Program-made: the position numbers and the translations under genes
DNA from: Planctomycetota bacterium
Lineage (GTDB): Bacteria; Planctomycetota; MHYJ01; WSZJ01
Assembly: GCA_038060895.1 (NCBI GenBank)
Contig: JBBTCT010000031.1
Coordinates: forward strand, 127,145-191,144
Direction of reading: 5' to 3'
DNA: 64,000 nucleotides
Notes under the pieces: generated by a model
Told to the model about the DNA's origin: nothing
The model's input: only the letters and a program-made list of their open reading frames with translations
The model's database searches: none
In this document: piece after piece, positions 1-64,000 of the stretch
Position numbering within the stretch: position 1 is the first letter of the stretch
Layout: every line of letters starts with the position of its first letter

Positions 1-45
1 GCGGACCTGCTGGAGTGGGTCCTGGAAGAGGTGAATGAGGAGTGA
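1..45 (+). CDS. 3' end of a CDS running in from outside the window
   Basis: Open frame ADLLEWVLEEVNEE ending in TGA at 43-45. Confidence 0.4.
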   Translation, partial: ADLLEWVLEEVNEE

Positions 46-107
46 GGGTGCGGCGGGATTGACGCCGCCCGGATCCGGACGAATCAGCGAAATTGAAGGA
101 GGTGTTC

Positions 108-296
108 ATGCCCGAAGAACCGAAGAGTGACGACGTGCGCGAGCGGGCCCGCGAGCTGTTCGCGGACTGGCGGACGTGGGTGAGTGAAGGGCTGACCCAG
201 GTCGAGACGTTCACGAAGGAAAAACCCGCAGCGGGCCTGGCTCTTTCCTTCCTTGCGGGATTCCTGATTTCGTTCGTGTTCAGGAGGAAATCATGA
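108..296 (+). CDS. Small DUF883/ElaB/YqjD-like tail-anchored membrane protein
   Basis: AGGAGGT RBS before ATG 108; C-terminal 'KEKPAAGLALSFLAGFLISFVFRRK' pattern. Confidence 0.65.
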   Translation: MPEEPKSDDVRERARELFADWRTWVSEGLTQVETFTKEKPAAGLALSFLAGFLISFVFRRKS

Positions 297-592
297 AGTC
301 CCAATTCGAAGGACTCCTGGACCGTACCCTGCAACTCGCCCAGAGTTTTCTCGGCGATGTCGTGGCGGGATCGCTGGAAAAGGCGAAGTGCACGCTGATG
401 CGGAATGCGATGTCGCTCGCGGTCGGGGCGGCCGGCCTGGTGCTCGCGCTCGTCTTCGGCGCCATCGGGTTCAACCGCTGGCTGGAGACGATCATCGATA
501 TGAACCATCGCTGGACGCCGCCCGTGGTCGTCGCGATCGTCTGCGGGGTCATCGGCTTCGCGGCGCTTCGGTGTTCACGCGGGCGCGAATAG
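293..592 (+). CDS. Small two-TM membrane protein (YqjE/holin-X-like)
   Basis: ATGA overlap with upstream gene; two hydrophobic helices; usual partner of DUF883 genes. Confidence 0.55.
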   Translation: MKSQFEGLLDRTLQLAQSFLGDVVAGSLEKAKCTLMRNAMSLAVGAAGLVLALVFGAIGFNRWLETIIDMNHRWTPPVVVAIVCGVIGFAALRCSRGRE

Positions 593-655
593 CGCTGACC
601 GTTCGGGCAGTGAAAGCGGAGCCGTCCCGGACCTGCTCGCAACCCGCCGTCGTAA

Positions 656-868
656 ATGCTCGACGGCGGATACCGCCCGGCTTTCAACGTCAAGGCCCGT
701 GAGATCTACAAGCTCCGTGCGGCAACGGCCGAAACGGTCAACGCAGACCTCAAGTGTTTCAGGGGCCTCGACAGATTCCTCGGGCGAACGCTTCCGAAGG
801 TTACCTGTGTGGCTCGCTGGTCCGTCATCGCCTACGACCTCCTGCGACACCTCAGACTGACCACGTGA
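656..868 (+). pseudogene. Internally deleted IS1182-like transposase remnant
   Basis: Motif DGGYRPAFNV joined directly to IYKLRAATAETVNADLK..RGLDRF..AYDLLR; possible terminal IR TTTCAGCAGGCC at ~881-892. Confidence 0.6.
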
Positions 869-930
869 TCGCTGGCCCTGTTTCAGCAGGCCGTTTTCCC
901 GGAGCGCGTGAAACAAGCGGGCGACGGCGC

Positions 931-990
931 GCGGTCGGGGCTCGCGGCCGGCGTCGAGCCTTACCGACGCCGGTCGTGAGGTCCGACCGC
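931..990 (+). repeat. Intergenic 26-bp-stem hairpin (REP-like)
   Basis: gcggtcggggctcgcggccggcgtcg / cgacgccggtcgtgaggtccgaccgc; most mismatches are G-U compatible. Confidence 0.6.
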
Positions 991-1263
991 CGACGGCGCT
1001 CGATTGTCTCTCGCGCTCCCAATGGACAAAAGCGTTTGCAGAAAAGTCGGTTTCCTCTGAGCGCGAAAAAAATCCTCGTGGGCCGGGCGAAGTCGGCCCT
1101 GGAACCGAGAACGCCTCCGCAACCGTCACAAGTCCGACGTAGCCTGGCCCGCGAGGGTTTGTTTCGCGCTCAGAGTGGATGAGGTTTTTTCATTTCGCGC
1201 GTGCGCAATCCTTGTCGAAGTGGGACTCTGGCGTCGGCTCGGCCCAGGCACGGACCCGGTGAC

Positions 1264-1953
1264 ATGCCCTCCTTCACTCAGCGCTCCCGAAAACTCGAAC
1301 GGATTGACTTCCCGCAACCTCAACACCTGTGGGACGACGCCCTCGTCTTCATCCGGCGGGTCAATCGCTTTCTCGGCGGCACGCGCGCCGTGCTCTGGCA
1401 CTTCCGGCGGTGGAGCCGGTCGTGGAAGCCGGGCGAGCGGATCGTGGTTCTCGACGTCGGCACGGGCGGGGGGGACATTCCTCATGCGCTGGCGAAGTGG
1501 GGACGAAGCGCCGGATTCGATTTGAGGATTGTCGCGCTCGACCGGGCGGCGGAGTGCGTGCGAGCCGCCAAGCTCGGGACGGGTGGCGTGGTCGATATCG
1601 TGCGAGGCGACGCGTTCCGGATGCCCGTTCGAGAGGTCGACTATGTGACGGCGTCGATGCTGTTCCACCACCTTGGCGACGAAGACTGCCTCCGCCTCCT
1701 GAGAATCTTCGGCTCCCTTGCGCGCCGCGGAATCGTCGTCAACGACCTCCTCCGCAGGCGCCGCGCCTGGCTCTGGGCCCGCGCACTGAGCTCGGTCTAC
1801 GGCGAACTCGCCGCGAACGACGCTCCCCTCTCCGTGCTCCGGGGATTCTCCCTTCCGGAAGCGCAGTCGCTCGCCGATGCCTCCGGCCTGACCTGGCTGC
1901 GCCTCGACGAGTTCTTCGGCCACAGGTTTACGCTCGCAGGAGAACGCCCATGA
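1264..1953 (+). CDS. Class I SAM-dependent methyltransferase
   Basis: VLDVGTGGGD SAM motif; FHHL..D; NDLLR; DAPLSVLRGF. Confidence 0.85.
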   Translation: MPSFTQRSRKLERIDFPQPQHLWDDALVFIRRVNRFLGGTRAVLWHFRRWSRSWKPGERIVVLDVGTGGGDIPHALAKWGRSAGFDLRIVALDRAAECVRAAKLGTGGVVDIVRGDAFRMPVREVDYVTASMLFHHLGDEDCLRLLRIFGSLARRGIVVNDLLRRRRAWLWARALSSVYGELAANDAPLSVLRGFSLPEAQSLADASGLTWLRLDEFFGHRFTLAGERP

Positions 1954-2966
1954 GAATCGCCGTCGTGGGCGGAGGGCCGGCAGGAAGCGCCGCCGCAACG
2001 CTGCTGGCGAAGCGCGACCATCGGGTGACGTTGTACGAGCGGTACGAGCGGCCCCGGGAGAGGGTCTGCGGCGAATTCATCTCGGCCGAGGCCCTTCCCG
2101 TCCTCGATGCCATGGGTGTAGGCCCCTGCGGCTGGCCGATCCGGACGGCGCGGGTTTACGGAAAGGGCGGCCGGGAGCTGGAGGCGCCGCTTCCGCGCCC
2201 GGGATCGTTCGGGATGGAACGTGCGGAGCTGGATCCGATGTTGCGCGCGGCGTCGGTGCGTGCCGGCGTGGAGCTGCGCGTGCAGGAAGTCCAGGCGATC
2301 TGCGCTGGAGCGGTGGATGGTGAAGCATTTGATTCGGTCATTGACGCAACAGGCCGGTTTCCGTTGTCGCGTGGCGCGGGGGCGCGGCTGGCAGGCTTCG
2401 GGTACCGCGCCGCATTCGACGGCGGCGTTCCCGCGGACCGCGTCGAGCTGCATCTATTCCCGGGAGGCTACGCGGGGCTGTCCGGTGTCGGGCACGGCCG
2501 GGCAAACGTCTGCATGCTGGCCCCGCGAGACCTTGCGAAGAAGCACGGCGGAGATCTTGACGCAACGTTCGAAGCGGTGCGGGCGTCTTCGGTTTCTCTG
2601 CGGGACCATCTCGGAAGCGCGCCCCGCGTATCGGCGTGGGTATCGACGGGATTCCCCCGTACGCGCTTCGCGGGCTGCCACCGGGACGGAATCTGGTACG
2701 TGGGTGACTCGGCGGGCACGGTGGCGCCGCTGGGGGGCGAGGGAATCGCGATGGCTTTGCGGGGAGGCGCGATCCTGGCGGCCATGTTCGAGCGCGGACC
2801 TGTTGCTTACGAGAGGGCCTGGAGAGCCGAGTTCGGGGCGCGGATGAGATGGTGCCGGGCGCTCTCGGCGCTGGCGGTCAGGCCACGGGCCGCGGCGATG
2901 GGGCTTGCGGTCCTGGGGCGGTTTCCCGGGTTGTTTCGCCGGGTCGTGGCGGCGACTCGCGGGTGA
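1950..2966 (+). CDS. FAD-dependent oxidoreductase (geranylgeranyl reductase-like)
   Basis: ATGA overlap; GGGPAG, CGE, DATG and GDSAGTVAPLGGEGI motifs. Confidence 0.85.
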   Translation: MRIAVVGGGPAGSAAATLLAKRDHRVTLYERYERPRERVCGEFISAEALPVLDAMGVGPCGWPIRTARVYGKGGRELEAPLPRPGSFGMERAELDPMLRAASVRAGVELRVQEVQAICAGAVDGEAFDSVIDATGRFPLSRGAGARLAGFGYRAAFDGGVPADRVELHLFPGGYAGLSGVGHGRANVCMLAPRDLAKKHGGDLDATFEAVRASSVSLRDHLGSAPRVSAWVSTGFPRTRFAGCHRDGIWYVGDSAGTVAPLGGEGIAMALRGGAILAAMFERGPVAYERAWRAEFGARMRWCRALSALAVRPRAAAMGLAVLGRFPGLFRRVVAATRG

Positions 2967-3020
2967 GGATGCGGGGGCCGTGCTCTACCTTTTCCACGGT
3001 TCCCCGACTACTCTCGTCAG

Positions 3021-4472
3021 ATGCCCATGGCGTTCTCCACCGTTCCACCCGCCATCCAGGTCACCGTCGCGATCCTCGCGGCGATCCAGGTTCTCCTCGT
3101 GGTCACCGCGACGGCGCACGCGCTGATGTGGCGGCGCGAACCTCGTGCCGCTGCGCTCTGGATTTCGATCTCGTTGCTGGCGCCGCTCGTCGGGCCGCTC
3201 CTTTACTTCGTGCTCGGAATCAACCGGACGTCGCGCCGGGCGAAGCGGAAGTTCACACACAAACGGGCCATGGATCGCCGCGGCGCTCCCGACGTGGCCG
3301 AACGCGCGCCCTCGGTCGGCGATCTCGAACCCCTGGCACGGCTTGCGGACCGCGTTTGCGTCGAACCCCTGGTCGCCGGGAACCGGATAGAACCGTTGTG
3401 GAATGGCGAAGAGGCCTTTCCCGCGATGCTCGAAGCGATTTCCGGCGCGAAGAAGAGCATCGCCCTCTGCTCTTACATCTTTGACTGCGATGAAACCGGC
3501 CATCAGTTCGCCGACGCACTGGCCGCCGCCGCCGCGCGCGGCGCCGAGGTCAAGCTCCTCGTCGATGCCGTCGGGGCAGGCAGCTCTGTTTCCAGCCTCG
3601 GCCAGTTGTTCCGGAAACGCCGGCTTCAGGTCCGCACATTCGCCCCCATGGGGTTTTCGCCGGCACGCCTGCTTCACTTCAATCTTCGGAATCACCGCAA
3701 GATCCTGGTTGCTGACGGCTCGATCGCCTTCAGCGGCGGCATGAATGTTTCCGCCCGCCACTTCTCCGGTTCCTCCAGGCCAGGCCGTTGCCGCGACCTG
3801 CACTTCCGCATACGCGGCTCCGTCGTCACCCAGGTCATGCGGGCGTTCGCCCAGGACTGGCAGTTTGCCTCCGGCGAATCTCTCGACGGCGACAAGTGGT
3901 TCCCTCCGCCTGCACCGGACGGCGCCACGATGGCACGCGGCATCACTTCGGGCCCGGACCAGGATCTCGAGACAATCTACTGGACGATCATTGGCGCCTG
4001 CTCGGCGGCGAAGAAATCGATACGGATCGTCACCCCGTACTTCATTCCGGAGCAGGGGCTCAAGCACGCCATCATGACCGCGGCGCTCCAGGGAATCGAA
4101 GTCAGGCTGGTGCTGCCGGAAGCAACGGACAATCGCGTGGTCAGCTGGGCGACCCGTGCGTATCTCTGGGAGTTGATCCAGGCCGGCGTCACGGTCATCC
4201 AGACGCCGCCGCCATTCGACCATTCGAAGCTCGTCATTGTCGATGGTCGATGGGTCCTATTTGGCTCCGCCAACCTCGACCCCCGGAGCCTGCGGCTGAA
4301 CTTCGAGTACAACATGGAAGCGTACGATCCGGCGCTGTGCGCGACGCTGGAGTCGCACTTCGATGCGCTTGAGCAGCAGGGAACGAAGGTGACGCTGAAG
4401 GACGTGGACGGGAGGTCGATGCTGGTGCGTCTGAGAGACGGGGCTGCGAAACTGTTTTCGCCCTACCTGTGA
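3021..4472 (+). CDS. cls: Cardiolipin synthase (phospholipase D family)
   Basis: Two N-terminal TMs and two HKD motifs (HRKILVAD, HSKLVIVD). Confidence 0.9.
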   Translation: MPMAFSTVPPAIQVTVAILAAIQVLLVVTATAHALMWRREPRAAALWISISLLAPLVGPLLYFVLGINRTSRRAKRKFTHKRAMDRRGAPDVAERAPSVGDLEPLARLADRVCVEPLVAGNRIEPLWNGEEAFPAMLEAISGAKKSIALCSYIFDCDETGHQFADALAAAAARGAEVKLLVDAVGAGSSVSSLGQLFRKRRLQVRTFAPMGFSPARLLHFNLRNHRKILVADGSIAFSGGMNVSARHFSGSSRPGRCRDLHFRIRGSVVTQVMRAFAQDWQFASGESLDGDKWFPPPAPDGATMARGITSGPDQDLETIYWTIIGACSAAKKSIRIVTPYFIPEQGLKHAIMTAALQGIEVRLVLPEATDNRVVSWATRAYLWELIQAGVTVIQTPPPFDHSKLVIVDGRWVLFGSANLDPRSLRLNFEYNMEAYDPALCATLESHFDALEQQGTKVTLKDVDGRSMLVRLRDGAAKLFSPYL

Positions 4473-4487
4473 TCTTCCGCTCCGCGA

Positions 4488-5546
4488 TCAGACCATCGGA
4501 AGCTCGGCCAGCTTCCCCGCAGGTTCGAATCCCTTCAGCCCGTGCCGGTACAGCTCGGAACGCCACGAGAGCATTCCCTCATCGTCCTCTTCGAGCCGGT
4601 GAACGATAAGGGTGTTCTGCGGGATCCCGTGCCTGACGTGCGTGCCGTCCGCGGGAACACAATCCCGCTGCGTCGTCGACCCGCAGCGCGCTTCCAGCAC
4701 CTGCCCGTGAGCGCAGATCTGCAGGTGACCGCGGGCGCGGTGGACGTGTCCGCACAGGATCACGCGGAAGCCGTGCCTCGGGAGAAACAGGTCGAGCGCC
4801 GCGCGGCTTCGGCGCGCGATTCCCAGGTGGTACCGGTCGATGAACGGCGAGTGATGCATGAGGAGGACGCGGACTTCACCCGGCGCCCGGCGAGGCAGGA
4901 GGACGTCGAGCTCCGCGAGCTGCGAGAGGAAGAAGCCGCGGCCCCAGAATCGGGCGTTACTCCAGGGAGCGACGTCGGCGTCGGAGTCGATCGCCGCGAT
5001 GGTCAGGAGGCGGTCGGCGCGAAGTGGGATTCGGCGAATCCAGGGGAGTCCTGAAAAGTGCTGTTGCAGCGCGCTGGAAGAGCGGCCGAAGACCCCTCCG
5101 GTGCCGGGCCAGTGGTCGTGATTCCCGGGAATTGAGAGGTCCAGCGCCTTCGGGTCGCGGAGCACTTCGGGGAGGATCGCGTGAGCTGCTGCAAACTGCC
5201 GGGGCGCACCCCACGACGTCAGGTCTCCCGAGTGGATCGTGATCGCGCCTTCAGTTTCGCGCAGCCGCGCCGCGAACTCAGCCAGGGCAAGCATCGCCGG
5301 CGTCGAGTGGCTGAGCACGCCGTGCCAGGCCCGCCCGCGGCGCCAGCGGGGCAGAAGCGAAGGGTCAATACGACCGCCGCCGGTGGGGCAGTCCCCTTCG
5401 GCGATATGAGTGTCGGAAATGTGGAGAAGCGTCAGGAGGCGTTTCGTGGCCACAGGAGAGTGGGGTGCAACTGCCGTGCGAGCCCGACGCGCGCCGACTA
5501 CCGTGCGGGATCCCATTATTCGGGATCCGCCGGAGCGCGATTTCAC
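4488..5546 (-). CDS. Metallophosphoesterase (calcineurin-like)
   Basis: HISDTH, GDLT, PGNHD, HH and GHVH motifs. Confidence 0.85.
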   Translation of the reverse strand: MKSRSGGSRIMGSRTVVGARRARTAVAPHSPVATKRLLTLLHISDTHIAEGDCPTGGGRIDPSLLPRWRRGRAWHGVLSHSTPAMLALAEFAARLRETEGAITIHSGDLTSWGAPRQFAAAHAILPEVLRDPKALDLSIPGNHDHWPGTGGVFGRSSSALQQHFSGLPWIRRIPLRADRLLTIAAIDSDADVAPWSNARFWGRGFFLSQLAELDVLLPRRAPGEVRVLLMHHSPFIDRYHLGIARRSRAALDLFLPRHGFRVILCGHVHRARGHLQICAHGQVLEARCGSTTQRDCVPADGTHVRHGIPQNTLIVHRLEEDDEGMLSWRSELYRHGLKGFEPAGKLAELPMV

Positions 5547-5559
5547 TCAAGCAGGGAAG

Positions 5560-5784
5560 ATGCTCCGAATTCTACTGACAGGAATGCTGGCGATCGGGGT
5601 GGCCGGCTGCCATCACGGCAGCGGCAGCGGCACCTTCGGGGCACCCCCGCAGATCTTCTCGTCGTCCCCTCAAAGCGCGGCGCTGGCGCGCCACTTTCCA
5701 TCGGCCGGGCGGGGCTCTTCCCTTCCGGTTTACAAATCGCGCGAACGCGTCGGTCCATGCGTCGAATTTCGCGAGGACCTTTGA
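5560..5784 (+). pseudogene. Probable truncated lipoprotein gene
   Basis: MLRILLTGMLAIGVAGC lipobox followed by a short ORF that runs into the convergent remnant. Confidence 0.3.
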
Positions 5785-6130
5785 ATCCCGCGCGAGGTGC
5801 TCCGCCTGGTTGTCGCTGTACTTCCGGCCTCTTCCGAACTCGACGTACTTCCACAACCGGCTCGGGACCTCAATGCCCCCGTAGCGGCACTGCCAGACGA
5901 GGGGCGCATAGGCGTCGCGCATGTCCTGGAAAGGCTCGTTTTCGGGATTGAACCACGACTTGTGACGCAGCATGGTCGGCCGGCCGGCTTCGTCGATCTC
6001 ATCGCCGCCGCCGTCGCCCTAGCAGAAAAACCCGGCGGTCCGGCCCTCGAGTCGAGTCCCGAGAAATTGAGACGACGGCGATTGGAGCCAGCCACCACGA
6101 GAATGCGAAGCGGACGACGGGACGCCAATC
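5572..6130 (-). pseudogene. Flavodoxin-like/NADPH-dependent FMN reductase remnant
   Basis: N-terminal RPLRILVVAGSNRR in one frame and C-terminal RHKSWFNPENEPF..VWQCRYGGIEVP in another; middle missing. Confidence 0.5.
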
Positions 6131-6394
6131 CTGCCGATTTCGGGAGCGCTGTTTCATCACCGACAAGTCCGCAAAGCACGTGCCCCGCCTCATCGCACAG
6201 GCGAGAGCACGTGGGCAAGATTTGCCGACCCGGTAGATTGTTCCGCCTTCTCCCGGGTGGCGGCCGGCGCCTTCTCTCTGAAGTGCGGACGGCACAGTGG
6301 TTGCGATGCACGCAGGCCAGCGGATGCGCACGACGCGGAACCGCAAATCCCCGCCCTGGTGGCGACGGAATCTACTCTCGACAGAGGAGGTCAC

Positions 6395-6691
6395 ATGTCT
6401 CAGGACAACTACGCAGATCAGCTTCGCCAGAAGGGGTCGCACATCGCCACGGACATCGCCGGGATCGGTTCCGTCCTGAAGGAGGCTGCGTCGGAAAAGC
6501 TGCACTCCATCAAGGACTCGGCCTCGGAGAAGCTGACGGCTCTCAAGGACGGAGCTTCGAGCCGGATCGTGCACACGCGTGACGCGGTCAACGAAGCCGT
6601 CACCGGGTCGCCATGGAAGTCGGCGTTCGTGGCCGCCGGTGTTGGAGCTGGATTGGGGCTCCTCGCAGGGCTGTTCCTCCGCCGCAAGTAG
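6395..6691 (+). CDS. DUF883/ElaB/YqjD-family protein
   Basis: AGGAGG RBS; helical repeats; C-terminal PWKSAFVAAGVGAGLGLLAGLFLRRK. Confidence 0.8.
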   Translation: MSQDNYADQLRQKGSHIATDIAGIGSVLKEAASEKLHSIKDSASEKLTALKDGASSRIVHTRDAVNEAVTGSPWKSAFVAAGVGAGLGLLAGLFLRRK

Positions 6692-6699
6692 CGCGGAGG

Positions 6700-6917
6700 C
6701 TGTAAACCACTCGCACGGCGGTTGCCTGTCGGGAATCGCCGTCGGGTTCGTCGGAGCCCTTCTGGGCACCTGGATCGCACGAGCTTTCGGACTCCCCGAG
6801 ATTTTCATGCTGACCATCGGTGGAGTCGCCATGCCGATCGTCTGGTCCATCATCGGGGCGACTTTGTTCGTCGCCTTGGTCAGCATGCTGGCCGGCCCAA
6901 GAAGGCGAACGGCCTGA
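6700..6917 (+). pseudogene. GlsB/YeaQ/YmgE stress membrane protein, N-terminally truncated
   Basis: GGCLSGIAVGFVGALLGTWIAR..PIVWSIIGATLFV; first TM and start codon are missing. Confidence 0.55.
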
Positions 6918-6931
6918 CTAAGGAGACCCAC

Positions 6932-7081
6932 ATGCTCGAAACAATCATCGTCCTGCTCATCCTTCTGTGGGCAATCGGGATGCTGAGCTCGTACACGCTC
7001 GGAGGCGTCCTCCATCTGCTTCTCCTCGTTGCGCTCATCGTCGTCCTCGTCCGAGTCTTCAGTGGCCGCCGCGTCGTCTAG
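6932..7081 (+). CDS. lmo0937/DUF5670-like small membrane protein
   Basis: AGGAG RBS; MLETIIVLLILLWAIG..GGVLHLLLLVALIVVLVR. Confidence 0.75.
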   Translation: MLETIIVLLILLWAIGMLSSYTLGGVLHLLLLVALIVVLVRVFSGRRVV

Positions 7082-7157
7082 GGCGACCGCGATCGCCGAC
7101 CGCGCCGTCCTTCGTACCTTGATATGCTTCCTCCAGGCTTCTTAGGGGAGAATCAAG

Positions 7158-7928
7158 GTGAAGAGAGCATTGCTTGCCATGCTGGCGCTCGCCGGCGCGG
7201 CCGCCGCCCACCCACACGAGCCCTTCGTCCAGAGAGGGATGTTCGAGGGGTACGACGTCGAGGCGCTGAAAGCGGGCGAGTGGGTCGAGTACGAAGAAGA
7301 AGTCATGGAAGAGCCGTCGCGATGCCGCATGGCGTGCATCGCCGTGAAGGACGGCACGGCCTGGATCGAATTCACCGGCGGCGAGAAGTTGGCTCGGTGG
7401 AGCGGATCGGTCCTGCGGTTGGCAGTGGACCGGAAGTCCCGCCAGGTCACGGAAGCCGTTTGGGGATGGCCCGGAGAGAAGGTCCGGGAAGTGGCTGTCT
7501 ATCCCCTGCGCGAGCCAGCGCCGAAGCCCGAGCCAGATGCCGCGCCGAAGAAGGACGAGACTCCGCCGGCCGCGCCGGAAGAGCCTCCGCGCAAGGGGAA
7601 GGCGGTCGTGGAGGCGGAAGAGGCCGCGGTCGGCGACAAGAAGGTCGCGTGCGAGAAGCTCTCGCTGGACTACACGACCGCCTATCCCACTGGAGAGGCG
7701 CGGTTCATCAGCCGGACCTGGACCTCCGCTTCCGTTCCGTTCCGCTTCAGCCAGAAGGTGGAACACCTGTCGGCCCTTGACTGGAAAGGCAAGCCGTCGT
7801 GGCCCGGCGGGCTGGTGAAGCGGGAAATCGAGAACGCCGCCACGGGGAAGGTGCAGAAGCTGGAGCTCACGGCGTGGGGGACCGACGCGCGCGAGACGCT
7901 CAAGGCGGGGGCGGAGCCGGCGAAATAG
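7158..7928 (+). CDS. Secreted hypothetical protein
   Basis: GGAG RBS, signal peptide, Pro-rich linker. Confidence 0.7.
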   Translation: MKRALLAMLALAGAAAAHPHEPFVQRGMFEGYDVEALKAGEWVEYEEEVMEEPSRCRMACIAVKDGTAWIEFTGGEKLARWSGSVLRLAVDRKSRQVTEAVWGWPGEKVREVAVYPLREPAPKPEPDAAPKKDETPPAAPEEPPRKGKAVVEAEEAAVGDKKVACEKLSLDYTTAYPTGEARFISRTWTSASVPFRFSQKVEHLSALDWKGKPSWPGGLVKREIENAATGKVQKLELTAWGTDARETLKAGAEPAK

Positions 7929-7991
7929 GACAGTGCGCCGGGTCAGCGGGGAGCGGGAGTCGCGCCTTCCTCGTTGTGTGGGTCCCGGCGT

Positions 7992-8270
7992 TCACTTGAG
8001 GAACGAGCGCACGACCGCCACCAGTCCCTCGATCGCGTCGCGCTCCGCGGCCGTCGGCGACCGGCGCTGGTCGATGATGTGCTGCCGAACGTGCCCTTCG
8101 AGAACTTCCGCCATGAGGCCCGTGACGGCGCCGCGGCACGCCGCGATCGTCTGGAGGATGCGGTAGCAATCGTGCGCGTGCGTCCCGAGCTCGCGCTCGA
8201 TGCCGTCGATCTGGCCCCGGATGCGCCGGATGCGGTTGAGGAGTTTCAGGCGGTCGCGACTCGTGTGCAT
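7992..8270 (-). CDS. rcnR: CsoR/RcnR-family metal-sensing repressor
   Basis: LLNRIRRIRGQIDGI, C..ILQTIAACRGA, EGHVRQH. Confidence 0.9.
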   Translation of the reverse strand: MHTSRDRLKLLNRIRRIRGQIDGIERELGTHAHDCYRILQTIAACRGAVTGLMAEVLEGHVRQHIIDQRRSPTAAERDAIEGLVAVVRSFLK

Positions 8271-8306
8271 GGACGCTCCGATACCTGTTGTGCGGGAAGG
8301 TGCGGA

Positions 8307-8326
8307 TACTATACTCACCTATAGTA
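8307..8326. promoter_or_regulatory. Putative RcnR operator
   Basis: AT-rich palindrome TACTATA-ctcacc-TATAGTA between divergent rcnR and rcnA; has the TACT..AGTA ends known for RcnR sites. Confidence 0.7.
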
Positions 8327-8349
8327 CAAACCGGAAGGCGCAAATCCGA

Positions 8350-9429
8350 ATGAACGTCTCGCTCCTCTACTTCCCTTCCGCCATCATGCTCGGCGCGCTT
8401 CACGCCCTCGAGCCCGGGCACGCCAAGACGCTGACGACGGCGTACCTCATCGGCACGAAGGGAACCAAGCGCGACGCCGTGGTGCTCGGCCTGTCGGTCG
8501 CGGTCACGCACAGCATCGTCGTCGTCGCCCTGTCGGCCCTCGCGCTCTGGCTCGGGCGCGAGGCGTTCGAGGACCGCGCCCTGTGGTGGCTGCAGGCAGG
8601 CAGCGGAATCGTGGTGATCTTCCTGGGCCTGTGGCTGGTGTGGCGCCGCTGGCCGCGCGCCCGGCGCGTGGCAGGCCCCGAAGGTCACGCCGGCGCCCAC
8701 GCCCATCACCACCACGCCCCCGATCCCTTCGAGTTCAAGGGCGGATTCGCCGCCGGCCGCCTCTCCATCGTGGACACGGACTCGGGAGAACGCTTCCGCC
8801 TCTCGTTGTCGGCGCCGGCGGCGCTCGAGGAAGTCAACGTGTCGATCGTGCGTCCCGGAAACCGCGTGGAGCATCACGTGCTGGCGCGCGACCCGGCCGA
8901 CCCTTTGCTCTGGAACGGGGAGAAGGCGCCCGAAGAGCCGCACGAGTTCGACGCGATCCTGGAGATGGTCGTGTCGGGGAAGCGCGAAGAGCTTCCGTTC
9001 CGCATGGCGGAGCCTGAAGGGCACGACGATTCGCACGCCGACCTCGACGAGGAGGCCCATGCCCGCGCCCACGCGGCGACGCTTCCGGAGTATGTCCACC
9101 AGGGCCTGCGCCCCACTCTCTGGCAGATCATGGCCTTTGGCGGCGCGGGAGGGATGATTCCCTGCCCGGCGGCGATTTCGGTGATGCTGCTGGCGATTTC
9201 GATCGGCAAGACTGCCAACGGCCTGCTGCTCGTCCTTGGATTCAGCATCGGGCTGGCGCTCACGCTGGTTTCCATCGGTCTGGCCGTCGTGATCGGACTG
9301 AAGGCGATCGGCTCGACCGGCAGGTTCACCTGGCTGTCGGCCCGGGCCGGCATCGTCAGCGCTTCGGTCGTCGTGCTGTCCGGCATTGCGTCGTTGGTCG
9401 TCGCATTCGTCGGTTCCCACCACCACTGA
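8350..9429 (+). CDS. rcnA: Nickel/cobalt efflux protein RcnA (NcrC/NirC-like, with a soluble insert)
   Basis: GALHALEPGHAKT, His-rich loops, GMIPCPAA. Confidence 0.88.
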   Translation: MNVSLLYFPSAIMLGALHALEPGHAKTLTTAYLIGTKGTKRDAVVLGLSVAVTHSIVVVALSALALWLGREAFEDRALWWLQAGSGIVVIFLGLWLVWRRWPRARRVAGPEGHAGAHAHHHHAPDPFEFKGGFAAGRLSIVDTDSGERFRLSLSAPAALEEVNVSIVRPGNRVEHHVLARDPADPLLWNGEKAPEEPHEFDAILEMVVSGKREELPFRMAEPEGHDDSHADLDEEAHARAHAATLPEYVHQGLRPTLWQIMAFGGAGGMIPCPAAISVMLLAISIGKTANGLLLVLGFSIGLALTLVSIGLAVVIGLKAIGSTGRFTWLSARAGIVSASVVVLSGIASLVVAFVGSHHH

Positions 9430-9444
9430 GCGGAGATTGACGCC

Positions 9445-10461
9445 ATGGTCCGAAGCGCGCTCGTCCACGTGACGTTGAGCCTCCTCTGCACCGCCCTGGG
9501 CCTCCTGGCGGGCTGGCGGATCTGGAAGCCCGGGCCGGCGCCCGCGGCCGCGAAGACGCCGCCGCCGGGAGCGACCGCCGTGTCGGCGCAGGCCCGAAAG
9601 AACCTCGGGATCGTCATCGGCGAAATCAAGAGCACTCCGTGGACTCGCGTCGCCAGGTTTCCCGCGGTCATCGAAAGCGTGCCGGGGTCGGAGGCCACTC
9701 TCAAGGCGCCTTCCTCGGGCACCGTCGTGGAGGTCCGGACGCGCGCCGGTTCGGTGATCGCCGCAGGCGCGTCCGTGGCGACGCTTCGAGGCGCCGCCGG
9801 CGAATCGATCACAATCCCGGCGCCCACAGGGGCGACGGACTGGGACCTGGTGGAGTCGAGGGTGGCGGCGGGCGAGCGGGTCGAAGCGGGCGCGGTGATC
9901 GCGGTGCTGCGCGACGCGCGGCGGATGCGCGTGCGGGCAGAAACGGGCGGGGATGACGCACCGGTCCTGGTCGCGGCCCTGAAGGACGCCACGGCCTGCG
10001 AAGCGACGCCGCTTCTGCCAGGAAACGGCCCTACGCTCGAGGAAGTGACGCTGGTGTCCGTCGAGAACGAACCTGGCCGCCGGCTGACGCGGGCTTCCGC
10101 GGACGTCGCCAACGTGCCGCTGGCTGCCGTCGCTGACGGCGCGGGCAACACAGTTCGCACGTGGGCGCTGCGTCCCGGGCAGCGATACGAGCTGCGCGTG
10201 CCGGTCGAGGTGGTGAAGCGCACCTACGTGGTGCCGGCGGACGCGCTGGCGGACGACGGGCCCGACAAGGTTGTCTTTCTTCCCAACGGCGAATCGTTCC
10301 TGCCCGAGAAAGTGACGGTTCTCTATCGCGACTCCGAGGTCGCGGTCCTGGACGCCCGGACCTCCCGGCTCGCGGTCGGCGACCCGTACGTCGAGCGCGG
10401 GGCGCCCGCGCTGTCGCTGGCGCTTCGGGCGCAGAGTCTCGTGATCGGCCACACGCACTGA
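9445..10461 (+). CDS. RND periplasmic adaptor (CzcB/CusB-like) lacking the alpha-hairpin
   Basis: N-terminal anchor, lipoyl half-motifs, LRPGQ and VVPADAL, position upstream of the RND gene. Confidence 0.7.
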   Translation: MVRSALVHVTLSLLCTALGLLAGWRIWKPGPAPAAAKTPPPGATAVSAQARKNLGIVIGEIKSTPWTRVARFPAVIESVPGSEATLKAPSSGTVVEVRTRAGSVIAAGASVATLRGAAGESITIPAPTGATDWDLVESRVAAGERVEAGAVIAVLRDARRMRVRAETGGDDAPVLVAALKDATACEATPLLPGNGPTLEEVTLVSVENEPGRRLTRASADVANVPLAAVADGAGNTVRTWALRPGQRYELRVPVEVVKRTYVVPADALADDGPDKVVFLPNGESFLPEKVTVLYRDSEVAVLDARTSRLAVGDPYVERGAPALSLALRAQSLVIGHTH

Positions 10462-13400
10462 TGCTCAACCGCCTGATCGCCCTGGTTCTTCGACGGCGGC
10501 TCGCCGTCGTGGTGGCGGCGTTGGCCGCGGCGGTCTGGGGCACCGTCGAGAGCCTGCGCATGCCGGTCGACGTCCTGCCCGACCTCGATCGGCCGGTCGT
10601 GACCGTCCTCGTCGAAGCGCACGGCCTCCCGTCCACGGATGTCGAGCGCCGCGTCGCCCGCCCGATCGAAGCCCGGCTGCGCGGCCTGCCCGGCCTGGCC
10701 AGGCTCCGCTCGATCTCGGGCCGCGGCTTCTTCGTCGTCTACGCGGAGTTCGACTGGAGCACGGACCAGGCCGCGAACCGCCGGCGAGTGGAAGAGAAGC
10801 TCGCGCAGGCGAAAGCCGAACTTCCCCCGGGCCTGAAAGTGGAGCTGACGCCGGAAGCGAGCATCATGGGCCAGGTGCAATTCGTCGGGCTCGAATCCGG
10901 GTCGCGCTCCCCGACCGAGCTGCGAGCGCTCGCCGACGCGAAGGTCCTCCCGCGCCTCCGTGCCCTGCCCGGCGTGGCCCAGGTGCTCGCCATCGGCGGA
11001 GCGTCGCGCGAAATGCAGGTCGAGGTGGAAGCGGCGCGCCTGAGGGAACACTCGGTGACGCTGACGGACGTGGAGGACGCCCTGCGTGCAACGCCGGGCC
11101 CGGAGGTCGCGTCGGCTCCCCTCCCCGGCGGAAAGCGCGTCGGCGACGTCGCCCGCGTCGCGACGGCGCCCTCGCCGGTCCGCCTCGGCGAGGCCGGCGT
11201 GAACGGGAAACCCGGCGTCGTGCTCATCCTCTTCAAGCAGCCGGGCGTGGACACCCTCGATCTCACGCGGAGAGTCGACCTGGAGGTCGCCGCGCTGCGG
11301 AACGGCCTCGACGCCCCCGACGTCCGCCTCGTCACCGACATCTTCCGGCAGTCCGACTTCATCGAGCGTTCGGTTCGGAACGTCGAGACCGCCCTCCGCG
11401 ACGGTGCCCTCCTCGTCGTGGTCGTGCTCTTCCTCTTTCTCGCCAACTTCCGCACCACCGTCATCACGCTCAGCGCAATCCCGCTCTCCATCGCCCTGAC
11501 CGCGATCGTCTTCAAGCTCTGCGGTCTGACCATCAACACCATGACCCTCGGCGGCCTCGCGGTCGCCATCGGCGCCCTCGTCGATGACGCCGTCGTCGAT
11601 GTCGAAAACGTCTTCCGCCGCCTCCGCCAGAATTCGGCTGCAGGAAACCCGTCACCGGCTCTGTGGATCGTCTTCCGTGCGTCCTGCGAGGTCCGTAACC
11701 CCATCTTCATCGGGACGCTCCTCGTGGTCGTCGTCTACATCCCCCTCTTCTTCCTCTCCGGCATGGAAGGCCGGCTGTTCACCCCCATCGGCATCGCCTA
11801 CATCGTGAGCACGCTGGCGTCGCTGGCGGTCTCGCTGACGGTGACGCCGGTCCTCTGCCACTACCTCCTGCGAGGTCCCTGGCTGGAGAAACGCATTGCG
11901 GATCCGTGGCTCGTGAAGTCCCTCAAGCCGGCAGCAGCCGTTCTGATCCGCTTCGGCATGTCCCACGGCCTGGCGGTCGCGTCGGTTCTCGTGTCGCTCA
12001 CCATGGTCTCGGCCGTGTTTCTCGGGACGCGGGGCACGCAATTCCTGCCGGCGTTCAACGAGGGTTCGGTCCAGGTCAACCTGATGCTGCCTCCGGGAGC
12101 AACGCTTGAAGCATCGGAGGTTTATGCGAAGCGCCTCGACGAGATTCTCGCGGGAGTCCGGGGCGTGAAGACGGTCGGCCGCCGCACGGGGCGTGCGGAC
12201 GGGGACACGCACGTCGATGGTCCGAGCGTGACGGAGGCGATCGCGACGCTCGACCCGGATTCGGGACGCACGCGGGAAGAGATCGTCGAGGAGATCCGCG
12301 CTCGCGTGACGGAAGAGCTGCCGGGGCCGGGCGTGTCCGTCGAGCAGCCGCTGGCGCACCTGCTGAGCCACCTTCTGTCGGGCGTGAACGCGCAGGTCGC
12401 GGTCAAGGTGTACGGGCCCGACCTTGAAGTGCTGCGGAAGACCGCGGGGGAGATTGAGGCGGCCCTTCGGCCGGTCGCGGGCGTCCGGGATCTTTTCGTC
12501 GAGCCGCAGGTGCTCGTGGAGGACATCGAGGCGACCCCGAATCCAGCGCGCTGCATCGACGCCGGAATCTCCGAAGACCGCGTCCGCGAGACCGTGGAGA
12601 TGGCGCTCGCCGGGGAGGAGTTGGGTCGCGCGCGTGACGGCGACACGACGATCCCGCTGGTCCTGCGCCTGCGCGCCGAGGACGGCCGCGACCTCGACAC
12701 CGTCCGCGACCTCCCGATCCGCGCCGCCGACGGAACGCTGCTCCGCGTCCGCGACGTCGCCACCGTCGGGCCCGTGAAATCCCCCAACATGATCTTCCAC
12801 GAGGACGGCGCGCGCCGCGCCGTCGTCCAGCACAACGTCGCCGGGCGCCCCCTCGGCGACGTCGTAGCCGACGTCGAGCGCGCCCTCGGCCCGGTCCGCG
12901 AGCGCCTCGCCAATCTCCCCGGCTACTCCCTCAGGGTGAGCGGCCAGTTCGAGGCCCAGCAGTCCGCCTCCCGCCGCATCGCGCTCTTCAGCGTCGTGGC
13001 GCTCGCCGCCCTCGCTTTCATCCTCCTCGCGCACTTCCGCTCCGCCAACCTCGCCCTCCAGGCCCTCCTCAGCCTTCCGGCCGCGTTCGTCGGCGCGGCC
13101 GCCGCCGTCGCCGTGACGGGCCAGTCCATCTCCGTCGCCACCCTCGTCGGCCTCATCTCCCTCGGCGGCATCGCCACCCGCAACGCCATCCTGCTCCTCG
13201 ACCACTACCTCCACCTCGCGCGCGAAGAAGCCGTCCCCTTCGGCCGCGACCTCATCATCCGCGCCGGGCAGGAGCGCATGGTCCCCGTCCTCATGACCGC
13301 CCTCTGCAGCGGCATCGCCCTCGTCCCCCTCGTCCTCGACCCCGACCGCCCTGGCCGCGAACTCCTTTACCCCGTCGCCACCGTCATCCTCGGCGGCCTC

Positions 13401-13586
13401 GCCACCGTCACCTTCATGGAGTTTCTCCTCACGCCCGGCATCTTCTGGCTCTTCGGCCAGCACCCCCTCGAACGCCACACCGCCGGATCCCGGGAATCGG
13501 AGGAAGCCCTCGCCCGTTTTCGTGAGAAGCTCACAGGAACCGCACGCGACGGCGCTAAGATCCCTTCACAAGGAGACGTCTCATGA
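10461..13586 (+). CDS. Heavy-metal efflux RND permease (CzcA/CusA family)
   Basis: PVDVLPDL, GALVDDAVVDVEN, LFTPIG and ERMVPVLMTA motifs; TGATG overlap. Confidence 0.92.
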   Translation: MLNRLIALVLRRRLAVVVAALAAAVWGTVESLRMPVDVLPDLDRPVVTVLVEAHGLPSTDVERRVARPIEARLRGLPGLARLRSISGRGFFVVYAEFDWSTDQAANRRRVEEKLAQAKAELPPGLKVELTPEASIMGQVQFVGLESGSRSPTELRALADAKVLPRLRALPGVAQVLAIGGASREMQVEVEAARLREHSVTLTDVEDALRATPGPEVASAPLPGGKRVGDVARVATAPSPVRLGEAGVNGKPGVVLILFKQPGVDTLDLTRRVDLEVAALRNGLDAPDVRLVTDIFRQSDFIERSVRNVETALRDGALLVVVVLFLFLANFRTTVITLSAIPLSIALTAIVFKLCGLTINTMTLGGLAVAIGALVDDAVVDVENVFRRLRQNSAAGNPSPALWIVFRASCEVRNPIFIGTLLVVVVYIPLFFLSGMEGRLFTPIGIAYIVSTLASLAVSLTVTPVLCHYLLRGPWLEKRIADPWLVKSLKPAAAVLIRFGMSHGLAVASVLVSLTMVSAVFLGTRGTQFLPAFNEGSVQVNLMLPPGATLEASEVYAKRLDEILAGVRGVKTVGRRTGRADGDTHVDGPSVTEAIATLDPDSGRTREEIVEEIRARVTEELPGPGVSVEQPLAHLLSHLLSGVNAQVAVKVYGPDLEVLRKTAGEIEAALRPVAGVRDLFVEPQVLVEDIEATPNPARCIDAGISEDRVRETVEMALAGEELGRARDGDTTIPLVLRLRAEDGRDLDTVRDLPIRAADGTLLRVRDVATVGPVKSPNMIFHEDGARRAVVQHNVAGRPLGDVVADVERALGPVRERLANLPGYSLRVSGQFEAQQSASRRIALFSVVALAALAFILLAHFRSANLALQALLSLPAAFVGAAAAVAVTGQSISVATLVGLISLGGIATRNAILLLDHYLHLAREEAVPFGRDLIIRAGQERMVPVLMTALCSGIALVPLVLDPDRPGRELLYPVATVILGGLATVTFMEFLLTPGIFWLFGQHPLERHTAGSRESEEALARFREKLTGTARDGAKIPSQGDVS

Positions 13587-14332
13587 TCCGCCCGACCGCC
13601 TGCGCCGCTTTCCTCGTCGTCGCCCTGGCCGCGCTGTCCGAAGAGCCCGCGCCCGTGCCGAGCCCGCCACACAAGGACGGCGCGTGGCTCGAGGTGCCCG
13701 ACTTCAAGGGGCGCCTCGAGATCGTGATGTCGAAGGACAAGAAGAGCGCGACCGTGTACTCCCTCGACCAGGACGGCAAGACGCCGGTCGGTCTCAAGAC
13801 GGCTCCCGAGCTGAAAATTCCCGCGCTCGACGAAGCGGCCACCCTTCGCGGCCGCGCCCTGAACCTCAAGGAGGGCACCGCCAGCGACTTCGAGTTCCGC
13901 GTGCCTCCGGCCGGCGACGGCGACCTCGCCAAGGACCCTCCCGCGCGCCTGGGTCCCCACGGCGGCGAGTGGGTCGACGTGTCCGGACCGAAGGGCATCT
14001 ACTTCGAGTATGTCTACAACGCCAAGCTCGGAAGAGTCTCGATCTGGTTCTACGGCGAAGACGGCAAGACCCCGTTGCTCCTCGCCGATTCCCCCGTGTT
14101 CAACGTCGACACCCCCCTCGACGGAATGGTGTCGCTTCCGGGCAAGGCCGTCGCGCTTCAGGACGGCACGGCGTCGCGCTTCGACTACGAAGGGGCCGAC
14201 CTCGCCGCTCGCCCCCCTGGCGGAGGCAGCCGCTTCTCCATCCAGTACGGCGGCAAGCCGTACCAGGCGCCGATCATCAACCGTGAGCACGGCCACATGC
14301 ACGGCCCAGGTGGCGTGGCGGCGCCGAAGTGA
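13583..14332 (+). CDS. Exported protein with a duplicated PHGG-type domain (putative metal-binding)
   Basis: Signal peptide; repeats PHKDG..DQDGKTP and PHGG..EDGKTP; C-terminal HGHMH. Confidence 0.6.
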   Translation: MIRPTACAAFLVVALAALSEEPAPVPSPPHKDGAWLEVPDFKGRLEIVMSKDKKSATVYSLDQDGKTPVGLKTAPELKIPALDEAATLRGRALNLKEGTASDFEFRVPPAGDGDLAKDPPARLGPHGGEWVDVSGPKGIYFEYVYNAKLGRVSIWFYGEDGKTPLLLADSPVFNVDTPLDGMVSLPGKAVALQDGTASRFDYEGADLAARPPGGGSRFSIQYGGKPYQAPIINREHGHMHGPGGVAAPK

Positions 14333-14767
14333 GAACGCGTTCTCAGTGCCGAGCAGAAGGAGCGGTTCCGGGGGGAAAAACTCGAGGGTGACGGCCGGTC
14401 AACTCCGGACGGCCTCGCGCTGCGCGCTTGAACCCCGGAAGTATTCACGCTGCCAGCGACGCCGTGCCCTGGAAAATGTCGTCAAGCCCAGCGCGCCCCC
14501 CACGGCGCGCACAGCTCTGGAGCCCAGGGCGAAGTTCTTCGGGTACCACCAACTCCAGGAGATCAGTTGCAAGTCATTAACAGGAAATAGTTTACGATGA
14601 GATGGAACTAAAGTTCAATCCCGCGTAAACACGTGCTTGCGGCGCGCTCGTGCCAAGTGGTTCAATCACACCGGGACGGGAAAGATTTGCTTCAGCAGGG
14701 TCCCCACCGCTTCGCCTCGTTTCTGCGTAACTCGAAGGTGACTCGGTTCGGAGGGCCGTCATCAGGC

Positions 14768-15268
14768 ATGGAGGTGGCTCCTTTGTCGACGGGTGCGGTG
14801 GGTAAAATTCCGCTCGGTCCACCCGCGAATCTGCGGCTCGGCCCTCCGTGCCTCCTGATTCCACTCGGCCTCACGGTCTGGGCACTTCCAGTCTCTCACG
14901 TCCTCGAAGTCTTCCGGCCGTTGCGGATCGAACCCCTGCCCGACGCCCCTGACTTCGTGTCCGGCGTCGCCATCATTCGCGGCGAACCAACTCCCGTCGT
15001 CGCGCTCTGCCGCCTGCTCGGCAATTCCCACTCTCCTCCTGGTCGCTTCGTCCTCCTCCGATCGGGCCGCATCCGCGTCGCCATCGCCGTCGATGCCGTC
15101 ACAGGAGTTGAGCGCATGCCGGCCGAAGAGTTTCAGGCAGCCCCACAGCTCTCGAGCCGCCTGTCGCAGGAAACCCTGGACGCTATGGCCCGGATCGATC
15201 CAGCCCTTCTGAACGTCCTTAGCGTCTCCCGGCTCATGACTCCGGTTGTCTGCGGGGGGCAAGAATGA
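14768..15268 (+). CDS. cheW: CheW-like coupling protein
   Basis: EVFRPL..LPDAPDFVSGVAIIRGEPTPVVAL..VAIAVDAV; start uncertain. Confidence 0.8.
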   Translation: MEVAPLSTGAVGKIPLGPPANLRLGPPCLLIPLGLTVWALPVSHVLEVFRPLRIEPLPDAPDFVSGVAIIRGEPTPVVALCRLLGNSHSPPGRFVLLRSGRIRVAIAVDAVTGVERMPAEEFQAAPQLSSRLSQETLDAMARIDPALLNVLSVSRLMTPVVCGGQE

Positions 15269-16782
15269 GCGCCTGGCGCCGCGAGTTCGAGGTCTTCGGC
15301 GCGTTCGTCGAGCGTGCGCTGGGACTGCACTTCGACGAAACGCGCGCTTCCCAACTCGAGGAAGCGCTGCTTCGCCGCGCCTCCGAAGCGGGGTACGCCG
15401 GCGTCGGCGCGTATCTCGCGGCGCTGCCTTCGCGAGACGTCCGCGAAGAGGCGCGGGCGATCGCGGAAACGGTGACGGTGGGTGAAACGTATTTCTTCCG
15501 CAACTCCGAACAGTTCCGCGCGCTGGCCGAGGTCGCGCTTCCCGCCCGGGCGGCGGCAGGCGCAACGTGCATCCGCATCCTCTCCGCGGGGTGCGCTTCC
15601 GGCGAGGAGCCGTACACGATTGCGATGGTCGCGAGGGAAACGGCTGCGGTGCCGGTCTCCATCCACGCCCTGGACGTGAATCCGGCCGCGATGGCCCGGG
15701 CGCGGCGGGCGGTCTATTCCCCATGGTCGCTGCGCGAGACGCCGCCTGCGATGAAGCAGAAGTACTTCCGCGAGAAGGGAAAGGATTTCGTCCTGGCGGA
15801 CGAGATTCGCGGCGACGTGCAATTCGAAGAATCGAATCTCACGGTGGACGACGCGCGGTTCTGGCGCCCCGGGAGCTGGGACATCATCTTCTGCCGCAAT
15901 GTGATCATGTACTTCGGGCTCGAAACGCAGAAGGCTGTGGCCGCAAGGATCGCGAACTCCCTTGCCCCGGGCGGGTTCCTCTTTCTCGGCCACGCCGAAA
16001 CGCTGCGCGGTCTCTCGCAGGACTTCCACCTTCGCCAGTCCCACGAAACGTTCTACTACCAGCGCAGGGAAAAGGGACCCGCGAGGGAGTTGGACGAAGT
16101 GCGCATGGCCGACGAGTCCCCGGCGCGGGCCATGGCCCTGGCGTCGGCGCTTGAGGAAGGGGCGACGAGCTGGATGGAAGCGATCCGGAGCGCCTCGGAC
16201 CGGATTGCGGCGCTTTCCGGCGCGTCGAGCACGGCCGCATCGGAGGCGGCGCGGATCCGGAAGGGAAACGCGGCCGGCCACGAACGCGAGCGCATCCTCG
16301 AACTCGTCGGCCGCGAGAAGTTCGGAGAGGCGCTGGAAGCGCTTTCCGGGCTCCCGGGCGCCGCGGAATCGGATGCGGACACGGGATTGATGAAAGCTGC
16401 GCTTCTCGTGAACGCCGGCAACGCGCGGGAAGCCGAACGAGTCTGCGCCTCGGTGCTCAAGGTGGACGACCTCAGCGCGGGGGCGCACTACGTGATGGCC
16501 CAGTGTCGCGAGGCTGCGGGAGACGGGGCGGGAGCGGCAGAGCACGACAGGGCCGCCGCCTATCTCGACCCGACGTTCGCGATGCCGAGGCTGCACCTCG
16601 GGCTTCTCCTTCGCAAGGCGGGCGACGTGCTTAGTGCGGTGGCGCAGTTCCAGGGCGCCCTCTCGCTTCTCCCGGCAGAGGACGCTTCCAGGCTCGTCCT
16701 CTTCGGCGGCGGGTTCGGCCGGGAGGCGCTGGTGCAGCTGTGTCGCGCGGAGTTGAAGGCGTGCGAAGGGAGGAAACGGTGA
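15265..16782 (+). CDS. cheR: CheR methyltransferase with C-terminal TPRs (WspC-like)
   Basis: TVGETYFFR, SAGCASGEEPY, IFCRNVIMYF, GHAE; TPR tail. Confidence 0.92.
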   Translation: MSAWRREFEVFGAFVERALGLHFDETRASQLEEALLRRASEAGYAGVGAYLAALPSRDVREEARAIAETVTVGETYFFRNSEQFRALAEVALPARAAAGATCIRILSAGCASGEEPYTIAMVARETAAVPVSIHALDVNPAAMARARRAVYSPWSLRETPPAMKQKYFREKGKDFVLADEIRGDVQFEESNLTVDDARFWRPGSWDIIFCRNVIMYFGLETQKAVAARIANSLAPGGFLFLGHAETLRGLSQDFHLRQSHETFYYQRREKGPARELDEVRMADESPARAMALASALEEGATSWMEAIRSASDRIAALSGASSTAASEAARIRKGNAAGHERERILELVGREKFGEALEALSGLPGAAESDADTGLMKAALLVNAGNAREAERVCASVLKVDDLSAGAHYVMAQCREAAGDGAGAAEHDRAAAYLDPTFAMPRLHLGLLLRKAGDVLSAVAQFQGALSLLPAEDASRLVLFGGGFGREALVQLCRAELKACEGRKR

Positions 16783-17258
16783 ACGCGGGAGGGACGGAAC
16801 GGGTTGCGCAGATGCGTCGCGATTTCGACGCGGTCTTCGCGTTGCCTCGTGCGCCCGAACCGCCGCCGGCGGAGTCGCTGCTGCGGATCTCGACTGCGGG
16901 AACAGGTTTCAACGTGCGGCTGAACGAGCTGTCGTGCGTGCTGCCGTGCGCGGTGGTGGTGCCGGTTCCCGGCGCGCGGCGCGGGCTGCTCGGGCTCACT
17001 GCGGTGCGCGGTCAGATCATGCCTCTCTACGCGCTCGCGACGCTGCTCGAACTGCCCGGCCCGGTTCCGACTCCGCGCTGGATTCTCGTGGCGGAGGCGG
17101 GTGCGGCGCTCGGCGTCGACGCCGTGGAAGGCGTGACGCAGGTTCCGGTCGCCGCGGTTCGCGAAGTCGCGTCGGCCGGATCGCGAGCGCTGCTGAACGT
17201 GACGTCGGTCGTCGAGGGACTTCGAAAATCCAGGATTCCGCCGGAACAGGAAAGGTAA
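16779..17258 (+). CDS. cheW: Second CheW-like protein
   Basis: VVPVPG..LLGLTAVRGQIMPLY..GVDAVEG. Confidence 0.75.
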   Translation: MNAGGTERVAQMRRDFDAVFALPRAPEPPPAESLLRISTAGTGFNVRLNELSCVLPCAVVVPVPGARRGLLGLTAVRGQIMPLYALATLLELPGPVPTPRWILVAEAGAALGVDAVEGVTQVPVAAVREVASAGSRALLNVTSVVEGLRKSRIPPEQER

Positions 17259-17261
17259 CGC

Positions 17262-18734
17262 ATGGGAACTTCATGGACGTTCGGACAGAAGCTGGGAGCG
17301 GGGTTCGCGGTGACGGTGGCCTTCGCCGCGCTGATCCTCGTCGTCGCGATCTATGCGATTCGCTCCGCCGTCGACAGCAAGGACAGGGTCATCGAAGTCA
17401 ACGCGCGAAACCTGGCGGACGCAGGGCAGCTGCACGCCGACGTCGAGGGAGCTTCGTCCTCCGCGCGGGGATACCTGCTGACCAAAGACGAGCCTTACCT
17501 CGACCGATTGCGCGTGCGCCGCGACGCCGCCCAGGCCGCCATCAAGCAACTGCTCGGCAACGCGAAATCGGACGCCGAACGGCGCGCGATCGACAAGCTT
17601 TCCGAGGACTACTCCTCGTGGAGCTCAGCCGTGGACAAGGTCATCGCGGAGCGCCGAACGGCCGTCGACCTGGCCACGGTCGTCCAGATGTTCGAGGTCG
17701 ACGCCCAGCCAAGGAAGGACACTATTTCCCGCGAGCTGTCGGCCTTTGTGGCGGACGAAGAAAGGCTCGTCGCGGACGGGAAGAAGGCATCTTCGGATGC
17801 CGCTTCTCTCGCGATAAACCTGATGATCGTCACCGGCGTCCTGGCCGTCCTGTTTGCAGCCTTCGTCGGCTTCGCGCTGACACGAGGCCTCGGCACCCGG
17901 ATCGGCACCGCCGTACAGCACATCCAGAGCTCGTCGGCCGAACTCCAGGCCGCTTCCACCCAGCAGGCGACCGGCGCCCGCGAGCAGGCGAGCGCCATGA
18001 CTGAAATCACGACCACCATCAGCGAGCTCCTCGCCACGTCCCGGCAGATCGCCGAGAGCGCGCAGCGCGTCTCCCACCTCGCGGAACAGGCGGCCGGCTC
18101 GGCGCGCGGCGGAGACGGGGCCGTGCAGAAAGGACAGGAAGCGGTCGCACAGATGAAGCGGCAGATGGACACGATTGTGAACCACATGCTGGAGCTCGGG
18201 CGGCGCTCCCAGCAGATCGGGGGCATCGCGGAGATCATCACGGAGCTCGCCGAGCAGACGAACATCCTCGCGATCAACGCAACGATCGAGGCCGCGGGCG
18301 CCGGAGACGCGGGCAAGCGCTTCGGCGTCGTCGCCGACGAAATCCGGAAGCTGGCGGACCGTGTGGGCGGATCGGCAAAGGAAGCCAAGGCGCTCATCGA
18401 CGAGACGCGGCAGGCCGTCAACACGACGGTCATGGCGACCGAGGGAGGGGCTAAGGCGGTCGAGTCGAGCGCACGGCAGTTCGGAGACGTCGCCGAGTCG
18501 TTCCGGCACATTGCGGACCTCGTGCGCACTTCGAACGAGGCCGCACGCGAAATCGAACTGAGCACCAAGCAGCAGTCGAGCGCCGTCCAGCAGGTGAACG
18601 GCGCCGTCGCGGAAGTCGCGCAGGCTTCCCGGGAGACAGAAGCCAGCACCACGCAGACGCTCCAGACCGCGTCGCAGCTGGCGTCACTCGCCCGGGAACT
18701 TGCGCAATTCGTACGGGCGGAGAAGCCGGCCTAG
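17262..18734 (+). CDS. Methyl-accepting chemotaxis protein (CHASE3-like sensor)
   Basis: Two TMs; hairpin tip EQTNILAINATIEAAGAGDAGKRFGVVADEIRKLA. Confidence 0.93.
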   Translation: MGTSWTFGQKLGAGFAVTVAFAALILVVAIYAIRSAVDSKDRVIEVNARNLADAGQLHADVEGASSSARGYLLTKDEPYLDRLRVRRDAAQAAIKQLLGNAKSDAERRAIDKLSEDYSSWSSAVDKVIAERRTAVDLATVVQMFEVDAQPRKDTISRELSAFVADEERLVADGKKASSDAASLAINLMIVTGVLAVLFAAFVGFALTRGLGTRIGTAVQHIQSSSAELQAASTQQATGAREQASAMTEITTTISELLATSRQIAESAQRVSHLAEQAAGSARGGDGAVQKGQEAVAQMKRQMDTIVNHMLELGRRSQQIGGIAEIITELAEQTNILAINATIEAAGAGDAGKRFGVVADEIRKLADRVGGSAKEAKALIDETRQAVNTTVMATEGGAKAVESSARQFGDVAESFRHIADLVRTSNEAAREIELSTKQQSSAVQQVNGAVAEVAQASRETEASTTQTLQTASQLASLARELAQFVRAEKPA

Positions 18735-18737
18735 AAA

Positions 18738-20738
18738 ATGACCGAGGACCCCCTCAAATATTTCCGCATCGAGGCCCGCGAGCTCTCGCAGGGACTGAGC
18801 CGCGGCACGCTCGAATTGGAGAAGGGCGCGCCCTCCAGGGACGCCGTCCGCGGGCTGCTGCGCCTCGCGCATACGCTCAAGGGGGCCGCGCGCGTCGTCC
18901 GCCAACCGGAAATCGCCGAGCAAGCGCACGCCATCGAAGACACCCTCGCGCCCTTCCGCGAATCGGGCGGACCCGTCCCGCGAACCGCCATCGACCTCCT
19001 CCTCGCATCCCTCGACGCGATCGCCTCGCGCCTGGCCTCCCTCGAGTCTCAGCCCCGGGTCGCTCCCGCCGCCGAGGGACGATTCGAGACCGTCCGCCTC
19101 GAGCTCCGCGAGATGGACCAGCTCTTCGAGTCCGCCGGCGAATCCGCCTCCCACCTGGCGTCCTTGACCGCGCGCCTGGACGGGCTGGAGACAGCATGGG
19201 TCAGGCTGCAACGCACGATCGAGACGGCGTTTCGACGCGATGAAGCGGCTGGCGGGGTCCCCAGGGCGCTGAGGGCGCCGATCGAGGAAGCGCGCGACGC
19301 GGTCGAGCGGGCGCGGCGCGGCGCCGCCGAGGAAGCGGCGGCAAGCGCGGTCGAGCTCCGCGGGCTCCGGGGACAGGTCGACCGGATGCGGCTGGTGCCG
19401 GCCGCGGCGCTCTTCGATTCCCTCGAAAGGGCGGCGCGCGACGCGGCCCGGTCGCTCGGGAAGTCGGTGGAGTTCCGCTCAGCCGGCGGCGACGTGCGAT
19501 TCGAAGCCAATGTCCTGGCGGGTCTGCAGGACATCCTCCTGCACCTCGTCCGCAATGCCGTCGCGCACGGAATCGAAGGGCCCGCGGCAAGAAGCGCGGC
19601 CGGGAAGCGGCCCGAGGGAGTGGTCGAAGTGCGAGTGGTGCGCCGCGGGCACCGCGCGGTTGTTTCCTGCTCGGACGACGGCCGGGGGCTCGACACCGAG
19701 GCCATCAAGCAGGCGGCGGTTCGGCGCGGCGTGGTGAGCGCCGGGCAAGCGGCCGGGATGGGGCCGGAGGAAGTCGTGGCGATGATCATGAGGGGCGGCG
19801 TCACGACGACGGAGCGTCCCGACGGGACGTCCGGGCGCGGCGTCGGGCTCGACGTCGTCGCCGCCGCTGCGGCGCGCCTCAAGGGCGTCGTTCGCGTGCG
19901 GACCGTGCCCCGCCGCGGGACCACTTTCGAGGCCGAAGTGCCGCTCTCCCTCTCGGCCCTGCGCGCGCTCCTGGTCGAGGCCGGCGGACGCGCCGTCGCC
20001 CTTCCTCTCGATTCCGTCCGCGAGGTCGTCCGCCTCGCGCCCGGGAACCGCATCGAAGGAATTTCTGCCGGCCTCGCCGTGCGTCCCCTGGCCGCGCTGC
20101 TCGGCCCCGAGTTGCGTGCGGCCGGCGACTGCCGCTCGGCCGTTCTGGTCGATGCCGGCGCCGGCACCATCGCCCTCGGAGTCGACCGCGTCAACGGAAC
20201 CGAGAGCGTCGTCACGAGACTCGTGCCGCCATGGGCCGGCGCGCCACCCTGGATCGCGGGCGCCTCCATCCCGGAAGCCGGGGACCCGATCCTGCTCCTC
20301 GAGCCCTCCGCGCTCCCCGAGGCGGCCGGCACCGCCGCGCCCGCCCCGCCCGCCGCAAAACCGCCTCCCCTTCTCGTCGTCGACGATTCGCTCACCACGC
20401 GCCGGCTCCAGCAGAGCATCCTCGAATCGGCGGGATACGAAGTCGACCTTGCCGCTTCCGGCGAGGAAGGCATTGAGATGGCGAAGCGACGCCCGTACGG
20501 GCTCTTCCTGGTCGACGTCGAGATGCCCGGGATGAGCGGCTTCGATTTCGTGCGCGTGACGCGGGGAGACGCGGAGCAGGCGCGGGTGCCTGCGATGCTG
20601 GTGACGTCGCGCGGTTCGGCGGAGGACCGGGCGCGCGGGGAGGAAGCGGGGGCGGTGGCGTACATGGTGAAGAGCGACTTCGACCAGGTGGTTCTGCTCC
20701 GCCTGATCGCCCGGCTGCTGGCGGGGAGGCAGCCATGA
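18738..20738 (+). CDS. cheA: Hybrid CheA-REC kinase (WspE-like)
   Basis: HPt AHTLKG, HLVRNAVAHG, DDGRG, SGRGVGLD, CheW domain, C-terminal REC. Confidence 0.92.
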   Translation: MTEDPLKYFRIEARELSQGLSRGTLELEKGAPSRDAVRGLLRLAHTLKGAARVVRQPEIAEQAHAIEDTLAPFRESGGPVPRTAIDLLLASLDAIASRLASLESQPRVAPAAEGRFETVRLELREMDQLFESAGESASHLASLTARLDGLETAWVRLQRTIETAFRRDEAAGGVPRALRAPIEEARDAVERARRGAAEEAAASAVELRGLRGQVDRMRLVPAAALFDSLERAARDAARSLGKSVEFRSAGGDVRFEANVLAGLQDILLHLVRNAVAHGIEGPAARSAAGKRPEGVVEVRVVRRGHRAVVSCSDDGRGLDTEAIKQAAVRRGVVSAGQAAGMGPEEVVAMIMRGGVTTTERPDGTSGRGVGLDVVAAAAARLKGVVRVRTVPRRGTTFEAEVPLSLSALRALLVEAGGRAVALPLDSVREVVRLAPGNRIEGISAGLAVRPLAALLGPELRAAGDCRSAVLVDAGAGTIALGVDRVNGTESVVTRLVPPWAGAPPWIAGASIPEAGDPILLLEPSALPEAAGTAAPAPPAAKPPPLLVVDDSLTTRRLQQSILESAGYEVDLAASGEEGIEMAKRRPYGLFLVDVEMPGMSGFDFVRVTRGDAEQARVPAMLVTSRGSAEDRARGEEAGAVAYMVKSDFDQVVLLRLIARLLAGRQP

Positions 20739-21808
20739 CGACGCGCGTGCTCGTCGTGGAGGACTCCCTCACCGTCCGGCGGAAGCTGGTTGAAACGCTG
20801 GCGGCGGACCAGGAATTCGAGGTCGTGGGGGAAGCGGAGGACGGGGCGGGCGCAATCGAGCAGTGCCAGCGGCTGCGGCCGGACGTGGTGACGATGGACA
20901 TGATGCTGCCGGTGATGACGGGTCTCGCGGCGACGGAGTACATCATGGCCTACTGCCCGACGCCGATCCTGATCGTGTCGGCCTCAACAAACCGCGGTGA
21001 AGTCTTCAGGACATACGAAGCGCTTGCGGCGGGAGCGGTCGACGTGCTCGAGAAGCCGACCGGCGAAGAGCCGGAGGGCGCCTGGGAGAGGAATTTCCTT
21101 ACGACGCTCCGGATCGTCGCGAAAATCCGGGTCATCACGCATCCCCGTGCGCGGATCACCGGCCGGCGTGGCGGAGCGCCCCTTCCCTTGGCGCCCGCCG
21201 CCGGCGCCCCCGGACCGGCCCTGCGCGCGGTCTTCATCGGCGCCTCGACCGGCGGGACCGCCGCCTCCCTCGAAATCCTCCGCGCCCTGCCGGCCGCCTT
21301 CCCGCTACCGGTTCTCCTCGTCATTCACATCGGCCAGGCATTCGCGCGATCCCTCTCCGAATGGCTCGACGGCCTTTCGCCGCTTCGCGTCCGCCACGCC
21401 GTGGACGGCGAGTCCATTCCCTCGCCGGGTGCCGGCTGCGTCCTCATGCCGCCTCCCGACCGGCACCTGGCCGTCTCCGAGGGACGGGTCAGGATCCACT
21501 CCGGCCCCGAGCGCCATTCCTGCAGGCCCTCCGTCGACGTTCTTTTCGAATCTGCGGCGAGGGAGCTCGGAAGCGCCGCCGTGGGAGTCCTGTTGACCGG
21601 CATGGGCCGCGACGGCGCTGACGGCCTGCTCGCGCTTCGCCGCGCCGGCGCTCCGACGATCGCGCAGGACGAGGAGTCGTGCGTCGTGTTCGGAATGCCG
21701 CGGGAGGCGATCCAGCTGGACGCCGCCGAGCGAGTGCTGCCGCTGGGCCTCATCGGCCCGGCGCTGACCGACCTGGCCGCGACCCGCGGCGCGGGAGGGC
21801 GCGCATGA
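20735..21808 (+). CDS. cheB: CheB methylesterase
   Basis: REC domain plus GASTGG, RPSVDVLF, LTGMGRDG, VVFGMP. Confidence 0.93.
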   Translation: MTTRVLVVEDSLTVRRKLVETLAADQEFEVVGEAEDGAGAIEQCQRLRPDVVTMDMMLPVMTGLAATEYIMAYCPTPILIVSASTNRGEVFRTYEALAAGAVDVLEKPTGEEPEGAWERNFLTTLRIVAKIRVITHPRARITGRRGGAPLPLAPAAGAPGPALRAVFIGASTGGTAASLEILRALPAAFPLPVLLVIHIGQAFARSLSEWLDGLSPLRVRHAVDGESIPSPGAGCVLMPPPDRHLAVSEGRVRIHSGPERHSCRPSVDVLFESAARELGSAAVGVLLTGMGRDGADGLLALRRAGAPTIAQDEESCVVFGMPREAIQLDAAERVLPLGLIGPALTDLAATRGAGGRA

Positions 21809-23772
21809 AGCGGCGTGTCCTGGTGGTCGACGACAGCTTGACGATCCGCGGGGATCTCGAGGAGACCCTGACGGGGGCCGGGTTCGAAGTGACGGCAGTG
21901 GGGACGCTGGCCGAGGCGCGGCGTTGCCTGGCCATCGGCGGGAACGACCTCGTCGTGCTGGATGTGCTGCTCCCCGACGGCGACGGAGTTGACTTCCTCG
22001 GCGAGATTCGGGCTCTTCCGGGAGCGCCGGTCCCGGTGATCCTCCTCTCGACGGAAGCGGAAGTGAAGGACCGGATCCGCGGCCTGCGAACCGGGGCCGA
22101 CGACTACGTGGGAAAGCCGTACGACCGCGACTGGCTCGTGTCCCGGGCGCGCGAGTTGACGAGGGGCCCCCTGGAGAAGACGCCGTCTCCGCTGGTGCTC
22201 GTCATCGACGACAGCCCGACCGTGCTGGAAGGGCTGCGCGCCACGCTGACGGAGGCGGGGTACGAAGTCACGACCGCGGAAACCGGCGAGGCCGGGCTGC
22301 GGCTCGCTTCCGATGCGCGGCCGACCGCCGTCATCGTCGATTCGGGACTTCCCGGGATCGACGGCGCGACCGTGATCCGGCGAATGCGCCAGGACGCGGC
22401 ACTCCGGCGACTCCCGGTGATGCTCCTCACGGCTTCCGAGGGTCAGGGATTCGAAGTGACGGCCCTCGATGCGGGGGCCGACGCCTACGTCCGCAAGGAG
22501 GACGGCATGCCGGTCGTCCTCGCGAAGCTCGGCGCGATGTTGCGCGCTTCCGGCGCACCCGCCGATATGTCGGAACCGGCGTCCCTCGGGTCGCCGAAGC
22601 GTGTCCTTGCCGTCGACGACAGCGAAACCTACCTGCAGGTGCTGGCCGAACGGCTTCGGAGCGAGGGGTACGAAGTCGCGCTCGCGCGGTCGGGGGCGGC
22701 GGCGCTTGAGCTCCTCGAAGTCCAGCCCGTCGACTGCGTGCTGCTCGACATGCTCATGCCGGAGATGTCGGGCACGGAGGCGTGCCGCGCGATCAAGAAG
22801 AACCCGGCGTGGCGCGACATCCCGCTGATCATGCTGACGGCGCTCGACGAGCGGGAAGCGATGATTGAGGGGATCAACGCCGGGGCGGACGACTACATCA
22901 CGAAGACCGCGGATTTCGAGGTGCTGCGAGCGCGGCTCCGCGCCCAGCTCCGGCGAAAGCAGTTCGAGGACGAGAACCGGCACATCCGGGAGGAACTCGG
23001 GCGGCGCGAGAAGGAGGCCGCGGAGGAGCGGGCGGCGCGGGCGCTGGCCGAAACCCGCGCGGCCCTCATGGCGGAGCTGGAAAACAAGAATCAGGAGTTG
23101 GAAGCGTTCTCCTACTCCGTCTCCCACGACCTGCGGGCTCCCCTGCGCGCCATCGACGGATTTTGCGCCGCGCTTCAGGAGGACTGCTCGGACCGGCTTG
23201 ACGACGCCGGCAAAGGCTACCTCGCCCGCGTCCGAAAGGCCGCAGGCCGCATGGGCCGCCTGATCGACGATCTCCTCGCCTTCTCGCGAGTCGGCCGCTT
23301 CGGGATGTGTCTCTCTTCGGTCGACATGGAGGGCCTCGCGCGGGCCTCCGTCGTCGAACTGCGTGAACAGAACCCGTCGTCCGCCCTCGAGTTTTCCGTC
23401 GGCAGCCTCCAACGCGTGAACGGCGATTCCTCGCTCCTCACGCAGGTGTTCCAGAACCTCCTCGCCAACGCCGTCAAATACTCTTCAGGCCGCAGTCCAG
23501 CCCGCATCGGCGTCACCTGCGAAGACAAGCCCGATGAAGCCGTGTTCTCCGTCCGGGATAACGGGGTCGGCTTTGACCCGCAGTACGCCCACAAACTTTT
23601 CGGCGTCTTCCAGCGCCTCCACCGCTCCGACGAATTCGAAGGAACCGGCGTCGGACTGGCACTTGTGAAGCGCATCGTCGAGCGCCACGGCGGCCGCGTC
23701 TGGGCCGAAGGCGCCCCCGGGGACGGCGCGGCGTTTCACTTCTCCATCCCGAAGAAAGCGGCCCACCCATGA
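21805..23772 (+). CDS. Triple-REC hybrid histidine kinase
   Basis: Three receiver domains, then [26 protein letters not shown]. Confidence 0.9.
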
Positions 23773-24194
23773 CCAGCGGAATCGTCGACGTCCTCCTCGT
23801 CGAAGACAACCCGGATGATGCCGAACTCACCATCCGTACTCTTCGCAAGCACCACCTCGCGAACGCCCTTCACCACGTCTGCGACGGCGAAGAAGCGCTC
23901 CGGTACCTGACAGGACCGGAGGCACACTCGCCGCTTCCCGGGCTCGTGATCCTCGATCTGAAGCTCCCGAAGGTGGACGGTTTCGATGTTCTGCGGGCGC
24001 TTCGCGCCGACCCGCGCACGAAGTCCATCCCTGTCGTCGTAATGACCTCCTCCCGGGAGGACAAGGACCTGGCGAAGTGTTACGAGTTGGGAACCAACAG
24101 CTACGTCGTGAAACCGATCGAGTTCGGGGAATTCGCCGAGGCCGTGGCGCGCCTCGGTCTCTACTGGATGCTCACCAACTCCGTTCCGAGGTAA
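23769..24194 (+). CDS. Single-domain response regulator (Rcp1-like)
   Basis: VEDNPDD, LDLKLPK, TSS, YVVKP. Confidence 0.9.
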
Positions 24195-24200
24195 CCGGCC

Positions 24201-25772
24201 ATGAAACCCGACGAGAAGCAGCGCCCCCTCCGAATCCTCGTCCTCGAGGACGAGCAGGACGATTTCGACCTGTTGATCCGCCAGCTCGAGCGGGAAGGTC
24301 TCCAGTTCCAGCACCTGCGCGTGCAGACCGAGCCGGATTTCACGCGGGAGCTCAAGGACTTCGGCCCGGACGTGGTGATCTCGGACTTTCACATGCCCCA
24401 CTTCGACGGCCTGTCGGCGCTTCGCATTCACCTGAAATCGCGCGCGGACACCCCGTTTCTGTTCGTCTCAGGGACGATCGGAGAGGAAACGGCGGTGGAG
24501 GCGCTGAAGCAAGGGGCGACGGACTATCTCCTGAAAGGTCACCTTTTGAGGCTCGGGCAGGCGGTGCGCCGGGCGGTGGAGGAGGCGCGGGCGAACGCCG
24601 AGCGGCGGCGTCTTGAGCTGGAGCTCTTCCATTCCCAGAAAATGGAAGCCATCGGCCGGTTGGCGGGCGGCGTGGCGCACGACTTCAATAACCTGCTCAC
24701 GGCGATCCTCGGGTACTCCGAACTCCTGGCAAACGGGTTGAAACCCGGGGATCCGATGCTCGAGGGGCTCACCGAAATCCGGAACGCAGGGCGGCGCGCG
24801 GCGGAGCTCACGCGGCAGCTCCTGGCGTTCGGGCGCAAGCAGGTGCTCTCTCCGCGGGTGACGGACGTGAACGAAGTCCTGACCGGCCTTCTCAGGCTCA
24901 TGGCGCGCCTGATCGGGGAGGACATCGACTTGAAGACCCAGTTTGAACCCCGCCTGAAAAGCGTTTTCGTCGATCCCGGCCAGCTCGAGCAGGTCGTCAT
25001 GAACCTCGTCGTCAATTCCCGCGACGCAATGCCCCGGGGCGGCACGATCATTCTCGGCACGCGCATGGCTTCCCCGGACGCGCGCGTCCTCGCCGCGAGC
25101 GAAGGCGCCCGCACCGGGCTCCACGTCGTCGTCGAAGTCGTCGACACGGGGAGCGGCATGACCCCGGAGACGATTTCCCGCATGTTCGAGCCGTTCTTCA
25201 CCACGAAGGGCGTCGGCAAAGGGACCGGATTGGGCCTCGCCACCGTCTATGGCATCGTGCACCAGAGCGGCGGATTCATCGATGTCGAGTCCACCCCGGG
25301 CCACGGGACCGTGTTCCGGATTTACTTCCCGCCGGCCCCCTTACCTGCAAGCGCGGCGCCCACGCCGGCCCAGCCCGCGCCCCTCCCCTCCGGCTCCGGA
25401 TGCATTCTGCTGGTCGAGGACGAGGAAACGGTCCGCAGACTTGCAGCCCAGGTTCTTCGTGCGAAAGGCTACAAGGTGATCGAGGCGATCAGCGGCGTCG
25501 CGGCCATGGCTCTTTCACGCGAAAGTCAGACCCTCGATCTCCTGCTCACGGACCTCGTCATGCCAAAAATGGGAGGCTACGAGCTGGCCTCGCTTCTCAG
25601 GAAAGACCGCCCCGAGCTTCGAGTGATCTTCATGTCCGGCTACTCCCCGGACGCCGTTCTCGAAGGATCTCCTCCGGCGCGCGGCGAGACCTTCCTGAGC
25701 AAGCCGTTTTCCCCGCAGGAGCTGGTTCGGTGCGTCCAGGAGAAGCTGAACCCGCAGGAGAAGGCGAAGTAG
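24201..25772 (+). CDS. REC-HisKA-HATPase-REC hybrid kinase (CckA-like)
   Basis: AHDFNNLL, EPFFTTK, GTGLGL; REC at both ends. Confidence 0.9.
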   Translation: MKPDEKQRPLRILVLEDEQDDFDLLIRQLEREGLQFQHLRVQTEPDFTRELKDFGPDVVISDFHMPHFDGLSALRIHLKSRADTPFLFVSGTIGEETAVEALKQGATDYLLKGHLLRLGQAVRRAVEEARANAERRRLELELFHSQKMEAIGRLAGGVAHDFNNLLTAILGYSELLANGLKPGDPMLEGLTEIRNAGRRAAELTRQLLAFGRKQVLSPRVTDVNEVLTGLLRLMARLIGEDIDLKTQFEPRLKSVFVDPGQLEQVVMNLVVNSRDAMPRGGTIILGTRMASPDARVLAASEGARTGLHVVVEVVDTGSGMTPETISRMFEPFFTTKGVGKGTGLGLATVYGIVHQSGGFIDVESTPGHGTVFRIYFPPAPLPASAAPTPAQPAPLPSGSGCILLVEDEETVRRLAAQVLRAKGYKVIEAISGVAAMALSRESQTLDLLLTDLVMPKMGGYELASLLRKDRPELRVIFMSGYSPDAVLEGSPPARGETFLSKPFSPQELVRCVQEKLNPQEKAK

Positions 25773-25905
25773 AAGCGTGCGTCCGGGTGCGTTTTCATTC
25801 GCGGAGTGTGAAATGAAGTCGGGCTCCGGAGTCGAGGGGCGCCGCGCGGCCGCTTGCGCGTGCGCCCCGAGACGCAGGGGCCCGACTTCGTTTCATACTC
25901 CGCGA

Positions 25906-25951
25906 GATGGGCAGACCGGGGGTCGAACCCGGGACTCCTGGATTTTCAATC
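25906..25951 (-). repeat. att site (duplicated 3' part of tRNA-Phe)
   Basis: GATGGGCAGACC...GGATTTTCAATC is identical to 38397-38442. Confidence 0.95.
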
Positions 25952-26075
25952 AAGGGACTTCGCAGCGCAAGAATGCGCGCAAGCGCCAATTGCGACAGGG
26001 ACTTGCGGCGATTGCCCCGTTTCGCAGATTGCCCTTGGCCCCAGCCAAGGCCCCATATCCGCCTCCGAAAGCGCC

Positions 26076-27227
26076 TCATTTCGCAAGCGCCTCCCGAACG
26101 CCGTTCCGCCCGAGCGCCAGCACGTTCCCGAGCTTCTCCACTGCGGACAGCCCGGCCTCCGGCGCGAAGTGCGCGTAGCGCATGGTCATTGCGAGCGTGG
26201 CGTGTCCGAGGATTTTCGACACGTCGAAGATCGGGACTCCGGCGGCGACCATGAGAGAAGCGGCGGTATGCCGGAGAGTGTGAAACGTGACTTTAGGGAG
26301 CTTCTCCGCCGGGATCGCCTTGCGAACCTCTTCGGCGCGGAGCGCCCGGGCGAGCCCCTTTTTCAGCACGGTCTTTGTGATCCGCTTGCCGTTCGCCTGC
26401 CGGAAAACGGGATCGTCGCCCTTGAGAGCGGCGGCGTTGACGGAGCGGGCGGCGTGAAGTGCCGACAACTCCGCGAAGAGGTCCGCCGAAATCTTGATCG
26501 CCCGCCCCTTCCCGCTCTTCGAGTTCTCCGGTTCAACGAAGATCGTCCGCCGGTCGAAATCAACGGAGCGCCACGAAAGCCGGATGCACTCGCCCTGCCT
26601 CATGCCGGTTGAAACTGCCGTCGTCAGCACGGGCCGCATGACGGCATCGGCGGAGGCGACAAGCGCCCGCGCCTCCGTCGCCGCGAGGTACGTTTCCCGT
26701 TCCCTGCCCTTCTCCGAAAACTTCTCAACGTCGCGGATCGGATTCGCGGCGACGTGGCCCATTCTCCGCCCCCACTTGAACAGGGCGGAAGCGGCGTGAA
26801 TGTCCCTGTTGCACGTCGCGACGGAAACGGCTTTCCGTCGCTCTTCGATCCACTTCACAAAGTCCGAAGCGCGCAGGTCGGAGAGGTAGCGTTTCCCGAA
26901 CGGAGCCGCGCAGAGTCCGCGAAGCCGAACAGCGTCAATCGCGCGGGTCGAATCCTTCACGCGGCCCTTGCGGTATTCGAGGAAGAGTCCCGACGCACCC
27001 TCAAACGTGAGGCGGGAAGCGGGAGCGCCGCCGAACGCTTCCGCGCACGCTCTGTCGAGGTCCGCTCCGCCGTCGAGCTTACTGCGGAGCTTGGCAAGGT
27101 TGCTCTTTGCCACGTCCCGCCCAATGCCCGCATACTTTTCGACCGTCACGCCACGCCAGGTAACGCGAGCGTAGAAGCCGGGCCGGTCCCCGCGAGTCTT
27201 GAGAGAGCCGAAGTCGCGCCTACTCAT
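26076..27227 (-). CDS. int: Tyrosine recombinase/integrase
   Basis: GMRQGE, SKSGK, FHTLRH, ILGH and MRYAH catalytic motifs; next to att. Confidence 0.93.
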   Translation of the reverse strand: MSRRDFGSLKTRGDRPGFYARVTWRGVTVEKYAGIGRDVAKSNLAKLRSKLDGGADLDRACAEAFGGAPASRLTFEGASGLFLEYRKGRVKDSTRAIDAVRLRGLCAAPFGKRYLSDLRASDFVKWIEERRKAVSVATCNRDIHAASALFKWGRRMGHVAANPIRDVEKFSEKGRERETYLAATEARALVASADAVMRPVLTTAVSTGMRQGECIRLSWRSVDFDRRTIFVEPENSKSGKGRAIKISADLFAELSALHAARSVNAAALKGDDPVFRQANGKRITKTVLKKGLARALRAEEVRKAIPAEKLPKVTFHTLRHTAASLMVAAGVPIFDVSKILGHATLAMTMRYAHFAPEAGLSAVEKLGNVLALGRNGVREALAK

Positions 27228-27411
27228 GCTTGCCTCCCTTCTTCGAGTTCCTCGCGGCAACGGCGTCTTCCAAAAGGACGCGGGCGAGGTCGGACAGGTT
27301 GCGCCGGTCGGACTCTGCAAGCGCCTTCAAGGTCGCGTGCAGTTCCGGCGTCAGGCGAACGAAGAGCATCGAGGTCTTCAAGGCTTTCCCCTTTCGCGTT
27401 GGTTGTCTCAT
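27220..27411 (-). CDS. Ribbon-helix-helix (Arc-like) DNA-binding protein
   Basis: LFVRLTPELHATLKALAESDRRNLSDLARVLLE; overlaps the int start. Confidence 0.7.
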   Translation of the reverse strand: MRQPTRKGKALKTSMLFVRLTPELHATLKALAESDRRNLSDLARVLLEDAVAARNSKKGGKHE

Positions 27412-27418
27412 GCGGGGA

Positions 27419-27448
27419 ATCTTACTGTACGGTGTCAGACATTGTCAA
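27419..27448 (-). promoter_or_regulatory. sigma70-like promoter for RHH-int with TGTC-A-GACA palindrome
   Basis: Minus strand TTGACA-N18-TAAGAT; palindrome lies in the spacer. Confidence 0.55.
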
Positions 27449-28153
27449 GTACAATCCGACAGTCTGGGGAGGAAGTGATATCACTCGCTCGGCGACGGGT
27501 TCCCCGCGAAAGCCGTGCGCGCGTCGGGTTCGCGCGAGCCGGGCCGGGCCGGGAAGCGAGGCCGGAGAGAGCGAAGCGAGTCGATTTGCCCCATTCCGTG
27601 CGGGGAGGGACCCGCGTACCGAAATCGTTAAGCCCGACCATCGCTCGCGCGGGGGCATGGAGAAAGTGAAGCGGGCGATCCGGTGCGCGTCCCCTGCCGC
27701 ACTAGTCCGGGCCGCCCGCTCCGCGAGAAACGGTAGCACGGCGTGGGGGGAGGAGAGCAAGGGGACCGGGGTAGGTCAGGTGGAACCTCGCTCGAATGGA
27801 ACCGCGCCTGTCCTGTATGTCCCCGCGAATCGAGTTTCCCCCGACGAAAACAAAACCCCGGTCGGATCGCTTCGATACGTCCAATGGTTCGGATCAGGGT
27901 ATGGCAGGGAGGGAAGGCAACCCGACCGGGACCGCGAGTTTACGAAGGTCGGGGCGAAGGGCAAGAAGGCGGAGGGGCCGGGGAGAGATGTGCGGTCATC
28001 AGGTCCATTCGCCCTGAGTTTGGTTCCATCCGCGAGGAATCGTTCCGCCGAGCGCGGTCGATCAGGTCCATTTCCTTTCGCGTTGGGAGTCCCGCGTCCC
28101 ATACGATCCAGTCGTTCCTCATCCTCTCGCCCCTAAAGCTTGGAGCCTAGACC

Positions 28154-28579
28154 ATGCGAGTTGCTTTCGCTCACTTCGCCGACTTCGTGAACATTACCCA
28201 CGATGGAAAGTTGAACGTCCTCGGCATCTTCGAGGCTGTTCGGGCAACGCATGTGCCTGCCTCGATTCCGTCGCTGGCACTGGTCTTCCGGGTAGAAGCT
28301 GAGGCGCACGAACTCGGTCGAGACTTGACGATTCTCGTCGATGTCCAGACTCCGAAGGGCGTCTCTATCCCCGTAATCAACGCTCCGTTCCGTGTCGAGA
28401 GACTCGTTCCCGACGATCCCGGCCCAACGTTTTCGACAAACGTGACGGTGACGCTTCAGAACCTCGTTCTTGAGTCCTTCGGACGGTACGAGTTCCGCCT
28501 CCTTCACTTCCAAGTGGTCCTTCATTCACTCGCGCTAACGGTTTTGCCGATTCCTCTGGCGAAGTCCAAGGCGAAGTAG
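28154..28579 (+). CDS. Beta-rich hypothetical protein (DUF6941-like)
   Basis: AHFADFVNITHDGKLNVLGIFE..FGRYEFRL pattern; first gene of the hicAB operon. Confidence 0.6.
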   Translation: MRVAFAHFADFVNITHDGKLNVLGIFEAVRATHVPASIPSLALVFRVEAEAHELGRDLTILVDVQTPKGVSIPVINAPFRVERLVPDDPGPTFSTNVTVTLQNLVLESFGRYEFRLLHFQVVLHSLALTVLPIPLAKSKAK

Positions 28580-28583
28580 CCGC

Positions 28584-28838
28584 ATGGCCAGTGCCGCGGA
28601 GAAGCTGTTGGAGAGAATGCGTGCCACCAAGTTCGGGTGGCAGCCGAAGGATTTTGAGACATTGTTCTCCGGGCACGGTTACGACTCGACCGAAGGAAAG
28701 AAGCACACGACCTACACGCATCCCAGACATTCAGACCTCACGATGCAGATTCCAAGACACCGTGACTTGAAACCGTGCTATGCGAGGGTATCGGTTAGAA
28801 TCATCGACGAGCTTTCTAAACGGGAGGCCCCGAAGTAA
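28584..28838 (+). CDS. hicA: HicA-family toxin
   Basis: EGKKHTTYTHP..IPRHRDLKPCY, 84 aa. Confidence 0.75.
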   Translation: MASAAEKLLERMRATKFGWQPKDFETLFSGHGYDSTEGKKHTTYTHPRHSDLTMQIPRHRDLKPCYARVSVRIIDELSKREAPK

Positions 28839-29201
28839 ATGGCGAAGCGAAGCGTGCTGGAAGGCGGATACCTCGTTCGGTCCGAAATCACCACGGACAC
28901 GGACGAGAGTGGCGCTCTGTACTTCGTCGCCAAGGCAATCGACCTGCCCGGGTGCATCAGCGACGGAACTACCGAGTCCGAGGCTCTACGAAATCTGTTT
29001 GATGCAGCGGCGGACTATATCCGCGCTCTGGAATCGAAGGGACTCCCGATCCCGAAGGCTCCCAACCTGGCCGTCAAGTTCGACTCTGTCGTAGCGAAGG
29101 ATTCGGCGTTCGCAATGAGCAAATTGTGCGGGGCGCTCTCCAAGCCTGCACGAGTGGCCTTCACTGACATTCCCGCCAAGCGCGACTTGGTGCTTTCCTA
29201 G
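28839..29201 (+). CDS. hicB: HicB-family antitoxin with a non-canonical tail
   Basis: DLPGCISDGTTESEALRNLFDA..GLPIPK. Confidence 0.8.
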   Translation: MAKRSVLEGGYLVRSEITTDTDESGALYFVAKAIDLPGCISDGTTESEALRNLFDAAADYIRALESKGLPIPKAPNLAVKFDSVVAKDSAFAMSKLCGALSKPARVAFTDIPAKRDLVLS

Positions 29202-29279
29202 GCAAACGGCTCATTCGACGGCGCGTTCTCGGGGCTCATGGCGGCGACTTTATGTTTCCCGATTGCGCACGACCGCTCG

Positions 29280-30983
29280 CTAAACAAGGTCCTGAGGCAG
29301 GAACTTTCCGATCTCCCTAGCGAGTCGCTTCTGCCTTGCAAGAATCGGTGCTCGTCCCCACTTGACGTGCTTCTTGGGAAGCTCCTTCGTTATTTCTAGC
29401 TCCGAAGCGAGGTACGACTTTTTCTTCTTAACGTAGAGGTGGTTTGATCCCTGTCGATTGAGGGGTCCAGCGATCAACGTCAGATTTCCGAGCATGTAGA
29501 CGAGTTTGTCGTGTTGAGGCAATCGTTTACCTGACGGAGGCTTCTGCGGGTAAATGTGTTCCACCTGGACCTTTGCACCGGAGGCAACGACGCGCAATTC
29601 GCCGGTAGAGTGTCGGCTCGTTTCGAGGGCGGTCAGGACGACGCGAGCGGCCTTGTTTCGCTTCGGAGGGAAGGCCAAGCGGTTGAGCTTCCGGCTGACC
29701 TCGTCGTTACTCGGGGAAAGCGCCCGTAAAATGCGAAGACCCGATTCAAGTTGGCGATCATCACTGATGGCTTTCGCGCAACCATACGCCGCAGATTCGA
29801 ATTTTCCTGGCTCCAGGCCGCAGATGACGTTGTGCCGAAGCGCGAGGCAGATCAAGGCCCGGGCGAGCTTACAGCACTCCTCCGCCTGCAGGGAATTGTG
29901 CGCAGCCAGAAGAGCGGGAAAGGACGACGTTGCTTTCACGTCGGAGAGATCGCGAGCCGCTTGGTCCACGGCGTCTACTCCGGTCCTGCCCTTGTGCAAG
30001 CTTTTTAGGTACGACGCGTCCCTCTCCAGATTACGCGAGTATTCGACCGCGCTCGTTTTCGATGAGGTAAGGTCGTCCTTGATTTCCTTGTAGAGCGCCC
30101 GAGTTTTCACGTCCCCGTGAGTGGACACCCAGGATGATCGAATCATTCCGTCAACGTTGCGTTCGCCGTGAGTCTCCGCGATGCGCGTCCATAGATTCAC
30201 GACTTCGCTGCGCGAAGAGAGCGGTCTTGGATTCGCCAGCAGCCAGCTGCGGAGCAGATCCGAAGTAGAAAGCGAGAGCCCACGCTCGTTCAATGTCTCA
30301 AAAATGGACGCAGCCTGATCGTGATCGTCAGAGATTATCGCAACAATACCGAAGTGTTTCGTGATAGCGCCCGAAAGTCGCAGGAGGCGACCCACCCTTG
30401 CCTCCTCAGTCTTCTCGCCAGCGAGCAACTCATCAATGAGCCCTCGAAGTCGCCGCCTCGCTCCGAGAATCAGCTTGTGAGAACGGTGAGAAGGCCGCAG
30501 CTTGGAATCCTCAAATCCCTCATCCTGAACAACTCGCTTGAAGAATTCGCGATCCGCAACGTTCAGTTCGAGCCTGTACGTTTTCGGTTGAGAGGGGTCG
30601 AGGCGGTCCTGGCCCGAGATGAAAGTATTTTGGATGTACTCCGCCGAGTCGTTCGCGTCGTTCTCGTCGTTTGCCCTGCTTCGAAGATTGTCTCGGAACA
30701 ACGCGAGTAGGATGGTCGCGGTAGCAAATCTCTGCTGACCATCCAGCACAAGGAGGTGGTCCCCGTTTTTCACCATGACCACTGTTCCGAGGAAGTACCC
30801 GGCGTTTCCATCAGGCTTTGGGTACTTCTTGTCGAAGCCGAGGAGATCCTCCCAAAAGTCAGTGACTTCCTTGGCCCTCCAGCTGAAATCCCGCTGGTAG
30901 TCTGGGACTCGAATGGGAAACTTCTTGTCACTCAGAGCGTCCCCGAGTGTCTTTTTCTCGGGCGTGTAACTCGTTGAAGACAT
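29280..30983 (-). CDS. DUF262-DUF1524 (GmrSD/SspE-like) endonuclease
   Basis: PDYQRDFSW, LDGQQR, FETLNERG; HNH-like VEHIYPQ..LGNLTL..N..SN. Confidence 0.88.
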   Translation of the reverse strand: MSSTSYTPEKKTLGDALSDKKFPIRVPDYQRDFSWRAKEVTDFWEDLLGFDKKYPKPDGNAGYFLGTVVMVKNGDHLLVLDGQQRFATATILLALFRDNLRSRANDENDANDSAEYIQNTFISGQDRLDPSQPKTYRLELNVADREFFKRVVQDEGFEDSKLRPSHRSHKLILGARRRLRGLIDELLAGEKTEEARVGRLLRLSGAITKHFGIVAIISDDHDQAASIFETLNERGLSLSTSDLLRSWLLANPRPLSSRSEVVNLWTRIAETHGERNVDGMIRSSWVSTHGDVKTRALYKEIKDDLTSSKTSAVEYSRNLERDASYLKSLHKGRTGVDAVDQAARDLSDVKATSSFPALLAAHNSLQAEECCKLARALICLALRHNVICGLEPGKFESAAYGCAKAISDDRQLESGLRILRALSPSNDEVSRKLNRLAFPPKRNKAARVVLTALETSRHSTGELRVVASGAKVQVEHIYPQKPPSGKRLPQHDKLVYMLGNLTLIAGPLNRQGSNHLYVKKKKSYLASELEITKELPKKHVKWGRAPILARQKRLAREIGKFLPQDLV

Positions 30984-31171
30984 CGCGCCATTTCCTCCGC
31001 GAAATTCCCCGCCGAAGTACTTACAACTCGGAAGCAAGAGTAGCGATGACCCAGCAGGGGGAACAAGCGAATTGGAGGCCCCGCCCTTAGAGCGAGGATT
31101 CCGGTTTGTCCGCTCGCGTCGAGCCCGGGGAGCCAGCGTGCCGCAATACCCGCTCAGGGGGATATCGCTCC

Positions 31172-31600
31172 CTACTCCTCCAACTTTTTTCGGGGGTCGA
31201 AGGCGAGCGGCTTCAGGATCGCCTTGTCGCGAAGTCGAGTAGCTACGGTCTTGACCTCCGTCTTGGTCAACGCGCTGAAATCGACGAGCGCGTGCGCAGG
31301 ATCGACAACGGGAGCGGTTTCAGGGTCCTCGTATACCGAAAGCTGTTGGTCGGCGAAGTCTTGGACCGCAAGATCGACCACGCCGTCGGAAGGTCTCCCT
31401 TTCTTCCCGGTGTAGAGAGCGTGAGCCTCCTTGGCCGTCGTCAGCGAGCCGCGCGATACAGACAGCATCCCCTCGTCCTCGGTGCCGGGGCGAAATGCTT
31501 GACTAGAGATAGTGCCAGGCACGAAGAACTTAGGATGAATCTGACGAAACAGCGACTCCGCCGCCTCGGTCAGCCGAGGCTTACCCGTGAGCTGGTCCAA
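31172..31600 (-). CDS. Putative ADP-ribosyltransferase-fold toxin/effector
   Basis: GGAGG RBS plus TTG start; LFRQIHP, SSQAF, LSV and DPAHALV motif order. Confidence 0.5.
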   Translation of the reverse strand: MDQLTGKPRLTEAAESLFRQIHPKFFVPGTISSQAFRPGTEDEGMLSVSRGSLTTAKEAHALYTGKKGRPSDGVVDLAVQDFADQQLSVYEDPETAPVVDPAHALVDFSALTKTEVKTVATRLRDKAILKPLAFDPRKKLEE

Positions 31601-31603
31601 GTC

Positions 31604-33028
31604 CTAGCCTCCCGTGACCAGCGAATCGAAGAATCGCGAGAACTCCGAGCCAACAGAGGGTGAATCCAAGTTGAGTTCCACATCCTTGGCCCCTGCGTTC
31701 TTCTTGCTGACGGCTAACAAGCTCGCATGGTGAGCCGCGTGGTCGAACTCAGCTTCCACACTCCAGGAGCCTAGGCTCCACTCCGCTTGAATGTTTCCTT
31801 CCGGAGTTGGAAAGAGATGCGGCGTCGGGAGCCCCGAGCCAATGATGACTTTGGCGTAGACTCGCACGAACCACGCTAGCCCCTGCGCGCTCAAGTGCTT
31901 CCCGCCGGGGCCGAGCCAGCCGTCCTTCAGTTCTGAAAGTTCTCGGAGTCTCTCAGCCGAAGAAGCAAAGGCTCCACCCTTCTTGTCCCGTAGCATCGCA
32001 AGCTGAGCCTCGAAATCCGCCGTGCTGAAAATGTCTTCGATTTCCGACCATTGCTTGAGGTAGTACCGGTTGCCCCGGATTGCGCTCTCGTGCCGCCGGA
32101 GCCAATCGAGTTCCATCCGCGCGTCCTCCAGCCGACCGTCCTCGATAGCGACTGAGGCGGCCATAAGGTGCGGCGGGACTTCGGTACCGTGCTCCCGGAT
32201 CGCCTCATCAGCGAATCGGCGAGCTTCAACGCGCTCTCCGAGGTCGCTATACAGGATGGTAAGCAAGACGCGGGCATGAAGGAGGTGGGGCTCGTCCGAC
32301 TTCTTGTCGGGCTTCGCTGCGTCCAAAGCTCGCCTGAGAATTTCGGCCGCTTTCCGGTTTTGCTTCGCGTCGAGATAAATAAACGCCATCCCGCAAGACG
32401 CCCCCAGATCGCGTGGCCAGAGTTGAAGAATCCGTTGTAGGAGTTCGACACTCCGCCCACGGTTTCCACTGTTGTTGGCCGCGAGAGCAAGATTGAAGAG
32501 CGCCTGCCGACTGTCGGGGACCTTTGCGAGAATCGCGTTGAAGTACGACTCGGCCTCGGCGAATCGCCCGAGCTTCGCAAACATCACGCCTACCTCGTTC
32601 AACAGCTGCAGATCGTTCGGATACGCTCGGAGTAGTCGCAACGCCCTCTCAACTACAGGAGGGAACTGCTGCGGCTCCAGGGAAATACTCGAAAGGTCAA
32701 TCGAGCGAGGGCTCCGAACGACAAGCTTCTGCCCGACAAGTGGTTCTTTTCGCCAAGCCACCCGATTCTTGAGCCGAGACTGTTCGATCATCAATTGTTC
32801 GCGAACGAATTTTCCTGGATCGAGATTGGAGTACTTCCACGCTCCCGGAAAATCCTGTTTCGCAATCGGCGGCTCGTAGTTCGGCCTGACTCGAACCAAG
32901 GGTTCCGGTGCTTGAACAAATTCTGCAGCTGGAGGAGCCATTCTCAACAGCATCCATTTATTCTCCCAAGGATGTCTCGTGCCCGCAACGCCGGGCTTCA
33001 TCCAGTCCTTCGCGGCGCGTGGAGGCAT
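31604..33028 (-). CDS. TPR protein with a C-terminal putative antitoxin domain
   Basis: About 5-6 TPR-like helical pairs; C-terminal RLRELSELKDGW..LPTPHLFPTPEGNIQAEW. Confidence 0.65.
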   Translation of the reverse strand: MPPRAAKDWMKPGVAGTRHPWENKWMLLRMAPPAAEFVQAPEPLVRVRPNYEPPIAKQDFPGAWKYSNLDPGKFVREQLMIEQSRLKNRVAWRKEPLVGQKLVVRSPRSIDLSSISLEPQQFPPVVERALRLLRAYPNDLQLLNEVGVMFAKLGRFAEAESYFNAILAKVPDSRQALFNLALAANNSGNRGRSVELLQRILQLWPRDLGASCGMAFIYLDAKQNRKAAEILRRALDAAKPDKKSDEPHLLHARVLLTILYSDLGERVEARRFADEAIREHGTEVPPHLMAASVAIEDGRLEDARMELDWLRRHESAIRGNRYYLKQWSEIEDIFSTADFEAQLAMLRDKKGGAFASSAERLRELSELKDGWLGPGGKHLSAQGLAWFVRVYAKVIIGSGLPTPHLFPTPEGNIQAEWSLGSWSVEAEFDHAAHHASLLAVSKKNAGAKDVELNLDSPSVGSEFSRFFDSLVTGG

Positions 33029-33070
33029 CGCTTTCGGTAGGGCGCGGCAGGGACAGATTTGACAGCGCTG

Positions 33071-33304
33071 TCAAAGCGCCCTGCCTTTCAGGACGGCGCT
33101 GAGTGAATCCCAGGTTACACGGATTCGACTGTTCGAACCGGCCCCCCGAAATCCGAGTAGCTTCCCGGCTCTCAGCATCCGGCGGACGACCTTTCGATTC
33201 ATCCCCAGCGCCCGACAGGTCTCCGGCAGACTGAGCGACAACGGGGGGCGATCTTGGCCCAGGTTGGGAGACCTTGGGGGAGAGAGATCGTTTCCGAGGT
33301 TCAT
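33071..33304 (-). CDS. HTH_17/excisionase-like protein
   Basis: LSLPETCRALGMNRKVVRRMLRAGKL; TGATG overlap. Confidence 0.65.
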   Translation of the reverse strand: MNLGNDLSPPRSPNLGQDRPPLSLSLPETCRALGMNRKVVRRMLRAGKLLGFRGAGSNSRIRVTWDSLSAVLKGRAL

Positions 33305-33522
33305 CAGAGCCACCGCCGCTTCACGAACTCATTGAGCGTCTGAGCGAAGACCATGATCCGCCCGGGACTCGTCCGGGCGCGGTTTTCCATCGGTCCGGAG
33401 GCGCGAAACGCCCCCAAGTATCCAAGCTTGATCCACCTCCGGACGGTTTTGTGATGGACATTGAGCAACCTTGCTACCTCTCGGATCGGAAGACCAAGGC
33501 CAGTCCGTTCATGCTCGTTCAT
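33304..33522 (-). CDS. HTH_17/MerR-like DNA-binding protein
   Basis: IREVARLLNVHHKTVRRWIKLGYL; start uncertain. Confidence 0.65.
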   Translation of the reverse strand: MNEHERTGLGLPIREVARLLNVHHKTVRRWIKLGYLGAFRASGPMENRARTSPGRIMVFAQTLNEFVKRRWL

Positions 33523-33592
33523 GCTTGCCACCTGAAATACGTTCTTTTTGGCGCGGGAGCCTTCACGGGCTCCGAAATCGCGGTTTTTGGCT

Positions 33593-34066
33593 CTACGGTT
33601 GACCCCAAGGAATGCGTCCGGCCCTGCGTCGGACATGCCCCCGTTGCCTGCGCTGATGCGAGAGCGCCAGTAGGACAAGCCAAGTTCCGAGCTTCATGGC
33701 GTGGAGATAACGTCGGGTCTCGATCTTGAGCAGCGCCATCGCTTGCTTCTCTGGAAGCCCCTCGGCAACTCGCTCGGCGAAGCTCTTCGGTGTGCGTTCT
33801 AGGTCCCTCTCGATGGAACGGCGGAGACTCGGCATGAGGTCGCGGAAGCAGTCCGATCCGAAGAGCCGCCTAGCGTTCTCCGCACAGTGGCGGCCCAGCT
33901 CGTCTATCGCGTCTTCGATGGACTCAAGTTCCATCCGAACGAATCGCGGAGACTCCGGCGGGGGTAGGGGTGCCGGAGGCGGCAAGGCAGGGGAAGGCCA
34001 AATCCCCTCTACGAAGCGCCGGAGACAATCACCCTCGAATTGATGCCGCAGGTCAACGCGGTTCAT
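33593..34066 (-). CDS. Hypothetical protein (element backbone)
   Basis: In a tightly overlapping minus-strand operon. Confidence 0.45.
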   Translation of the reverse strand: MNRVDLRHQFEGDCLRRFVEGIWPSPALPPPAPLPPPESPRFVRMELESIEDAIDELGRHCAENARRLFGSDCFRDLMPSLRRSIERDLERTPKSFAERVAEGLPEKQAMALLKIETRRYLHAMKLGTWLVLLALSHQRRQRGHVRRRAGRIPWGQP

Positions 34067-34289
34067 TCCTGCCCCTCCTGCGGCGCGTCCACGGGCACCA
34101 TTTCCCCGCGACTTGCTCTTCCACGAAGACGCGAACGGCCCGCATCGGTAGCCGGATGAGGTAGCCAACGCGGACGTGAGGGAGCTTGCCCGCGCGGACA
34201 AGCCGGTAGACCGTTTTCACGTCGCAGGAAAAGAGCGCGGCGACGGTGCGCGGACTGGCGAAGGCTTCACGCCATGGGTCTCCGTTCAT
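34053..34289 (-). CDS. HTH_17/excisionase-like protein
   Basis: SPRTVAALFSCDVKTVYRLVRAGKLPHVRVGYLIR. Confidence 0.7.
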   Translation of the reverse strand: MNGDPWREAFASPRTVAALFSCDVKTVYRLVRAGKLPHVRVGYLIRLPMRAVRVFVEEQVAGKWCPWTRRRRGRNEPR

Positions 34290-34558
34290 TTCTGCCCTCC
34301 GGCCAAGGGGGACGTAGGCGGGCGCGTTGGGATGTATTGCCCTGGCACCTCCGCGCGAATTTTCTCCGCTGGCGAGTCGAGCCCCGGCGAGCGCGTCCAA
34401 AGGATGAAGTCCACGATTCCGGCCTTGTGGCGAAGTAGCAGCGCCAGCACGTCGGGAGTGACGATGCCCGGCGGAGCGGCCCACGCGAGCCCGGACGCGG
34501 CCACGGAGAGCCGGACCCCGGCGGAGTAGAGGTCGGCCATGAGGTCGGGAACGCTCAC
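34286..34558 (-). CDS. TubC-N docking-domain-like small protein
   Basis: LMADLYSAGVRLSV..LAWAAPPGIVTPDVLALLLRHK. Confidence 0.6.
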   Translation of the reverse strand: MSVPDLMADLYSAGVRLSVAASGLAWAAPPGIVTPDVLALLLRHKAGIVDFILWTRSPGLDSPAEKIRAEVPGQYIPTRPPTSPLAGGQK

Positions 34559-36642
34559 AGGACGCCTCCTTCCTCCGCATACTTCCCGTTTTCCGAAAAC
34601 TCGGAAGTATGGGGAGGTACTTCCGTACTTCCCGGTTTCCTACCGGGGGGAAAGTCGGAAGTAGGAAGTTCCCACACGACGCGGCTTCCTTCGCCAGCCC
34701 CTTCCCGCCGGTCCCGGCCCCCGAGTCGCTTGAGGGCTTCGCGTAGCGCATCATCGGAGAAGCCAAGCCTTGAGCCTGCGGCGACTACCTCGACGGAGTG
34801 AACCGGCCCCCCGGCGAGCTTATCCTTCATGAATGCATCCGCCCGAGCGTGTTTGTCCGCTCGCGTCTCTTTCCCGCCCTTCGCGTCCGCCGCGACGATT
34901 TCCTCCGCCGTCACGTCCACCGTGCCGGGCAGCCATTCGGCGAACGGAATTTCGCCGAGGTCCGGGCGGTCGGGGAGCGTCTTCGTCGCGATGCGATAGG
35001 CGCGGGTCTTCGGCTTCTTCGCGAGGTTGATCTTCGCCATTGCGACAAGCCGCCGGGTGGGGTCTTCCCGATCTTCGGCCACCAAGACGACGGAGCGCGG
35101 CGCATTTCCGAATGCTCCCGAGCCGGAGGCGGCGTACACGGCCTTCGTAATCGCGCCCTTGGGAGGGTGAGTGATGAAGAGAAGGACAGCGCCCGATTTC
35201 GCGGCGAATTCCGAACAGGCAACGAGAGCGGCGCGAACCTCGGCGTTGTTGTGGCTGTCCACGTCACCCAGGTACGCGGACACGGGGTCAACGACGACAA
35301 GCCGCAAGTCTCCCAACGCCCGAGCCGATTTCGTCAGGTCTTCCACGTCGGCGAGGGTGAAGGCGCGAGTCTTCCCGTCAGGACGTTTGACCATCTGAAG
35401 GAAATTGACGCGAGCGAGGTCCGCTCCCGCCGCCATGAGACGGGGAATCAGCGTGTCGCCGGGATCGTCTTCGGCGCTGATGATGATGACGGAGCCCAAC
35501 GGGGCGAAACCGGAGCCGTCCGGCCACTCCGCGCCTTTCGTGATCCGGGCGGCGAGGTCACACAGAAGCATCGTCTTCCCGAGCCCGGCGAGCCCTACCC
35601 ATATGGCGGGCTTGCCGGACGGAATCCAGCCCGGCCACGTCCACGCGAGTGGTTTGGCGGGGATGGAATCGGCGCGGAGAAGGACGGGCTCCGTCCCGGT
35701 CTGCGTCTCGGGAGGCGCTTCGCCTCCGGCGTCGAACAGCGCCGTCAATTCGCCGACGATTCCTTCGTCGGAGGAGCCGGTCTTCCTCCGCCATTCGATC
35801 CAATCCACCACGTCCGCCCCTCCGCCGAGCCCCGCGATTCCCGGTAGCCGGACGATGCGCGAGCGAGCTGGGGGCGAGAGTTTCGATAGCCGGTTCGCTA
35901 CATCTAGGGCAAGGGCTTCGCCGGGCTTGTCGGCATCCGGGAGAATCCGCACGTCCCGGCCAGCGAGCGGGGCGAAGTCGGACTTGTCGGCGGCATTCGC
36001 TCCGTGCGCGTTCGTCGTCACGGTGAAGCCGAGAGCAGCAAGAGCTTCGGCGCACTTCTCCCCTTCGACGTAGACGACAAGCCGCGACTTTCCGAGCAGA
36101 GGGAGCCGGTAGAGCGGCAGCGGCGCGGGCGGATCGCCGACGCGCCAGCCGTCCACATCACGGCGCACGGGCCGGTATTCCTTCGTGCTGAAGGGCATTC
36201 CATCGTCGCCTGTCTTCGTCACGTTGAAGCGCAATACGGCGAAGAGTTCGGAGCCGTCCGCCCGGTGGTAAGTCCAGCGCCCGGCCTCCGGGCCTTCGAT
36301 GCGTTTCGAGAGCGCGAGCGCGGCGGCGTCGAGCGAGCCGTAGCACGGGGCGGGCGACTTGATCGGCGCGGCGGAGCGTGGAGCCGTCGAGCCGTTCGCG
36401 CCTTCGGGCTTCCAGCCGAGCCGAGCGCGAAGAGCCGAGCCCTTGCCGGTCGCTTCGGAGCAGGAGCAGGCGGAGGCATCCTTCGCCACGTCGAATCCGA
36501 ATGACGGCGACTTATCCTCGTGATCCGGGAGCGGACAACGCCCTATCACTTTGTCCCCTACGCGGCGGCGGGAGCCCTTTGAATCGTCGGCGAGCAGGTA
36601 ATCGGCGAAGGCTTCGGCCTCCGCCCTGAAATCGCGGGTCAC
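34555..36642 (-). CDS. Primase-helicase (Zn finger, Toprim, AAA_25/RepA-like helicase)
   Basis: CPLPDHED..CSC, VEGEKC, DADKPG, GLAGLGKT, VVVDP, ITHPPK. Confidence 0.88.
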   Translation of the reverse strand: MTRDFRAEAEAFADYLLADDSKGSRRRVGDKVIGRCPLPDHEDKSPSFGFDVAKDASACSCSEATGKGSALRARLGWKPEGANGSTAPRSAAPIKSPAPCYGSLDAAALALSKRIEGPEAGRWTYHRADGSELFAVLRFNVTKTGDDGMPFSTKEYRPVRRDVDGWRVGDPPAPLPLYRLPLLGKSRLVVYVEGEKCAEALAALGFTVTTNAHGANAADKSDFAPLAGRDVRILPDADKPGEALALDVANRLSKLSPPARSRIVRLPGIAGLGGGADVVDWIEWRRKTGSSDEGIVGELTALFDAGGEAPPETQTGTEPVLLRADSIPAKPLAWTWPGWIPSGKPAIWVGLAGLGKTMLLCDLAARITKGAEWPDGSGFAPLGSVIIISAEDDPGDTLIPRLMAAGADLARVNFLQMVKRPDGKTRAFTLADVEDLTKSARALGDLRLVVVDPVSAYLGDVDSHNNAEVRAALVACSEFAAKSGAVLLFITHPPKGAITKAVYAASGSGAFGNAPRSVVLVAEDREDPTRRLVAMAKINLAKKPKTRAYRIATKTLPDRPDLGEIPFAEWLPGTVDVTAEEIVAADAKGGKETRADKHARADAFMKDKLAGGPVHSVEVVAAGSRLGFSDDALREALKRLGGRDRREGAGEGSRVVWELPTSDFPPGRKPGSTEVPPHTSEFSENGKYAEEGGVL
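34580..34670. repeat. Iteron-like repeats (putative element origin)
   Basis: TACTTCC/GGAAGTA at 34580, 34603, 34618, 34626, 34657 and a near copy at 34664. Confidence 0.6.
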
Positions 36643-36905
36643 TTGTTTCCGCCTTCCTTCGGGCGGGGACGAAGGAGCGCGAGGAATTCCGGCTTTGGCA
36701 CAAGGGGATTCGAGCGGGCCGCGCGAGAAGGCAGCGACGGGACGGCGAACCCTTCGAGCGCGCGTTCAAGTTCGGACTCCGCGAGCCGCCAGCATCGTCC
36801 GATTCGAAGTGCGCGGCCCAACTCGCCACGGCGAAGCATCGTCCGCACGTTTACGGGGTGCAGTTGGAGACGCGCCGCGAGGTCGGCGACCGTGAGCAGG
36901 TTCAT
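36639..36905 (-). CDS. HTH_17/AlpA-like protein
   Basis: LLTVADLAARLQLHPVNVRTMLRRGEL..IGRCWRL. Confidence 0.7.
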   Translation of the reverse strand: MNLLTVADLAARLQLHPVNVRTMLRRGELGRALRIGRCWRLAESELERALEGFAVPSLPSRAARSNPLVPKPEFLALLRPRPKEGGNK

Positions 36906-37114
36906 TTGTCCCACCCCCGCGCCCGATCCTCCTCCGCGATGATCGCCCGGACCTGTTCGATGGCTTCTGACGGCCAGATGCGCGTGATGCCAGCCCGGAA
37001 ACAGGCCGCGAGTCGGTCGCGGTACTCGAATACGACGCGCTCTCCCCGTGCCCGAGTGATGCCGATTGACCGGCATATTTCAGGGAGCGTTACTCCCGGC
37101 TTCGCTTCGTTCAT
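36902..37114 (-). CDS. Small putative HTH protein
   Basis: GGAGG RBS; VTLPEICRSIGIT; overlaps the next gene. Confidence 0.5.
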   Translation of the reverse strand: MNEAKPGVTLPEICRSIGITRARGERVVFEYRDRLAACFRAGITRIWPSEAIEQVRAIIAEEDRARGWDK

Positions 37115-37229
37115 TCAGCCTCCAAGCGACGGCGCTGTTGCAGTCATCGCCGTACACTTGGGGACAGGGCTTCCGGCCCTTGCGGGCTAGGAATTCCAGG
37201 AATTCCACGAATTCCAGATTTGCCAGCGG

Positions 37230-38180
37230 CTATGGCTTGGAACGAGGCGGCCGCTTCACGGTCAGCCCCTTCGAGTCGCCTTCGAAGTAGGTCTCTCCGG
37301 GCTTGGGCGGCTTCTTCTCGCGCGGCTTCTTGGGCGGGGTCGGAACGTCGTTGTCTCCCTGCGTCTTCCCAAAGTTGGGCAATTCGCGCTTGGCCCATTC
37401 GAGCAGGGGGGTCCGGTCCGCAGTCGGAGGACGCCTAAGACCCCCAAAGATGATCGGGCAGTCCTTCGTCGTCTGAGCCCACTTCGCGAACTTCTTCCAG
37501 GATCGTCCCTTGAGCCCGAGGACTCCGAGAATCTCTTTCGAGCCGAACAAGCGGTCATTCGGAGGCAGGGCATCCGGTTTCTTCTCGGAGAAGCCTTCAA
37601 CGCGCGGCCACGGATCGGCCTCGACTGGAGCCGAATCTAGTGCCCCCTTCAGTGTCGCTATGGCATCGTCCTTATCGCCCCCTACAACCGTCACCTTCCC
37701 CGTTTCGATGAGCCCGGCAATTTCCGCCTGTTGGTCGAGTCTCCGAGTCTCGGCTAGGTGTAACAACCCGATCAGATCGGCGTATCCCCCCCAGCGTTCG
37801 CTCCTCTCTCGCTTCTGGTTCCAAAGACACACGGTCGCCCAAGTGTGATAGGGACGGAAGAGAACGTCGGGATTTGCGCCCGCGTCCAACAGAACGCCGA
37901 TCTCCCGCGAGCGGTACAACTCGGGGAAATACTGCTTCACGAATTCTCGGTAGTCGCGCCATTCTTCCGACGCCGGGCGGACGGGCGCTTCTGTCTTGTA
38001 ACTGGCCGAGCCCGGCTTTCTCATCCGCGCGAAATCGGCTTGCATCTTTAGCGATGCGGCGGTGGGCGGTTGGCGTCGAAGAATCTCGGAGTACCTGTCA
38101 AACGCAAGCAACTGATCGTCGTCGGGCGAGCTTGGCGGGGCAGGCAGGCGAAGCGCAATCAGGTCGGATGAAGGGTTCAC
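37230..38180 (-). CDS. Hypothetical protein with a possible C-terminal winged HTH
   Basis: GGAGG RBS; GSKEILGVLG..DCPI..RTPLLEW. Confidence 0.5.
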   Translation of the reverse strand: MNPSSDLIALRLPAPPSSPDDDQLLAFDRYSEILRRQPPTAASLKMQADFARMRKPGSASYKTEAPVRPASEEWRDYREFVKQYFPELYRSREIGVLLDAGANPDVLFRPYHTWATVCLWNQKRERSERWGGYADLIGLLHLAETRRLDQQAEIAGLIETGKVTVVGGDKDDAIATLKGALDSAPVEADPWPRVEGFSEKKPDALPPNDRLFGSKEILGVLGLKGRSWKKFAKWAQTTKDCPIIFGGLRRPPTADRTPLLEWAKRELPNFGKTQGDNDVPTPPKKPREKKPPKPGETYFEGDSKGLTVKRPPRSKP

Positions 38181-38398
38181 GGGTCAACCTCCCGCAAGAG
38201 AGCGGGAGCGGGGCCGGGTTGAGCGGCCCCGCGTCCCGCGAAAAGAGCGCGGCCCGTCGGCCACGCCAGCGTGTCAGTTTAGGCGAGCGGTCCCGCAATG
38301 GAAGCGGGAACCTTGGCCCCCTTCTAGGCCCCACATGGCCCCAGATTTCAGAGTCCGAGCCACGTCGAGCCACTTCACGTCCGCACTATGAAAACCGA

Positions 38399-38470
38399 TG
38401 GGCAGACCGGGGGTCGAACCCGGGACTCCTGGATTTTCAATCCAGAGCTCTACCACTGAGCTATCTGCCC
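38399..38470 (-). tRNA. tRNA-Phe(GAA)
   Basis: Cloverleaf GGGCAGA..TCTGCCC-A; anticodon arm CTGGA-TTGAAAA-TCCAG; GTTCGA T-loop. Confidence 0.97.
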
Positions 38471-38573
38471 TCTTTTCGGGTGGGGATTTTGAAGGGAGGT
38501 CGGATCGCGGCGCTCACGAACGGACGCGCGCGCCGCGATCCGACCTCCCTTCAAAATCCCCACCCGAAAAGAG
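38470..38573. repeat. Perfect 44-bp inverted repeat with a 16-nt loop
   Basis: 38470-38513 is the exact reverse complement of 38530-38573. Confidence 0.95.
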
Positions 38574-38622
38574 CGAAAAACGGCCCGGACACCGATACCG
38601 AACGACCGGGCAGCGACGACAA
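38551..38622 (-). CDS. Putative Phe-rich leader peptide (MSSLPGRSVSVSGPFFALFGWGF)
   Basis: GGAGG-5 nt-TTG start; 4 Phe in the last 9 codons; lies between the promoter and tRNA-Phe. Confidence 0.4.
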   Translation of the reverse strand: MSSLPGRSVSVSGPFFALFGWGF

Positions 38623-38647
38623 CTCGGCCTCCGTTGGAAGGGCGCAG

Positions 38648-38676
38648 AGTCTAAGAACCGACCGCCCTGCTTGCAA
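38648..38676 (-). promoter_or_regulatory. sigma70 promoter for the leader and tRNA-Phe
   Basis: TTGCAA-N17-TAGACT on the minus strand. Confidence 0.65.
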
Positions 38677-38831
38677 GAACTGACCCCATGAACCCTCGCG
38701 GAGCAGAAATGCCCGGCCTGAGGGCCGGTTCGTACGCTGGGGGCGCTGAATTCGGCGAATCGCGCAGTCGCGCGAGGCCCGCGGTTTGCTCTTTTCCTCT
38801 GGATTCCACTTCCAGAGAGGAACCTCGCCGG

Positions 38832-41480
38832 ATGCCCACGGCTTCGCCGCCACGCCCCGCCGGTCCCGCCTGGCACACATTGCCCCCGGCGGAGGTACTC
38901 ACAAACCTGGGTACGGACGCGACCGCGGGCCTGTCTGGGGCCGAAGTGGAGCGACGCCGGGCCGAGTACGGCCCGAACCGTCTGGCGGAGCCGGAGCATG
39001 TGGCGCCGTGGAGGCTGCTGCTGGGGCAGTTCAAAAACGTGCTCGTGATCATCCTGCTGGTGGCGGTCGTCCTGTCGGCCTTCCTGGGCCACGCCCTCGA
39101 GGCGGCCGCGATCGCCGTCATCATCTGCTTCGCGTTCGTGCTGGGGTTCGTGCAGGAGTTCCGGGCGGAGAGGGCGATCGAAGCGCTCCGGAAGATGGCC
39201 GCGCCGCGGGCGCGCGCGGTCCGGGGAGGCAAGGAGGAGGACGTTGCGGCGGTGGACCTGGTGCCGGGGGACGTGCTGCTCCTGGAGGCCGGAGACCGGA
39301 TGGCGGCCGACGCGCGGCTGATTGAATACGCGGGGGTGCAGGCGGACGAAGCGCCGCTCACGGGGGAATCGACGCCGGTGGAGAAGCGGGCCGAGGCGGT
39401 CCCGGGCGACGCCGTGCCGGTGGCGGACCGCCGGAATCTCGTCTTCGCCGGCACGGCCCTCACGCACGGCCGGGGCCGCGCCGTGGTGATCGAAACGGGG
39501 ATGCGCACCGAGTTCGGAAAAATCGCCGGGATGCTCCAGACCGTGGAAACCGGCGCGACGCCGCTTCAGAAAAACCTCGACCGCGTCGGCAGGTGGCTCG
39601 CCGCCGCGGCGCTTCTCCTCGTCCTCGGCGTCAGCGCGCTGGGCGTGTTCCGCGGCCAGCCGGTCCTCGAAATGCTCGTGTTCGGCATCGCGCTGGCCGT
39701 GGCCGTGGTGCCGGAAGCACTTCCCGCCGTCGTCACGATCTCGCTGGCGATGGGCGTGCGGCGGATGGTGAAGCGCAACGCGCTGGTGAGGCGGCTGCCG
39801 GCGGTGGAGACGCTGGGGTCGACGACGGTGATCTGTTCGGACAAGACGGGGACGCTGACGAAGGACGAGATGACGGTGCGACGGGTGGTCGCGGGCGGCG
39901 AGGCGCTGGACGTGACGGGGTCGGGGTACGCGGCGCAGGGCGGGTTCGAGCGGGAGGGCGCGAAGGCGGAGGCGCCGGAGGCGATGAAGGGGCTTCTGGC
40001 CGCGGCGGCGCTGTGCACGGACGCGCGAGTGCGGCCCGAGGGCGTGCGCGGCGACCCGACGGAAGCGGCGCTGATCGTCTTGGCGGCGAAGGCGGGGCTG
40101 AGGATCGAGGACCTGCAGCGCGAGCACCCGCGCGTCGACGAGATTCCGTTCTCGTCCGAGACGAAGCGGATGACCACGATCCACCGCGCGGGGGGTGGGA
40201 CGTTCGCGGTGACGAAAGGGGCGCCGGAAGCGGTGCTGCCGGGGTGCGCGTTGACGGACGCTGAGCGCGAGCAGGCACTGGCGCAGGCGGCGGGGATGGC
40301 GGAGAGGGCGCTTCGCGTGCTGGCGATCGCGCGCAAGGAGAACGCGGGGCGCGGGGACGCGCAGCAGGGCATGCGCTTCCTCGGGCTCGTGGGGATGATC
40401 GACCCGCCGCGGCCGGAGGCGAAGGAGGCGGTGGCGCGGTGCCACGATGCGGAGATCCGGGTGGTGATGATCACGGGCGACCACCCGGCGACGGCGAAGG
40501 CGATCGCGCGCGAGCTGGGGATTCTCGGCACGGGCCGGGTGGTGACCGGGGTCGAGCTGGATGCAATCGCCGACGGCGCGTTCGCGGAACAGGCGGACGC
40601 GATCGAGGTCTTCGCGCGCGTTTCGCCCGCGCACAAGCTGCGGGTCGTCGGGGCGCTGCAGTCGAAAGGCCACGTCGTCGCGATGACGGGCGACGGCGTG
40701 AACGACGCGCCGGCGCTGAAGAAAGCCGACATCGGGATCGCGATGGGGATCACGGGCACGGAAGTCTCGCGCGAAGCCGCGGCGATGACGCTGACGGACG
40801 ACAACTTCGCTTCGATCGTCGCCGCGGTCGAGGAAGGCCGCGGGATCTTCGGGAACATCCGCAAGTACCTCATGTACCTGCTCTCGTCGAACATCGGCGA
40901 GATCGCGCTCATGGCCGGCGCATCCGCCGCCGGGGCGCCGCTTCCCCTCACCGCCGTGCAGATTCTCTACGTGAACCTCGCGACCGACGGGCTGCCGGCG
41001 CTGGCGCTGGCGTTCGACCCGCCGGAGCCGGATCTCATGAAGGCGCGGCCGCGCGACCCGCGCACGGGGGTGTTCACTCGGCCGGTGGTGGCGCTGATGT
41101 TCACGGGCGGGCTCTGGTCGATGGCCGTGAACCTCGGACTCTTCTTCTGGGCGCTGCGCTCAGGCCGGGAACTCGCCCACGCGATGACGATGACCTTCGC
41201 GTCGCTCGTCATGATCCAGTTCTTCAAGGCGTACAACTTCCGCTCCGACCACCTGTCGGTCTTCCAGCGTCCCTTCGCGAACCGCTGGCTCAACCTCGGC
41301 ATCGCGTGGGAGATCGTCCTCCTGGCCCTCGTCCTGTACGTCCCCGTCCTGCGCAAGCCGCTCGGCGCCGTGGCGCTCTCGCCGGCGGACTGGGGCATCA
41401 TCCTGGCGATGTCGGCGACCGTCGTGCCGGTGCTTGAGATCGCGAAGTGGTTCGTGCGTCATCGCCCCGGGGAACGCTGA
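38832..41480 (+). CDS. Cation-transporting P-type ATPase (type II, Ca2+-like)
   Basis: TGES, PEALP, DKTGT, KGAPE, TGDH, GDGVND. Confidence 0.95.
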   Translation: MPTASPPRPAGPAWHTLPPAEVLTNLGTDATAGLSGAEVERRRAEYGPNRLAEPEHVAPWRLLLGQFKNVLVIILLVAVVLSAFLGHALEAAAIAVIICFAFVLGFVQEFRAERAIEALRKMAAPRARAVRGGKEEDVAAVDLVPGDVLLLEAGDRMAADARLIEYAGVQADEAPLTGESTPVEKRAEAVPGDAVPVADRRNLVFAGTALTHGRGRAVVIETGMRTEFGKIAGMLQTVETGATPLQKNLDRVGRWLAAAALLLVLGVSALGVFRGQPVLEMLVFGIALAVAVVPEALPAVVTISLAMGVRRMVKRNALVRRLPAVETLGSTTVICSDKTGTLTKDEMTVRRVVAGGEALDVTGSGYAAQGGFEREGAKAEAPEAMKGLLAAAALCTDARVRPEGVRGDPTEAALIVLAAKAGLRIEDLQREHPRVDEIPFSSETKRMTTIHRAGGGTFAVTKGAPEAVLPGCALTDAEREQALAQAAGMAERALRVLAIARKENAGRGDAQQGMRFLGLVGMIDPPRPEAKEAVARCHDAEIRVVMITGDHPATAKAIARELGILGTGRVVTGVELDAIADGAFAEQADAIEVFARVSPAHKLRVVGALQSKGHVVAMTGDGVNDAPALKKADIGIAMGITGTEVSREAAAMTLTDDNFASIVAAVEEGRGIFGNIRKYLMYLLSSNIGEIALMAGASAAGAPLPLTAVQILYVNLATDGLPALALAFDPPEPDLMKARPRDPRTGVFTRPVVALMFTGGLWSMAVNLGLFFWALRSGRELAHAMTMTFASLVMIQFFKAYNFRSDHLSVFQRPFANRWLNLGIAWEIVLLALVLYVPVLRKPLGAVALSPADWGIILAMSATVVPVLEIAKWFVRHRPGER

Positions 41481-41596
41481 AACGGGGTGGCGAACCGGCC
41501 ATCACCGCTTCTGGTAAGATGACGTCGTTCTGAAGGCACTTTTCCAGTCCCGGGCGTTTCGGCCCGGAGCCCTCGTTTTCCCTCACGGAGCTCCTC

Positions 41597-42844
41597 ATGA
41601 CCCCCCTTCGCTGGTTCGCCGGATGGATTCTTCCCGTCGTTACGACCGTCGGAATTCTGCTGGGGACGAAGTTCCAGCTCATCGGCGGCGAGCGCGAGGA
41701 CGCGGAGCGCGGGGCGAAGAAGCTGAAACTGATCCATGACCTCATGAAGCGCGGGTACGTCGAGGAGCCCGACACGGACAAGCTCTACGACGGGGCGGCC
41801 AAGGGGATGCTGGCGAGCCTGGACCAGCATTCGATGTACTTCGACGCGGCGGAGATGAAGGAATTCCTTCTCGACACGGAGGGGCACTACGGCGGGATCG
41901 GCGTGCAGGTGAGGTTCGACGCGGACGCGCTGGAGGTCGAGGCGGCGTTCGAGAACACGCCAGCGTTCAAGGCGGGGCTGATGACGGGCGACCGGATCCT
42001 GAAGATCGACGAGCGCTCGACGGAGAACATCGGGTCGGACGCGGCGGCGAAGTACATCCGCGGGGAGCCCGGGACGATCGTGAAGCTCACGGTGTGGAAG
42101 AAGATGACGGGAAAGACGGAGCTCATCCCGATCACGCGCGCCGAGATCTCGATCCCGAGCGTCAAGGGGACGGCGATGGTGAACGAGAAGGAGAAGATCG
42201 GTTACGTTCGGCTCCTCCAGTTCCAGGACGATTCGACGGTGAAGTTGCGCGAGTCGATCGACAACCTGCGCGCGCAGGGGCTGAAGGCGCTGATCCTGGA
42301 CCTGCGCTTCAATGGAGGCGGCAAGCTGGACCAGGCCGAGGACATCGCGGACCTGTTCCTCGACAGCGGGGTGATCGTCGAAACGAAGGGGCGGCTGGAC
42401 GACGCGAACCGGAAGCGCGAGGCGCGCAAGGACGACACGTACGAGAATTTTCCGATCGTGGTGCTCGTGAACGGCAGCTCGGCGTCCGCGAGCGAAATCG
42501 TCGCGGGGGCGCTTCAGGACCACAAGCGCGCGATGCTGGTCGGCGAGAAGACGTACGGCAAGGGGTCGGTGCAGCAGTACCTGACGGACCAGCTGGGGGA
42601 CGGATCGGGGCTCAAGTACACGATTGCGCGGTACTTCACGCCGAACGGCCGGTGGATCGACCGGAAAGCGGGGAAAGATTTCGGGCTGGAACCGGACATC
42701 GTTGTGGAGATCGACGAGCAGGCGCTGATGGAGCACTGGGCGAAGGTGGACGGGAAAGAGAAGTCCGAATTCCGGGACGTGCAGCTCGAGCAGTCGGTGG
42801 CGACGGCGATCACAATGCTGCGGGTGATTGACCGGCAGAAGTAA
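41597..42844 (+). CDS. ctpA: C-terminal processing protease (S41) with PDZ domain
   Basis: GGIG PDZ, DLRFNGGG, SASASE, GKGSVQ. Confidence 0.92.
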   Translation: MTPLRWFAGWILPVVTTVGILLGTKFQLIGGEREDAERGAKKLKLIHDLMKRGYVEEPDTDKLYDGAAKGMLASLDQHSMYFDAAEMKEFLLDTEGHYGGIGVQVRFDADALEVEAAFENTPAFKAGLMTGDRILKIDERSTENIGSDAAAKYIRGEPGTIVKLTVWKKMTGKTELIPITRAEISIPSVKGTAMVNEKEKIGYVRLLQFQDDSTVKLRESIDNLRAQGLKALILDLRFNGGGKLDQAEDIADLFLDSGVIVETKGRLDDANRKREARKDDTYENFPIVVLVNGSSASASEIVAGALQDHKRAMLVGEKTYGKGSVQQYLTDQLGDGSGLKYTIARYFTPNGRWIDRKAGKDFGLEPDIVVEIDEQALMEHWAKVDGKEKSEFRDVQLEQSVATAITMLRVIDRQK

Positions 42845-42848
42845 TCCC

Positions 42849-43862
<1,014 letters not shown>

Positions 43863-43926
43863 ATGCTGCCCCTCGTTGACCTTTCCGCTGTTCACCCGCC
43901 CACCCATCCATAACAATCGCCCCTCC

Positions 43927-44706
<780 letters not shown>

Positions 44707-44717
44707 GAGCGTGGCGC

Positions 44718-44746
44718 TTGACCCCGAACCCCTTCGCCTGTAACTT
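44718..44746 (+). promoter_or_regulatory. sigma70 promoter of tRNA-Leu
   Basis: TTGACC-N17-TAACTT. Confidence 0.6.
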
Positions 44747-44758
44747 TCCGCCCTCGCT

Positions 44759-44840
44759 GCGGGCGTGGCGGAATTGGCAGACGCGTACGTTTGAGGGGCG
44801 TATGACGCAAGTCGTGTGGGTTCGACCCCCACCGCCCGCA
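44759..44840 (+). tRNA. tRNA-Leu(GAG)
   Basis: GCGGGCG..CGCCCGC-A; anticodon arm TACGT-TTGAGGG-GCGTA; long variable arm. Confidence 0.96.
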
Positions 44841-44841
44841 T

Positions 44842-44961
44842 CGGATTGAGGGGTCGGGATCTTCGCGGTCGACGGACGGGGGCGCTTGGCGATTGGCCGG
44901 AGAACGGTTGATCTCTGAAGCGCCCCCGCCCGTAGACCGCTTGACCCGACCCCTCAATCCG
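44842..44961 (+). repeat. 120-nt imperfect inverted repeat after tRNA-Leu
   Basis: CGGATTGAGGGGTCGGG / CCCGACCCCTCAATCCG outer arms; pairing continues to the loop. Confidence 0.85.
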
Positions 44962-44997
44962 TGAAAGTCCCTGACCGCGGCCTGCGGGGGTACGGAA

Positions 44998-46875
44998 TCA
45001 GCGCGCGGCGGGTTGGATCCGGATTTCCCACTCGTCGATTTCTTCGTTGCCGATGAGCGAGCGCTGAAGCTGCCAGTCGATCCGGCCCAGGCCGCCGAGC
45101 AGGCCCAGTCGGCTCTCGATCGTGGCGCGGCGCTGCCCGACCTCCGTGCGGAAAGCGTCCCCCTTCTTGAGCCCTTCCGCACGGCGTGCGGAAAAGGCTC
45201 GTTTTTCGCCGGCTTCCCAGGCTTTCAGACGCTCCTCGAGCTCGTGATCGAACGGGCTCCCCCGGAGTTCTGGCCGCTCGCGCTTCAGGTCCTTCTCCAG
45301 GTCGTCGAAGATCCGCAGGTAGGCTTCTGTGGGCTGTTCCGTGGTCCCGTAGCGCCCGCGGAAGTCGTCTTCGGAGGCGGGCGCCACACGGTCGAGAAGT
45401 TCCCACGTCGCTTCCATTTCGGCGAACTCTCCGGCCAGGTCCCGGGCGAGGGCGACGGCGAGCGGACCCTCGAGGACTCCACGGGCGTGGCCGGGTGGAT
45501 TCGAAGGCGCTGCGGGCGTGATTTTCGTAAGAAGCGGCCAGAAGGTGCTGACCCAGAGCGTGCCGTCAATCACGGCGTACCCGGGCGCAAATTCCTGCCC
45601 GAATTCGCTGACGCCTTCGCGAAAGACGATGCGCCAGACCTCGCGGCCTTCGAAGGTGATTTTGTCGTGGCGGAACGGATCCAGGACCGGCGCAGCGCGT
45701 CCCTTCGGCATAGGCAGGTCGACGCGCCGCCCTTCCAGTTCCGACTCGGTCAGAAACTTGTCGATCGACTTGAGCGCTTCCGCCTCGATCCCGCGGACTT
45801 CCCATGCGAAGAGGACGGCGGGAATCGGCGATTTCGGCTTCACGCCGAAGCCGGCGTGGTCGATGCGCGTGACGGCCCAGAGGCGCTCGGGGCCGAACTT
45901 CGGCAGGAGGTCACGCTCGAACTTGCGGCCGCCGAGGAACTTCTCGTAGTCGCCGATCTCGCGCTGGAACGCGCTGACGAAGCGGGCGTTTTCGGGGTCG
46001 TGGACGATCTCGTCCCAGACGGCGCGCGCGTTGAAGTTCTCGCCGTGCCGGAGCGCGAGGCCCGGGATCGTCCAGGACGCGAGCCGCGAGGGCATCGCGG
46101 GCGCCGAAGCGGCGGCGCGCCTGGCGGTCTCGCGAGGCCCGAGCCTCCAGCGCGCCCCGCCCTTGAGCACGAGGGCGTTCCCGTCGAACGTGCCCTGGGC
46201 TTCACCAGCGGGTTCCAGTGCGCCGCGCAGCCGGGAGTACGCCATCCGCTCGATGTCGTTCAGGCGGCCCGCGGCGCGCTCCCCGTCCCATCGCGCCAGG
46301 AAGCCGCGATCCTTGAAGGTGAGATCCGTGGTCCCGGTCGCCACCGCGAACCGCCCCGCGCAGGCGACGGAGTCGGCGAGAAGGGACTTCGACGTGGCAA
46401 TCCAGAGCCAGTTTCCCCGGGACGCGAGGAAGACCGGGACGCCCGCAAGCTCCAGCCCGCCGGCCGTTTCCTGGATTCCCAGCGCGCGTTTTGCAGCGGA
46501 CTCCATCGGGCCGAACTGCGCCAGGCGCGGGCATTCGACGACGGCGACGAGGTCCTTGCCGCGGATGCCGGCCGCCGCGCCTCCAAAATGCCCGAACCAG
46601 CCCGATTGACGCAGCGCGTCAAGATTCCGCCCGCTCAGCGCGCCCAGGGGGCCGGCAGCCGCCGCGGCCGATCTCACCTGCACGAAAGCCTCGACGTCCG
46701 CGGGGAGCTTCGCAACCGGGTCGCATCCCGAGTCGAACCGCGCCCAGACGACAAGCCCCGCTGCGGCGAGGATCGCGAAGTGCGCCACCCAGCCGAGAAT
46801 GAGAACGGGGCGCCGCAGCCGCCGCGGCACGACGCGCCGAAATCCCTGCCTCAACGGCACCAGCAACCGCTTCAC
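44998..46875 (-). CDS. Hypothetical membrane-anchored protein
   Basis: GTG start overlaps the upstream stop; N-terminal TM. Confidence 0.65.
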   Translation of the reverse strand: MKRLLVPLRQGFRRVVPRRLRRPVLILGWVAHFAILAAAGLVVWARFDSGCDPVAKLPADVEAFVQVRSAAAAAGPLGALSGRNLDALRQSGWFGHFGGAAAGIRGKDLVAVVECPRLAQFGPMESAAKRALGIQETAGGLELAGVPVFLASRGNWLWIATSKSLLADSVACAGRFAVATGTTDLTFKDRGFLARWDGERAAGRLNDIERMAYSRLRGALEPAGEAQGTFDGNALVLKGGARWRLGPRETARRAAASAPAMPSRLASWTIPGLALRHGENFNARAVWDEIVHDPENARFVSAFQREIGDYEKFLGGRKFERDLLPKFGPERLWAVTRIDHAGFGVKPKSPIPAVLFAWEVRGIEAEALKSIDKFLTESELEGRRVDLPMPKGRAAPVLDPFRHDKITFEGREVWRIVFREGVSEFGQEFAPGYAVIDGTLWVSTFWPLLTKITPAAPSNPPGHARGVLEGPLAVALARDLAGEFAEMEATWELLDRVAPASEDDFRGRYGTTEQPTEAYLRIFDDLEKDLKRERPELRGSPFDHELEERLKAWEAGEKRAFSARRAEGLKKGDAFRTEVGQRRATIESRLGLLGGLGRIDWQLQRSLIGNEEIDEWEIRIQPAAR

Positions 46876-47822
46876 CGGGCCCCGCCTACGCGCTCCGCGC
46901 TTCGGCGGGCCAATGGCGCCTTCGCGCCCTGGCGCGTGCCGCGGCGCGTCAGCTCCGCCTCGATCGCGGCGTGAATCTGATCCTTCGTGAGCCCCCAGTC
47001 GGGCGCGAGGCACCATTCGCCGGGGAGCTCGCCGATCAACCGCTGGATCGACACGCGCTCGGGAAGAATCTCGAGGAAGTCCGCGGCCGCGGCGACGTGT
47101 TCTTCGAGCGTCGGCACCGCCGCCTCGCCCCGCCTCCACATGCCCTCGAGCGCCGTGTGCGGCGAAACATAGAGGTGATGGATCTTGATCGAGTCGACGG
47201 GCAGCTCCGCGATGAAGCGCGCCGTCTCGCGCATCATCTCGCGCGTCTCGCCCGGGATGCCCAGGATCACGTGCGCAACGACCGCCAGCCCCCGCGCCGC
47301 CGTGCGGTTCACGGCATCCGCGAAGTCCGCCGCCGAGTGGCAGCGGTTCATCCAGAGGAGCGACGACTCGTGCGACGACTCGAGACCGTACTCAACCCAG
47401 ACGCGTCGGTCCGGCGTCCGGAGCGATTCGATGAGGTCGAGGACTTCGTCGGAAGAGCAATCAGGGCGAGTGCCGATGGAGATCCCGACGACATCCGGGT
47501 CCTTCGTCGCGACCTCGTAAATCCCCTTCAGCTCCGCGACCGGCGCATACGTGTTCGAGTACGCCTGGAAGTAGGCGATGAACTTCGCCCCCGGCTCCCG
47601 CCGCCAGTACCTCTGCTTTCCCTTCGCAAGCTGCTCTTCCAGCTCCGCCTTCGGCCCACGCGTGTTCGGCGCAAACGACCGGTTGTCGCAGTACACGCAC
47701 CCGCCGTACGCCTTCGACCCGTCGCGGTTCGGGCAGGTGAAGCCCGCGTGGAGGGGAATCTTGAAGACCTTGAACGGATACAGGTCCTTCAGGACGCGGG
47801 ACCAGCGGGTGTAGAGCGCCAT
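46872..47822 (-). CDS. TIGR01212-family radical SAM protein (YhcC-like)
   Basis: GFTCPNRDG..GGCVYC, YFQAYSNTY, IGTRPDC. Confidence 0.92.
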   Translation of the reverse strand: MALYTRWSRVLKDLYPFKVFKIPLHAGFTCPNRDGSKAYGGCVYCDNRSFAPNTRGPKAELEEQLAKGKQRYWRREPGAKFIAYFQAYSNTYAPVAELKGIYEVATKDPDVVGISIGTRPDCSSDEVLDLIESLRTPDRRVWVEYGLESSHESSLLWMNRCHSAADFADAVNRTAARGLAVVAHVILGIPGETREMMRETARFIAELPVDSIKIHHLYVSPHTALEGMWRRGEAAVPTLEEHVAAAADFLEILPERVSIQRLIGELPGEWCLAPDWGLTKDQIHAAIEAELTRRGTRQGAKAPLARRSAERVGGAR

Positions 47823-47879
47823 GGCGGTGAGTGTATCAACGGCAGGCAGCGGTCAGGCGAGTGTGGAGAAGCGCAACCC

Positions 47880-48236
47880 TTACTGCTCTTCCGGATTCAC
47901 CAGCTGAAACCAGTTCCCGAACGGATCGGTGAACGTGAGGCAGCGGTCGGACCCGTCGGTCCCCTTGAAGACAAGACCGCGGTTCTTCAACTCCGCCACC
48001 TCTTTGTCGAGGTCGTCGCAGTACAGGACCATCGCGATCGTCGCGCCCTGGTAGGTCGCGGGGGCGGGTGGCGAGCCGGGACGCAGGAGAATCGTGAGAT
48101 CTCCGTTCGTCATCCAGACGACTTTTCCGTCGTGCTGGACGTCGCCGATTTCGAAACCGAGGACGTTCTTGTAGAAGTCCTTCGCGCGCGAAGGATCCGG
48201 AACAAAGACCTCGAGATGCCCTACCGTGATGCCCAT
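47880..48236 (-). CDS. VOC/glyoxalase family protein
   Basis: HLEVFVPD..FYKNVLGF..DPFGNWFQL. Confidence 0.85.
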   Translation of the reverse strand: MGITVGHLEVFVPDPSRAKDFYKNVLGFEIGDVQHDGKVVWMTNGDLTILLRPGSPPAPATYQGATIAMVLYCDDLDKEVAELKNRGLVFKGTDGSDRCLTFTDPFGNWFQLVNPEEQ

Positions 48237-48267
48237 TTCGTCTCCTCCCCCGACTCCTGGACAAACC

Positions 48268-48723
48268 CTATTTCACTTCCACTATCTCCGGCTTCATGCG
48301 TTCGAGGATCACGACCATCTCCTCGATCTCCTTCCCCCCGATTTTCGCCGCCTCCATCCCGGCCCTGCAGTCCTTGATAAACGCGTACCACTGCTTCTCC
48401 GTCACCTGCATCCCGCGGTGGGAGTCCTTCATCGACCGGCCGTGATACGTCTCGGGGCCGCCGGCCAGCCCGGCGAGCAGGTTCGTGATCTGCACCTTGA
48501 TCCCCGGGACGTTTTCCGGCTTCGCCCGCTTCTGGAGTTCCACGTTGGCAAGAATCTCCGGGTCCGTCAGAACGCGGTTCACCATCTCGTCCGTCGCCCG
48601 CGCGATCCCGTTCAGCCCGCCCATGCGCGCGTAGAGCGAATCGGGGCCGGGCTGCTTTTCGCCCGAAGAGCACGCCGCGAACGCCAGGAGCGCGACCGCG
48701 GCCACGAACCCTTTCAGTTTCAT
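48268..48723 (-). CDS. Group I truncated hemoglobin with a lipoprotein signal
   Basis: SLYARMGG, LAGGPETYHGRSMKDSH; lipobox FAAC. Confidence 0.8.
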   Translation of the reverse strand: MKLKGFVAAVALLAFAACSSGEKQPGPDSLYARMGGLNGIARATDEMVNRVLTDPEILANVELQKRAKPENVPGIKVQITNLLAGLAGGPETYHGRSMKDSHRGMQVTEKQWYAFIKDCRAGMEAAKIGGKEIEEMVVILERMKPEIVEVK

Positions 48724-48741
48724 CGCCAGTCCTTTCGGGAG

Positions 48742-49548
48742 CTATTCGCCTTTGTCGATGCGCCCGAGCGCCTGCGCGGCGTCCGGCTCGACTTTCCACT
48801 GGAAGGGAATCGTGGATCGTTTCAGCGCCGGGTGCGCGCCGGCCAGGACGCAGAAGCCGGCCTTCGCCTTGAGCCGGCTCTGCAGGACCCACGCGGCCGC
48901 GGTCGCGGCGTCACCCCACGTCGGCACGTCGGCCAGGTCGATCACGACGAAATTCGTGAGCGCCGCCAGCGACTCGAGATGCTCGCGTGCCACGCGCCCC
49001 GCAATCCAGTCGCTTCCGGCACAGTTTCCCGCGGGAACGACAAGCAGCACGCGCCGGCCCTCGGGCGTGTGCACGATGGACTCGCGGAATTCGCAGGTCG
49101 TCGCAGGGACGACCCGCGACCAGCCCTCGGAAGGGGGAAGCACGGCCGTGGCCGCGTCCGGGGAAGCGCCGGCGGAAGCGTCGAAGCGCGCAAGCGCGTC
49201 TTCGTCCGTGGCCACGCAGGCCGCGCCCAGCGGCGTGAGCGCAGCCGCGATCGGGGCCGCCGCTTCGGTGACGATCCCGTCGCCCCCCAGCGGCTGAAGA
49301 TCCTCGCGGACCAGCCCGGTGAAACTTGCAGCGGCTTCGGCGCACGCCGTGGCGTTCTTGAGATTCGCCAGCAGGTATTCAGCCTGCTGCGGCCACGCGT
49401 TCGCGTAATCCATCACGTTGCCGCTCGCGCCTCGTTCGGCGCCCGTCCAGGGGCCATGCACTTCGACCCGCAGCACCCGCCGCCCCGCCGGCGTGCGCAC
49501 GATGGACTCCAGCATGCGGAGGCCGCCCGAATACCGGATCTCACGCAT
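48742..49548 (-). CDS. Hypothetical protein with tandem degenerate STAS-like domains
   Basis: Internal repeat ESIVRTPAGRRVL / ESIVHTPEGRRVL; VVIDLADV..RLKAKAGFCVLAG. Confidence 0.45.
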   Translation of the reverse strand: MREIRYSGGLRMLESIVRTPAGRRVLRVEVHGPWTGAERGASGNVMDYANAWPQQAEYLLANLKNATACAEAAASFTGLVREDLQPLGGDGIVTEAAAPIAAALTPLGAACVATDEDALARFDASAGASPDAATAVLPPSEGWSRVVPATTCEFRESIVHTPEGRRVLLVVPAGNCAGSDWIAGRVAREHLESLAALTNFVVIDLADVPTWGDAATAAAWVLQSRLKAKAGFCVLAGAHPALKRSTIPFQWKVEPDAAQALGRIDKGE

Positions 49549-50406
49549 CTACAACCCCTCCGGAAACACGCGTCGCGGCTTCGCGACCTTGCCGTCCCCC
49601 TCGCCGACCGCCATCAGTTTACCGTCCCGCGTCATTCGCACGAGCCCCGTTCCCGTCCACCGCACCACCCGCCCGTGCGCCACCGCCTGCGCCTGCCCTT
49701 CCTCCAGCGCAAATTCCGGAAGGTGCGCCAGCGCCTCCGCCGGCGGACGCAGGCGCTTCACGTCGATCTCGCCCGGCTTGACCGCGTCCTCCACCTTGAA
49801 AGGGCCGACGCGCGTGCGCCGAAGCGCGCACAGGTGCGCTCCGCAGCCGAGCGCGCGGCCGGCTTCTTCCGCGAGGACGCGGACGTAGGTGCCGCTGGAG
49901 ACGTCCACGAAGAACTCGACCTCAGGAAGCGCGACGCGCACGACCTCCGCCTTCGACACCGTGATCGTCCGCTCCGGCCGTTCCACCGTCTTGCCCTTCC
50001 GCGCCAGCGTGTGCAGGCGCTTCCCTTTCACCTTCACCGCGCTCACCATCGGCGGCCGCTGGCGGCGCGTGCCGAGAAGCGCCTTGAAAGCCGCGGCGGC
50101 CTGGTCGGCGGTGCACGTCACCGCTCGCGTCGCGAGAATCTTTCCGGTCGCGTCGAGCGAGTCCGTCTCCACTCCGAGTTTCGCGGTGCCGAGGTACCCC
50201 TTGTCCCACTCGAGGAACTGGAGGATCGCAGTCGCCCGCCCGATCGCCAGCACCAGCAGCCCCGTCGCCATCGGGTCCAGCGTCCCCGTGTGCCCGATCT
50301 CCATGGTCTTCAGCCGCGTCCGCGCGTCTTCGACGACGTCATGCGACGTCGGCCCGGCGGGCTTGTCGACGAGGAGGAATCCGGTGGGAGAAGGGGCGTC
50401 GGGCAT
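49549..50406 (-). CDS. truB: tRNA pseudouridine(55) synthase
   Basis: DKPAGPTSHD, GHTGTLDPMATG, SSGTYVR, LRRTRVG. Confidence 0.96.
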   Translation of the reverse strand: MPDAPSPTGFLLVDKPAGPTSHDVVEDARTRLKTMEIGHTGTLDPMATGLLVLAIGRATAILQFLEWDKGYLGTAKLGVETDSLDATGKILATRAVTCTADQAAAAFKALLGTRRQRPPMVSAVKVKGKRLHTLARKGKTVERPERTITVSKAEVVRVALPEVEFFVDVSSGTYVRVLAEEAGRALGCGAHLCALRRTRVGPFKVEDAVKPGEIDVKRLRPPAEALAHLPEFALEEGQAQAVAHGRVVRWTGTGLVRMTRDGKLMAVGEGDGKVAKPRRVFPEGL

Positions 50407-50514
50407 GGGCGCACAGGGTACGGGGGAAACGGCCGTTTCTCCACTCTCCGGAACATCGAACCCGTTACCGGTAAGATGGAACCCCGTTTCACAAACCCAA
50501 ACTCAGGAGCCCAC

Positions 50515-52050
50515 GTGCGCCTCCATCTCGCCGCCATCGCGTTGACTCTGCTTTCCTCTGCCGCATCTGCCGAGGACGAAACGCTCATCCTCGAGCGCCC
50601 GAATGACGTCACCGAAGCGGAGTGGAAAGAAACACTGCGCGCTTTCCGATCGAGCCGCGAAGCCCTGGCGCAGACACTCGTTGAGGCCGCGCGCAAGCTC
50701 CCGAAACCAGGAGCCGATCCGGTTCGCGCACTCCGTCCCCGCTTTCGCGTGCGCGACGCCATGGACCTGGGCGCTTCCAGGCTCATCGACCGCCTCGTGC
50801 CGGCGACCGCTTCCGCGCTCAACGATCCCGGCGTCGAAGCGCTCGTCTCGCCGCGGCTGTCGGGGCGCGTCGTGCGCGTCGGCGCCGGCGGCGACTTCGC
50901 GTCTCTGACCGAAGCGCTGGCGACCGTCAAGGCGGGCGACGTCATCCGGCTCGCAGCCGGCGATCACGTCGTCGCCGACGACGAGCACGGCAGACCCCCG
51001 ACTCTTCCGTGGGACATCTGGATTGCCGGCGAAGGCGCCGACAAGACCTCGCTGCGGATTTTCGTGAACAGCGCGTACCGCGTGCGGTTCTCCGGCTTGA
51101 AGCTGCTTGGGACGGCGGACGAGATCTTCAGCCTGAACGACACGACGTACCTTCACCTCAAGGATTGCGTCCTGCGGGAATTCAACTCGCGCAAGAGCGA
51201 ATTCACGGCCATTCACATGGAGAGCGGCCTTCTGCTCGTCGACGACTGCGAATTCAACGGTCTGGACTCGGCGGAAGGCGTCGAAGAAGAGGACCGCATG
51301 GGAACCGGCGGCACGGCGATTGACGCGGCCCCCGGGTCCGTCGTCGTCGTGCGGCGGACGCGCTTCGTCGATTGCGCCACCGCGATGTTCCTGGACGGAG
51401 TCGGCGCCGTGGACGGGTGCGTGGGCGAAACGACGTGCGATTCCACGCTTCACGTGGCCACGCGCCGCGAAAGCCGCGCCTACTTCAGGAATTGCCGCGG
51501 CCTGTACACCGAAGAATCCGAAGGGCTCTTCCCGATGCCGTGCGCCGGCTCCGACTTCGACGTTGCGCGCGCCGCCACGGAGGGCAAGTTCGCCGACGGG
51601 CTTCTCGAGACGCTCGCCGCGGACCGCAACCTCTCCTATTGGCTCGGGCTGACGCGCCACGCGGACAAGGGGATCCGTGAAGCGGCTGCGAAGCGCTGGT
51701 CCGCGCTCACGCAGGGCATCGCGGATCCGCCCGCGCCGAAACCGGCGCCCGCACCGGAGGCTCTCGACCAGGCCATCGCGGCGCTGGATGCCGAAGACGC
51801 CGCGGCCCGCGAAAAGGCCGCCGCCGTCCTGGGCGACGCCGGCGAAGCCGCCCGCGACCGCCTCAAGGCCGCCGCCGCCAAAGGGTCTCCCGAGGGCCGC
51901 GCGCGCGCCACTTTCCTCCTCGCCGACCTCGACCGCCTCGCTTCCCTGGGAGGCGAGCTCGACTTCGCAAAACGCGCCGTTTTGTTCGACGAGGACGCCC
52001 CGGAACTGGAATGGAACTCCGAGCGGAAGGCGTACGACCTGAAGAAGTGA
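50515..52050 (+). CDS. Exported beta-helix protein with a HEAT-like tail
   Basis: AGGAG RBS plus GTG; signal peptide; GDFASLTEAL..GDVIRL beta-helix start; DAAAREKAAAVL. Confidence 0.6.
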   Translation: MRLHLAAIALTLLSSAASAEDETLILERPNDVTEAEWKETLRAFRSSREALAQTLVEAARKLPKPGADPVRALRPRFRVRDAMDLGASRLIDRLVPATASALNDPGVEALVSPRLSGRVVRVGAGGDFASLTEALATVKAGDVIRLAAGDHVVADDEHGRPPTLPWDIWIAGEGADKTSLRIFVNSAYRVRFSGLKLLGTADEIFSLNDTTYLHLKDCVLREFNSRKSEFTAIHMESGLLLVDDCEFNGLDSAEGVEEEDRMGTGGTAIDAAPGSVVVVRRTRFVDCATAMFLDGVGAVDGCVGETTCDSTLHVATRRESRAYFRNCRGLYTEESEGLFPMPCAGSDFDVARAATEGKFADGLLETLAADRNLSYWLGLTRHADKGIREAAAKRWSALTQGIADPPAPKPAPAPEALDQAIAALDAEDAAAREKAAAVLGDAGEAARDRLKAAAAKGSPEGRARATFLLADLDRLASLGGELDFAKRAVLFDEDAPELEWNSERKAYDLKK

Positions 52051-52156
52051 GAGCGCGCGATAAAAGCGAGCGCCGCCGCAGGATTCCGCGTGCGCACCTT
52101 TCCAAAGGTCACCTGCCGAATTCTTCGCGCGCTCTGACGTCGGCTACCATACAGGG

Positions 52157-53020
52157 ATGCCGTCCCGATCCGCACCGCTGCGCAACAGGCTCCCGTGGAC
52201 CCGCCTCAAGATGGCCGCGGCAAAGGTGGCTTACCGCGTGATGCGGCCGGTTCTCGGAAAGAAACCGCGCATCATCGAGCGCGGCGGAATCCGGTACCGC
52301 GTGGACCTCTCGGAAGCCATCGACTTCGCGCTGTATGTTTCCGGGCATTTCCAGGACCACGTCACGAACGCCGGCCTCAAGGCCATCCCACCCGATGCCG
52401 TCGTGTTCGACGTCGGCGCCAACCTCGGAAGCATGGCCCTGGCCTTCGCGAAACGATTTCCGCGCGGCAAGGTCGTGGCCTTCGAACCGACTCACCCGGG
52501 ATTCGCGCGTCTCCGCGAAAACCTCGAGCTGAACCCCGACCTCGCGAAACGCGTCACCGCCGTGCAGACCTTCGTGTCCGACCAGTCGGGCACAACCCAC
52601 GGTCTCTCCGCGTGCTCCAGCTGGAAACTCGACGGCACCGGCGCCGCACCGCACCCGCTTCATGGGGGAAGCCTCGGCGCCGTCGAAGGAGTCCCCGCCG
52701 TGTCGCTGGACGACTACTGCCGCGACGAGGGCGTGAAGCGGCTCGACCTTCTCAAGATCGACACCGACGGCCACGAGCTGGCGGTGCTTCGCGGCGCGCG
52801 CGGAATCCTTAAGCGGCTGCGCCCCGCGATCATCTTCGAAATCGGGCTCTACCTTCTCGAGGAGCGCGGCGTCCGCGTGGACGACTACTTCGACCTCCTC
52901 GAGCCGCTCGGGTATCGCCTCGTGAGCTGCAAGTCCGGGCGCGACGTCACGCGCGAAACCGCTTCCCGCGAGATTCCCACCCGCTCGACGACCGACCTGC
53001 TCGCGCTCGCGCCGCGATAA
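52157..53020 (+). CDS. FkbM-family methyltransferase
   Basis: FDVGANLG, AFEP, LKIDTDGHE. Confidence 0.88.
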   Translation: MPSRSAPLRNRLPWTRLKMAAAKVAYRVMRPVLGKKPRIIERGGIRYRVDLSEAIDFALYVSGHFQDHVTNAGLKAIPPDAVVFDVGANLGSMALAFAKRFPRGKVVAFEPTHPGFARLRENLELNPDLAKRVTAVQTFVSDQSGTTHGLSACSSWKLDGTGAAPHPLHGGSLGAVEGVPAVSLDDYCRDEGVKRLDLLKIDTDGHELAVLRGARGILKRLRPAIIFEIGLYLLEERGVRVDDYFDLLEPLGYRLVSCKSGRDVTRETASREIPTRSTTDLLALAPR

Positions 53021-53142
53021 TTCCGGCTTCGATCGAACCGGCGCCCCCCCGCTCCGTTAGCAGGGACCTCGCGGGAGTGGAAGCGGCGGTCTGAACCTGA
53101 AATGACCGCCGCTTCCCCTGACGCCTTGCAGGGGAGCTGACC

Positions 53143-54837
53143 ATGAAATCGCAGCAGTCGATGGAGCCCGTGTACGGTGACGCGGACCAGCAGGGCGCGC
53201 CGATGGAGGCTGAAGGGGGCGCGGTTTCGATCACTTCGTGGGTCGAAGAGCAGGTCCGCAACACGCCGTGGTGGCTCATCTCGATCGCCTTCCATCTGAT
53301 CGTGCTGGCCGGCATGACGGTCATCACGTTCGACGAGAAGGTGACGGTCCACGAGGAGCCGACGATCATTCCGCTCGCGGCGAAGGTCGAGAAGAAGCTC
53401 GATCTGGACCGGCCTCGCGACGTTTTCGATCGCGGAGGCATCCCGAAACCCGAGGCGGGGCCGCCCTCGGAAGAGCCCGCAATCTTCTTTCCGGAGGCCG
53501 AGGAGTCCGACCACCACGAAACGGCGGACAACGAAGACTACGGGAAGATGAAGGGTGACTCGCTGGAGTATCTCTCTTCGCTGCCCGGTGAAGGCGGCGG
53601 GCCGCGTGGCCGGCAACCTGGCAAACAGATGGGCGCCTACGACACGATGGGCACGGGCGGCGGCGCCGGCGGCGGCGGCAAGTACGGCGGACGCCTCGGT
53701 GGGCGCAGGAATCTCGTGGCGCGCGGCGGCGGCACGCAAGGCCCCGGCGGCACGGAATCCGCGGTGACGGCCGGCCTTCGCTGGATCGCCCGCCATCAGT
53801 CCCCGGGCGGCAACTGGGCGACGGCTGGTTTCGACGCGCAGTGCGCCAATGCGAAGTGCTCCGGGCACGGCTACAACGAGTACGACGCGGGCAACACGGG
53901 TCTGGCCCTTCTCGCGTTCCTCGGCGCCGGCTACACGCACCTCACGAAGGAAACGTACATCGATCCTCACACTCAGAAGACGATCTGCTGGGGCGAAGTC
54001 ATCAAGAACGGGATCAAGTGGCTCATGAACAACCAGGACGCGGAAGGCTGCTTCGGCGGCCGCCACGGATCCAAGTACATGTACAACCACTCGATCGCCG
54101 CACTGGCCATGGCCGAGGCTTACGGCCTGACCAACAGCAGCCTCTTCAAGGACCCGGCCCAGCGCGGAATTGATTTCCTCCTTCAGGCGCAGAACCCGTA
54201 CAAGGCGTGGCGCTACAGCAAGCAGTGCACCGACAACGACACGTCCGTCACCGGGTGGTGCGTGATGGCCCTCAAGTCCGCCGAGATCTCCGGCCTGGCG
54301 GTCGGCAGGACGGGCTTCGAAGGCGCAAAGGCGTGGATCATGGAAGTCACCGACGAGGCGTACTACAAGGTCGGCTACACCGCCAAGGGCACGGGCAAGG
54401 TCGTCGTCCAGGGCAAGAACGACGACTGGGACGGCCACGAAGCCCTGACTGCCGTCGGCATGCTCTGCCGCTCCTTCATCGACCACAACAAGGCCGACCC
54501 GGCCCTCGAAGGCGGCGCCAAGCTCCTCGTCGCCGACCTCCCGCAGTACAGCGGCAAGAAGATCGACTACTACTACTGGTACTACGGCTCGCTGGCGCTC
54601 TTCCAGTACGACGGCCCGGACGGCAAATACTGGAAGGGCTGGAACGAAGCGATGAAGAACGCCCTCGTGCCGACGCAGAAGCTGAGGAAAGACGGCTGCA
54701 TCGACGGCTCGTGGGACTCGGACGTTGACCGTTGGGGCTTCGAAGGAGGCCGGGTGTACACGACGGCGATCAATGTGCTCTCGCTCGAGGTGTACTACCG
54801 GTATGAGAACGCGTTCGTGGGCGGGAAGAGGAAGTAG
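53143..54837 (+). CDS. Prenyltransferase/squalene-cyclase repeat protein, membrane-anchored
   Basis: TM, Gly-rich linker, repeats WIARHQSPGG, NQDAEGCF, DYYYWYYG, GSWD. Confidence 0.8.
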   Translation: MKSQQSMEPVYGDADQQGAPMEAEGGAVSITSWVEEQVRNTPWWLISIAFHLIVLAGMTVITFDEKVTVHEEPTIIPLAAKVEKKLDLDRPRDVFDRGGIPKPEAGPPSEEPAIFFPEAEESDHHETADNEDYGKMKGDSLEYLSSLPGEGGGPRGRQPGKQMGAYDTMGTGGGAGGGGKYGGRLGGRRNLVARGGGTQGPGGTESAVTAGLRWIARHQSPGGNWATAGFDAQCANAKCSGHGYNEYDAGNTGLALLAFLGAGYTHLTKETYIDPHTQKTICWGEVIKNGIKWLMNNQDAEGCFGGRHGSKYMYNHSIAALAMAEAYGLTNSSLFKDPAQRGIDFLLQAQNPYKAWRYSKQCTDNDTSVTGWCVMALKSAEISGLAVGRTGFEGAKAWIMEVTDEAYYKVGYTAKGTGKVVVQGKNDDWDGHEALTAVGMLCRSFIDHNKADPALEGGAKLLVADLPQYSGKKIDYYYWYYGSLALFQYDGPDGKYWKGWNEAMKNALVPTQKLRKDGCIDGSWDSDVDRWGFEGGRVYTTAINVLSLEVYYRYENAFVGGKRK

Positions 54838-54889
54838 GACCCTTCGACTCGCTTCGCTCGCTCAGGGCGGGCGGGGAAGAAACCAGGTG

Positions 54890-54921
54890 CAGGGGGCTCC
54901 GGAAACGGAGCCCCCTGTTTT
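54890..54921 (+). terminator. Rho-independent terminator
   Basis: CAGGGGGCTCCG-GAAA-CGGAGCCCCCTG-TTTT. Confidence 0.85.
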
Positions 54922-55057
54922 GCTATTGGCCTCCCTGCTTCACTGCCCGAACGCGGCCCGGAGCCCGAAGAAGGCCCCGACGCCGACCGACAGGATCGCG
55001 GCCTGCGAAGTGACCCCGAGCAACCCACGGGCTCGAGCGAACCACGCCCGGTCGAAG

Positions 55058-55768
55058 CTACCTCTTTCCGGACAGCACCTTCATCACGGCCTCTCTATAC
55101 TCGGAGTCCTTTTCTTTGAGCTCGAGACGCCTCGTTGGAAGATCGAAATTGAGATATAGCTCAAAATAGAGGGATTCATCGCCGCTTGTGTGGAAGAGCT
55201 TGGTGGACATCGTTGCGGACTCAGGATGCGCCGGGTCACCGCTCAGGACCACACGAGAGAACTGGCACGATGTGGACATTGCCTCTGGAGAGAGTCCTGT
55301 TCCGAACAGCTTGTCGAGGACCTTTACGAATTCATCACTGGATGCTCCGGATCGGCGAATTTCGACGACTCTCCTCGCGGTCGAACCATACAGAATCTCG
55401 AACTCCATCTCCCGTCCATCGTGAAGGCCTTTCGCGCGGAACACGCAGGTCCCGTCAGACTCCCGGCGGTGATCGGCTATGAAAAAAACGAGGTCAACGA
55501 ACCCCTCCTCGCTTTCCGACATGATTTCGGGCGCTGCCGTAAACGCTGTCTTCCTGCGGCCGGGATCCGGTTCAGTTTGACCTGAGCTGGATGCGGGACC
55601 TGTCGAGGAAGAGCTCACCCGGGTCGGGCCGTTCCCCAACCCATCAGGCGACTTCTTTCCGCAACCTACCGCAAGCAGCGCGACTATCGCAAACCCAGCG
55701 GCCTGGGCGCGGCGTCCTGCCGTTCGATGAAACGACCGCTCCACGAAAGGCAATCCTAGATCCGGCAA
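55058..55768 (-). CDS. Hypothetical lipoprotein (lower GC)
   Basis: LLAVGC lipobox; GC visibly lower than neighbours. Confidence 0.55.
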   Translation of the reverse strand: MPDLGLPFVERSFHRTAGRRAQAAGFAIVALLAVGCGKKSPDGLGNGPTRVSSSSTGPASSSGQTEPDPGRRKTAFTAAPEIMSESEEGFVDLVFFIADHRRESDGTCVFRAKGLHDGREMEFEILYGSTARRVVEIRRSGASSDEFVKVLDKLFGTGLSPEAMSTSCQFSRVVLSGDPAHPESATMSTKLFHTSGDESLYFELYLNFDLPTRRLELKEKDSEYREAVMKVLSGKR

Positions 55769-55820
55769 TGGCAGCTGATCAAGCGCGCTGACTCATGCCG
55801 GCCCGCGCGAAAAGGCAAGT

Positions 55821-56261
55821 TCACCCATTCGATCCCATTGTCCGGTCATTGGGTTCTCTTCCTTTCAGCCACGACTCCAGAATCACCTGCGCCGCGACCG
55901 TGTTTGTGTGCGCCCGTTTCGCGCCTTTCGACATCTTGAATCCCTTCAGCCGGTCCGCGGCCTCCACGCTCGACAGTCGCTCGTCCCAGTACTCCAGCGG
56001 TACAGCGATGCGCACCGCAAGCGCGTCGCCGAACTCGCGCGCGATCTTTGCCCGCGGGCCTTCGCTTCCGTCCATGTTGAGCGGGAGGCCGACGACCACG
56101 AACTCCGCGTTTTTCTCCGCGACCAGCTCGGCGAGTGTGTCCAGGTCGTCGTCCCATTCGCGGCGTTCCAGAAGCGGCAACCCGAGCACCATCCCGCCCG
56201 GACCGCTGATCGCGAGGCCGACCCGCTTGTCGCCGGTGTCGATGCACAGGGCGCGGATCAC
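55821..56261 (-). CDS. ruvX: YqgF/RuvX nuclease
   Basis: IDTGDKRVGLAIS, VGLPLNMDG, WDERLSS. Confidence 0.9.
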   Translation of the reverse strand: MIRALCIDTGDKRVGLAISGPGGMVLGLPLLERREWDDDLDTLAELVAEKNAEFVVVGLPLNMDGSEGPRAKIAREFGDALAVRIAVPLEYWDERLSSVEAADRLKGFKMSKGAKRAHTNTVAAQVILESWLKGREPNDRTMGSNG

Positions 56262-57316
56262 AGGAGCTTCGCGCGCTTCTGCGCCTCCAGGAGGTCGACG
56301 AGCTTCTTCACGTCCTGCGCGCTGTCGCGCCGGCAGACAAGCGTCGCGTCCCTCGTGCGGACGATGACGAGGCCGGTGACTCCGACGGCGGCGACGAGGT
56401 GGCCGTCGGTGAGGACGGTGCAGTCCGTCGACTCGACCGCGAGGAAGTCGCCGAGCGACGAATTCCCCGCGGCGTCGCGCGGCAGGTACGGCCCGACTGA
56501 GGCCCAGCTCCCCACGTCGTCCCACCCCCACGCCGCTTCGAGCATCCGCACGTCCGGCGCCTTCTCCATCACCGCGTAGTCGATCGAGATCTTCTCGATC
56601 CGCGGGAACTCGCGCGCGAGCACCGCGGGGCCGCCACGGCGGATTCTCTCAAGGGAGGCGCCGATCGCCGGCCTGCTGCGCGCGATCGCGGCGAGGATGT
56701 CCGCCGCGCGCCAGCAGAAGATGCCGGCGTTCCAGAGGAAGCGGCGCGAGGAGACGTAGCGTTTTGCAGTCGCGAGGTCTGGTTTCTCGACGAAGCGATG
56801 GACCTTGAAGACAGGAACACCGCGCGAAGCGCCGTCCCGCCGTCCGCGTTGGATGTACCCGTACCCGGTCGCCGGGTGGGTCGGTTTCACGCCGAACACG
56901 TACAGCCCCCCGTCGCGCCGTGCGGCCTCCGCGGCAGCGGCCATCGTCCGCCGGAACGCCGCCGCCGGCCGGATCACGTGGTCCGCGGGAAGAACGATCA
57001 TCACGGCGTCCGGGTCTCGCTTCGAGATCAGCGCCGCGCCCAGTCCGATCGCGGCCGTCGTGTCGCGGCCTTCGGGCTCCCCGACAATCTGCCGGGCGGG
57101 GACTCCGGGAAGTGCTTTTCGAATTGCGGCTACGGTCGACTTGTTCGTGAGGACGTGGACACGCGAAGGCGGGACAAGTCCGCGCAGCCGGTCGACCGTT
57201 TCCGCGATCATCGTCTTCTTCCCCGCGATCGCGAGGAGCTGTTTTGGCGTAGCCCGACGGGAGAGCGGCCAGAAGCGTTTGCCGGAGCCGCCGGCGAGGA
57301 CGAGAGCGTGGAGCAT
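56258..57316 (-). CDS. manC: Mannose-1-phosphate guanylyltransferase
   Basis: LAGGSGKRFWPLSR..PKQ, EPEGRDT, PADH, FVEKP, SIDYAVME, WDDVGSW. Confidence 0.92.
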   Translation of the reverse strand: MLHALVLAGGSGKRFWPLSRRATPKQLLAIAGKKTMIAETVDRLRGLVPPSRVHVLTNKSTVAAIRKALPGVPARQIVGEPEGRDTTAAIGLGAALISKRDPDAVMIVLPADHVIRPAAAFRRTMAAAAEAARRDGGLYVFGVKPTHPATGYGYIQRGRRDGASRGVPVFKVHRFVEKPDLATAKRYVSSRRFLWNAGIFCWRAADILAAIARSRPAIGASLERIRRGGPAVLAREFPRIEKISIDYAVMEKAPDVRMLEAAWGWDDVGSWASVGPYLPRDAAGNSSLGDFLAVESTDCTVLTDGHLVAAVGVTGLVIVRTRDATLVCRRDSAQDVKKLVDLLEAQKRAKLL

Positions 57317-57370
57317 CTGCTCGATGATAGCCGACCCGGAACGAAAGGAGACAGCCAACACCAGCCGAGA

Positions 57371-60300
57371 CTAGCGCGACGGAGCAACACTCGGCATGTA
57401 CTTACTGTTCAACGCATCGATCACCAGGTCCGTGCCTTTATCGGAGATCGGGTTGAAGTAGCTCGTGCCGGCGCCGAACAGGAACCGGACGCCCCACGTG
57501 TCCCCGAACAGGATGGTGGCGCCCTCCGTCATCTTGTCCTCCCACTTTCCGCCGACCCAGCCTGCTCCCCAGGCGCCGACGACGTTCTTCCAGTAGTCGT
57601 TCATGTCGCCTTTGATCTCGCAGAGCTTCCGGGCGTAGGCGCTGGACTTCTCCGCGTCAAAATCCCCCGCTTCGATCCCCTCCGCAACGAGGCCGAGCAT
57701 CACGGACGAGTAGCACCAGAGCTTCATCTGCTCGTCGAAGAAGTTGCACAAGGCGCTGAAGAGCGCGCTGTTGGGGCTGGCGATGCCGGAGAGCACGCCG
57801 CTTCCCAGCGCTCCGTACAGTTTGAGAACGCTTCGGATGCGCTTGAAGTCTGCGGCGATCTTCTCGACGGAGGCGCCCTTGGCGCGGGCCGGGCGGAGGA
57901 TTGTGCGGAGTTCGCCGGAGCGCGGGTAGAGCCACGCGGTTCCGGGGGGGCCCGGGGGTGTGATGGCGACGCACCAGCCCGCCGCAAACCAGTCCTCGAA
58001 TCCCGGCGGGACGCCCTCGCTCGAGAGGGCGGTCGAAAGCGACGGTGCCTGCAACATTTCGACATTCGCGCTCTTCCCGCCCAGGATCGCCGCTTCGACG
58101 GCGGGAAGTGTGAGCCCGAACAGGGCGTGCTGTGCTCCGGTGGCCGAGTCGGGCGGACCCAGGCAGCTCGCAAGGACGTCGAGCGTTTCGCGAAGGGCGG
58201 CGGCCTCGCCTCCCTCGCCGCGCACCTGGGACGTCTCGAGGAAGACGGCGGGGCCGGTCCACGCGAGCTTCAGGTCTTCCGGGAGCGAGGCGGCGAGCCC
58301 ATGGAAGAGGTCGTGCTGGAGCCGGCACGTGCGTGACGAAACTCCGCGAGCGGCGGCGAACTCCACCGGCTTGGGCCCGCCAGCCGCCCACAGCCGCGTG
58401 CGGATCGTTTCGATCAACTCGTCGACCTCGCGGGCCAGGCGGACGCGCGCGGTCGGCGGCGCGACGCTGAAGCCAATGCGGCGGTGCGAAATCAACTCCC
58501 ACCGATCGAAGCCGGGCGACAGGTCCTGCAGGGTCCGCTGGAAGCGGCGCGGCTTGTCCAGGCCGCCGCCCTGCATTTCGACGCGCAGCACGATCCGCGA
58601 CGTGGCCGCGCCCGCGGGCGCCGATTCGGCAGGGACCGTGACCTCGACCTCGAGCGGCTGCGCGTACCCGGCGACGATCACGGCCAGCTTCACGCGGTCC
58701 CCTGGCTTCGCGCCCGGCGGAGCTTCGAAGGACACGCCCAGCCCGCCGGAGAGGTCGTTGCCGATGGCCCCGAGAATTTCCACCAGGCTGTCGAGTTTCT
58801 GGACCTCGATGTAGGCGTTTTCGACCCTGCGGGCAAGGTCGCGCATCGCCACCGGGTCCGCGCCGCCGATCCCGACGGAGACGAGCGAGTGTCCGGCGTC
58901 CCGAACAGGCTTCGCCGCGGCCTGTCGTCCCTGCGCTCCGCTGTCGCTCGTATCCGCGCCGTCGGTCACCAGAAGGATGACGGAAGGCCGCGTGCAGCTG
59001 TTCGCAGCGCGATCCACCGCGTAGTAGATCCCCGTCCCGATCCCTTCGGATCCGACGCCGGCGATTTCCTGCAGCAGCGCCTCACGCTGGCCCTTGAGCG
59101 GCGCGATCGGCACACGCATCCGGCACCACGCAGCGCCCGAAAAGGTCATCAGCCCGACTTCCTGCTCCGGATTGAGCGCTTCGACGAGGCGGCGAAGCGC
59201 TTCCCGCGCGAGCACCATGCGCCGGCCACCGTCGTCCTCGGTCATGCTGCCGGAGACGTCGAGGAGGAGGAGAAGGGGGCGCGGGTCTGTCTGGGCGGAT
59301 TCGAGGCGCACGGGCAGGCGCGGGCCACCTGGCGGTCGGACGTTGATGTGTTCGTGGTGCCACGAAGGACGTTCCTTCGACGTGATGCCGAACTGGAGAC
59401 GGACGCGCGGCCAGCGTGAGGCATCGACGCCGCCGACGACGACGCGGTCAAGCGGCACGGGCGGCCTCGGGCGGCCGGCTTCCTGCGGGGCGAGGACCGC
59501 GCCGTCGCCGAGCAGCACGCGCCCGTCCTTCTGAGTCAGCACCGCGCCCGTCGCCGTGAACGCGCCTTTCCGGTCGACCGCCGGCCCGACCTGCAGGATC
59601 GTGTTCCAGAGACCGACCTGCGCAGGGCTCTCCAGCTTTGCCAGCCGGTCGGGGCTGCAAGTCCCCGGCAGGAACATCAGCGAGATCTCGTGCCCGATCG
59701 CGTCCGACGCCGCGCCCTGCCAGCGAGCCAGCGGCCGCACGCGCCCGCGCTCGTCCGCAGCTTCCACTTCTATCGCCAGCATTGCGGGCTGCGGCGTCCA
59801 GTCCTGCGTGACGCCCTCGGGCCGCTTGCGCCCCGGAAAAACCGGATCGAGATCTTCCCAGGCCGCGTCGGGCGCGCCCGCCAACCTCGCCTGGACCCAG
59901 ACCCAGGCGACTTCCGGGGCCGCCGGCTCCTGCAGGTAAGCGCCGTTGGGAGCAGAATCCATCCCCTCCACACCCAACTCCGTCAGCGCTTTCCGCATCT
60001 TCACGAGCGCGGCCGCCGCTTCGTCACGCCCCGCGCGCGCGGCCGCACCGCCGTCCGGCGCCGGCCGCCCCGACGGCGGACCAATCAGCGCCCGGATTTC
60101 ATTCAGTGCGGGAAAGTCGGGAAGTTTCGCTTCCACCGGCCGGGGCGCTTCGCCTTGCGGAAAATCCGCGCGCGCGAGCCGCGCGTCATAGCCCAATTCC
60201 CTTAGAAGCGCCCGCAGGAGCAGGGCCTTGTCCGTGGAATTGCCGATCCGGGTCCGGAGTGTCCCCTCCGCCCCGCCCCACGCTCCGCGGTATCCGACGT

Positions 60301-60547
60301 AAGAGACTTCGTCGCGCACCCACGCGAACGCCTTCTCCTTCGTGCCCAGTTCTTTCGCGGCCGACGGGACGTCCAGCCCCGGCCACTCAACCTGGCTGCG
60401 AAGGCGGAGAAGCGCTTCAAGGAGGTCCGTCGACTTTGGCTTTTCGGCAATTCCGCCGCACGAACGCAGAAACGCGACGAGCGCGACGACTGAAACCGCG
60501 CCGGCGGAGATCGCCATCCATGTGCGGCGTTTGTGTGCGGCGGGCAT
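57371..60547 (-). CDS. Transglutaminase-like plus VWA domain protein
   Basis: YRGAWGGAEGTLRTRIGNSTDKALLL; MIDAS DVSGS..T..TDG. Confidence 0.7.
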   Translation of the reverse strand: MPAAHKRRTWMAISAGAVSVVALVAFLRSCGGIAEKPKSTDLLEALLRLRSQVEWPGLDVPSAAKELGTKEKAFAWVRDEVSYVGYRGAWGGAEGTLRTRIGNSTDKALLLRALLRELGYDARLARADFPQGEAPRPVEAKLPDFPALNEIRALIGPPSGRPAPDGGAAARAGRDEAAAALVKMRKALTELGVEGMDSAPNGAYLQEPAAPEVAWVWVQARLAGAPDAAWEDLDPVFPGRKRPEGVTQDWTPQPAMLAIEVEAADERGRVRPLARWQGAASDAIGHEISLMFLPGTCSPDRLAKLESPAQVGLWNTILQVGPAVDRKGAFTATGAVLTQKDGRVLLGDGAVLAPQEAGRPRPPVPLDRVVVGGVDASRWPRVRLQFGITSKERPSWHHEHINVRPPGGPRLPVRLESAQTDPRPLLLLLDVSGSMTEDDGGRRMVLAREALRRLVEALNPEQEVGLMTFSGAAWCRMRVPIAPLKGQREALLQEIAGVGSEGIGTGIYYAVDRAANSCTRPSVILLVTDGADTSDSGAQGRQAAAKPVRDAGHSLVSVGIGGADPVAMRDLARRVENAYIEVQKLDSLVEILGAIGNDLSGGLGVSFEAPPGAKPGDRVKLAVIVAGYAQPLEVEVTVPAESAPAGAATSRIVLRVEMQGGGLDKPRRFQRTLQDLSPGFDRWELISHRRIGFSVAPPTARVRLAREVDELIETIRTRLWAAGGPKPVEFAAARGVSSRTCRLQHDLFHGLAASLPEDLKLAWTGPAVFLETSQVRGEGGEAAALRETLDVLASCLGPPDSATGAQHALFGLTLPAVEAAILGGKSANVEMLQAPSLSTALSSEGVPPGFEDWFAAGWCVAITPPGPPGTAWLYPRSGELRTILRPARAKGASVEKIAADFKRIRSVLKLYGALGSGVLSGIASPNSALFSALCNFFDEQMKLWCYSSVMLGLVAEGIEAGDFDAEKSSAYARKLCEIKGDMNDYWKNVVGAWGAGWVGGKWEDKMTEGATILFGDTWGVRFLFGAGTSYFNPISDKGTDLVIDALNSKYMPSVAPSR

Positions 60548-60676
60548 GAGGGCGGAAAAGGTATGCCTCGCGGGGGACGGCCGTCAAGCGAACGGCGGCC
60601 TGCAATCGCCTTGCGATGCCTGCACGAAGCGGGTACAAACCGCCCGTAGGGGAAATCCCTCCCTTCGGGAGAATTC

Positions 60677-61765
60677 GTGGGCGCCTTCCGTATCCTGCTC
60701 TGCTGGCTCGTCGTCGCCGCTCACGTGGACCCTGCGACCGCTTCGCATGCGGGCCCCGCGGCGGCCGACGCCGTGAGGTTTGCGGGGCCGTTCGCGCTGT
60801 TCTGCTTCTACGCGGTGAGCGGGTACTACATGACGCTCACGCTGAATTCGACGTACGCGGTGGCGGGCGGGCTGCGCGCTTACTACATCAACCGCGCGAT
60901 CCGGATTCTCCCGCTTTACGTCGCGCTCCTCGCCATCTGCGCACCGCTTGCGTTCCTGAACGACAACCCGACACGGGAAGCCTGGGCCCAACTGAGCGGT
61001 GCCAGCAAGGTCGCGGCCGCTGCGGGGCAGGTCGTTCCGCTGGGGCAGGAAGCGTTCACGTGGCTGCAGATCGTCGGGGGATCGCTTGCGCCAACCAGCG
61101 ACTTCCGGACGACCGCTTCGCCGGCCTGGCACCTCATGATCCTGCCGACGTGCTGGTCGCTCTCGATCGAGTGCTGGTTTTACCTTTTCGCCCCGCTGCT
61201 CGTACGCCGGAGCGCCGCGGCGCGGTGCGGGATTGCCGCCGTGTCGCTGGGCCTCTGGGGCGTCGTCTTCGCGATGAAGCTCCCGCCGGACCCTTGGATT
61301 TTCCGCATTTTCCCGGCCGCGCTCGTGTTTTTCATGGCCGGGTCGCTCACGCGCACTCTGCACGAGAAGCGCAAGGAGCGCGTCGCCGCCGTCGCGACGA
61401 GTGCGGGCGCGCCCCTGACGATTGCGGTCTTCCTGGCGCTCCCGGTTCTGTACCGGCTCTACGCCGCGGGCCACCCGGGCGCCGAAACAGTCGCGCTCCT
61501 CATCCCGCTCTTCGCGATCGCCCTCGCGATGCTCCCGGTGCTCTTCGAACGGTCGTCGTCCCAGACCGTGCTCGGCCGCATCGACCGATTCCTCGCCGAC
61601 CTCGCCTACCCGATCTTCCTCGTACACTACTCGGTGCTGCGCCTGACGGACTGGAAGCACCCGTTCGCGATCCTCGGCGCAAGCGCGGTGGTGGGCGCGG
61701 TGGCGCTGCTTCTCGTCGACAGGCCGATGGCGCGCTTCAAGGCGAAGACAGCTACCGCCGCCTGA
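60677..61765 (+). CDS. Acyltransferase 3 family
   Basis: FYAVSGY, RAIRILP, WSLSIECWFY, YPIFLVH. Confidence 0.85.
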   Translation: MGAFRILLCWLVVAAHVDPATASHAGPAAADAVRFAGPFALFCFYAVSGYYMTLTLNSTYAVAGGLRAYYINRAIRILPLYVALLAICAPLAFLNDNPTREAWAQLSGASKVAAAAGQVVPLGQEAFTWLQIVGGSLAPTSDFRTTASPAWHLMILPTCWSLSIECWFYLFAPLLVRRSAAARCGIAAVSLGLWGVVFAMKLPPDPWIFRIFPAALVFFMAGSLTRTLHEKRKERVAAVATSAGAPLTIAVFLALPVLYRLYAAGHPGAETVALLIPLFAIALAMLPVLFERSSSQTVLGRIDRFLADLAYPIFLVHYSVLRLTDWKHPFAILGASAVVGAVALLLVDRPMARFKAKTATAA

Positions 61766-63887
61766 GCTGATCGATCGACTTCAGGATCTGCTCCGCCCCA
61801 TGGTGACCGGGACGCAGCTCCAGCGCACGACGGGCGAGATTCTCCGCTTCGTCGATGGAAGCGGGGTCTCCGCGATCCAGCAGCAGCCTCGCGAGATCGA
61901 CCATGATCTCCGCATTGTCGACCGCTTCGAGGGCGTCACGAAGCGTCCGGATGGCTCCGTTCTGGTCGCCGCGCGAGAGGTACCAGATTGCGAGGTTCCG
62001 TCTTGCAGGCGCGTACTTCGGAGAGAGGCGGATCGCCTCGCGGAATTCGTCCTCCGCCCCCGCCTCGCTTCTCTGCCCAAGGAACGCGCCCAGGTTGCTG
62101 TGCGCTTCCGGGTAATCGGACCAGCAGCGGATCGCGTGCTCGTAGCACTGGCGCTGGGCCGGTTCACGAAAGAGGGCGTGAAGGGTTCCGAGGCGGTAGC
62201 TCCGGATGGCGGCCGACCTGCGCGCGCCTTCGCCCCAGGGCCAGACACCGCCGGGCTCTTTCGCATCGCATGCAGGGGCCGCGACGAGTTCTGGGCCGGA
62301 AGCGAGCCGCTTCACGAGGTCTGCATTCGGCCCAGCCCGCTTTGCAAACACCACGGCGCATTCGTCGCGCCACACGAGGGCCCAGTCCGGAGAAGCGGCG
62401 AGCCAGGCGATCGCGGGGCGGACGCCGTGCGACTGATGCGTCAGAAGGGCGATCTCAAGGCTGTAGCGCGCGGCGTAGGCTTCGAAATGCTCCTGCGGAT
62501 TCTCGGCCGCGTCGTCGAACTCTTTGAGCGTCTCGAGGTTCCAGTCGCCCTCCGCGTTCATGCAGGGGAGGGACCTGGGGAAGCGAGCGAGGTTGTAGTA
62601 CGGGCCGGCGTCCCAGTTCACGAAGGCGTGCCCTTTGAATCCCTCGCGATCGAGAAAGTCGCAGGCGTCGACGGGGAGGGAGAGGCGCGACAGGCCGAGC
62701 CCGGCGCGGCGCGCAGTGCGCTCGCCGATGGCAGCGAGGTCGGACGTCCAGTAAATCTCGGCCGCCGCGAAGGCCGCGAGGAGCGCCGCCGCGGCGCCGA
62801 AACGGGCGAAGCGGGATTGCGCGGCGTCGAGGCGGGACAGGAGATCGGTCGCAACCTCGTGCAGGTTGCGGGCGATCACCGGGAAGAGGAGCACGCCGGC
62901 AATCGCGATGTTCCGGCGGATCGAAAATGCGGCGAGTGCGCCTGCGACGAAGAGCACGCCGTCCATGAACCGCGCTCGGCGTCGGTTCGCGAGGAGAAGA
63001 ACTGCGGCGAGAGGGACGATGACCCACACCGCGCGCAGCGAGATGCTCGGGAACGCGAGGTCGGCGGTCACGCCGTGCATCTCCGTGATCCAGCCGCGGT
63101 ACCAGTCGGGGCCGCTTTGCGAACGCAGCATGTATTCCGCTGTAATGGTCAGGATCCGCCAACCCTGCGGGTTGAAGAGCAGCGCAATCACCGAAGCGAG
63201 CGCGGCCAGCCCCCACGTCTTCGCGTCGCGCCGCTCCCGTTTCCACAACGCCGCCAGCAGCGGGAAAAGCAGCAGCCCCGGGAGCAACACGTTGATCGAG
63301 TGCAGGTTCGCGCCGACGAGCGCGATCGCCGGCGCAGCCCAGACCCACTTCCCCGCCGCACTCCCCCTGGCCGTCAGGGCCAGCATCGCCGCGAGGGCGA
63401 AATGCACACCGAGTTCCGACCTGATGTCCCACCGCTCGTACATCAGAAGCGCTGCGAAGAAAGTCGCGAGCGCGCAGGCCCAGGGACCGGCGGGGCGCGA
63501 AGCAAACCAGAGAAGCGCGAACGTAAGCGCGACGAACGCGATCTTCACGAGCGTCAGGCCGGTCCAGCCGCCAATCGAGTACACGACCCAGGTCCCGACC
63601 TGGAAGAGCCACCGGTCCTGGTAAGTGAACCCGGGCCGCTTCGCCGTGATGAACACCTCGGGCGCCGGGAGGGCCTTCTCCTGGAGGATCCAGCGCCCCT
63701 TCGCGAGGTGCAGCCCGACGTCGTAGTTGAAGACATCGCAGGCACCGAGGGCGAAAAGGAATCCGAGAACGGTGAGACCCCAGAGGATCCAGGCGCGGCG
63801 ACCGGTGGGGATGGCGGGCGCAGGAACCGACGCCTCACCCGGCGGCGGTGCATCGGCAGGCGAAGGCTCGGGCGCGGGGTCGGGCAT
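61752..63887 (-). CDS. Multi-TM GT-C-like membrane protein with C-terminal TPR
   Basis: DVGLHLAKGRWI, ANLH, many TMs, TPR tail. Confidence 0.7.
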   Translation of the reverse strand: MPDPAPEPSPADAPPPGEASVPAPAIPTGRRAWILWGLTVLGFLFALGACDVFNYDVGLHLAKGRWILQEKALPAPEVFITAKRPGFTYQDRWLFQVGTWVVYSIGGWTGLTLVKIAFVALTFALLWFASRPAGPWACALATFFAALLMYERWDIRSELGVHFALAAMLALTARGSAAGKWVWAAPAIALVGANLHSINVLLPGLLLFPLLAALWKRERRDAKTWGLAALASVIALLFNPQGWRILTITAEYMLRSQSGPDWYRGWITEMHGVTADLAFPSISLRAVWVIVPLAAVLLLANRRRARFMDGVLFVAGALAAFSIRRNIAIAGVLLFPVIARNLHEVATDLLSRLDAAQSRFARFGAAAALLAAFAAAEIYWTSDLAAIGERTARRAGLGLSRLSLPVDACDFLDREGFKGHAFVNWDAGPYYNLARFPRSLPCMNAEGDWNLETLKEFDDAAENPQEHFEAYAARYSLEIALLTHQSHGVRPAIAWLAASPDWALVWRDECAVVFAKRAGPNADLVKRLASGPELVAAPACDAKEPGGVWPWGEGARRSAAIRSYRLGTLHALFREPAQRQCYEHAIRCWSDYPEAHSNLGAFLGQRSEAGAEDEFREAIRLSPKYAPARRNLAIWYLSRGDQNGAIRTLRDALEAVDNAEIMVDLARLLLDRGDPASIDEAENLARRALELRPGHHGAEQILKSIDQLRRR

Positions 63888-63914
63888 GGGCGCGCGTGAG
63901 TCTAGCACGGTAGA

Positions 63915-63995
63915 GGGCGGGCGGGCAGGCGGGCGGGCAGGCGGGCAGGCGGGCGGGCAGGCGGCCAGGCGGGCGGGCAGGCGGGCAGGCGGGCA
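63915..63995. repeat. GGCG/GGCA tandem repeat (8/12-nt units)
   Basis: (GGCG)1-2GGCA repeated about 8 times up to the window edge. Confidence 0.85.
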
Positions 63996-64000
63996 CGCGG

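Follow-up and report, generated by a model that had tools for sequence, protein, structure and literature searches.

The gene pair at positions 31,172 to 33,028 of the window (the whole stretch of 64,000 nucleotides of Planctomycetota DNA that was analysed) is, judging by its profile matches, the PADLOC candidate system PDC-M32, with a TPR array replacing the usual front half of the partner protein. The pair does not constitute a novel type of system: the first-pass annotation had not recognized the fusion as a named one, but the two products match PDC-M32A and PDC-M32B, which are already catalogued, and no other PADLOC model matched the pair at E ≤ 1. PDC-M32 is one of the 145 "phage defence candidates" of PADLOC-DB v2, which are called untested by Payne et al. 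(bioRxiv 10.1101/2024.01.29.577857); the family was selected by its embedding inside defence systems, and the accessible portions of that preprint state no mechanism for it. In the searched literature the name "PDC-M32" appears in a single paper, which gives it for Sinorhizobium prophages on the basis of PADLOC, no paper describing the mechanism of the pair was found, and the DefensePredictor preprint left out the PDCs as unvalidated. The explanation that we regard as on balance probable is that of a toxin-antitoxin-like PDC-M32 defence module, carried on a tRNA-Phe island, the N-terminal domain of which has been swapped and possibly serves in sensing.

Both genes are located on the minus strand. 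Gene 1, encoding the A protein, spans 31604..33028 as a maximal ORF of 474 aa counted from its first ATG, with the PDC-M32A match at its C-terminal end; other gene calls place the start later (465, 449 or 326 aa) in an otherwise identical sequence, and a start at 33001 (465 aa) or at 32953 (449 aa, with GGGAGA in front of it) is likely. The stop codon TAG of gene 1 (31606..31604) is followed by a gap of 3 nt (GAC) and then by the TTG start (31600..31598) of gene 2, which encodes the B protein, a stand-alone PDC-M32B family protein of 142 aa with a predicted ART fold (31172..31600). The Shine-Dalgarno sequence of gene 2, GGGAGG at 31608..31613, is positioned within the last codons of gene 1, 7 nt 5' of the TTG. 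The two genes are thus tightly coupled, and this layout confirms the two-gene unit, with the ribosome-binding site of the second gene inside the end of the first, that had been read from the sequence at the outset. No intrinsic terminator and no convincing promoter were found around the pair. Since each of the two products matches an independent profile HMM of PADLOC (PDC-M32B with E 5.9e-34 and PDC-M32A with E 1.6e-22), they are not chance ORFs.

The unit is low-GC cargo on an integrative island of approximately 12.5 kb at tRNA-Phe (38399..38470, minus strand). The proximal attachment-site repeat (38397..38445) is found inside the tRNA gene, the distal one (25906..25954) repeats 49 nt from the 3' part of tRNA-Phe and is identical to the proximal repeat at 48 of 49 positions, and the integrase gene of the island lies at 27320..26076. 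The neighbours of the pair encode GmrSD and HTH_17 proteins, with the GmrSD-type (PADLOC HEC-06/Orf5) restriction gene (31037..29280) being the next gene after gene 2, and the initial description of the region as a defence hotspot therefore holds. Such a mobile setting is also what would be expected of a plain addiction module that stabilizes the island, with the TPR part being an accidental and neutral fusion, an explanation that we consider rather unlikely. Arguing against plain addiction is the company kept by the relatives of the pair, as 15 of 34 related loci have a neighbour within 4 kb with a PADLOC match (E ≤ 1e-10), a raw count taken without a background control, these neighbours including type I, IIG and III restriction-modification (RM) systems, PDC-S02, PDC-S03, PDC-M41 and RmrA. 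The embedding inside defence systems by which the family was selected in the first place (bioRxiv 10.1101/2024.01.29.577857, as far as its accessible text goes) points in the same direction.

The A protein is composed of two dissimilar parts. Pfam matches in gene 1 are to TPR families only, many of which cover aa 114-331 (TPR_16 being the best with 3.4e-11, followed by TPR_19 with 1.4e-10, TPR_14, TPR_12 and others), so that the TPR array noticed earlier in the N-terminal part is indeed present, at approximately 32036..32689 on the minus strand. The PDC-M32A match, by comparison, is confined to aa 358-467 (31628..31957, minus strand), which correspond to positions 259-367 of the 375 positions of the model and form the domain predicted from PADLOC, AF2 and the complex prediction to bind the toxin. 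The pair resembles PDC-M32 in its full-length PDC-M32B match, in the order of A before B on one strand and in the tight coupling of the two. It differs in that a canonical PDC-M32A protein has about 375 aa, including a conserved N-terminal domain of about 250 aa, whereas gene 1 matches the C-terminal ~110 residues only. The canonical protein P0008 spans the PDC-M32A model from end to end (E 9e-141), and BLASTP of gene 1 against it aligned aa 360-435 only; an HMM of the canonical N-domain gave no match at E ≤ 1 anywhere in the window. The canonical N-terminal domain is accordingly absent from gene 1, and the TPR array stands in its place. As for that canonical domain itself, the ESM Atlas returned nothing usable, and a profile of the canonical A protein had 0 hits among PDB sequences.

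The C-terminal motif of gene 1 to which attention had been drawn as "L..L..GW" is real, reading L..L..GW ... FPTPEG.IQAEW, and is conserved in 29 domain sequences, all of which have W371 and G411 and at least 90% of which have P407 and E416. In the AF2 model (pLDDT 90.6) the domain is an alpha-beta5-alpha sandwich bearing the GW and FPTPEG..EW motifs. The best profile match of the domain in PDB sequences, a kanamycin nucleotidyltransferase, was insignificant (E 0.48) and is not read as homology.

A search for related loci, run with a 6-sequence alignment of the gene 2 family, showed how constant this domain is. A same-strand ORF carrying the C-domain abuts or overlaps the gene 2 relative in 29 of 32 genomic loci, which bears out the first-pass statement that the domain recurs upstream of such genes; 8 of 10 loci from metagenomes show the same partnership, as do 3 of 4 viral contigs. 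The canonical N-domain is present in 28 of 46 loci, and in 9 genomic loci the partner has just 140-177 aa, that is, the C-domain with little else; it is thus the C-domain that stays constant among the partners of the gene 2 relatives. The front half of the partner is exchangeable, being the canonical domain of ~250 aa in most loci, absent in some and a TPR array here.

The TPR fusion occurs once: the three members of its database cluster are one sequence with differing start calls. No other TPR-bearing partner was found among the 46 loci, 15 long database hits and 12 genomes of the same order, by Pfam on 15 partner proteins and 6 database proteins, or in word-index searches with the C-domain and a metagenome scan with gene 1. 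The absence of further TPR fusions is weak evidence, as pattern scans detect close relatives only, and, with the fusion found in this organism only, the function of the TPR part is without comparative support. This restriction to one organism suits an accidental fusion, for which the origin would be a deletion or recombination that placed the antitoxin domain behind the 5' part of a TPR gene and was tolerated because the C-domain suffices. The nine near-C-domain-only partners likewise favour it, in that they make the N-terminal part dispensable for pairing. Neutrality is, however, harder to reconcile with an ORF that is intact across 474 codons and with TPR matches that extend over ~220 residues, and sensor swapping would be expected to look like this, with N-terminal parts exchanged on a toxin-binding domain that stays constant.

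The family of gene 2 has at least 1453 representatives, and aa 14-133 of the protein match positions 4-119 of the 123 positions of the PDC-M32B profile PDLC04579. The motif order given for it at first sight, R19 / S32-S33-x-A-F36 / L46-S47-V48 / H103, is genuine, and a family alignment of 129 sequences shows it to be conserved, with R19 kept in 128, S47 in 128, F36 in 127 and H103 in all 129 of them; D107, four residues after H103, is conserved in 116 of the 129. The AF2 model of gene 2 (pLDDT 95.9, pTM 0.89) places the conserved polar residues R19, S47 and H103 on strands 1, 2 and 5.

In a fold search with VIA-align against 48,161 chains, of which the best 50 rows were considered, the closest neighbour of this model was the RNA 2'-phosphotransferase KptA (9ld3_A, Z 7.9, rmsd 3.1, 94 residues aligned), followed by Tse2 (5ako_D, Z 7.4, 110 of 142 residues aligned), mouse Tpt1 (Z 6.1), Scabin (5.9) and AvrPphF ORF2 (5.9), with Tne2, DarT (Z 4.6-4.4), diphtheria toxin, TreX/TreTu, SidE/SdeA, pertussis toxin, RES and MbcT coming lower. 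Judged by their titles, at least 40 of these best 50 neighbours (Z 7.9 to 3.0) belong to the ART superfamily. A comparison with Foldseek, which had been put forward as a check, was of mixed outcome: nothing in the PDB was found at E ≤ 0.001 with the model of gene 2 or with that of the C-domain, but the weak rows for gene 2 (AvrPphF ORF2, KptA and Tpt1) point to the ART fold, in the same direction as VIA-align. The search of BFVD with Foldseek gave one unnamed viral protein (E 4e-4). At the sequence level, a profile of the gene 2 family had 0 hits among PDB sequences at E ≤ 10, and Pfam and NCBIfam contained no family matching gene 2 at E ≤ 1. DUF6098, the nearest named cluster in the ESM Atlas (score 0.93), was rejected on profile comparisons: hhalign of the family alignment against 11 DUF6098 sequences gave a probability of 0.3%, a search of two genomes carrying B-family genes with Pfam PF19593 (DUF6098) found nothing, and the name is not mentioned in the searched literature.

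The model and its neighbours thus support a split beta-sheet ADP-ribosyltransferase (ART) fold for gene 2, as had been proposed, with the likeness being a fold-level one and not proof of homology, because every Z value in these searches is below 8, in a range that VIA-align itself rates as middling. The known ART active-site clades have been described by the profiles R-S-E, H-Y-[EDQ] and H-H-h (PMC9503650, in its accessible parts). By strand, R19 and S47 fit the first and second positions of the R-S-E profile, and the third conserved residue is H103; since known ART triads have Glu, Asp or Gln at that third position, NAD+ chemistry of gene 2 is, from the residues, not assured.

With KptA heading the neighbours, gene 2 might instead be a housekeeping-type relative of KptA/Tpt1, an NAD+-dependent enzyme acting on RNA ends or small molecules, and gene 1 its regulatory subunit, an alternative that we judge highly improbable. 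Its attractions are that the NAD+-binding lobe of KptA/Tpt1 accounts for four entries in the list (Z 7.9, 6.1, 5.0 and 4.6), including the best one, that the invariant residue of the gene 2 family is a histidine, and that the H-H-h clade, to which KptA belongs, is described as repairing RNA and modifying small molecules (PMC9503650, same parts). In gene 2, however, the first two positions are R and S and not H and H; the protein has no N-terminal RNA-binding lobe and no Pfam match at the threshold given above, and the gene is present once in the host genome. The family is patchily distributed, with members on islands and prophage-like contigs as well as next to RM systems.

Contact between the two proteins, more exactly between the C-domain of gene 1 and gene 2, is predicted by complex modelling, in line with the proposal that this domain binds the toxin. 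The complex scored 0.85 (0.84, 0.85 and 0.86 in the three runs), against 0.04 for the best control; of the solved complexes, 58 of 80 attained the score mark used, as did 2 of 110 mismatched pairs, counts that hold only roughly because own alignments were used. The three runs have at least 96% of their contacts in common, with a partner pLDDT of at least 89. The predicted interface brings W371, P407 and E416 of gene 1 against H22, S32-Q34 and the helix 114-125 of gene 2. As the residues named for it do not include R19, S47 or H103, the model does not establish an occlusion of the active site.

This geometry would also be compatible with an A protein that is a chaperone, activator or targeting adaptor and not an inhibitor, in which the TPRs bring the enzyme to its substrate or to a partner complex, after the example of the type III secretion chaperones or of CmdA, which is needed for the folding of CmdT; we regard this as quite improbable. 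The candidate catalytic residues staying outside the named interface would fit such a role, and so would the report that CmdT alone is insoluble and non-toxic and requires CmdA (PMC11618068, in its accessible parts). Further in its favour, class I type III secretion chaperones make up 11 of the best 50 fold neighbours found for the C-domain, namely SicP, SchA, SycH, AvrPphF ORF1, ExsC, Spa15, SpcS, SycT, VecA, SigE and SycN-YscB. Against it, the second-best neighbour of the C-domain (Z 7.6) is TriTu, the immunity protein of the ART toxin TreTu, and the arrangement of an upstream partner and a downstream enzyme with abutting or overlapping frames is the usual layout of type II toxin-antitoxin pairs. 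The neighbour list by itself is indecisive, because the fold is a common alpha+beta sandwich.

For the defence module favoured here we infer only, and do not claim as observed, that gene 2 is toxic, that the A protein inhibits it, that NAD+ is used, that the TPRs sense and that the pair acts in defence. Gene 2 would be a small ART-fold enzyme, most likely one that modifies or destroys an essential component of the cell with the help of NAD+; a nucleic acid or NAD+ itself is the favoured target, because the nearest folds of the model are KptA/Tpt1 and Tse2. The C-domain would dock on gene 2 via its conserved GW and FPTPEG..E motifs and hold the enzyme inactive, while the exchangeable N-terminal part would set the condition under which the toxin is released, for example the binding of a phage protein, and release would lead to growth arrest or abortive infection. 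A more far-reaching version, doubtful as a whole, would make PDC-M32 a modular sensor-antitoxin/toxin family, consisting of a constant clamp of ~110 residues, an as yet unclassified R-S-H ART enzyme that ADP-ribosylates nucleic acid or burns NAD+ (this being part of the same doubtful joint reading) and an exchangeable domain responding to a phage cue, of which the TPR version would be a natural re-targeting. PDC-M32 in any case gains a testable anatomy, with an ART-fold effector bearing an unusual set of Arg, Ser and His and a small predicted clamp domain. If the front half is a sensor, the family would represent a compact case in which nature exchanges sensors on a toxin-antitoxin core that stays fixed, and it would add a new branch to NAD+-dependent immunity; should the TPR fusion prove accidental, the pair would still be a clean entry point for characterizing the family.

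Among known systems, KptA/Tpt1 offers the best fold neighbour of gene 2 with its NAD+-binding lobe; this ART-fold enzyme attacks NAD+ with a nucleic-acid phosphate (PMC9503650, in the parts consulted). Gene 2 aligns to KptA residues 86-180 only, with no counterpart of the RNA-binding lobe, and the KptA clade has the H-H-h profile where the gene 2 family has R/S/H. Tse2 of the Tse2-Tsi2 pair, a type VI effector and its immunity protein from Pseudomonas aeruginosa (PDB 5ako), is comparable as a small, cytoplasmic-acting ART-fold toxin with a dedicated protein partner, which occludes its active site (review, PMC6099711, in its accessible parts); it differs in being a secreted effector with no detectable sequence relationship to gene 2, and Tsi2 is not among the listed fold neighbours of the C-domain. 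DarTG, which combines a DarT family toxin with a macrodomain antitoxin, was rejected as an identity for the pair, as there was at E ≤ 1 no PADLOC model except PDC-M32 and no Pfam family for gene 2, gene 1 had TPR families only, and DarT is no more than a distant fold neighbour of gene 2.

Two further systems were met from both sides in what were two independent fold searches. TreTu/TriTu (PDB 7zhl/7zhm) was recovered with TreTu for gene 2 (Z 4.0) and TriTu for the C-domain (Z given above), and AvrPphF (PDB 1s21/1s28) with ORF2 for gene 2 (Z 5.9) and its partner ORF1 for the C-domain (Z 6.0), scores in a range where a shared arrangement alone is possible. They differ in that they are secreted effectors without sequence similarity to the pair, the partners of which are not fused to a repeat array.

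The system to which the pair had been compared at first is CmdTAC, made up of an mRNA ADP-ribosyltransferase toxin, its antitoxin and a chaperone, and it is here, together with the supposed unnamed status, that the first-pass annotation does not stand, while its ART fold, recurring partner domain, predicted binding, TPRs and island do. CmdT has a diphtheria-toxin-type H-Y-[E,D,Q] triad with a catalytic Y41, CmdA consists of two helices and a disordered tail, and CmdC is SecB-like (PMC11618068, same parts); the gene 2 family conserves R19, S47 and H103 instead of that triad, the partner domain of gene 1 folds as an alpha/beta sandwich, and the unit has two genes with no third one. The idea that the TPRs replace the chaperone sensor of CmdTAC is without basis, because the surroundings of the pair contain no gene for a SecB-like chaperone, no SecB family being among the Pfam hits obtained for 15 neighbouring ORFs. 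What the PDC-M32 pair would share with CmdTAC is the concept, that of a defence-associated ART-fold effector restrained by a protein partner until infection.

The two open reading frames lie head-to-tail on the minus strand, with gene 1 (33028..31604) encoding a 474-aa A protein from its first ATG (for the same sequence, public annotations place the start later, giving 465, 449 or 326 aa) and gene 2 (31600..31172) encoding a 142-aa B protein from a TTG. The coding-strand sequence of gene 1 closes with ...ACG GGA GGC TAG, following which three bases, GAC, lead to the TTG of gene 2; a GGGAGG element (31613..31608, minus strand) inside the end of gene 1 lies 7 nt upstream of this TTG, and the N-terminus read from it aligns with those of the relatives. 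The layout described in the first-pass annotation is therefore correct, as is its TPR array, the Pfam matches of gene 1 all being TPR families, between residues 114 and 331 (TPR_16, 3.4e-11; TPR_19, 1.4e-10; many more). Its view of the pair as an unnamed system does not hold, since both proteins match the candidate defense pair PDC-M32 in PADLOC-DB: gene 2 is a full-length match to PDC-M32B (E = 5.9e-34), and residues 358–467 of gene 1, the C-domain, match residues 259–367 of the 375 in PDC-M32A, i.e. its final third (E = 1.6e-22). Weak counterparts exist in PHROGs, namely phrog_31579 for gene 2 (8.9e-13) and phrog_30544 for gene 1 (3.9e-4), both of unannotated function; Pfam returned zero families for gene 2 at E ≤ 1, and an NCBIfam search of the pair gained nothing specific. 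In the accessible part of the source preprint, the PDCs are "phage defence candidates" predicted from embedding in BREX, DISARM or type I restriction-modification (RM) loci, 145 in number and called untested by their own authors (bioRxiv 10.1101/2024.01.29.577857). The sole other paper naming PDC-M32 reports, in its available portion, a PADLOC match in Sinorhizobium prophages and nothing further (PMC12429752). Given the PADLOC matches and the content of these two papers, the pair is catalogued but without a described mechanism, and it is a new architectural variant of this uncharacterized candidate system.

When 1.84 billion representatives were searched by profile, the gene-2 family numbered 1453 members at E ≤ 0.001, or 950 at the stricter cut-off of 1e-10; nearly all among the 150 matches listed are stand-alone proteins of approximately 100–220 aa. 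Across a 129-sequence alignment, H103 is present in all 129 sequences and R19 and S47 in 128 each, followed by D42 and S71 (117 each), E/D81 (Glu in 116), D107 (116), S33 (110) and H22 (107). The AlphaFold2 model from this alignment is confident (pLDDT 95.9, pTM 0.89), with R19 on strand 16–20, S47 on strand 45–50, and H103 opening strand 103–107. Its best 50 neighbors in VIA-align, among 48,161 PDB representatives, belong almost entirely to the ART superfamily: KptA (Z 7.9, rmsd 3.1, 94 residues), Tse2 (Z 7.4, 110 residues), mouse Tpt1 (Z 6.1), Scabin and AvrPphF ORF2 (Z 5.9 each), Tne2 (Z 5.2), DarT (Z 4.6), diphtheria toxin (Z 4.5) and, lower down, TreX, SidE, pertussis toxin, RES, MbcT, and others. 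These Z values are middling on the tool's calibration, and Foldseek gave no match for the model at E ≤ 0.001, so that the ART fold claimed in the first-pass annotation is supported by the uniformity of the neighbor list and not by any single score. That gene 2 would instead be a non-toxic enzyme similar to KptA is regarded as very improbable. In the preferred reading gene 2 would be an ART-fold toxin using NAD+, and R19, S47, and H103, on strands 1, 2, and 5, occupy what we take, from knowledge of the fold and not from superposition, to be the ART triad sites. An R-S-H profile does not figure among the three ART clade profiles (H-H-h, H-Y-[EDQ], and R-S-E) found in the accessible text of PMC9503650. 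The likeness to CmdT that had been proposed is likewise not borne out, as CmdT, according to the available part of its description, has an H-Y-[E,D,Q] triad with a catalytic Y41 (PMC11618068), in contrast to the conserved R19/S47/H103 of gene 2.

A genome scan queried with the six-sequence alignment A1 (gene 2 plus the five relatives nearest to it) identified 32 loci, from Myxococcota, Binatia, Burkholderiales, Alphaproteobacteria, Planctomycetota, and Actinomycetes. The recurring partner domain proposed in the first-pass annotation was indeed found, a same-strand ORF abutting or overlapping the gene-2 relative matching the C-domain HMM in 29 of the 32; among the misses, L016 has a canonical partner with a divergent C-terminal end (N-domain HMM, 1.9e-83), and at L031 and L032 the gene-2 match is itself fragmentary. 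Eight of 10 metagenome loci and three of four IMG/VR contigs show this pairing as well. Within the C-domain alignment W371 and G411 are invariant, and P407 and E416 are at least 90% conserved. The domain is modeled (pLDDT 90.6) as a sandwich of helix, five-stranded sheet, and helix, its neighbors comprising Med17C (Z 8.8), TriTu (Z 7.6), which confers immunity to the ART toxin TreTu, the Fbxo7 FP domain (Z 7.4), DR_1245 (Z 7.0), class I type III secretion chaperones, eleven of them among the best 50 (including AvrPphF ORF1, Z 6.0), and frataxins and RWD/UEV domains, a mixed list that cannot assign function because the arrangement is common. The reading of the A protein as a chaperone or adaptor, to which the secretion chaperones are relevant and next to which the immunity protein TriTu has to be placed, is considered distinctly improbable.

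Under the preferred reading the C-domain would act as a constant clamp on gene 2, and a contact between the two is predicted. The complex of toxin and C-domain that the first-pass annotation had put forward for modeling scored 0.85 (runs 0.84, 0.85, and 0.86), against 0.04 for the best control; of 80 solved complexes 58 attain such a mark, as do 2 of 110 mismatched pairs, counts that apply only approximately here because the prediction used custom alignments (A3 and A2) as input. At least 96% of contacts agree among the runs, with a partner pLDDT of at least 89. The predicted interface takes in W371–P374, H404, F406–E410, Q414, E416, and S418 of gene 1, and thus three of the four most conserved C-domain columns, together with H22, K24, F25, V27, T30, S32–Q34, G39, T40, R69, P70, and helix 114–125 of gene 2; R19, S47, and H103 are absent from the residues so named.

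Two AT-rich metagenome contigs (regions L045:2980-3692 and L043:2980-3716) carry a lone C-domain protein of 120–126 aa with no gene-2 relative on either locus, so that the clamp domain may pair with other small proteins too. On L045 its ORF overlaps the next one, of 111 aa and without a family match, by 4 nt; on L043 a different ORF, of 138 aa, comes next, its L045 counterpart lying further downstream.

The part ahead of the C-domain is modular. The canonical N-domain of approximately 250 aa is detected by HMM in 28 of 46 loci, every time fused ahead of the C-domain, 12 of these matches being by construction because the source alignment, A4, contains those loci's proteins. No match was obtained in the remaining 18, namely nine genomic loci with partners of only 140–177 aa, metagenome loci with partners of 178–212 aa, one locus cut by its contig end, the two with the lone 120–126-aa domain and no gene-2 relative, and the fragmentary L031 and L032; the six-frame ORFs of the window gave none either. 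Pfam TPR families were found in none of the other partners searched (6 database proteins, 10 partners, and 5 more), and among the 15 long database matches to the C-domain profile only in the window protein's own cluster; the 90% cluster of gene 1 has three members, which are one sequence with differing start calls. Twelve genomes of the same order yielded one C-domain match, within a 389-aa canonical-sized frame, all other gene 1 matches there being generic TPR similarity (24–35% identity), and in a metagenome scan gene 1 aligned with each of the 10 loci recovered through its C-domain alone. As the database, same-order, and metagenome scans show no other TPR partner, the TPR fusion is a singleton, intact and found in the window's organism only among the searches run. 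An accidental fusion in a plain addiction module, a reading that has to be weighed against the defense genes near relatives of the pair, is judged unlikely.

With regard to these settings, a PADLOC-model neighbor (E ≤ 1e-10) lies near pair relatives in 15 of 34 loci, a raw count over ORFs of at least 220 aa within 4 kb with no background rate beside it, and in 13 of 34 once WYL-only and TniQ-only loci are removed; the matches include type I, IIG, and III RM, PDC-S02, PDC-S03, PDC-M41/M30, RmrA, HNH, WYL, and TniQ. Pairs of PDC-M32 type also occur on four IMG/VR contigs classed as viral, with canonical A and B both matching on L052–L054 and, on L055, the upstream ORF matching the N-domain HMM alone, in agreement with the PHROG matches and the Sinorhizobium prophage report.

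The pair itself resides in an integrative island of approximately 12.5 kb (25906–38445) at tRNA-Phe (38399..38470), the 3' part of which is duplicated by a 49-nt direct repeat (25906–25954 and 38397–38445, 48/49 identical). An integrase (27320..26076), three excisionase-like HTH_17 genes, and an AAA_25 primase-like gene lie between the repeats. GC content is 55–60% over 28–33.5 kb, the cargo block, versus 64–72% outside, and the 5.4-Mb assembly has one copy of gene 2. Directly downstream of the pair, a minus-strand GmrSD-type two-domain gene (29280–31037; Pfam GmrSD_N and GmrSD_C; PADLOC HEC-06, 5.1e-97), also Orf5/SspE-like, is probably a type IV restriction-like defense gene. The cargo block further holds, on the plus strand, a DUF6941 protein (28154–28579) and a HicB-like antitoxin ORF (28839–29201) that is weak (E 6.5e-5, below the Pfam cut-off) and has no obvious HicA partner. 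In its layout the island recalls a small satellite or an integrative mobilizable element. Flanked by the HTH genes on one side and the primase-like gene on the other, a minus-strand 90-aa ORF (34286–34558) matches the TubC_N docking domain (2.7e-7), an odd family for such a setting. An exact 17-nt direct repeat, GTTTGTCCGCTCGCGTC, unlikely to arise by chance in 14 kb, has one copy in the spacer immediately after gene 2 (31104–31120) and another inside the primase-like gene (34851–34867).

Taken together, the pair is most likely a type II toxin-antitoxin-like defense module, in which a toxic gene 2 would be neutralized by the C-domain, and the N-terminal part of gene 1, here the TPR array, would serve as an exchangeable regulatory or sensing module responding to the trigger. 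Avs-type STAND proteins use TPR and TPR-like arrays to sense phage proteins, and in CapRel(SJ46) an antitoxin domain directly senses a capsid protein. The value of the pair lies chiefly in the handle it gives on the whole PDC-M32 family. As for known partners of ART proteins, TreTu–TriTu and AvrPphF ORF2–ORF1 are solved ART/partner pairs, the members of which, notably, are split across the gene-2 and C-domain structural searches.
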